From Nostoc punctiforme PCC 73102 (lineage in GTDB: Bacteria; Cyanobacteriota; Cyanobacteriia; Cyanobacteriales; Nostocaceae): DNA of 32,000 bases. The stretch spans positions 4,470,001 through 4,502,000 of the forward strand of contig NC_010628.1 in assembly GCF_000020025.1 (NCBI RefSeq), read 5' to 3'. Of the stretch, positions 1-32,000 are shown piece after piece. The first letter of the stretch is position 1. Each line of letters starts with the position of its first letter. The translations under genes were made by a program, and so were the position numbers. The notes beneath the pieces are model-generated. The model searched no databases, was not told where the DNA came from, and worked only from the letters and a program-made list of their open reading frames with translations.

Positions 1-239
1 AAATCACGCATGACAATTTCTTGCTGACGATCTTGTGCGCCACCACCAACGATGACATCTACAGTTTTAATATCTGCGGCTGTGGCATTTTGATCTAGGG
101 GTAACACTTTAACATCATATCCCCGCCATTGAGCGCGACGTTCTATAGTAATTACATTACCGCGATCGCCATAAGTACTCATCAGCGTCGGGTACAACCA
201 ACCTATTGTTAATTCTAAATTTTGAGAACTCATATTCAT
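1..239 (-). CDS. gatD: GatD-like glutamine amidotransferase (CobQ/CobB-type GATase), N-terminal part only; the gene runs off the window start
   Basis: The minus-strand translation from ATG 239 (or ATG 233) reads MNMSSQNLELTIGWLYPTLMSTYGDRGNVITIERRAQWRGYDVKVLPLDQNATAADIKTVDVIVGGGAQDRQQEIVMRD. This is typical of the amidotransferase partner of MurT. It lies directly downstream of murT on the same strand. It is absent from the ORF track because it is truncated by the window edge. Confidence 0.8.
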   Translation of the reverse strand, partial: MNMSSQNLELTIGWLYPTLMSTYGDRGNVITIERRAQWRGYDVKVLPLDQNATAADIKTVDVIVGGGAQDRQQEIVMRD

Positions 240-301
240 AATTCGTAATTCGTAATTCGTAATTCGTAATTTGATTGGGTATTGGGAACTGGGGAATGGG
301 A
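240..301. repeat. STRR-type heptamer arrays in the murT-gatD spacer
   Basis: AATTCGT x4 lies at 240-267. It is followed by ATTGGGT ATTGGGA ACTGGGG AATGGG, the reverse complement of CCCCAAT/CCCCAGT-type STRR1 units. Confidence 0.85.
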
Positions 302-338
302 AAAAATTTATCTAAATCCTTACTCCCCACTGTCCAAT

Positions 339-1676
339 TTAAAGAATTTTACGACCAGTAAGAACTTCTCGCACTTCTAGCATGGCTGAGTAGGTGGGCA
401 GAATGTGCAGAGTTTCATTCTCTGGTGTATGCTCTAATGCAGTTGCGATCGCTTGTCGCAAATCTTCTTCGACTATTAAATTTATGCTACTCTCAGGGGA
501 CTTTTGGCTGTAACGTAGACGTAGTGCCATATCGTAGACGCGATCGCCACTCACTACTAAAGTCCCGCCACGTTCGACTAATTTCTCAGTATCCACGTCC
601 CAAATCCAGGATACATCAGTGCCATCGGGCGTGCGATCGTTCAAGACTAGCAGTGTGATTTTATCTGTGCTTTGAGTAACCACGCGAATGGTTTCATTCG
701 TTCCCACAGGATTTTTTGATAATAATATCCGCACTCGTTTACCGTTAATTACTAAATCTTCTGCACGGCCAAAGGCAGCTTGAAAGGTATTAATAGTATC
801 TCTGATTGTTACTTCATCAACTCCTAACTCAATAGCCGCAGTAGCAGCAGCTAAAGTATTATATTTGTTGTACAAACCAACCAGAATTTGTGACCATTCA
901 CTACTTTCTAGAGTCGGTTTACTTTTAGTGAAACCACACTTGGGACAAGTGAAATCTCCCAAATGAGATAAATAGACACCCTTATAATCTAGAGAATGTC
1001 CACATTTGGGGCAATAGATAGAATCAACAGCGTGAGGAATTGCTTCTAAATAATGTTCTGGTTCATTCAAGCCAAAGAATAACACCCGTTGCGGTAACTG
1101 CTGACCAAGGTTAGATAAAGTTGGGTCATCAGCATTAGGAATTACCACCGTTTCTGTTGGTAGGGTAGAAATAACTTTTGTCCAACGTTTACTAATTGTA
1201 TCTACTTCGCCGTACCTATCAAGCTGGTCGCGGAACAAGTTTAAACAGAGAATGATTCGCGGCTGGAGTGGCTTTAATACTCTTGGGACAATATTCTCAT
1301 CTACTTCCAAAATGGCGTAATCAGTATTTAGCGTGCCTAGTAAGTTGGTGCTTTCTAACAGCGCCGTCATCAAGCCATTTTCTAGATTTGCACCTGTAGA
1401 ATTATGAGTGACGCGAAAACCCTTGTGTTCTAGGATTGTGCATAAAAGCAGCGCTGTAGTAGTTTTGCCGTTAGTACCAGCAATTAAAATCACTCCGTTT
1501 TTAACTTGCTGACTCAATAATTGTAAAAGTCGGGGTTCAATGCGACGAGCAATCGAGCCTGGTAATACACTAGCAGCACCCAGACGGAGCGATCGCACTA
1601 TAAACGTCACACTTTTTGCCACTGACACCGCGAAACCCAATCGCAGCCTGTCTATGAATTGAATTTTGTTTCCCAC
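339..1676 (-). CDS. murT: MurT-like Mur-ligase family protein (lipid II isoglutaminyl synthase ligase subunit)
   Basis: 445-aa ORF with a GTG start at 1676. It has the Mur-ligase P-loop GTNGKTTT. It has a Cys4 ribbon (CPKCGHSLDY...CPKCG) characteristic of MurT. The C-terminus is DUF1727-like (NDRTPDGTDVSWIWDVDTE). A gatD-like gene lies downstream. Confidence 0.88.
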   Translation of the reverse strand: MGNKIQFIDRLRLGFAVSVAKSVTFIVRSLRLGAASVLPGSIARRIEPRLLQLLSQQVKNGVILIAGTNGKTTTALLLCTILEHKGFRVTHNSTGANLENGLMTALLESTNLLGTLNTDYAILEVDENIVPRVLKPLQPRIILCLNLFRDQLDRYGEVDTISKRWTKVISTLPTETVVIPNADDPTLSNLGQQLPQRVLFFGLNEPEHYLEAIPHAVDSIYCPKCGHSLDYKGVYLSHLGDFTCPKCGFTKSKPTLESSEWSQILVGLYNKYNTLAAATAAIELGVDEVTIRDTINTFQAAFGRAEDLVINGKRVRILLSKNPVGTNETIRVVTQSTDKITLLVLNDRTPDGTDVSWIWDVDTEKLVERGGTLVVSGDRVYDMALRLRYSQKSPESSINLIVEEDLRQAIATALEHTPENETLHILPTYSAMLEVREVLTGRKIL

Positions 1677-1840
1677 ATCTGTACCCTAGTCTTCTGGCGT
1701 TGCTAATTGAAAGTATTTAATTGCAAATTTAATATGCGTGAGTTTAGCGAATCCTGACTGAAAAAGCCAGCCTCTTAATTTTGAGGCAAGAAATGAGAGG
1801 CGGGGGGTAGGGGAAGCAGGGGAGGCAAGGGAGAGTTAAA

Positions 1841-2077
1841 ATCTCTTTCATCCACCTCAGAACTCCGTTCATCCACCTCGGAACTCCGTTCATCCACCTC
1901 GGAACTCCGTTAATCCATATCAGAACTCCGTTAATCCATATCAGAACTCCGTTCATCCACCTCGGAACTCCGTTAATCCACCTCGGAACTCCGTTAATCC
2001 ATATCAGAACTCCGTTCATCCACCTCAGAACTCCGTTCATCCATATCAGAACTCCGTTCAACTCCATCATCCACTTA
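1841..2077. repeat. 21-bp tandem repeat array, 10 full units plus degenerate edges
   Basis: Units of TCCACCTCAGAACTCCGTTCA run from 1851 to 2060 with an exact 21-bp period. Three variable sites (CCT/TAT, A/G, C/A) are mixed in mosaic fashion. The degenerate edges are 1841-1850 and 2061-2077. Confidence 0.95.
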
Positions 2078-2200
2078 AGAGAGATAATCTCAGTAGGCGT
2101 TATCTTAAAAAATAGTGCGTGGGCGTAATTACATATCCTGCCCAGTTTACCGAATTCAGCACAAACTCACGACAAGTAGTAGCTTGCAAGGTTCCTTTTG

Positions 2201-2788
2201 ATGAATAGCACAAGATTTCTTTTTTTACCTAAACAAATTACTGGCTGGCGAAGGTGGTTGTCCAAATGCCTATTGTTGCTTGCAAGTCTTTTCATTATAA
2301 GTACGCAACCTGCTTATGCTGGTCTAAATAATGATTTATATGATGGCAACATCTTTGTCGTTTATGCTGGCAATGGTTCATTGGTTCCTCCCAGACAGAC
2401 ACTCGCACAAACTTTAGCGGAACATAAACCGATATTTCTGGCTTTTTATTTAGATGACAGCAGCGATTCTAAAAGATATGCCATTTCTATCTCACGGGTA
2501 CAGGAATTCTACGGTCGGGTAGCAGAGATTATGCCGATTAATGTAGATACTATCCCGTCTAAAGAAACCTACGACCCTACAGAACCAGGATATTACTATT
2601 CTGGGGCTGTTCCTCAAGTCGTGGTGTTTAATAAAGCAGGTGAGGTAGTTTTGAATAAAAAAGGTCAAGTACCTTTCGAAGAAATAGACGATCAATTTCG
2701 CAAAATCTTTGATTTATTACCACGTACCGAAACCGCACAGCTAAAGCGACGAGCTTTTAATGAGTTCAGTAGTGAGTTAGCTAAATAA
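2201..2788 (+). CDS. Secreted/lumenal thioredoxin-fold-like protein without CxxC; tentatively the cyanobacterial family annotated as thylakoid membrane photosystem I accumulation factor
   Basis: ATG at 2201 (a TTG lies at 2198). The N-terminus has a signal/anchor sequence (LLLLASLFIISTQPAYA). The mature part is conserved-looking (NDLYDGNIFVVYAGNGSLVPP). A terminator hairpin follows. The family name is from memory and unverified. Confidence 0.6.
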   Translation: MNSTRFLFLPKQITGWRRWLSKCLLLLASLFIISTQPAYAGLNNDLYDGNIFVVYAGNGSLVPPRQTLAQTLAEHKPIFLAFYLDDSSDSKRYAISISRVQEFYGRVAEIMPINVDTIPSKETYDPTEPGYYYSGAVPQVVVFNKAGEVVLNKKGQVPFEEIDDQFRKIFDLLPRTETAQLKRRAFNEFSSELAK

Positions 2789-2794
2789 GTTTTG

Positions 2795-2825
2795 GGGTAG
2801 ACCAAATTGGTCTGCCCTAGTTTTT
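2795..2825 (+). terminator. Rho-independent terminator candidate
   Basis: GGGTAGACC (2795-2803) pairs with GGTCTGCCC (2809-2817) as a 9-bp stem with one G-U pair. The loop is AAATT. CTAG and TTTTT (2821-2825) follow, 7 nt after the stop codon. Confidence 0.6.
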
Positions 2826-2931
2826 CGTGCTGTCTGTTACTACATTTATGCTGATGCCAAAGCATAATATTGAAATATCTGTGTTAACCATTTATAAAAT
2901 TAATCTCTAGTCCCGTATTGAGTGTATTCTG

Positions 2932-3540
2932 ATGTCAAAGGTTTACACCACCCAGGAGCTAATTCAAGTTTTGGCAGCCGAACGCCAAGCTTGCCTCAAC
3001 GGAAAACGCCTAAAGTTAGAGATAACGGTCTCTGGCAATCCTGTAATTGACCAGTTTATCAGGACTGATGGGCTGCAACAATTCACAGCTTACCAAGATT
3101 TCAAAGCTGCAATTCACGATTATCAAAAAGAAAATCAAGTTTCAGGTATTATCTGGCGGGAGGTGACAGTTAAAGGTAAAAACTTAAACTATCCCGAAGT
3201 AAATACTGATTTAATAGCTCTTTCTAGTGACTTAGAGATATTAAAAGCTGCTAAAAATTCCATTGTAGAATTTTGGTTTGAAGTCTCTATGGGGATGGAT
3301 TTATATTTGAGTTTCAATAATAGTAAACAATACCAACAAATTCTCACATCTGATGTAGAAAGAATTGTTCAGAGAACAGAGTGGGCAAGTTTGTGCAAGT
3401 GGGAAAATTCAAGTTTTTTGGAAATGATTTTGCAGCTAGGATGGGGTAAACCAGAAGAAGCTTATTATAAACGAGGAAGACCGGGATCGGGTAGTGAATA
3501 TATTCATGCAGTCAATCCTGGGAATCGCCCCATTGGATAA
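2932..3540 (+). CDS. Hypothetical protein, 202 aa, no recognised domain
   Basis: Clean ATG-initiated ORF with protein-like composition. Its TAA stop overlaps the start of a heptamer array. I recognise no motif. Confidence 0.6.
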   Translation: MSKVYTTQELIQVLAAERQACLNGKRLKLEITVSGNPVIDQFIRTDGLQQFTAYQDFKAAIHDYQKENQVSGIIWREVTVKGKNLNYPEVNTDLIALSSDLEILKAAKNSIVEFWFEVSMGMDLYLSFNNSKQYQQILTSDVERIVQRTEWASLCKWENSSFLEMILQLGWGKPEEAYYKRGRPGSGSEYIHAVNPGNRPIG

Positions 3541-3621
3541 TTCGTAATTCGTAATTCGTAATGGGCTTCTCTGCGAGACGCTAAAAGCGAACGCCCCGCT
3601 AAACTAACGTAATTCGTAATT
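3539..3621. repeat. AATTCGT heptamer array interrupted by a ~43-bp insert
   Basis: AATTCGT x3 plus AAT lies at 3539-3562. The insert GGGCTTCTCTGCGAGACGCTAAAAGCGAACGCCCCGCTAAACT lies at 3563-3605. The array resumes as (A)ACGT AATTCGT AATT at 3606-3621. Confidence 0.85.
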
Positions 3622-3741
3622 GTTACACCACGGATAGATGCGTTTTCTTTGAAAAAATGAGGATTTTTTCGTTTGTTCTTAACCTTGGTTTTAATCCAAT
3701 ACGGTTCAATGAAGGGCTACTGGCAAAAATTTTGGGTTTTT

Positions 3742-3770
3742 GAGACGCGATAAATCGCCGTCTCTACAAG
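3742..3770. repeat. Short dispersed palindromic repeat, copy 1 (possible bidirectional terminator)
   Basis: GAGACGCGATAAATCGCCGTCTC followed by TACAAG. The arms GAGACG and CGTCTC are complementary. It is related to 29133-29161. It sits between convergent genes, 16 bp from the kinase stop. Confidence 0.7.
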
Positions 3771-3785
3771 TGTTTTGGGTTTTAA

Positions 3786-6611
3786 TCAAGATGAATTACG
3801 AATTATATTGTCGATCGCTGTGGCTAATTCAGATGGATCTACGGGTTTAGGTAGGTGTTTTTGGAATCCTGCTGCCATTGCTTGGTTGTAGTTGATTTCT
3901 CCAGCATAAGCTGTCAGTGCGATCGCCGGAATTTGCCCACCTTGCTCTGGCGGTAATTTTCTCACCTCACGCAGTAGCATATAGCCATCCATCAAGGGCA
4001 TTCCAATATCGCTTAACAGAATATCTGGCTTTGATTGCATTAATATTTCCAGTGCTTCAGCTGCTGATTCAACTGCTGTTACAGTCGCACCATATTGTTC
4101 TAGGGCAAAGCTAAAAAACTCTCGCACATCAGCTTGATCGTCTACAAGCAGGATTTGCACCCCAGCCAGTAATGTATCGTCAGTACTTAGTTCTAGTTGA
4201 GAAGCCTCATCGCTGCTGACTCGCAACTCAGAATTTTTCAGCAAAGGTAGTCTGACTGTAAAAGTAGCGCCTTGCCCTTCTCCTAGACTCTCTGCCTGAA
4301 CTGTACCACCATGAAGTTCTACTAAATGACGCACAATTGCCAGCCCTAATCCGAGTCCCCCAAATACTCTGGTTGTCTTAGCATCTGCTTGCCGGAAGTA
4401 ATCAAAGACGTAGGGCAAAAATTCTGGGATGATTCCTTTACCTGTATCAATCACCTGAATTTGAGCATCTAAGCCAACTTGCTCTAGACGCACTTCTACT
4501 CGTCCTTCTGTGGGTGTGAATTTAACGGCATTGGAGAGGAGATTCCACATTACTTGTTGCAAGCGATCGCTATCGCCGAGGACTTTGCCGATATCATTAC
4601 TTAAAACCGTTTGAATTTGAATCGACTTGGCTTCTGCTGCTAAACGCACCGTTTCTAATGCACCTGCGATCGCTATTTTCAAATCCACTGCATAGAGATT
4701 TAATCTGACTTTACCTTGTAAAATCCGCGAAACATCGAGTAAATCTCCAATTAATTGAGTTTGTAACTTGGCATTCCGCTCGATTGTTTCCAATGCCCGA
4801 ATTTTAGTAGCTTCGTCGAAGTTGCGGGTTCTGAGTAACTTTGCCCACCCTAAAATCGGATTCAAGGGAGTTCGGAGTTCATGAGAAAGGACAGCGAGGA
4901 ATTCATCCTTAATGCGGTTGGCTGTCTCAGCTTGGGCCCTGGCGGTCTTTTCAGCTTCGTAAAGTTGAGCGCGAGCGATCGCTTGGGCACACTGCTGCCC
5001 CAGCGTTAACATAAATCCCCGGTCTTCTTCGTGAAATATTTGTTCATTGATAAAGCTTAATCCCAGTGCCCCAATTACTTTACCTTCTGCTATCAAGGGA
5101 ATGGAAGCCCAAGAATTATTCCCTGTAAGAGCCACAACCTCTGCTAAATTCGGATATCTAGCAATCATCGCTGCTAAATTTTCCAGAAAAATTGGCTCAC
5201 TAGTTCTGACTGTTTCTGCTATTTGGTTAGGTGCTGTAACGGGAAAATTTGACCAAGTATCTATGAGTGCTTGCGAATAGCCAATTGCTTGCACAACTTT
5301 TAGGCTAGTATCTCCCTCGGTAAGTAAGACAACGGAACCACCAGTAGCTTCCAAGGCAGCAATACCTTGGTTCACCACTACATCAGCTACCTGTTGGGAA
5401 GTGAGGGCTTCTGAGAGGGCGGCGGTTATTCTTTGTAAAAGTATGGTGCGATTGACAGACCTTTCAGCGCCCTGTTTTGCCTGTTGAGTTTCTTGGTAGA
5501 GTCTGGCATTGTCGATGGCTATCGCCGCCCGACGAGCAATATCTTCTGCTAAGGCTAAGTCTGTTTGTTTGTAGTGCCTACTTGACTCGGCTGTGAAAAA
5601 AGAGATTGCTCCAAATAATTGCCCACGGGAACGAACTGGAATCACCATTAGAGAACAAATACCTAGACTTTGCAGTAATTGCAGATGTTCGTCGTCTTCA
5701 GCCATCTGCAAAAGATGAGAGTCAGATAATTCGGGATAAAAGACAGATATACCTAGCTGTAGCTGCCGCACAAGCTGTTTGGCTCTGGTTTTGGGTCGAT
5801 AACGCCGTCGGATTTCGTCTAAAGTATTTAGTTTTGTGGGATCGGCAATTGCGATCGCAATTTGTTTACTTGACCAATCTTCCTGGAAAACATCTACAAT
5901 ACACCAGTCAGCTAAGGTAGGAACTGCGAGATTAGCCACACTTTCTAAGGCAATTTCATAATCTAATGAGGCAGCGAGTAAGGTGCTGGCCTCGACTAAA
6001 AACTGTTGTGTTGTTTCAACTCGTTTGCGATCGCTAATATCTTCAATAATGCCTAACGCATACTTTGGAAGTCCGTTGGTATCCCAAACTGCTGATGAAG
6101 TTAGGTTTACCCAAACTATAGAACCATCTTTGCAGATGTAGCGCTTCTCTAAGGAATAACCATTAATTTCTTTTGCTAAAACTCGCCGAGCATTTTCCAA
6201 GTCAACTGCTAAGTCGTCAGGATGGGTAATTTCTTCAAAGGTTATTTGCATTAACTCTTCAGGGCTGTACCCAGTAATTTCGGATAGGGCAGGATTAACC
6301 TGAATAAATTTTCCATCCAACGCTACCAGAGTAATACCCACAGCTGCCTGGTTGAACATTGCCCGGAATCTTTCTTCGCTTTCTCGCAAAGCCACTTCTG
6401 TTTGCTTGGCTGCTGTCACATCTGCCAAAATAATTCCAATTCCTACCGTTTCGCCCATTGAGTTGTTGACTGGGTAATAGTTGCCCAGCCAGTAGCCGTA
6501 ACGTCTGGATTGTTCCCTTGTCTCACCACTAATTTCTACATTCAGCAGTGGTTCTCCAGTATCCAAGACGCGCTGTAACTGTTGCTCAAGTTCAGCCGCC
6601 ATTGCTGGCAA
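3786..6611 (-). CDS. Hybrid sensor histidine kinase, C-terminal fragment (partial PAS, PAS, GAF, GAF, HisKA, HATPase_c, REC)
   Basis: 941-aa ORF. The H-box is EFLAVLSHELRTPLNPILGW. The G-boxes are DTGKGI and GGLGLGLAIV. The C-terminal receiver reads LLVDDQ...LLSDIGMP...LPKP. The ORF begins (TTG 6611 or ATG 6602) in the middle of a PAS domain. Confidence 0.85.
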   Translation of the reverse strand: MPAMAAELEQQLQRVLDTGEPLLNVEISGETREQSRRYGYWLGNYYPVNNSMGETVGIGIILADVTAAKQTEVALRESEERFRAMFNQAAVGITLVALDGKFIQVNPALSEITGYSPEELMQITFEEITHPDDLAVDLENARRVLAKEINGYSLEKRYICKDGSIVWVNLTSSAVWDTNGLPKYALGIIEDISDRKRVETTQQFLVEASTLLAASLDYEIALESVANLAVPTLADWCIVDVFQEDWSSKQIAIAIADPTKLNTLDEIRRRYRPKTRAKQLVRQLQLGISVFYPELSDSHLLQMAEDDEHLQLLQSLGICSLMVIPVRSRGQLFGAISFFTAESSRHYKQTDLALAEDIARRAAIAIDNARLYQETQQAKQGAERSVNRTILLQRITAALSEALTSQQVADVVVNQGIAALEATGGSVVLLTEGDTSLKVVQAIGYSQALIDTWSNFPVTAPNQIAETVRTSEPIFLENLAAMIARYPNLAEVVALTGNNSWASIPLIAEGKVIGALGLSFINEQIFHEEDRGFMLTLGQQCAQAIARAQLYEAEKTARAQAETANRIKDEFLAVLSHELRTPLNPILGWAKLLRTRNFDEATKIRALETIERNAKLQTQLIGDLLDVSRILQGKVRLNLYAVDLKIAIAGALETVRLAAEAKSIQIQTVLSNDIGKVLGDSDRLQQVMWNLLSNAVKFTPTEGRVEVRLEQVGLDAQIQVIDTGKGIIPEFLPYVFDYFRQADAKTTRVFGGLGLGLAIVRHLVELHGGTVQAESLGEGQGATFTVRLPLLKNSELRVSSDEASQLELSTDDTLLAGVQILLVDDQADVREFFSFALEQYGATVTAVESAAEALEILMQSKPDILLSDIGMPLMDGYMLLREVRKLPPEQGGQIPAIALTAYAGEINYNQAMAAGFQKHLPKPVDPSELATAIDNIIRNSS

Positions 6612-8851
6612 TACTTCCCCAAATTTGCGTCAAATTTGCGTCCTAGATGTTCTTCTATAGTCAAACCATTAATGTCAGCGAAAACTTGATTAATTCGGAG
6701 ATATCGCAGTTCCCGATCTAAAAAGCATAGGGCAACAGGAGCGGCTTCTAACAGTGCATCTAGAAGAGATAGAGATTCGGCGTAATGAACTAAAGCGTGT
6801 TGGATATCTCGATAAAGTCGGGCATTTTCTACTGCTAAGGCTGCACGATGGGTAATCTCTGTTGCTAAAGTAAGGTCAGTGCGATCGTAGCGACGGTTTG
6901 ATTCGGCAGTTACAAAGCTGATGCAACCAATAACTCGCCCTTGTGCAATTAGCGGCACAATCATTACAGATTTCATTCCCAATTGCCGAACAATTTCTAA
7001 ATGTTCTTGATTCTGAGTGCTTGCCACTAATAGCGAGTCAGATATATCTGAAATTAATTCGCTTTGCCCAGTTTGCAGCACCCTAGTAATTGCACTTGCA
7101 CCCTTGTACTCTGTCGTATACTCCTGAAGTTTACGCGCCAACTCCGCCTTTGATGGGTCTGCATGGGCAATGGGTAGGCGGCGAATGGAACCATCTTCAT
7201 TTAAAATATCAACGCTACACCAATCAGCTAGTTGAGGAACTGAGATTTTGGCAATTTGTTCTAAGGTTTCTTCATAATCTAGCGAAGTAGAGAGTACACT
7301 ACTAACTTGCGCGATATAACGGAGTCTTTCTTCAGCCTGCTTGCGCTCTGTAATATCGAGAACAAAGAAAACTCCTCGATCTACAGTCCCTTCAAAATGG
7401 CTACCGCCTGCCAAAATCGGCAAGCGTGAACCGTCTTTACGGATATATTCTTTTTGGTATGGCGTGCAAAAGGGGCTGTCTTGAAATTCAGTTAGTGCTT
7501 CCTTATCAAGTGGCACGTACTCTGTAGGAGTTAGGTCTTGCCAGCGAAGTGTTCCGGCAAGTAATTCTGCACGGGTATAACCCACTATATTGAGCAAGGC
7601 ATCATTCGCTTCTGTAATCCTACCGTCTCTATTCCAGAAGCCAATACCAATCATATTTGAATCAACCACGCTGCGAAACTTCGCTTCGCTTTCGCGTAAT
7701 GCTTGCTCTGTTTGTTTGAGTTGAGTAATATCAATTGAACTAATGCTCACTCCCAATAACTGCCCATCCGGTAAACACACTGGATAGTAGCTAACAAGAC
7801 CATAACGATACACCCCAGGCGGATAGGTTTCACCACTCACTTCCTGATTGAGTAAGGGCTGCCCAGTTTGCATCGCTTCCTCAAAAACAGGCTCAATTTG
7901 CGCTGCCCATTCCGGTAGTACTTCCCGAAAGGTGCGACCAATATGTTGAGTTTGGGGTATACCGTTAATAGCCGCTAGCGCTTCATTAGCGTAAACATAG
8001 CGAAGTTCAGTATCAAGAAAAGCCAACGCCACTGGTGAACTGGTAAGCCAAGCATTAAGCAACGCCAGAGATTCGTCTTTTTGTTGAACGGCTTGTTGAA
8101 GTTCCTGATACAACTTGGCTTTTTCTAGTTCTGCTTGCTTGCGCTCAGTAATATTCACAGCCGCACAAGTAATACCATGAACACTATTGTCTGTATCTTT
8201 CAGTGGTTCAACCAGCAAATCATAGTAACGATCTTCTCCGCAAGTTGTCAGATAAACCTCTTCACGGGTTGAAACACCAGTCTCTATTACCTTCAGCTTA
8301 ATTGCCTTCAATTGCTCTGCTACTGAAGCTGGAAATAATTCATCATCAGACTTACCTAACATTTCCTCAGCAGTATCTAAACCTTGGGGATTATGAATCC
8401 ACTGATATCGCAAATTTCGATCTTGTTGAAAGACCACAATATCTGAACTGCTTAATGCTAATCGAAATCTCTCTTCACTAACTCTTAACTGTTGGAGATT
8501 TGTATCAGCCCGTCTTTTAGCAGTCTTTAATGCCTCACATAAAATACTAAAGAGCAATCCTTGTAATGCAAACAACCCAATTCGCACAGAATTAGATAGG
8601 TCAAAACTCAGCTCATAAGCTGGCGGGAGAAAGAAGTAATTGCTCAGTAATGCAGACAAGGAAGTTGCTAATAGCCCTGATTTCAAACCACCATACCAAG
8701 CACTCACCATTACAGCGCCAAAAAAGAGCAAGAAAGGAGTTCCACTCATGCTTAACCAGGGGTCTAGCATCAACATTAACACTAATGCGACTGTGACAAT
8801 TAATACAACAATTCCATAGCGCAGTAACTGGGAATAATGAATATGAGGCAT
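6542..8851 (-). CDS. Membrane sensor, N-terminal fragment of the same kinase (DUF4118-like TM region, 3 PAS, GAF, partial PAS); no transmitter domain
   Basis: ATG at 8851 (the ORF track starts at TTG 8869). The TM segments and the AWYGG motif are typical of DUF4118. PAS/PAC repeats are separated by RESE(E/A)(R/K)FR linkers. The last ~30 aa (DANLGKYCQQWRLNLSNS...) are out-of-frame junk after the duplication. Confidence 0.8.
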   Translation of the reverse strand: MPHIHYSQLLRYGIVVLIVTVALVLMLMLDPWLSMSGTPFLLFFGAVMVSAWYGGLKSGLLATSLSALLSNYFFLPPAYELSFDLSNSVRIGLFALQGLLFSILCEALKTAKRRADTNLQQLRVSEERFRLALSSSDIVVFQQDRNLRYQWIHNPQGLDTAEEMLGKSDDELFPASVAEQLKAIKLKVIETGVSTREEVYLTTCGEDRYYDLLVEPLKDTDNSVHGITCAAVNITERKQAELEKAKLYQELQQAVQQKDESLALLNAWLTSSPVALAFLDTELRYVYANEALAAINGIPQTQHIGRTFREVLPEWAAQIEPVFEEAMQTGQPLLNQEVSGETYPPGVYRYGLVSYYPVCLPDGQLLGVSISSIDITQLKQTEQALRESEAKFRSVVDSNMIGIGFWNRDGRITEANDALLNIVGYTRAELLAGTLRWQDLTPTEYVPLDKEALTEFQDSPFCTPYQKEYIRKDGSRLPILAGGSHFEGTVDRGVFFVLDITERKQAEERLRYIAQVSSVLSTSLDYEETLEQIAKISVPQLADWCSVDILNEDGSIRRLPIAHADPSKAELARKLQEYTTEYKGASAITRVLQTGQSELISDISDSLLVASTQNQEHLEIVRQLGMKSVMIVPLIAQGRVIGCISFVTAESNRRYDRTDLTLATEITHRAALAVENARLYRDIQHALVHYAESLSLLDALLEAAPVALCFLDRELRYLRINQVFADINGLTIEEHLGRKFDANLGKYCQQWRLNLSNSYSASWILENHC
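6621..6642. repeat. Perfect 11-bp tandem duplication causing a frameshift
   Basis: AAATTTGCGTC occurs at 6621-6631 and again at 6632-6642. On the gene strand this is GACGCAAATTT x2. Confidence 0.95.
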
Positions 8852-8954
8852 GAAAATGTTTAAGAACAACCAATACTTATTGCAGAGGCTCTACATACCC
8901 TAAGCTAGTTTTCAAGTTTTAGTAATTTATCTCTAGATAGATTTTTTTCAGTTT

Positions 8955-8977
8955 TAAAAACCTCTTTTGCTAGAGGC
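8955..8977 (-). terminator. Weak terminator candidate downstream of the GGDEF-EAL gene
   Basis: The minus strand reads GCCTCT AGCAAA AGAGGT followed by TTTTTAAAA. The stem is only 6 bp including one G-U pair. Confidence 0.3.
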
Positions 8978-9156
8978 TAATTATTAAGTTATATAGTATC
9001 GTCAGCCATAATTTATTATGAATCTTCTATATCCATAACATTAATTTGCCGCTCGTGAATAGTCAATTATCAGAAATGCAGTAGCCTAATTTGCTTATAA
9101 AAATTATGGTATTAAAATCTACCAATGGCTAGTTTTCCATTATTCAGTCGCAATTA

Positions 9157-11319
9157 TCAGAGGATATAATGCAAAATTTTACTTGTCGTCAGAAGTGCTT
9201 CTACTGTCTGGTGGCTTAGAGGCTTAGAAAATAGATAGCCTTGACCAAATTCGCATCCCAGTTCCTGTAACCATTGAAGTTGCTGCGGTGTTTCGATACC
9301 TTCTGCAACAACGGCTAATCCGAGTTGATTGCTTAAAGCAATAATAGTACTAACTACCTGATAATTACGGTTTCCTTGTTGCATCTGGCTTACAAAAGAG
9401 CGATCAATTTTTAAATTATCAGCAGGTAAACGATGCAGATAATTGAGCGACGAATAACCAGTACCAAAGTCATCAATGCTAATCTTAATTTTTCTAGACT
9501 TTAATTGGCTTAATAAATCAATTGTCTGACTAATATTCTCAATTAGCATACTTTCAGTAATTTCTAGGGTTATACAGTCGCCTTCTAAACCTATTTGGGC
9601 TAGTATTTGATCGATGTATTCAATTAAGTTTCCTTGGCGAATGTCTTGAACAGAAAGGTTAATATTAACCTTGATTGGGAAGTGAGTAGCAAACTTTACT
9701 TTCCAGTCTGCTAGGTGTTGACAAGCTTTGTAGAGCATCCAGCGATCAATTTGCACAATTAGCCCCGTTTCTTCCGCGATAGAGACAAATTCTTTCGGTA
9801 AGACTAACCCACGAGTTGGGTGTTGCCAGCGCAGCAATGCTTCAAATCCAATCAGTCGTCCTGCTTTGCTTTGCCCATCTCCAAGTATGTCAACAATTGG
9901 CTGGTAATATATAACAAACTCTTCTCGTTCGATAGCTTTGCGAATATCGGTTTCTATAGTTAGTCGATTTACGGCTTGAGTGTGCATTTTGACATCAAAA
10001 ATTTTATACGAGTTTCTCCTTTGAGCTTTGGCTTTATACATGGCAATATCGGCATCTCGGAGTAAATCGGAGGCTTGAGAATATTCGTTTGTTCCTAAAA
10101 CAATCCCGATGCTTGTACTGATAACTACTTCGGCATCATTAAGCATTAATGGTGTTTGAAAATCTATGAGCATACGCTCAGTAATTTGAATAGCTTTTTC
10201 AATATCAGAAATATCTTCCAGCAAAATGACGAATTCGTCACCACCAATTCGAGCAACTAAATCAACTTCCCGCAGATGAGTTTTTAGTTTGTGAGCAATA
10301 TTTTTTAACAGTTGATCTCCAGCAAGGTGTCCGAGACTGTCATTGATCACTTTAAATCGGTCTAGGTCTAGAAACAAGACGGCATAACGATAAGTTTCTA
10401 ATCGTTTAGCTCGGTTAATGGCTAGTTCTAGCCGCTCTATCAAAAGTGTGCGATTTGGTAAATCCGTCAATGGATCGTGTAAAGAGTTGTGGATAATTAA
10501 CTCTTGTGCTTGTTTGCGTTCGCGCAGCGCAGCTTGCTGTTCGCGAAGTGCAACTTGCCGTTCGTTCACATCTAATAAAACACCATACCAGACAATATCC
10601 CCATTTTCTCGACATTCTGGACGAGCACTTGCCTGTACCCATTTGAGTTTGCCAGAAGGTGTAACTAATCGCCACTCGTAAGAAAATGGTTTTAAAGTTT
10701 GAGCGCTCTCGTTGGCCGCTGCATAACATCCTGGATAATCATCGGGATGAATTTGTGCAAAGCAAAGAGAGGCATTTTCTAAAATTTGATCTGGCGTTAA
10801 CTCTAAAAGATCCAGACAGCCAAAACTGATGTAATCAAAGGCAATAGAACCATCAGAATACTGAACAAAGCTGTAAATCATTCCGGGTATATTAGACGCT
10901 AATGTTTGTAACAGCTTTTGAGCTTGTTTGCGCTCCGCTCTCACCTGTGCATCCCGAAGTTCTCTACGCACTGCCTCTGGCAATCGATTTAAGTTGTCCT
11001 TCATGACATAATCATTCGCACCTGCTTTCATCATTTCCACAGCAAGTACTTCGCCAATTGTGCCGGAAACCAAAATAAAAGGAATATCTTTTTGGCTTTG
11101 CTTTGCTATTTCCAAAGCCGCAGAAGCATTGAATCCTGGCAGCCGGTAATCTGAAATCATCACATCCCAAGTCTGACTATTGAGTGCTATTTGTAGTTCC
11201 TTGTCTGTTTGCACACGCTGCCAGTTTGGATTGAAACCACCGCGACACAATTCATGAATAACTAACATAGCATCCTCCTCTGAATCTTCAACAATCAGGA
11301 TGTTCAACGGTTCATTCAT
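9157..11319 (-). CDS. Response regulator with PAS, GGDEF and EAL domains (c-di-GMP cyclase/phosphodiesterase)
   Basis: ATG at 11319 lies 10 nt after AAGGAG (11330-11335, minus strand). The REC domain reads ILIVEDSEED...DVMISDYRLPG. A PAS domain follows. The GGDEF motif is intact (RIGGDEFVILL). The EAL domain shows EALLRW, DDFGTGYSSL, KIDRSF and EGIETPQQ. Confidence 0.92.
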   Translation of the reverse strand: MNEPLNILIVEDSEEDAMLVIHELCRGGFNPNWQRVQTDKELQIALNSQTWDVMISDYRLPGFNASAALEIAKQSQKDIPFILVSGTIGEVLAVEMMKAGANDYVMKDNLNRLPEAVRRELRDAQVRAERKQAQKLLQTLASNIPGMIYSFVQYSDGSIAFDYISFGCLDLLELTPDQILENASLCFAQIHPDDYPGCYAAANESAQTLKPFSYEWRLVTPSGKLKWVQASARPECRENGDIVWYGVLLDVNERQVALREQQAALRERKQAQELIIHNSLHDPLTDLPNRTLLIERLELAINRAKRLETYRYAVLFLDLDRFKVINDSLGHLAGDQLLKNIAHKLKTHLREVDLVARIGGDEFVILLEDISDIEKAIQITERMLIDFQTPLMLNDAEVVISTSIGIVLGTNEYSQASDLLRDADIAMYKAKAQRRNSYKIFDVKMHTQAVNRLTIETDIRKAIEREEFVIYYQPIVDILGDGQSKAGRLIGFEALLRWQHPTRGLVLPKEFVSIAEETGLIVQIDRWMLYKACQHLADWKVKFATHFPIKVNINLSVQDIRQGNLIEYIDQILAQIGLEGDCITLEITESMLIENISQTIDLLSQLKSRKIKISIDDFGTGYSSLNYLHRLPADNLKIDRSFVSQMQQGNRNYQVVSTIIALSNQLGLAVVAEGIETPQQLQWLQELGCEFGQGYLFSKPLSHQTVEALLTTSKILHYIL

Positions 11320-11596
11320 ACCCCACAATCTCCTTGGTAAGTATTGAGTAAACTTGTATAATTAGGTTTGTGAGCCAAGTGATTTTGGATTTTAAATTTT
11401 AGATTTATTTTATGGCTCAAGGCGGTGGCTCTGAATAAAAAATTTTAGGATTTTAGCTTTGTTCTTTTGTTTAAATTTATTTACTTTAAAAAATTTTTAT
11501 GTTTGGCATCCTGAGTAATTTAATCCAAAATCAGAAATTTAAAATTTACTCAGACCAGATTTTTCTTTGTATCTAACATTTATAAGCAGTTTAACC

Positions 11597-14500
11597 ATGC
11601 TGGAAATTCCTGAATATCAAATTAGTAAAAAAATTCATGAAAGTGCTAATTCAAGGGTCTATCGGGGGATTAATCAACAGAATAATTTGCCAGTCATCTT
11701 CAAAGTTTTAAAGAAAGACTACCCGACACCAGAAGAAATAACACGCTATAAGCTCGAATACGAAATTACGCGCAGCTTGTCATTGGAAGGTGTTATCCAG
11801 GCTTATAGTTTGCAGCAATACCAAAGGAATTTTGTCATCATTTTGGAGGATTTTGGGGGCGAATCTCTAACAAAAATCATAGCAAAAACAAAGTTTTCAT
11901 TAACAGATTTTTTGAAAATAGCCATTCAGATTGTTGAAACTTTGGATGCAATTCATACAGCAAATATCATTCATAAAGACATCAATCCATCTAATATTGT
12001 TTTTAATCCAAGAACACAACAACTTAAAATTATTGACTTTGGTATTTCAACTGTATTATCGCGGGAGATATTAACTCTCAAAAACCCAACGATATTAGAG
12101 GGAACACTAGCTTATATATCTCCAGAGCAAACAGGCAGAATGAACCGTTCTTTGGACTATAGAACTGATTTTTACTCTTTAGGTGTTACCTTTTATGAAC
12201 TGTTGACCCATCGATTGCCGTTTGAATCCAGTGATGCGCTGGAGTTAATTCATTATCACCTAGCTTTGGAACCTGTTCCACCCCATTTTATCAATTCAGG
12301 AATTCCTGTGATAGTCTCAGGAATTGTACTGAAACTGTTAGCAAAAACAGCAGAAAATCGCTATCAAAGCGACTGGGGAATTAAAAATGATTTAGAAGAG
12401 TGCCTGGAACAGCTACAACACACGGGAGCAATTGAGCCTTTTTTGCTAGGACAACAGGATATTTCTAATAAGTTTCATATCCCTGAAAAACTCTATGGCA
12501 GAGAAAGGGAGGTGGAGATGTTATTAGTGTCCTTTGAAAGAGTAGCAGGGAAAGATAACGCTAATTTACCCACGTCTGCTTCTCAAGTTGAAGTGATGTT
12601 GATAGCAGGATACTCCGGTATTGGCAAGTCAGTTTTAGTACAGGAAATTTATCAGCCGATTACGCAACAACGGGGATATTTTGTTTCGGGTAAATTCGAT
12701 CAGTATCAGCGCAATATCCCTTATTTTGCGATCGCTCAAGCCTTAGAGTCATTGATCAAACAATTGCTGGCTGAAGACGAAGTGCAGCTGTCTCAATGGC
12801 GACAGAACCTTTTAGCTGCCCTCGGCTCAAACAGTCGAGTTATTACCCAGGTAATTCCAGCACTGGAATTGATTGTAGGCAATCAACCAGAAGTACCTGT
12901 ATTACCGCCAACCGAAGCCCAAAATCGCTTTCATCAAGTTTTCCAAAATTTCATTCGCGTTTTTACGCAATCAGAACATCCCCTTGTCATCTTTTTAGAC
13001 GATCTCCAGTGGGTAGATAATGCCTCACTGAAGCTGATCCAACTACTAGCTACTGTTACCAAGGGGCAATCTTTGTTGTTGATGGGTGCATACCGAGATA
13101 ACGAGGTTAATGCTGCTCATCCCCTCATTCAGATGGTGGAGGAAATTCAGCAGGGTGGAGGAGTGGTAAACCAACTTTCTCTTTTGCCATTGAGCCTACA
13201 TAATATCAATCAGTTCATCGCCGATACATTGCACTGCCAACCAGAAGATTCCCTGTCTTTAGCTGAACTGGTGCAACGAAAAACTGGTGGTAATCCCTTT
13301 TTCATGAACGAGTTTTTGAAATCTCTTTACACTGAAGGGCTAGTGGAATTTAATCACCAAACAAAAAAATGGCAATGGTCGATTGAGCAAATTCAGGAGC
13401 AGGGGATTACAGATAATATTGTCGATTTGATGGCTCAAAAGATTCAAAAGCTTAATAAAAATACGCAGAAAGTTTTGCAGCTAGCTGCCTGCATTGGCAA
13501 CTCTTTTGATCTGGAAACTCTGGCACTGACTGCGAAATTATCCCAGCGAAAAACCGCCCAGGATTTAAGAGTGGCGATCGCTCAAGGGTTCATTCTACCC
13601 CTAAGCAATGCCCACAAATCGGTTGAGTTGGATGTACCACTCCCTAGAAATTGTCCTGCCATTGAATATAGATTTGTCCACGATCGCATTCAGCAAGCAG
13701 CCTATTCCCTGATTCCCGAAGCCGAGCAAAGCCAGATCCATTGGCAAGTCGGACAGTCCTTATTGCAAATAACTCCAAGAGAAAACTTAGAACACCAGAT
13801 TTTTGATATTACCAACCAACTGAACCTGGGCAAAAAACTCCTCAAAACTCAATCCGAGCAGAATAACTTGTCTCGGTTAAACCTGATGGCGGGGGAAAAA
13901 GCCAAGACATCAGGTGCTTATGATGCTGCGTGGCAATATTTGCAAACTGGTTTGGAGCTACTGACAACCGATAGCTGGCAAACAAACTATGATTTTACCC
14001 TTACCCTCTATAGTGCAACAACAGAAGCAGCCTATCTGAGCGGTAATTTTGAGCAAGTAGAGCCACTGTTCCAACAGGTAATTAACCACGCCAAAACCCT
14101 ACTAGCCAACTTAAAAGTCTATGATGTCAAAATTCAGACTTATGTTGCTCAAAGTAAATTGCTAGAGGCAATTCAAATTAGTTTACAGCTACTTCAGCAA
14201 TTAGGAGTTCACCTCCCCATCCAGCCAACCTTTGAGGATGTTCAGCAGGCACTCTCGGAAACTGCTTCCAAATTGGCGAATAGACGCATTGAAGATTTAG
14301 TTGACTTACAAATGATGTCTGAGCCAGAGGTACTGGCGGCAATGCAGCTGTTGACAAGTATGTGTGCATCAGCTTATTTGGCAGTCCCTCCCCTATTTTT
14401 GCTGGTTGTACTCAAGATGGTGGATTTGCTGATTGAGTACGGAAATATGATGTTAGCTCCCTTTGCTTATGCCGCTTATGGGATTATTCTCTGTGGAGTT

Positions 14501-17500
14501 GTATTGGACATTGAAGCAGGATATAAATTTGGTCAACTAGCTTTAAGTCTGCTCGATCGTCTAGATGCCAAACCCATTCAAGCCAGAAGTCTATTCGCGG
14601 TTAGCAACCAGATTAATGTTTGGAAGACACACCTAAAACACAGCCTGAAGCCGCTCCAGGATTGCTATCAGGTTGGTATCGAGCAGGGCGATTTCGAGTT
14701 TGCTGGCTACGCTGCCATGTATTTCTGTGGTTATTCATTGGCAATCGGTCAACCCCTGGATGAACTCCAATTACATCTGACAAGTTACGCCCAAGCAGTG
14801 AAACAAATCAAGCACTCGGCGGGGATTAATTTCGTAGATATTTGCTGGCAAACTGTTTTAAACCTGGTTCAGAAGGTTCCGAATCCTGGGCTGTTATCTG
14901 GTCAAGCTTATGATGAAGGAACCCGACTATCCCAGATGCAACAAACCCATTTTCACGGGGGTTTGTTCTATTTCTACCTAAATAAATTATTTCTCTATTA
15001 TTTATTTGACGATACAAATCAGGCAATTGGTAATGCTGTCCTCGCCCAAGAGTACTTACCAGCAATGACCGGAGCGGCATTGGTTGCCATCTTTAACTTC
15101 TACGATTCTCTATGCAGACTGGCGGTGTATTCCAACACAGATACAGCGCAACAATCCGAGTTGCTGGAGCAGGTAGCAGAAAATCAGGCAAAAATGAAAA
15201 ATTGGGCGCACCATGCCCCAACGAACTATCTGCACAAGTGGCATTTGGTAGAAGCAGAACGGCATCGGGTATTGGGTGAAGTAGTAGAAGCAATGGATGC
15301 CTACGATCGCGCCATCGCTCTGGCAAGAGAAAACGAATACCTCCAAGAAGAAAGCCTGGCCAACGAACTAGCAGCAAAATTTTATCTGACAAACAACCGG
15401 ATAGCGATCACCAAAGTCTATCTGCAAGAGGCAAGATATGGCTACCGACGCTGGGGAGCAATAGCTAAAGTCCAAGATTTGGAAAGACGCTATCCCCAAC
15501 TGCTAGAGGTGCAAACTGAAAGAACTAACATCGGTAAAGTTGACACTACAGAATCGACTTCTAGAAAGTTAGAAGCACTTGATTTAGAAACAGTATTGAA
15601 AGCCTCCCAAGCGATCGCCAGTGAAATTTTGTTAGATAAACTCCTGGCAAAAATAATGACGATCTTGATTGAGAATGCCGGGGCACAAACCGGTTATCTA
15701 ATTTTACCAACACAAGAAAAATGGCAGATTGAGGCAATGGGATCGATTGGCGATGAGAAAATAGCTGTTTTGCAATCAATTCCTCTGGAATCAATATCAG
15801 CAGACAGTACTCCTTGCTTGCCAACTGCCCTAATCAATTATGTAGTTCGCACCCAAGAAAGCATCGTCCTCAACAATGCGGCTCAATTTGGTAACTTTCA
15901 ATCTGAACCCTGGATTGTGCAACGCCAATCGAAATCGATTCTTTGTGCTACTTTATTAAACCAGGGAAAACTGACAGGAATTGTCCTTTTAGAAAATAAT
16001 CTAACCACTAGCGCATTTACCCCAGAGCGAATTGAAATCTTCAGTTTACTTTCGACTCAGGCGGCTATTTCCATTGACAATGCCCGTTTATTAAAACAAC
16101 AGTCAGAACTGAATCAATTTTTACGGGCTGAAATTGCCGAACGCCAAAGAGCAGAAAAAGATCGCGATCGCTTAATTGCCATTCTTGAAGCATCCACCGA
16201 TCATATTGGCATGGCCACCCCCCAAGGCAATGTTTTCTGGAATAATGCTCAAGCTAGGAAACTGCTAGGGCTACCAGTGGATGCAGACCTCTCTACATTA
16301 AGCATCCTAAACTATCATCCCCAGTGGGCATTAGAGATTATTCAAAACCAGGGCATTCCTCTGGCGATTCGAGATGGTACCTGGGTGGGTGAAACCGCTT
16401 TGTTGGACATTGATGGCAGAGAAATTCCAGTTTCCCAAATGATCATTGCTCATAAAGCAACAGATGGCAGTCTGGAATATTTGTCTACCATTATCCGGGA
16501 TATTAGTGAGGTGAAACGCCGGGAAGAGGATCTGAAAAGATCGGAAACAACACTGCAAAATTTGGTTATGGGAACGGCTGCGGTTACAGGACAAGATTTT
16601 TTCGCAGCTTTGGTTGGTCATATAGCCAAAGCCTTGCACGTCCGCTATGCCCTCGTTACCGAACTAGTAAATGGCGAACTTAAAGCCCTAGCTTTTTGGG
16701 CGCATGGGGCATTACAACCACAAATATCCTACTTACCGGCGCGTACACCATGCGAATTTGCCTTGAGAAACGGCTTATTCTACTGCAAAAAGCTTGTTCA
16801 GCAAATTTTCCCGGAAGACTTAGACTTAGTGGCAATGCAGGCAGAGAGTTATCTGGGTATTTCCTTAAAAAATGCCAACGGCGACCCAATTGGTAATCTT
16901 TGTATTCTTGACGTACAGCCACTGGTAGATAAGCAACGAACAGAAGTGATTCTAAAGGTATTTGCCGCACGAGCAGCAGCAGAATTAGAACGCCAGAGGG
17001 CAATTGAAGCCCTGCATCAACTGAACCAATCTTTAGAAACCAGGGTCAAACAACGAACTGCCCAATTGGAAGCTGCAAACAAAGCATTAGAGGCGTTTTC
17101 CTACTCTGTTTCTCATGATTTACGGGCACCACTGCGGGCGATCGTTGGTTTTTCGAGAATTATGCAAGAAGACTATGGTGAGCAACTTGATGCGGAAGGC
17201 AATCGTTATCTGAAAATTGTCCGAGACAATGCCAAACGCATGGGTGAGTTGATCGACGACCTGTTGAACCTATCCCGCCTAGATCGTAAGGAAATGTCCC
17301 GGCAGCCTGTTTTTATGAATGAGATTATTCAAGAGGTGCTGAGTGATTTAGCCCCAGATTTTGAAGGTCGTCAAATTGAGTTTGCGATCGCTGATTTACC
17401 CATCTGTCAAGCCGATCTTTCCTTGTTTAAACAAGTTTGGCTAAATCTGTTGTCAAATGCCATCAAATATACCCGCTACAAATCTCCTGCTTGCATTGAA

Positions 17501-17758
17501 GTCGGCTATGAGATTATGGCTGGTGAAGGAGTGTATTTTATCAGAGATAATGGGGCAGGATTTGATATGCGGTATGCCGATAATTTGTTTGGGGTATTCC
17601 AACGGCTGCACCGCGAACAAGAATTTACAGGCACGGGGATCGGACTAGCGATCGTGCAACGCATTATTCAACGCCACGGCGGGCGGATTTGGGCCGAAGC
17701 AGCGATCGATCAAGGTGCGACGTTTTATTTCACCCTTCAAGGGGAAATTAACCCATGA
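11597..17758 (+). CDS. HstK-family multidomain kinase: Ser/Thr protein kinase, AAA_16/STAND-like P-loop NTPase, helical repeat region, GAF, PAS, GAF, HisKA, HATPase_c
   Basis: ATG at 11597 (the track starts at TTG 11567). The Ser/Thr kinase motifs are HKDINPSNIV, DFGIS and SPEQ. Walker A is GYSGIGKS and Walker B is VIFLDDLQWVD. The H-box is FSYSVSHDLRAPLRAI. The G-boxes are DNGAGF and GTGIGLAIV. Confidence 0.9.
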   Translation: MLEIPEYQISKKIHESANSRVYRGINQQNNLPVIFKVLKKDYPTPEEITRYKLEYEITRSLSLEGVIQAYSLQQYQRNFVIILEDFGGESLTKIIAKTKFSLTDFLKIAIQIVETLDAIHTANIIHKDINPSNIVFNPRTQQLKIIDFGISTVLSREILTLKNPTILEGTLAYISPEQTGRMNRSLDYRTDFYSLGVTFYELLTHRLPFESSDALELIHYHLALEPVPPHFINSGIPVIVSGIVLKLLAKTAENRYQSDWGIKNDLEECLEQLQHTGAIEPFLLGQQDISNKFHIPEKLYGREREVEMLLVSFERVAGKDNANLPTSASQVEVMLIAGYSGIGKSVLVQEIYQPITQQRGYFVSGKFDQYQRNIPYFAIAQALESLIKQLLAEDEVQLSQWRQNLLAALGSNSRVITQVIPALELIVGNQPEVPVLPPTEAQNRFHQVFQNFIRVFTQSEHPLVIFLDDLQWVDNASLKLIQLLATVTKGQSLLLMGAYRDNEVNAAHPLIQMVEEIQQGGGVVNQLSLLPLSLHNINQFIADTLHCQPEDSLSLAELVQRKTGGNPFFMNEFLKSLYTEGLVEFNHQTKKWQWSIEQIQEQGITDNIVDLMAQKIQKLNKNTQKVLQLAACIGNSFDLETLALTAKLSQRKTAQDLRVAIAQGFILPLSNAHKSVELDVPLPRNCPAIEYRFVHDRIQQAAYSLIPEAEQSQIHWQVGQSLLQITPRENLEHQIFDITNQLNLGKKLLKTQSEQNNLSRLNLMAGEKAKTSGAYDAAWQYLQTGLELLTTDSWQTNYDFTLTLYSATTEAAYLSGNFEQVEPLFQQVINHAKTLLANLKVYDVKIQTYVAQSKLLEAIQISLQLLQQLGVHLPIQPTFEDVQQALSETASKLANRRIEDLVDLQMMSEPEVLAAMQLLTSMCASAYLAVPPLFLLVVLKMVDLLIEYGNMMLAPFAYAAYGIILCGVVLDIEAGYKFGQLALSLLDRLDAKPIQARSLFAVSNQINVWKTHLKHSLKPLQDCYQVGIEQGDFEFAGYAAMYFCGYSLAIGQPLDELQLHLTSYAQAVKQIKHSAGINFVDICWQTVLNLVQKVPNPGLLSGQAYDEGTRLSQMQQTHFHGGLFYFYLNKLFLYYLFDDTNQAIGNAVLAQEYLPAMTGAALVAIFNFYDSLCRLAVYSNTDTAQQSELLEQVAENQAKMKNWAHHAPTNYLHKWHLVEAERHRVLGEVVEAMDAYDRAIALARENEYLQEESLANELAAKFYLTNNRIAITKVYLQEARYGYRRWGAIAKVQDLERRYPQLLEVQTERTNIGKVDTTESTSRKLEALDLETVLKASQAIASEILLDKLLAKIMTILIENAGAQTGYLILPTQEKWQIEAMGSIGDEKIAVLQSIPLESISADSTPCLPTALINYVVRTQESIVLNNAAQFGNFQSEPWIVQRQSKSILCATLLNQGKLTGIVLLENNLTTSAFTPERIEIFSLLSTQAAISIDNARLLKQQSELNQFLRAEIAERQRAEKDRDRLIAILEASTDHIGMATPQGNVFWNNAQARKLLGLPVDADLSTLSILNYHPQWALEIIQNQGIPLAIRDGTWVGETALLDIDGREIPVSQMIIAHKATDGSLEYLSTIIRDISEVKRREEDLKRSETTLQNLVMGTAAVTGQDFFAALVGHIAKALHVRYALVTELVNGELKALAFWAHGALQPQISYLPARTPCEFALRNGLFYCKKLVQQIFPEDLDLVAMQAESYLGISLKNANGDPIGNLCILDVQPLVDKQRTEVILKVFAARAAAELERQRAIEALHQLNQSLETRVKQRTAQLEAANKALEAFSYSVSHDLRAPLRAIVGFSRIMQEDYGEQLDAEGNRYLKIVRDNAKRMGELIDDLLNLSRLDRKEMSRQPVFMNEIIQEVLSDLAPDFEGRQIEFAIADLPICQADLSLFKQVWLNLLSNAIKYTRYKSPACIEVGYEIMAGEGVYFIRDNGAGFDMRYADNLFGVFQRLHREQEFTGTGIGLAIVQRIIQRHGGRIWAEAAIDQGATFYFTLQGEINP

Positions 17759-18234
17759 GTGACCAACCCATAGATCAGCCCACCGATCCATATTTTGAGC
17801 AAGCACTTTCCATTGTCTTAGTTGAAGATAATGCCACCGATGCTGAGTTAACTATCCGAGCATTACGTCGCAGTAGAATTGGCAACAATATTAAACTGCT
17901 CGAAGATGGAGCCGAAGCCCTAGATTTTTTCTTTTGTCGGGGAGAGTACGCCCACCGTAGCATGACGAATCAACCCAAAGTCATTTTGCTGGATTTGAAA
18001 CTGCCAAGGATAAGTGGGTTAGAAGTTTTACGGCAACTCAAATCCGATCCACGCACACAAATGATTCCGGTTGTGGTGCTGACCTCTTCTGCTGAAGACC
18101 AGGATATGATCGAGAGTTACCAGCTTGGGGTGAATAGCTACATCGTCAAACCTGTGGATTTTGAACAATTTAACCAAGCAGTCCAACAGCTTGGTTTTTA
18201 TTGGATCTTGTTTAACCAATTGCCAGTTTTTTAA
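17755..18234 (+). CDS. Single-domain CheY/Rcp1-like response regulator
   Basis: Its ATG overlaps the TGA of the upstream kinase (ATGA at 17755-17758). The motifs are LVEDN, ILLDLKLP, VVVLTSS and YIVKP. Confidence 0.92.
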   Translation: MSDQPIDQPTDPYFEQALSIVLVEDNATDAELTIRALRRSRIGNNIKLLEDGAEALDFFFCRGEYAHRSMTNQPKVILLDLKLPRISGLEVLRQLKSDPRTQMIPVVVLTSSAEDQDMIESYQLGVNSYIVKPVDFEQFNQAVQQLGFYWILFNQLPVF

Positions 18235-18237
18235 AAG

Positions 18238-18332
18238 GATTTGTCATTAGTCATTTGTCCTTAGTCCTTAGTTATTAGTTATTTCTTATTCTCCCATTCC
18301 CAATTCCCAATTCCCCATTCCCTATTCCCCAT
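18238..18332. repeat. Composite STRR block (GTCATTN-type units, ATTTCTTATTCTCCC, CCCAATT/CCCCATT units)
   Basis: Starts TTTGTCATTAGTCATTTGTCCTTAGTCCTTAGTTATTAGTT. ATTTCTTATTCTCCC (18281-18295) follows. It ends ATTCCCAATTCCCAATTCCCCATTCCCTATTCCCCATT. The block abuts the bioF stop. Confidence 0.85.
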
Positions 18333-19517
18333 TCAAATAACATCCTTCAGCGCTGCCACCAATTTTTCAATATGTGCTACTTTATGAGTCGCCATCACAG
18401 ATATTCTGATTCGACTTGTGGGCACTGTAGGAGGACGAATTGCTGGGGCAAAAATGCCAGCATCTCTTAGCTGTTTTCCAGCTTTGAGGGCATCTGTAGC
18501 ATTAGGCAATTGAAAGCATAATATGGGTGATTCAGAAGGCAGCAATTTTAAGTTAGGCAACTGTTGTAGCAAAGTTTTCAAGTAATGTATATTCCTCCAC
18601 AATTGGGCAAGATGTTGCGGTTCTTGTTGCACTATCTTGATTGCTGCTAAGGCTGCTGCTGTATCAGCAGGTGAAAGCCCAGTGGTATAAATCCAACTGG
18701 GTGCGCGGTTCCGCAAAAAGTCAATTAAGGCGCTACTTCCTGCCACATAACCGCCTAAACTACCCAAAGCTTTACTCAAAGTCCCAATTTGAATTAATTG
18801 CTTTCCTGTACACCCGAAATATTCGACGCACCCAGCGCCAGTTTTTCCTAGTACCCCAGTGGCATGAGCTTCATCGACTAGCAGCATACAGCTAAATTCA
18901 TCAGCCAGATCGAAGAGTGCAGGCAAGGGACATAAATCGCCGTCCATGCTGAAGACAGTATCAGTAAGAATCAAACAGCGTCGGTAATTTTGTCGTTGTT
19001 GACTCAACTGAGTTTTGAGTACTGCCACATCACAGTGCGGATATTCCACAACTGCTGCACCGCTAAGAATGGCTCCATTTTTCAGACTTGAATGATTGTA
19101 CTGGTCGGATAATATTAAATCCCGCTTGCCCACAAGGGCGGTAATTGCACCCAAATTAGCTAGATACCCTGAACTAAATACCAAGGCATCTTCTGTTTGT
19201 TTGGTAGATGCGATCGCCTTTTCTAACTCCCTATGCAATTCTCTATGCCCACTGAGTAATCTAGAACCAGTACTACCAGTGCCAAATTCTGCGATCGCAG
19301 CAGTTGCGGCTGCCATCAACCGCTTATCCCCAGCCAATCCCAAATAGTCATTGCTGGCAAAATTAATTACCTCTTGCCCAGCTAAAACCACCGTTGCACC
19401 CGGACGACCGTTGATAGGTTGTACCGAACGATACCAGTCTGCCCGATGAATTGTTGCTAAGGACTGTTCTAGCCAGGCATAAGGATCACGTCGCTTCGCT
19501 CCGAATTCAAAATTCAA
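18333..19517 (-). CDS. bioF: 8-amino-7-oxononanoate synthase
   Basis: 394 aa. The N-terminus is [10 protein letters not shown]...WYR, followed by [10 protein letters not shown]. The PLP-lysine region reads [16 protein letters not shown] 19517 is the only canonical start upstream of the conserved N-terminus. Confidence 0.9.
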
Positions 19518-19564
19518 AATGACACTTGCAGACTCGCTAACGCTGCGCTAACAAAATTCAAAAT
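19508..19564. repeat. 13-bp direct repeat CAAAATTCAAAAT x2 flanking a 31-bp insert
   Basis: The repeat copies lie at 19508-19520 and 19552-19564. The insert GACACTTGCAGACTCGCTAACGCTGCGCTAA lies at 19521-19551. It is related to the insert at 3563-3605. Confidence 0.8.
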
Positions 19565-19639
19565 TAATGATCCCCATAAATAATAAATAAATTTAGGGGC
19601 TTGTATCATGAGTTGTTTTCGGTCAGTGGGCATAAGGGG

Positions 19640-19687
19640 GGACAGGGGGAGAATAAGAAATGACCAATGACCAATGACAAATGACAA
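19640..19687. repeat. Composite STRR block, inverted relative to 18238-18332
   Basis: GGGAGAATAAGAAAT (19647-19661) is the exact reverse complement of 18281-18295. It is followed by TGACCAA TGACCAA TGACAAA TGACAAT, the reverse complement of TTGGTCA (STRR2-type) units. The block abuts the ruvA stop. Confidence 0.85.
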
Positions 19688-20320
19688 TTAAACTTGTTCG
19701 CTACTGAGATGAGCGATCGCTTGTTTAATCCAATCTTCTACATAAGCGTCTTTGGGTAGACCAATATCTTCGCTGACTACGTGCAGGGCGTGACTGACCT
19801 CATGGGCAGTATATCCCAAGGCGAAGAGGGTCATTTGCACCTCTTCGAGAATTCCTGGTGCTGGCCCGCCTGTAGCGACGAAGAACCCGGCTGATTTGCG
19901 CCACTCGACTAATTTGCTTTTCAGCTCCAAACAGATGCGCTCTGCGATTTTTTTACCAACACCTGGAGCCTGAATGAGGATTTGTGTATTGCCAGCGATA
20001 ATTGCTTGGACTAAATCTGGTAGTTCCAGAGTGTCTAGGAGTGCGATCGCTAAGGCTGCACCAATCCCTGTGACAGTCAGCAAGTGGCGAAATAAATCGC
20101 GTTCGGCTGGGGAAGCAAAGCCATACAAGTAGGGCACTTCTTCCCGAATTTGGAAATGGGTAAAAATTTGCGCCACTCCTCCCGATTCTGGTAACTGGTT
20201 TGCTAGCCTTTGGGGAACTTGCAAATCGTACCCCAAGCCATTTACTTCCAGTGTCAGAATCACGCGATTAGCGCCAATTGTTTGGATACCAGCGACTATA
20301 CCTTTTAAATAACTAATCAT
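19688..20320 (-). CDS. ruvA: Holliday junction DNA helicase subunit RuvA
   Basis: From ATG 20320 the product is 210 aa and begins [13 protein letters not shown]. The helix-hairpin-helix motifs are [12 protein letters not shown] and [12 protein letters not shown]. The longer track ORF (start 20374) overlaps spp and is unlikely. Confidence 0.9.
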
Positions 20321-21078
20321 TACAAGAGACCAAAATAATTTAAGCCTTCGATAATTCCACCTGCACAAAAACATGAAGCCAGGTAGCGGTGTTCGGCGGG
20401 ATGCTCATTGTGCCACTGGAGTAACTCTTTGCGGGCATTCCCGACAATGATTCCCCGTTCGTTGCCTACAGCAAATAAAGCAATATCATTACCTGAATCA
20501 CCACAGACAACTGTTTGTTCTGCTGCAAATTTCCACTTTTGGCGTAAAAACTGCATTGCCTGACCTTTATCGCTGCTATGGGGTACAATGTCAAGGTCAA
20601 TACCGCTACTGTAGATTAACTTTACATTTAATTTAGATTTCTGCAACTCTGCTTCAAGTTGTGGTAGAACATTCGCAGATGCTTCTTGTTCTAAAAAAAA
20701 GCTCACTTTGAAGGCACGCTGTTCTGAATCTGGTTGCCGAACTAACTCACGGTATTTTCGGGTAATAGATAATACAACTTCCCGTTCCCATCCCGGTGAG
20801 AGGATTTCTGACCAATCTGAGTCTGGAGTATCAGCACCATTGAGATAAATTTCCGTACCCACAGAAAGGACAAGGGCATCTGGTTGCAAAAGATTTTTTT
20901 GAGCTTGGAGTTCTTTGTAAAGTACAGGCGATCGCCCGGTAGAATAAACAATTTTAGTGCCGTATTCTTGGCGATGTCTCTTCAGCAGTTGATTGAGTTC
21001 TGGTAAAGCGCTGTCATCGCCCGTAGTCCGATATACGAGGGTGTCATCTAGGTCGGTTACAAAAAGAAATGGTTTCAT
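20320..21078 (-). CDS. spp: Sucrose-phosphate phosphatase (HAD-IIB family)
   Basis: 252 aa. HAD motif I is [35 protein letters not shown] and the C-terminus [14 protein letters not shown] parallel Synechocystis SPP (comparison from memory). The stop overlaps the ruvA start (TAATG). Confidence 0.8.
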
Positions 21079-21104
21079 AATTAGAACTCTTGCAAAATTT
21101 CGTT

Positions 21105-21132
21105 ATTCTACCGCGTGAAGAGAATTTTGCAA
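21105..21132 (-). promoter_or_regulatory. Candidate sigma70-type promoter of spp embedded in a 12-bp inverted repeat
   Basis: The minus strand reads TTGCAA (21132-21127), 16 nt, then TAGAAT (21110-21105). The arms TCTTGCAAAATT (21088-21099) and AATTTTGCAAGA (21123-21134) are perfectly complementary and bracket the -10 element. The ATG lies at 21078. Confidence 0.4.
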
Positions 21133-21246
21133 GAAGTTTACTAAAAATAAAACAAGTTGAAACTCGCGTTTACTGATACACTAAAAATAATTTTTATATA
21201 TTGCGATTGTGGCTGCGATCGCAATTGGGAATGCTACTCCAACTTA

Positions 21247-21636
21247 CTAACGATAAATCCAAGTCTCTCGCTCTTGCCCCTGAATCGACTTTATAGTTCC
21301 AAACCTTTCCTCAAGTTTGCGTGGTAGAGTGTTTATGCCAAAAATGTAAACGCAAGATTCTTCTGGTTGAATTGTCAAAACACTAACTTTCGCTTCGTCA
21401 TCTTGCAAACGCTCTATGAAAATAGATGCACAGATTTCAACATCTTCAGAAAGCTCATATACTTCCTTTGAAAAGAGGAACCTCTTCTCTAAACTGTTTG
21501 CAATTTGGTTAATAATGTTTTGTTCAGGCAACGAGTTTGTGAAACGATAGATGTATGTTCGACAGCACTTTCCATCTTCTAGCTGCTCTAATTGAGGGAG
21601 ATCGATCAATCTTATATGACTTATATCATACTTCAT
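21247..21636 (-). CDS. Hypothetical protein, 129 aa, no recognised domain
   Basis: ATG-initiated ORF with a GGTGA-like Shine-Dalgarno about 6 nt upstream. The composition is soluble and acidic. The region is AT-rich. Confidence 0.55.
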   Translation of the reverse strand: MKYDISHIRLIDLPQLEQLEDGKCCRTYIYRFTNSLPEQNIINQIANSLEKRFLFSKEVYELSEDVEICASIFIERLQDDEAKVSVLTIQPEESCVYIFGINTLPRKLEERFGTIKSIQGQERETWIYR

Positions 21637-21810
21637 TTCGTTTCACCTTTTCGTAGGTTGGGTTGGGGCTTTGCGAAACTCAATACCAAAAATACCTGCT
21701 TTTGTTCTTTAATCTAACTATTGTATAGACTCTAGATACTAGCCGATAATGATTAATATGGCTAACCAGAAAGCAGAAAGTTATTAAAAAAATAGGGAGT
21801 TAAATTTTTA

Positions 21811-22290
21811 ATGCCTTCAGGTTTTCACAAGTCGAAAAATTGCTTTTCTATTGGTTGTATTTTCTTTATATTTATTGGATTTATAGCATTCTTTGAGCAA
21901 TATAAAGTGACAAATTTTACCTGTGAAAGAGCAACTCAAATTAATTGTCAATTAACTTATTACAATGAGTGGAAGTCAAGTGTAAAAACCTACTCTGGAA
22001 AAGAGTTTATGGGGGTAAAAGTTAAAGGGCACTATAATGAACGCTACGATTACTATGTTACTCTTTTGACTAATTCCGGCAAAGTATCTGATGTTTTTAT
22101 ATATCCCTTCCAATCTGAAGCTCAAAAAATTGTACATAAAATTAATACTTTCATAAGTAATTCTCAAGAAACGTTTATTACTGTTACTCAAGACTATTCC
22201 AATAGTTTCAACTTAGCTGCCGCTATTTGCATTATATTTGGCGTATTCGGTTTAGGTCTTACCCTTTACTCATATAGGAATTATATCTGA
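21811..22290 (+). CDS. Hypothetical membrane protein, 159 aa (N- and C-terminal TM helices flanking a ~100-aa domain)
   Basis: AGGGAG lies 11 nt upstream of the ATG. The predicted TM segments are CFSIGCIFFIFIGFIAFF and LAAAICIIFGVFGLGLTLY. The sequence is very AT-rich and I recognise no family. Confidence 0.55.
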   Translation: MPSGFHKSKNCFSIGCIFFIFIGFIAFFEQYKVTNFTCERATQINCQLTYYNEWKSSVKTYSGKEFMGVKVKGHYNERYDYYVTLLTNSGKVSDVFIYPFQSEAQKIVHKINTFISNSQETFITVTQDYSNSFNLAAAICIIFGVFGLGLTLYSYRNYI

Positions 22291-22584
22291 TTTACGAACA
22301 TGATTTCAGATAAAATCTTAACCATCAACCTCTTTATGTTCTCTGCATCTCTGCGGTTAGTTAATCTTTGTATTTCCATAACCGCTAACCTGTAGTTTCT
22401 TATCAAGCGATAGCCTATATCAATGAAGCTAGCTGTAGAGATTTGGGCTAAAAACACAAAGGCATATTACATTGTGTTTCCGAACTGGGACAGGGAGCCA
22501 CATTCATTAGACATCTTGCAAAAGTAACAAATGCCAAGATGTTGGGGTGTATGGTAAAGGTTACTGGGTTTGGGGAAATTCTAT

Positions 22585-22613
22585 CCCTTTCCCTTTTACC
22601 CCTTACCCTTTAC
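22585..22613. repeat. Heptamer array CCCTTTC CCTTTTA CCCCTTA CCCTTTA
   Basis: Read directly from the sequence. It lies just downstream of the kinase stop, next to the palindrome ACTTCTGCAAGAAGT (22617-22631). Confidence 0.75.
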
Positions 22614-22631
22614 CACACTTCTGCAAGAAGT

Positions 22632-25600
22632 CTATTGTGATGATTCCGATTTGCCAATCTTGATCTGTGCGAGTGCCACCACAGCTTGAACTAACTCTTC
22701 TGGATCGAGGGGCTTGGTAACGTGCCGTTGATAGCCACTGGTTATAGCTCGCTGGGAATCATCAACTCTGGCATAAGCAGTTAAAGCGATCGCTGGGATT
22801 TGTCCGCCTTTTTCGGGGGTTAAAGCTCGGATCTGTTGAATCAGGTTATAGCCATCAACTTCAGGCATCCCAATATCACTGACTAACACATCGGGTTGAA
22901 AGGACTCTAGGTTTGCCAACACTTCTGTGGCAGAAGGAACAGTCAAGACTTGGGCTCCGTATTCAGCAAGCAATACTGTTAATAGCTCACGGGCATCGGG
23001 GTCATCATCCACTGTCAGGACTCGAATTCCCGTGAGTTCAAGTCCTGGTTGTAGCAAATCATCCGTCTGCTTGATTTCTGGTTGAAGATTCAGCAGTGGC
23101 AACTGGACTGTAAAGGTGGCTCCTAAACCTTCACCAGGACTGTCAGCCGTGATGGTGCCGCCGTGAGCCTCAACTAACTGACGAACGATCGCTAATCCCA
23201 ATCCTAACCCGCCATACTTGCGAGTAATTGAGACATCTTCTTGACGGAATGACTCAAAAATGTGTGGGAGAAATTCAGGGTTAATGCCTTTGCCAGTGTC
23301 ACTCACAATAATGTGTGCCTGCTCGTCAACTCGCTCTAATCGGATTTCTACCCGTCCCCCCTTGGGAGTAAATTTGATAGCGTTGGAAAGTAAATTCCAA
23401 ACGATCTGTTGGAGGCGGTTGGAATCTCCAGAGACTTGCCCAATATTCGGCAGTACCGGATGCAACTGAATTGATTTGGCAATGGCTGCTGTATTTACCG
23501 TGTCGATCGCAGATTCAATCACAAATAACAGATTTACAGGAGTGACATCCAGGCTGAGTTTGCCGCGCAGAATCTTGGCAATATCGAGCAAGTCATCAAT
23601 TAGTTGAGTTTGCAGTTTAACGTTGCGTTCGATGCTAGCCAAAGCTTGAGCTGTTTTGGTTTCATTAAATTTGCGGCTTTGCAGCATCTTTGTCCAGCCA
23701 AGAATGGGGTTAAGAGGCGATCGCAATTCATGGGAGAGAATGGCAAGAAATTCATCTTTGATCCGATTTGCACGTTCGGCTTCGGCCCGTGCGGCTTGCT
23801 CTAGTTGGAATAGGCGATCGCGTTCAACCTCTAGTTGTTTTTGCGCTTCGATATCTGTTGCACTGCCAAACCATTTGACAATTTCACCTTGCCGATCTTT
23901 TTGTGGAATTGCTTGGTGCAGATGCCAGCGATACACACCATCTGCCCGCCGCATCCGACCTTCGGCTTGATAAGAAGTACCCTGTTGTACTGCCTTGCTC
24001 CATTCTTTAACCAATATCAGTACATCTTCTGGATGGACAACCTCTCTCCAGCCGCTGGTGTGAGCTTGTTCCAGGGTTAATCCTGTGAATTCTAACCAAC
24101 GTTGATTGACATCCAATAACCTTCCTTCGGGGTTGGCTGTCCAGACTAATTGTGGGATTAATTCTGCCAAGCAGCGATAGCGTTCTTCACTTTGCCGTAA
24201 TTCTTCTTCTACCTGTTTGCGCTCGGTGATATCTTGCACGTTGCCCAACATCCGTACCGCATTACCCACAGTATCGTAGAAAACCTGACCTTTAGCCGCT
24301 AACCAGCGAATGCCATCGGGATGTAGGATGCGGAAATCATCTTCATAGCCCTCTTGCTGTTGCTGGATGGTGCGATTCACCGTTTCATTGGTTGAAGTGC
24401 GATCATCTGGGTGCAGGCAGCTTAACCAGTTTTCATAGGTAATTGACTTTGTGGTTGGGTCAAACCCGAACAGATGGCAGTATTCTTCAGAGATATGAGC
24501 GCTGTTGCGGATAATGTCCCAATCCCATAGTCCCGATCGCGTCGCTTTGTATGCTAGCTTTAATCGGGCTTCGCTCTGCTGCAAGAGGAGTTCTGTCTTT
24601 TTGCGATCGGTAATGTCTCGTGAAATCAACAAGATTCGTTCTAACTGCCCGGAGGCATCCAGAATCGGGCTAACGACCACTTCCCACCATTTGGGAGTGC
24701 TTTTTACGGTTGGACAGTATCCGCTAAAAATGCTGATTTCGCCTGCTTTAGTGGCAGCGAGTGCCTGCTCTGCCTGTTGCCGATAGCTGCCTGACCAGAA
24801 ACAGAGCCATTCAGTATTCAGATAGGAATTTAAGTCGTCAATTTCCATCAAACACAGACCACCTGTATTCATATATAGCAGCCGCCCGTCGAGGCTTAAT
24901 ACCTTGATGCAGTCAGAACTGCTGTCTAAAATGCGGTTTTTAAATTCCTCACTCCGGCGCAGAGCTTCTTCGGTTTGTTGGCGAACGGTGATATCTCGCC
25001 AGGTGGCAACAAATCCATCTCCAAATTTAGCCACGCGGATATCAAACGCTTTAACTAAGCGTTGCTCTCCGTACTCATCCTCATAAACTAGGCTGTCTTT
25101 AATCAGCGCTTGCCCTGTTTCTACTACCTGACAGTAATCATCAAACAATCCACTGTGACGATGGCTTGGTAATAATTCACACAACCCTCGCCCAATCTGC
25201 TGCTCATAAGTCATTTGATTGTTGAGACAAGCCGCATCATTTACATATTCAGTTACAAAATCGACAATCTGCCCTTGCTCATTCCGCACAGCGCGGTATA
25301 CCCCAAAGCAGTCCAGCATATTTTCAACAGATGTGCGGAAGCGTTCTTCGCTTTCTTGGAGAGCTGCGAGAGAGTGTTTGCGAGCGCTGATGTCTTCGGC
25401 AATACCTGCAAAACGATAAATCTCCCCTGTTTTATCTCGAAGCCCAAAACAGCGATCGTGAACCCAGCGTATACTACCATCGGGTAAAATAACCCGGTAT
25501 TCCTCATCAAATTTACCTGCAACAGCTTTTTCATGAAACGCTTTTTGAGTCGCTTCCCGATCCTCTGGGTGAATACGATCGATCCATGATTGTTGTCCTT

Positions 25601-27146
25601 GATACAACTCCTCCGAGTTCAATCCCCACAAGCGTTCATAAGCAGGACTTACATAGCTGACTCGATTTTCAGACACTTCTCTAATCCAGAACACTGCATC
25701 AATATTTTCTGCAAGTTGCCGGAAACGTTCTTCACTCTCGCGCAGAGCTTCGGCTGACCGTTTGCGTTCGGTGACATCTATATCAATACCAGCCATCTGC
25801 ATCGGTTGCCCGTGTTGGTCGTAAAATACCTTGCCTTGGCTTAATGCCCAGCGAATTGTGCCGTTGGGATATACTACCCGAAATTCAATGTCATATTCTT
25901 CTCCGGTGGCGACAGCACGATTGACGGTTGCCAGCACGCGATCGCGATCTTCAGGGTGGACTCGCGCGGCAAACATCTCGAATGAGCCGTCAAACTCTCC
26001 TGGTTGCAGCCCAAATAAGGCTTCTAGATTATCCGACCAGGTAATTTTTCCCGTTTGGATGTTCCAGTTCCACGTTCCCATCCGAGAGGCTGACAATGCC
26101 AATCGCAGATGTTCTTCGCTTTGGCACAGTTCCGCTTCTACCTGTTGGCGTTCCTTTAGTTCATGCTGTGCCTGCTGATACAGTTCTGCCTGTCGCAAAG
26201 CGATACTCATCTGAGTTGCCAACTCTTTAAGCAAGTCAATTTCTAAGGGCTGCCAAAATCGAGGGGAGGTACAATGATGAGCAATTAGCAATCCCCAAAA
26301 CTGGTTGTCTTGCAGAATTGGTACAACCAGATGAGCTTTGACTTGAAACTGTGCCAACAATTCACCGTGGCATGAATCAATACTGCTGTCATGAATGTCT
26401 GATACTGCCGTTACTTGCCCCTGATAATAGCGTTCGATATAATTCTTGAGCAAGGCGGGATCGTACCTGACTTGCGGTCGATTGGAGGTAGTGTAGCTCT
26501 CAGCTAGGCAGGGATCTTGGATAGTGGAGGAAAGAAGCGATCGCCATTCTGTCCCAACCGATTCTGCCATGACTGTCCCATCTCCGTCAGGATTTAACCG
26601 AAAAACCAGGACACGATCTGTGTGGAGAAACTGCCGCACCTCGGCTACAGTTGTCTGAAGAATTTCATCCAGATTCAGGGACTGATGAATTTGCTGGGTA
26701 ATCTGCGCGACTAAGCGCTCTCGTTCAATACGCTGTTGCAGTTGGGTGCGTAGCCGCACTGTTTCAATTGCCCCATTGATTGCTATTTGCAGCCCTTGTG
26801 CGGTAATTTGCTTTTTGACAATATAATCTTGTGCGCCCGCTTTCATCGCTTGAACTGCGATCGCCTCATTGCCCTGCCCTGTGACGACAATCACAGGTAG
26901 ACACGGCTGTTGGGTTGAGGTTTGCAATTTCGCCAGAAATTCTAGTCCGTCTATATCAGGCAGTCGATAATCAAGTAAAATTGCATCTGGTTGGTGTTGC
27001 TGCCAGAGTTCTAGCCCTTGCTGTCCCAGAGTTGCTTCTAGGAAAGTGTAAGAATATTCGCGATCGCGCAACAAATACCGCCGATAAAGTTCTCGATCTT
27101 CTGGTGAACCATCGATAATTAAGAGGGTGCGCTGTTGCTGAGACAT
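22632..27146 (-). CDS. Hybrid sensor histidine kinase: REC, GAF, about six PAS/PAC, HisKA, HATPase_c, REC
   Basis: 1504 aa. The N-terminal REC reads LLIIDGSPEDRE...ILLDYRLPD. A GAF domain follows, then six PAS units separated by RxSEER(F/Y)R linkers. The H-box is EFLAILSHELRSPLNPILGW. The C-terminal REC reads VLTVDDDPD...LVSDIGMP...VTKP. Confidence 0.92.
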   Translation of the reverse strand: MSQQQRTLLIIDGSPEDRELYRRYLLRDREYSYTFLEATLGQQGLELWQQHQPDAILLDYRLPDIDGLEFLAKLQTSTQQPCLPVIVVTGQGNEAIAVQAMKAGAQDYIVKKQITAQGLQIAINGAIETVRLRTQLQQRIERERLVAQITQQIHQSLNLDEILQTTVAEVRQFLHTDRVLVFRLNPDGDGTVMAESVGTEWRSLLSSTIQDPCLAESYTTSNRPQVRYDPALLKNYIERYYQGQVTAVSDIHDSSIDSCHGELLAQFQVKAHLVVPILQDNQFWGLLIAHHCTSPRFWQPLEIDLLKELATQMSIALRQAELYQQAQHELKERQQVEAELCQSEEHLRLALSASRMGTWNWNIQTGKITWSDNLEALFGLQPGEFDGSFEMFAARVHPEDRDRVLATVNRAVATGEEYDIEFRVVYPNGTIRWALSQGKVFYDQHGQPMQMAGIDIDVTERKRSAEALRESEERFRQLAENIDAVFWIREVSENRVSYVSPAYERLWGLNSEELYQGQQSWIDRIHPEDREATQKAFHEKAVAGKFDEEYRVILPDGSIRWVHDRCFGLRDKTGEIYRFAGIAEDISARKHSLAALQESEERFRTSVENMLDCFGVYRAVRNEQGQIVDFVTEYVNDAACLNNQMTYEQQIGRGLCELLPSHRHSGLFDDYCQVVETGQALIKDSLVYEDEYGEQRLVKAFDIRVAKFGDGFVATWRDITVRQQTEEALRRSEEFKNRILDSSSDCIKVLSLDGRLLYMNTGGLCLMEIDDLNSYLNTEWLCFWSGSYRQQAEQALAATKAGEISIFSGYCPTVKSTPKWWEVVVSPILDASGQLERILLISRDITDRKKTELLLQQSEARLKLAYKATRSGLWDWDIIRNSAHISEEYCHLFGFDPTTKSITYENWLSCLHPDDRTSTNETVNRTIQQQQEGYEDDFRILHPDGIRWLAAKGQVFYDTVGNAVRMLGNVQDITERKQVEEELRQSEERYRCLAELIPQLVWTANPEGRLLDVNQRWLEFTGLTLEQAHTSGWREVVHPEDVLILVKEWSKAVQQGTSYQAEGRMRRADGVYRWHLHQAIPQKDRQGEIVKWFGSATDIEAQKQLEVERDRLFQLEQAARAEAERANRIKDEFLAILSHELRSPLNPILGWTKMLQSRKFNETKTAQALASIERNVKLQTQLIDDLLDIAKILRGKLSLDVTPVNLLFVIESAIDTVNTAAIAKSIQLHPVLPNIGQVSGDSNRLQQIVWNLLSNAIKFTPKGGRVEIRLERVDEQAHIIVSDTGKGINPEFLPHIFESFRQEDVSITRKYGGLGLGLAIVRQLVEAHGGTITADSPGEGLGATFTVQLPLLNLQPEIKQTDDLLQPGLELTGIRVLTVDDDPDARELLTVLLAEYGAQVLTVPSATEVLANLESFQPDVLVSDIGMPEVDGYNLIQQIRALTPEKGGQIPAIALTAYARVDDSQRAITSGYQRHVTKPLDPEELVQAVVALAQIKIGKSESSQ

Positions 27147-27176
27147 CGTGAATAAATTGAGCGGATAGAGTTCAAG

Positions 27177-27425
27177 CCCACATCCCGCAGGTTATCACAG
27201 AGAGATTACTATTTTTGAAATAGCGCTAAAATCCTCATCTATGTAAAGATTTTACCATACCCTCTATTTTATGGTTTTAAGAAAAGTCTATCATAAAACC
27301 CACATTCCGCAGGTTAGGACAGAGGAATTGGTATTTTTGAAATAGCGCTAAAATTGTAATTCCTCATCATAATATGATGGTATGCAAAAATCATACCTAC
27401 CCCTATTCTATGGCTCAAGAGAAGA
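27177..27425. repeat. Imperfect tandem duplication, 122-bp period, two copies
   Basis: The core at 27177-27232 matches 27299-27354 at 49 of 56 positions. Each core contains the palindrome TAGCGCTA. Copy 2 carries a 7-nt insertion TGTAATT. The tails share CCTCATC and TATT(T/C)TATGG(T/C)T..AAG. Confidence 0.85.
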
Positions 27426-27780
27426 ACAAATCGGGTTTCATTTTCCTCTGAAGAGATTGAAAAATATCGATTACAGCAATATCAAAAATATAATACCAAA
27501 CTGAATGCGAGCGTCATTAGCCTAATAGCAAATGCAGCAGTTTGCTTTTACTGAAGTAATGAAAAGTTTGGTTTACCACTATGTCCAAGCTACCAAAACA
27601 AAACTCTGACAATGTACAACTACCATAGCCAGATAATGTTAAATTGCCACACCATAATTTTGAACTAATTTGGCTAGATGATGGGTATAAAATAGAAGCT
27701 ATAACCGTATTTTTATTGTTTGTACTCACGTGGCAGTTGTGGTTGGCGAAAGAGCTTAATGTTTTCACCATATCTATCGG

Positions 27781-27912
27781 TTAACCCATAATTAAGCTGT
27801 TGTGAATTGTTCGATTTCCTGGCAGGTGTAACTCTTGGGTGGTAATTTGCTCTTTGAGCAGATAATCTATGTGCGTCCGCTTTCATCACCGGAACTGCAA
27901 TGATACTGTTGC
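27781..27912 (-). pseudogene. Degenerate relic of the C-terminal third of a receiver (REC) domain
   Basis: The minus strand reads NSIIAVPVMKADAH, one extra base, then DYLLKEQITTQELHLPGNRTIHNSLIMG and a stop. Positions 27841-27897 match 26802-26858 (N-terminal REC of the adjacent kinase) at about 49 of 58 aligned positions with one 1-nt indel. No N-terminal part and no start codon are present. Confidence 0.6.
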
Positions 27913-28013
27913 ATAAATACTAGAAAATAGCGAAAAATTCTACAAAAAGCAAAGGCAAGCTTTTGGAAGAACTCTAGGTAGAATACATAAGCCTCACCTT
28001 TTTCCTCAAAATC

Positions 28014-29102
28014 ATGGGCAATATTTTTGGTCATTTATTTCGCATTAGTACTTTTGGCGAGTCTCACGGCGGCGGTGTGGGGGTTGTGATTGATGGTTGT
28101 CCTCCACAACTAGAAATTTCGGCAGAAGAAATTCAGGTAGAACTAGATAGAAGGCGGCCGGGACAAAGTAAAATTACGACTCCCCGCAAAGAAGCTGATA
28201 CCTGCGAGATTATCTCAGGAGTATTTGAAGGCAAAACGCTGGGAACCCCTATAACGATTTTGGTACGTAATCAAGATACTCGTCCCCAAGATTATGACGA
28301 GATGGCACAGAAGTATCGGCCTTCTCACGCGGATGCAACCTATGATGCAAAATATGGCATTCGCAATTGGCAAGGTGGGGGTAGGTCGTCAGCACGTGAG
28401 ACAATCGGGAGAGTAGCAGCAGGTGCGATCGCTAAAAAAATTCTCCGTCAAGTTGCCAATGTCGAAATTATTGCTTACGTTAAGCGGATTAAAGACTTGG
28501 AAGGTGTAGTCGATCCTAATACTGTAACCTTAGAACAAGTAGAAAGCAATATCGTTCGCTGTCCCGATGCTGAATGTGGCGATCGCATGATTGAATTGAT
28601 TGAGCAAATAGGTAGACAAGGCGATTCTATCGGCGGTGTCGTAGAATGTGTGGCGCGAAATGTACCGAAAGGTTTGGGCGAACCAGTATTTGATAAATTA
28701 GAAGCTGATATCGCTAAGGGTGTCATGTCTCTGCCTGCTAGCAAAGGCTTTGAAATTGGTTCCGGTTTTGCGGGAACGCTACTAACGGGAATTGAGCATA
28801 ACGACGAATTTTATATCGATCAAAATGATGAAATCCGTACAGTAACAAACCGTTCTGGCGGTATTCAAGGCGGGATTTCTAACGGCGAAAATATCATTTT
28901 GCGAGTTGCATTTAAGCCGACAGCAACAATTAGAAAAGAACAGAAGACTGTAACTCGTGAGGGCGAAGAAACACTATTAGCAGCAAAAGGACGACACGAT
29001 CCTTGTGTATTACCGCGTGCAGTGCCAATGGTTGAGGCAATGGTGGCGTTGGTACTATGTGACCATTTGTTACGGCATCATGGTCAGTGCAAAGTCTTGT
29101 AG
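28014..29102 (+). CDS. aroC: Chorismate synthase
   Basis: 362 aa. The N-terminus reads [41 protein letters not shown] and GRHDPCV are also present. Confidence 0.95.
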
Positions 29103-29114
29103 TCTCTTGTAGTC
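29095..29114. repeat. Perfect 10-bp tandem duplication spanning the aroC stop codon
   Basis: TCTTGTAGTC occurs at 29095-29104 and again at 29105-29114. The first copy contains the TAG stop (29100-29102). Confidence 0.9.
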
Positions 29115-29132
29115 TATATATCGACTTAGGAA

Positions 29133-29161
29133 AGACGCGATTAATCGCGTCTGTACAAGAG
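29133..29161. repeat. Short dispersed palindromic repeat, copy 2 (possible bidirectional terminator)
   Basis: AGACGCGATTAATCGCGTCT is a perfect 20-bp palindrome (29133-29152). GTACAAGAG follows. The outer arm CTCTTGTA (29104-29111) is complementary to TACAAGAG (29154-29161). Confidence 0.75.
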
Positions 29162-29193
29162 TTGGAAGTACGAGGGAATAATTAATTCCCCAT

Positions 29194-29231
29194 TCCCCAT
29201 ACTTCGACTACGCTCAGTACAAGTTCCCCAT
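29194..29231. repeat. TCCCCAT heptamer array interrupted by a 24-bp insert
   Basis: TCCCCAT lies at 29194-29200. The insert ACTTCGACTACGCTCAGTACAAGT lies at 29201-29224. TCCCCAT resumes at 29225-29231. Confidence 0.8.
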
Positions 29232-29234
29232 TGC

Positions 29235-29531
29235 CTAATTCCAATCCTGTTCGTCTTTTTTACCGCGACTTTTGTAAATACCGCCCAAATCGTGAATTTT
29301 GCGAGTTTTCTCAAAAAGCTCAATTTCGGTCAAACCCCATTGCTGCAAGACTTTATCTAGGTCTTTTTGGATGTCTCTTGCGCCTGGAAAGCCTTGATAA
29401 CGCATTCGCAGCCTGGCTAATTCTGCTAAGTTATAGTCTGTCGCCTCTTGAGCGAGTAAGATATCAATAAGGGGGCGATCGCGATTATAAAGAGGGTGTT
29501 GTTGGTCTTTACCAACCGTTGGTTCAGTCAT
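29235..29531 (-). CDS. Small conserved cyanobacterial protein, probably DUF3288 family
   Basis: 98 aa with an ATG start. QHPLYNRDRPLIDILLAQEATDYNLAELARLRMRYQGFPGARDIQKDLDKVL resembles DUF3288 proteins. This is from memory and unverified. Confidence 0.65.
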   Translation of the reverse strand: MTEPTVGKDQQHPLYNRDRPLIDILLAQEATDYNLAELARLRMRYQGFPGARDIQKDLDKVLQQWGLTEIELFEKTRKIHDLGGIYKSRGKKDEQDWN

Positions 29532-29873
29532 CGTCAGTCCTGAGTGTTGTTAGCGAATAGCTAGGGTTTAGACCGTTCTGAGTCCTGAGTTCTAAGTTTA
29601 ACCGAGAGCAGAGGAGCAGAAAAGGCAAAAAAATCATCTTCTCCACTGGAAAACTAATTGTAAAATTGAGAACTCCTTACTTACTCCTAACCTCTAACTC
29701 CCAACTCTTAAATTCTCTTAGACGGCTAGTACACCTGATGTCTTACGGCTCTCACCACTGCCACTTAACTTTAAATAAAGTTACATTAGTCCTTAAGAAA
29801 ATACAAAAAACTTTAGATGAGGGTGAATTTTATCTCACCCAAAGTCCAAGCAGCGAGGGAGCAAGAACCCATT

Positions 29874-32000
29874 ATGTTTGAACACTTCACTTCCGAAGCC
29901 ATTAGAGTAATTATGCTAGCTCAGGAAGAAGCACGTCGCCTGGGACACAATTTCGTAGGAACTGAACAAATTCTCCTGGGTTTGATGGGAGAAGGAACTG
30001 GGGTTGCTGCTAAAGTGCTGGCCGAATTAGGCGTTACCCTCAAAGACGCACGTCGTGAGGTAGAAAAAATTATTGGTAGGGGTTCTGGCTTTGTACCACC
30101 AGAAATTCCTTTCACTCCCAAGGTGAAAAGCCTCTTCGAGCAATCTTTTAAAGAAGCTCATAGTCTGGGACAGAATTACATCAACACAGAACACTTACTC
30201 TTAGGATTAACTGAGGCTGGTGAAGGTGTCGCCGCCAAAGTCCTGCAAAATCTAGGAGTTGACTTCAAGAGTGTCCGTAGTGCCATAGTTCGCCGTTTGG
30301 GTGAAAATGCACCAGCTTTCGCTGGTAGTGGTAGTCAAAAGCGCACCCAACCGCTAACGATGGAAGAATATGGCAGAAATTTGACCAAATTAGCGCAAGA
30401 AGGCAGACTCGACCCCGTAGTTGGTCGTGAGAAGGAAATTGAGCGGGCGATCCAAATTCTCGGTCGCCGGACTAAGAATAATCCCGTGTTGATTGGAGAA
30501 CCAGGAGTTGGTAAAACTGCGATCGCAGAAGGTCTAGCTCAAAGAATTATCAACCAAGATGTTCCCGAAACCTTGCAAGACAAGCAAGTTATCAGCCTCG
30601 ATATGGGGTCATTGGTAGCTGGGACTCGCTTCCGTGGCGATTTTGAAGAACGCATCAAAAAAGTTGTGGAAGAAGTTCGCACTGTCGGTAACATAATTTT
30701 GGTAATTGACGAAATTCACACCTTGGTTGGCGCTGGTGGTACAGAAGGTGGTTTGGATGCAGCCAACATCCTCAAACCTGCCTTAGCACGGGGTGAACTC
30801 CAGTGCATCGGCGCAACAACCCTTGATGAGTATCGGAAGCACATCGAGCGCGATGCCGCACTAGAACGTCGTTTCCAACCAATTATGGTTGGTGAACCCT
30901 CAGTAGAAGAAACCGTACAAATTCTTTACGGCTTGCGCGGCGCTTACGAACAGCACCACAAAGTCACAATTTTGGATTCGGCACTTGTAGCAGCCGCAGA
31001 ATTATCAGACCGCTACATTAGCGATCGCTTCTTGCCAGATAAGGCAATAGACTTGATTGATGAAGCTGGTTCTCGCGTTCGTCTGCGGAATTCTCAAAGT
31101 TCTCCCAATAAAGAACTCAAGCGTGAACTCGCTGGCGTTACCAAAGAAAAAGAAGCAGCAGTCAGAGTCCAAGATTTTGACAAAGCTGTAACCCTACGCG
31201 ACCAAGAGTTAAAACTCGCAGAACAACTGCAAGCAACGTTTACACCAAACGAGCAACCTGTCAACTCTACTGTAGTTGACGAAGAAGACATTGCTCAAAT
31301 CGTTGCCTCTTGGACTGGCGTACCAGTCAACAAACTGACTGAATCTGAATCAGAGTTGCTTCTGCACCTAGAAGACACTCTGCATCAACGCCTCATCGGT
31401 CAAGAGCAAGCTGTCTCGGCTGTATCTCGCGGTATCCGTCGCGCCCGCGTCGGCTTGAAAAATCCCAATCGTCCCATTGCTAGCTTTATCTTCTCCGGGC
31501 CTACCGGAGTCGGTAAAACAGAATTGGCCAAGGCATTAGCTTCCTACTTCTTCGGTGCGGAAGACTCAATGATTCGGCTAGATATGTCCGAATACATGGA
31601 AAGTCATACTGTCGCCAAGCTAATTGGTTCGCCTCCGGGTTACGTCGGATACGACGAAGGCGGACAACTTACAGAAGCCGTGCGCCGGAAACCTTACACA
31701 GTGTTGCTATTCGACGAAATCGAAAAAGCACACCCCGATGTATTCAATATGCTGCTGCAAATCTTGGATGACGGTCATCTTACCGATGCCAAAGGTCGGA
31801 AGGTGGACTTCAAGAATACGCTGATCATTTTGACATCTAACATCGGTTCCAAGGTGATTGAAAAAGGTGGTAGTGGTTTAGGCTTTGACTTCGACACTCA
31901 AGCCAACGCTAGTTATAACCGCATCCGCACCTTGGTAAACGAGGAATTGAAAGCTTACTTCCGTCCTGAGTTCCTGAACCGTCTTGATGAAATTATCGTC
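29874..32000 (+). CDS. clpC: ClpC-type AAA+ chaperone (Clp protease ATP-binding subunit), N-terminal 709 codons; the gene runs off the window end
   Basis: Absent from the ORF track because no stop lies in the window. It reads open from ATG 29874 through 32000 (2127 nt = 709 codons). It shows the Clp_N repeats ([37 protein letters not shown]), Walker A motifs GEPGVGKT and GPTGVGKTE, and a UVR-like segment ([19 protein letters not shown]). The N-domain diverges from canonical ClpC, so it may be a paralogue. Confidence 0.88.

Follow-up and report, generated by a model that had tools for sequence, protein, structure and literature searches.

Model cyanobacteria are known to carry substrain-specific frameshifts in genes for signalling and motility, and the strain-specific frameshift pseudogenes of model bacteria share a common form: a small indel found in one culture lineage leaves two adjacent ORFs that are annotated separately, and relatives keep a single ORF. 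The locus described here has the same form. It lies in Nostoc punctiforme PCC 73102 (ATCC 29133), the main genetic model for plant–cyanobacterium symbiosis, hormogonium motility and cell differentiation. Within the window, i.e., the whole 32,000-nucleotide stretch of DNA that was analysed, two neighbouring ORFs match the N. punctiforme proteins WP_052304630.1 and WP_234710944.1 exactly (8,234,322-bp chromosome), and RefSeq annotates both as ordinary proteins. We consider it highly probable that a single recent 11-bp duplication in the PCC 73102 lineage broke a conserved kinase gene at this site, most likely with loss of function. Coordinates of the features discussed below are collected in Table 1.

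An earlier note on this DNA, which had rightly taken its source to be one of the Nostocales, had reported a perfect 11-bp tandem duplication at 6621-6642, and both the sequence and TRF bear this out. On the plus strand, positions 6621-6631 and 6632-6642 each read AAATTTGCGTC, and the period-11 match extends over 23 nt (6620-6642; 2.1 copies, 100% matches by TRF). A single G of microhomology leaves the edges of the unit uncertain by 1 nt, and the unit contains an 8-bp palindrome, CAAATTTG. By chance, ∼0.008 perfect period-11 duplications would be expected in 32 kb. Perfect duplications with a period of 10–30 number six in the window, against a mean of 0.03 in 30 mononucleotide shuffles, and most of these six sit in known repeat arrays. 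Mutations of this type are common locally: in the same clade, the aroC–DUF3288 spacer nearby carries an older 10-bp tandem duplication together with a copy-number difference of ∼28 nt.

Residues 1-740 of the upstream frame, ORF A, are authentic and comprise the DUF4118 membrane module, three PAS domains, one GAF domain and the first ∼44 residues of a further PAS; its ATG start agrees with the N-termini of orthologues (MPHIHYSQ...). The protein then runs through ...TIEEHLGRKF into 29 out-of-frame residues before reaching its stop codon. Read upstream of its start, the frame of ORF B gives QI*RKFGEVLPAMAAELEQQ..., in which the TGA shuts the frame directly upstream of RKFGEVLP. ORF B, for which TTG 6611 is an alternative start (941 aa), contains the remainder of the broken PAS followed by PAS, GAF, GAF, HisKA, HATPase_c and REC, and shares 61 nt with the 3′ end of ORF A. 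When one copy of the 11-mer is removed, a single ORF with zero internal stops results, 1690 aa long from TTG 8869 or 1684 aa from ATG 8851, with which the earlier arithmetic (5066 − 11 = 5055) agrees.

Domains were called with Pfam at its own cut-offs, both on the repaired protein and on the separate halves. The upstream half gave DUF4118, PAS and GAF, and the downstream half PAS, two GAF, HisKA, HATPase_c and REC, in line with the proposal that a membrane sensor (DUF4118, PAS, GAF) had been parted from a kinase/receiver half. The junction falls between residues 746 and 747 of the repaired protein, 44 residues (∼40%) into a 113-residue PAS domain. The repaired ORF and the Pfam calls thus confirm that the duplication splits a hybrid histidine kinase of ∼1684 aa inside a PAS, and the internal paralogous PAS segment to which the broken domain had been likened is indeed present in ORF A. 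In the repaired protein, HisKA (PF00512; residues 1317-1381) scored 56.8 bits (cut-off 26.9), HATPase_c (PF02518) 99.3 bits (cut-off 26.4), and the C-terminal receiver fused to the kinase (PF00072; residues 1569-1682) 83.3 bits (cut-off 30.2); the SHELRTP motif of the H-box and the acidic receiver residues in LLVDD and LLSDIGMP were also found. From its sequence, the repaired product is predicted to be a membrane multi-sensor hybrid histidine kinase. Like other members of that class it has all modules above the Pfam cut-offs, but in PCC 73102 the sensor and the transmitter stand on separate reading frames instead of in one polypeptide, the frame being broken at 6631/6632 to give two ORFs.

Table 1. 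Features at the interrupted kinase gene of N. punctiforme PCC 73102 (window coordinates).
Feature	Position	Strand	Remarks
ORF A, 769 aa	6542..8851	-	RefSeq WP_052304630.1; alternative TTG start 8869
DUF4118 membrane module, ORF A N-terminus	8504..8818	-	Pfam
Interrupted PAS domain	6414..6763	-	Residues 703-815 of the repaired 1690-aa protein; coordinates from Pfam and computed from the ORF
11-bp tandem duplication	6620..6642	-	GACGCAAATTT 6642-6632, GACGCAAATTT 6631-6621, then G 6620
TGA in ORF B frame	6630..6632	-	Spans the joint of the two copies
Out-of-frame ORF A tail, 29 junk codons	6545..6631	-	DANLGKYCQQWRLNLSNSYSASWILENHC; stop 6542-6544
A_AAT_TTG heptamer, ORF A frame	6620..6626	-	Made by the second copy; X_XXY_YYZ form, from sequence
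ORF B, 938 aa from ATG 6602	3786..6602	-	RefSeq WP_234710944.1
Transmitter and receiver region (HisKA, HATPase_c, REC)	3813..4910	-	Now parted from the membrane sensor half

All ten contigs of the strain that were fetched, from separate sequencing runs, show the junction with two copies and match the window at 100% identity over 5.7–8.1 kb, and 53 blocks of the protein collection list the 769-aa product in exactly this form, with its junk tail. An exact look-up of the repaired full-length 1684-aa protein among 15 billion proteins, with partial proteins on short contigs outside its scope, returned no match. The earlier note had offered an assembly artefact as one explanation. Many runs, assembled independently (in Logan assemblies that we take not to be reference-guided), gave this junction and this truncated protein, which rules out an assembly or sequencing error in the reference genome, and a perfect 11-bp duplication is atypical of sequencing platform errors; the probability that we leave to this explanation is negligible. 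The PCC 73102 sequencing runs may all derive from one culture lineage, and the lesion may therefore date either from the original isolate of 1973 or from later growth in culture. Literature searches (accessions, run numbers, resequencing, and mentions of pseudogenes or tandem duplications) yielded no description of the lesion, and a 2017 paper on PacBio resequencing contains no discussion of variants.

Alignment of the orthologous loci, the check proposed at the outset, gave the outcome foreseen for a recent lesion, with one copy of the 11-mer and an open frame through the site in 82 of 82 relatives (80 GTDB species representatives and two close relatives, L002 and L001). L002 (98.6% nucleotide identity) has an intact 1691-aa gene, with which the repaired ORF is colinear at 98.65% nucleotide identity; L001 is ∼96% identical, and the same 90% cluster also contains a 1685-aa protein of Nostoc sp. 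LEGE 12450. The organism behind run SRR35789028 is 99.5% identical in a neighbouring gene, and is thus a closer relative of PCC 73102. The junction is ungapped in all 80 species representatives fetched, and in 79 of these and in L002 the frame stays open over 365 codons or more upstream and 936 or more downstream, the one exception (L060) being open for 447 codons downstream. Near the junction the L001 frame is broken by other, 1-bp indels. We do not take these for an independent pseudogenisation, since many other genes on this contig are fragmented and the assembly therefore appears error-prone. A first protein search with a 300-aa query returned only proteins of up to ∼523 aa, and full-length orthologues were obtained through exact look-ups and a genome scan. 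An ancestral two-gene arrangement is ruled out, since none of the 82 relatives is split at the junction. Scans of JGI metagenome contigs for a 0–22-nt gap pattern and for the exact two-copy junction gave no matches; these contigs seem to be without the N. punctiforme lineage, given that even the one-copy allele was not found there. Among the sequences examined, the duplication is derived and found only in PCC 73102.

The repaired ORF is without any other stop or frameshift. Polarised substitutions on the PCC 73102 branch comprise 15 nonsynonymous and 29 synonymous changes (dN/dS ∼0.16), and those on the sister branch 6 and 18 (dN/dS ∼0.10), with no difference between the two (Fisher p = 0.58); substitutions on the PCC 73102 branch still reflect purifying selection. 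A Poisson bound limits the neutral phase to less than ∼16% of the terminal branch. The duplication is recent, and very recent pseudogenisation, another of the explanations originally put forward, is supported jointly by the one-copy relatives, the otherwise lesion-free frame and the dN/dS of the branch.

We propose that a single 11-bp tandem duplication occurred de novo in the PCC 73102 / ATCC 29133 lineage, probably when replication slipped or switched template with 1 nt of microhomology, and that its target was a large hybrid histidine kinase gene conserved across Nostoc. The additional 11 nt shift the frame, such that translation from the native start would give a membrane-anchored fragment of 769 aa that lacks kinase output (DUF4118, PAS, PAS, PAS, GAF, part of a PAS and 29 junk residues). 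The kinase/receiver half would be made only by way of an internal start, ATG 6602 or TTG 6611, and would be unanchored and begin mid-PAS. Because the frame is split and the kinase half has no anchor, sensing would be uncoupled from output. The gene is thus most likely a recent loss-of-function allele (pseudogene) fixed in PCC 73102; both this loss and the slippage are inferred. A truncated soluble kinase could still be made from ORF B and be active, given the usable ATG, the GGGGAAG upstream of it, and the complete PAS, GAF, GAF, HisKA, HATPase_c and REC domains.

A functional gene fission, in which both ORFs are expressed and work independently, ORF A as a sensor fragment in the membrane and ORF B, from ATG 6602, as a soluble kinase-receiver, would mean that the PCC 73102 pathway is rewired, not dead. 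All catalytic modules of ORF B lie above the Pfam cut-offs, its in-frame ATG has the purine-rich GGGGAAG 11 nt upstream, and both halves are annotated as proteins, but the break lies within a PAS fold and not at a domain boundary, no relative (0/82) is split there, and ATG 6602 is the conserved internal Met of an ...LPAMAAE... motif in the orthologues. A crude scan of the gene strand over 6400-7400 for sigma-70-type promoters found no promoter-like site that could serve ORF B; the start of ORF B inside ORF A, 61 nt before the stop, disfavours coupled reinitiation, and selection has had too little time since the lesion to work on the split. We therefore regard fission as unlikely. A different origin with an unchanged consequence would be an 11-bp target-site duplication left by an excised insertion sequence. 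Some IS4-family elements make target duplications of 10–13 bp, and a DDE transposase occurs in the genome neighbourhood of a close relative, but no element remnant lies between the copies, clean excision that keeps both target copies is unusual in bacteria, and comparable small tandem duplications nearby show no link to mobile elements, all of which makes such a footprint highly improbable.

The remaining alternatives would let PCC 73102 still produce full-length kinase. Slipped-strand phase variation would have the 11-mer toggle between one and two copies and switch kinase expression ON and OFF. As at known phase-variable loci, repeat copy number sets the frame and the loss of one unit restores the gene, here exactly, and spontaneous loss of one copy from a perfect tandem duplication is relatively frequent. 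Unlike those loci, PCC 73102 has two copies (2.1 by TRF) of a long unit in place of a hypermutable multi-copy tract, and the repeat is not conserved. Copy number is two in 10/10 strain assemblies and one in 82/82 relatives, with no intermediate or three-copy state, as judged from consensus sequences, in which low-frequency one-copy revertants would not show. The repaired protein was not met in the exact look-up, nor the two-copy junction in the JGI contigs, a collection apparently without the lineage altogether. For the reversible switch that the earlier note had raised, we found no positive evidence; the constant copy number within the strain contradicts it at the consensus level, and we think it very unlikely. 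Full-length kinase could also be rescued by −1 ribosomal frameshifting at A_AAU_UUG, with a four-residue insert (HLGRKF-DANL-GEVLP). As in the programmed −1 sites of dnaX and IS elements, the upstream frame contains a canonical X_XXY_YYZ heptamer that gives access to the downstream one, and a slip would enter exactly the ORF B frame, downstream of the TGA. Those sites differ from the PCC 73102 heptamer, for which the 96 nt from the heptamer on fold no better than shuffles (z = −0.56; 54 of 200 fold at least equally well), no stimulatory hairpin being seen, and for which no Shine-Dalgarno-like (GGAGG-like) element lies upstream at the usual distance. Furthermore, none of the relatives (0/82) has the heptamer, which excludes an evolved signal; UUG slips poorly in the A site, and the insert would fall within the PAS fold. 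Such rescue is extremely unlikely, and the heptamer is an accidental by-product of the duplication. That the allele is either leaky (−1 slippage with the DANL insert) or reversible (frequent copy loss), and exploited as such by the cell, is accordingly very doubtful; if it were so, the model strain would have a conditionally expressed sensor kinase.

On the reading that we prefer, a single recent inactivating duplication, a model strain has a broken kinase gene that both the 80 species representatives (a few of which have frames shortened at other points) and the closest sequenced relatives of the strain keep intact. WP_052304630.1 and WP_234710944.1 should then be treated as the two parts of a single disrupted gene, this PCC 73102 kinase gene is miscounted in surveys of two-component systems, and the phenotype of PCC 73102 could differ from that of wild Nostoc through the lesion. 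The gene next to it encodes a REC-PAS-GGDEF-EAL protein, which makes traits related to c-di-GMP one candidate for such a difference. The use of the result lies mainly in annotation and strain history, the mutation being a textbook one with no bearing on wider questions. We class the lesion as an ordinary inactivating mutation of a known kind, giving a pseudogene or split gene, and it differs from the usual strain-specific lesions in being a perfect 11-bp tandem duplication, not a homopolymer slip or an IS insertion.

On the gene (minus) strand the duplication reads CTAG GACGCAAATTT GACGCAAATTT GGGGAAG. Tandem Repeats Finder assigned 6620-6642 a period of 11, 2.1 copies and 100% matches, and a separate repeat scan returned an identical 23-nt stretch of period 11, confirming the perfect tandem duplication proposed in the earlier note from sequence alone. 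Chance would supply ∼0.008 perfect duplications of such length per 32 kb, and shuffles contained a mean of 0.03 (period 10-30). The note's account of the two resulting ORFs also held, with 29 junk residues at the end of ORF A where it had given about 30. A TGA across the joint of both copies closes the ORF B frame just upstream (QI*RKFGEVLP). As predicted, removing one copy in silico fused both halves into a single ORF without an internal stop, with a length of 1690 aa for a start at TTG 8869 and of 1684 aa for one at ATG 8851; all of the note's factual statements were correct on checking.

Positions of the two ORFs and of the Pfam domains in the repaired (one-copy) protein
Feature	Position	Strand	Remark
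ORF A	6542-8851 or 6542-8869	minus	ends ...TIEEHLGRKF + 29 junk residues
ORF B	3786-6602 or 3786-6611	minus	starts within ...GEVLPAMAAELEQQ
DUF4118	residues 18-122		Pfam
PAS domains	classical PAS at residues 829-941		Pfam; four PAS_4-type plus one classical
GAF			Pfam; three domains
HisKA	residues 1317-1381		Pfam
HATPase_c	residues 1428-1539		Pfam
Receiver	residues 1569-1682		Pfam

This domain set makes the repaired protein a multi-sensor hybrid histidine kinase anchored in the membrane. As the earlier note had said, the break is inside a PAS domain (703-815); it separates residues 746 and 747, ∼40% of the way through. Judging by how PAS folds are usually arranged, the N-terminal piece would comprise only the first two strands and first helices, leaving three strands and the other helix to the C-terminal piece. 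When the halves were scanned separately, ORF A yielded DUF4118, PAS, and GAF without an output domain, and ORF B yielded PAS, two GAF, HisKA, HATPase_c, and REC without an anchor, so that the sensor half indeed lacks its transmitter and the kinase/receiver half its anchor. ORF A from ATG 8851 and ORF B from ATG 6602 exactly match WP_052304630.1 and WP_234710944.1 (both Nostoc punctiforme), and the halves therefore stand in RefSeq as two ordinary proteins; their 90% cluster also contains a 1685-aa Nostoc sp. LEGE 12450 protein and a 1691-aa JGI protein. Directly upstream on the same strand, an adjacency kept in the close relative L002, lies a REC-PAS-GGDEF-EAL gene (9157-11328), a plausible signaling partner of the kinase. 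Its coding sequence contains an in-frame 8-bp tandem repeat (9213-9228; SKPLS), probably by chance.

The exact 769-aa ORF A product, which can come only from the two-copy allele because it includes the frameshifted tail, was found in 53 blocks of an assembly collection. All 10 fetched contigs, from ten different sequencing runs, carried the two-copy junction and matched the window at 100% identity along 5.7-8.1 kb. The assembly artefact offered earlier as an explanation is thereby ruled out, and both copies are genuinely present in the strain, at least at the level of each data set's consensus sequence. One further contig (L007, Logan SRR35789028; window 2031-3572) was 99.5% identical to the window where other runs were 100% identical, and thus derives from another strain very close to this one; knowing how that strain reads at the 11-bp site would help date the duplication.

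Orthologous loci were aligned as the earlier note had suggested, using 80 species loci (one genome per species; 78 labeled Nostoc and two MAGs labeled Chroococcales) and two closer relatives. L002, an 8.33-Mb JGI contig reached through a neighboring 202-aa protein, is 98.6% identical to the window and carries an intact 1691-aa kinase gene with one 11-mer copy; L001, a metagenome contig ∼96% identical, also has one. The junction was gap-free in all 82 relatives, none of which was split there. In L002 and 79 of the 80 species loci the open frame covered no fewer than 365 codons upstream and no fewer than 936 downstream (typically ∼755 and ∼943); the downstream frame of L060 was 447 codons, and those of L001 were much shorter owing to other 1-bp indels. 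By these alignments, the duplication is derived. In L001 (ENA ERZ25039568 contig_26796) the 1-bp indels cut the kinase orthologue into three ORFs, and many neighboring genes are also fragmented relative to L002; the contig looks error-prone, and its kinase breaks are therefore probably not biological.

The repaired gene has no further lesion. After polarizing differences between PCC 73102 and L002 with eight outgroup orthologues, we assigned 15 nonsynonymous and 29 synonymous changes to the PCC 73102 branch (dN/dS ∼0.16) and 6 and 18 to the L002 branch (∼0.10), with no difference between branches (Fisher p = 0.58). Neutral drift over more than ∼16% of the PCC 73102 branch (0.87% total divergence) would predict more nonsynonymous changes (Poisson bound). 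These counts indicate a recent duplication, and the recency in the proposed "very recent pseudogenisation" was upheld.

The one-base flanking microhomology (G) and internal palindrome CAAATTTG of the 11-bp unit are consistent with simple slippage or template-switch duplication; a mobile-element footprint is a possible but unsupported origin. Small duplications of this kind are common in this clade, and this one is notable only for hitting coding sequence. The chorismate synthase gene aroC (28014-29102, + strand) has a perfect 10-bp tandem duplication across its stop codon (TCTTGTAGTC x2, 29095-29114). This duplication is old: five relatives have it too, with point differences, and two have a single copy. 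It does no harm, since the stop is provided by the first copy, and its position after the stop codon accounts for its survival. Just downstream is a ∼28-nt copy-number difference, relatives having an extra AAAGACGCGATTAATCGCTGAATTAGG copy missing in the window.

Reversion to one copy could in principle toggle the gene, but nothing suggests such use: the reversible slipped-strand switch raised in the earlier note has only two copies to work with, copy number was invariant across ten strain assemblies and the 82 relatives, and a collection of 15 billion sequences did not contain the repaired protein. Alternatively, both halves might be used as separate proteins, given that ORF B keeps all catalytic modules and its ATG has GGGGAAG 11 nt upstream. 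Against this, the start Met is the internal Met conserved in the LPAMAAE motif, the split lies within a domain, a search of the gene strand ahead of ORF B found no promoter-like site, and the lesion is too young for shaping by selection. The second copy also sets A_AAT_TTG in the ORF A frame, where slipping by -1 would produce HLGRKF-DANL-GEVLP and then read on into the kinase half. Neat as this coincidence is, the downstream RNA fold was no better than shuffles (z = -0.56) and the site occurs in none of the relatives.

Orthologues vary in the PAS-to-GAF linker of ORF B (6029/6030) through in-frame indels of 0, 7, or 14 residues (DIS[ER QAALRER]KRVE), the window form being shortest and L002 having +21 nt; whole-heptad steps would be expected if the helical register of a signaling linker must be preserved. 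Some orthologues (∼1690-1708 codons stop-to-stop) contain a block of 266 residues with two PAS domains (∼7355-8152; residues 234-499 of ORF A counted from the ATG) that is missing in others (∼1421-1442), and there is a third, intermediate class of ∼1551-1568 codons; the ITERKQAE linker motif at both ends of the block suggests gain or loss through recombination between repeated linkers. About ten 21-bp units (TTCATCCACCTCAGAACTCCG, 90% matches) form an array between genes at 1847-2060, and their variants are ordered differently in L002. Heptamer arrays (ATTCGTA, TAATTCG, ATTAGTC, TCCCAAT, AATGACC) occur at 234-271 (one copy more than in L002), 3538-3562, 18239-18334, and 19659-19685.

We conclude that the duplication is real, recent, and found only in PCC 73102, and that it disrupts a conserved sensor kinase. 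A literature search found no published description of the lesion, which affects a widely used model organism and merits an annotation note, ordinary as it is in kind. The heptamer arrays are of the same kind as the short tandemly repeated repetitive sequences of heterocyst-forming cyanobacteria, and the repaired protein, with all catalytic domains above cut-offs, belongs to the multi-sensor hybrid histidine kinases. The 11-bp lesion does not have the features that define contingency loci or programmed frameshift sites; it falls among the well-known frameshift pseudogenes or split genes that are specific to one strain.
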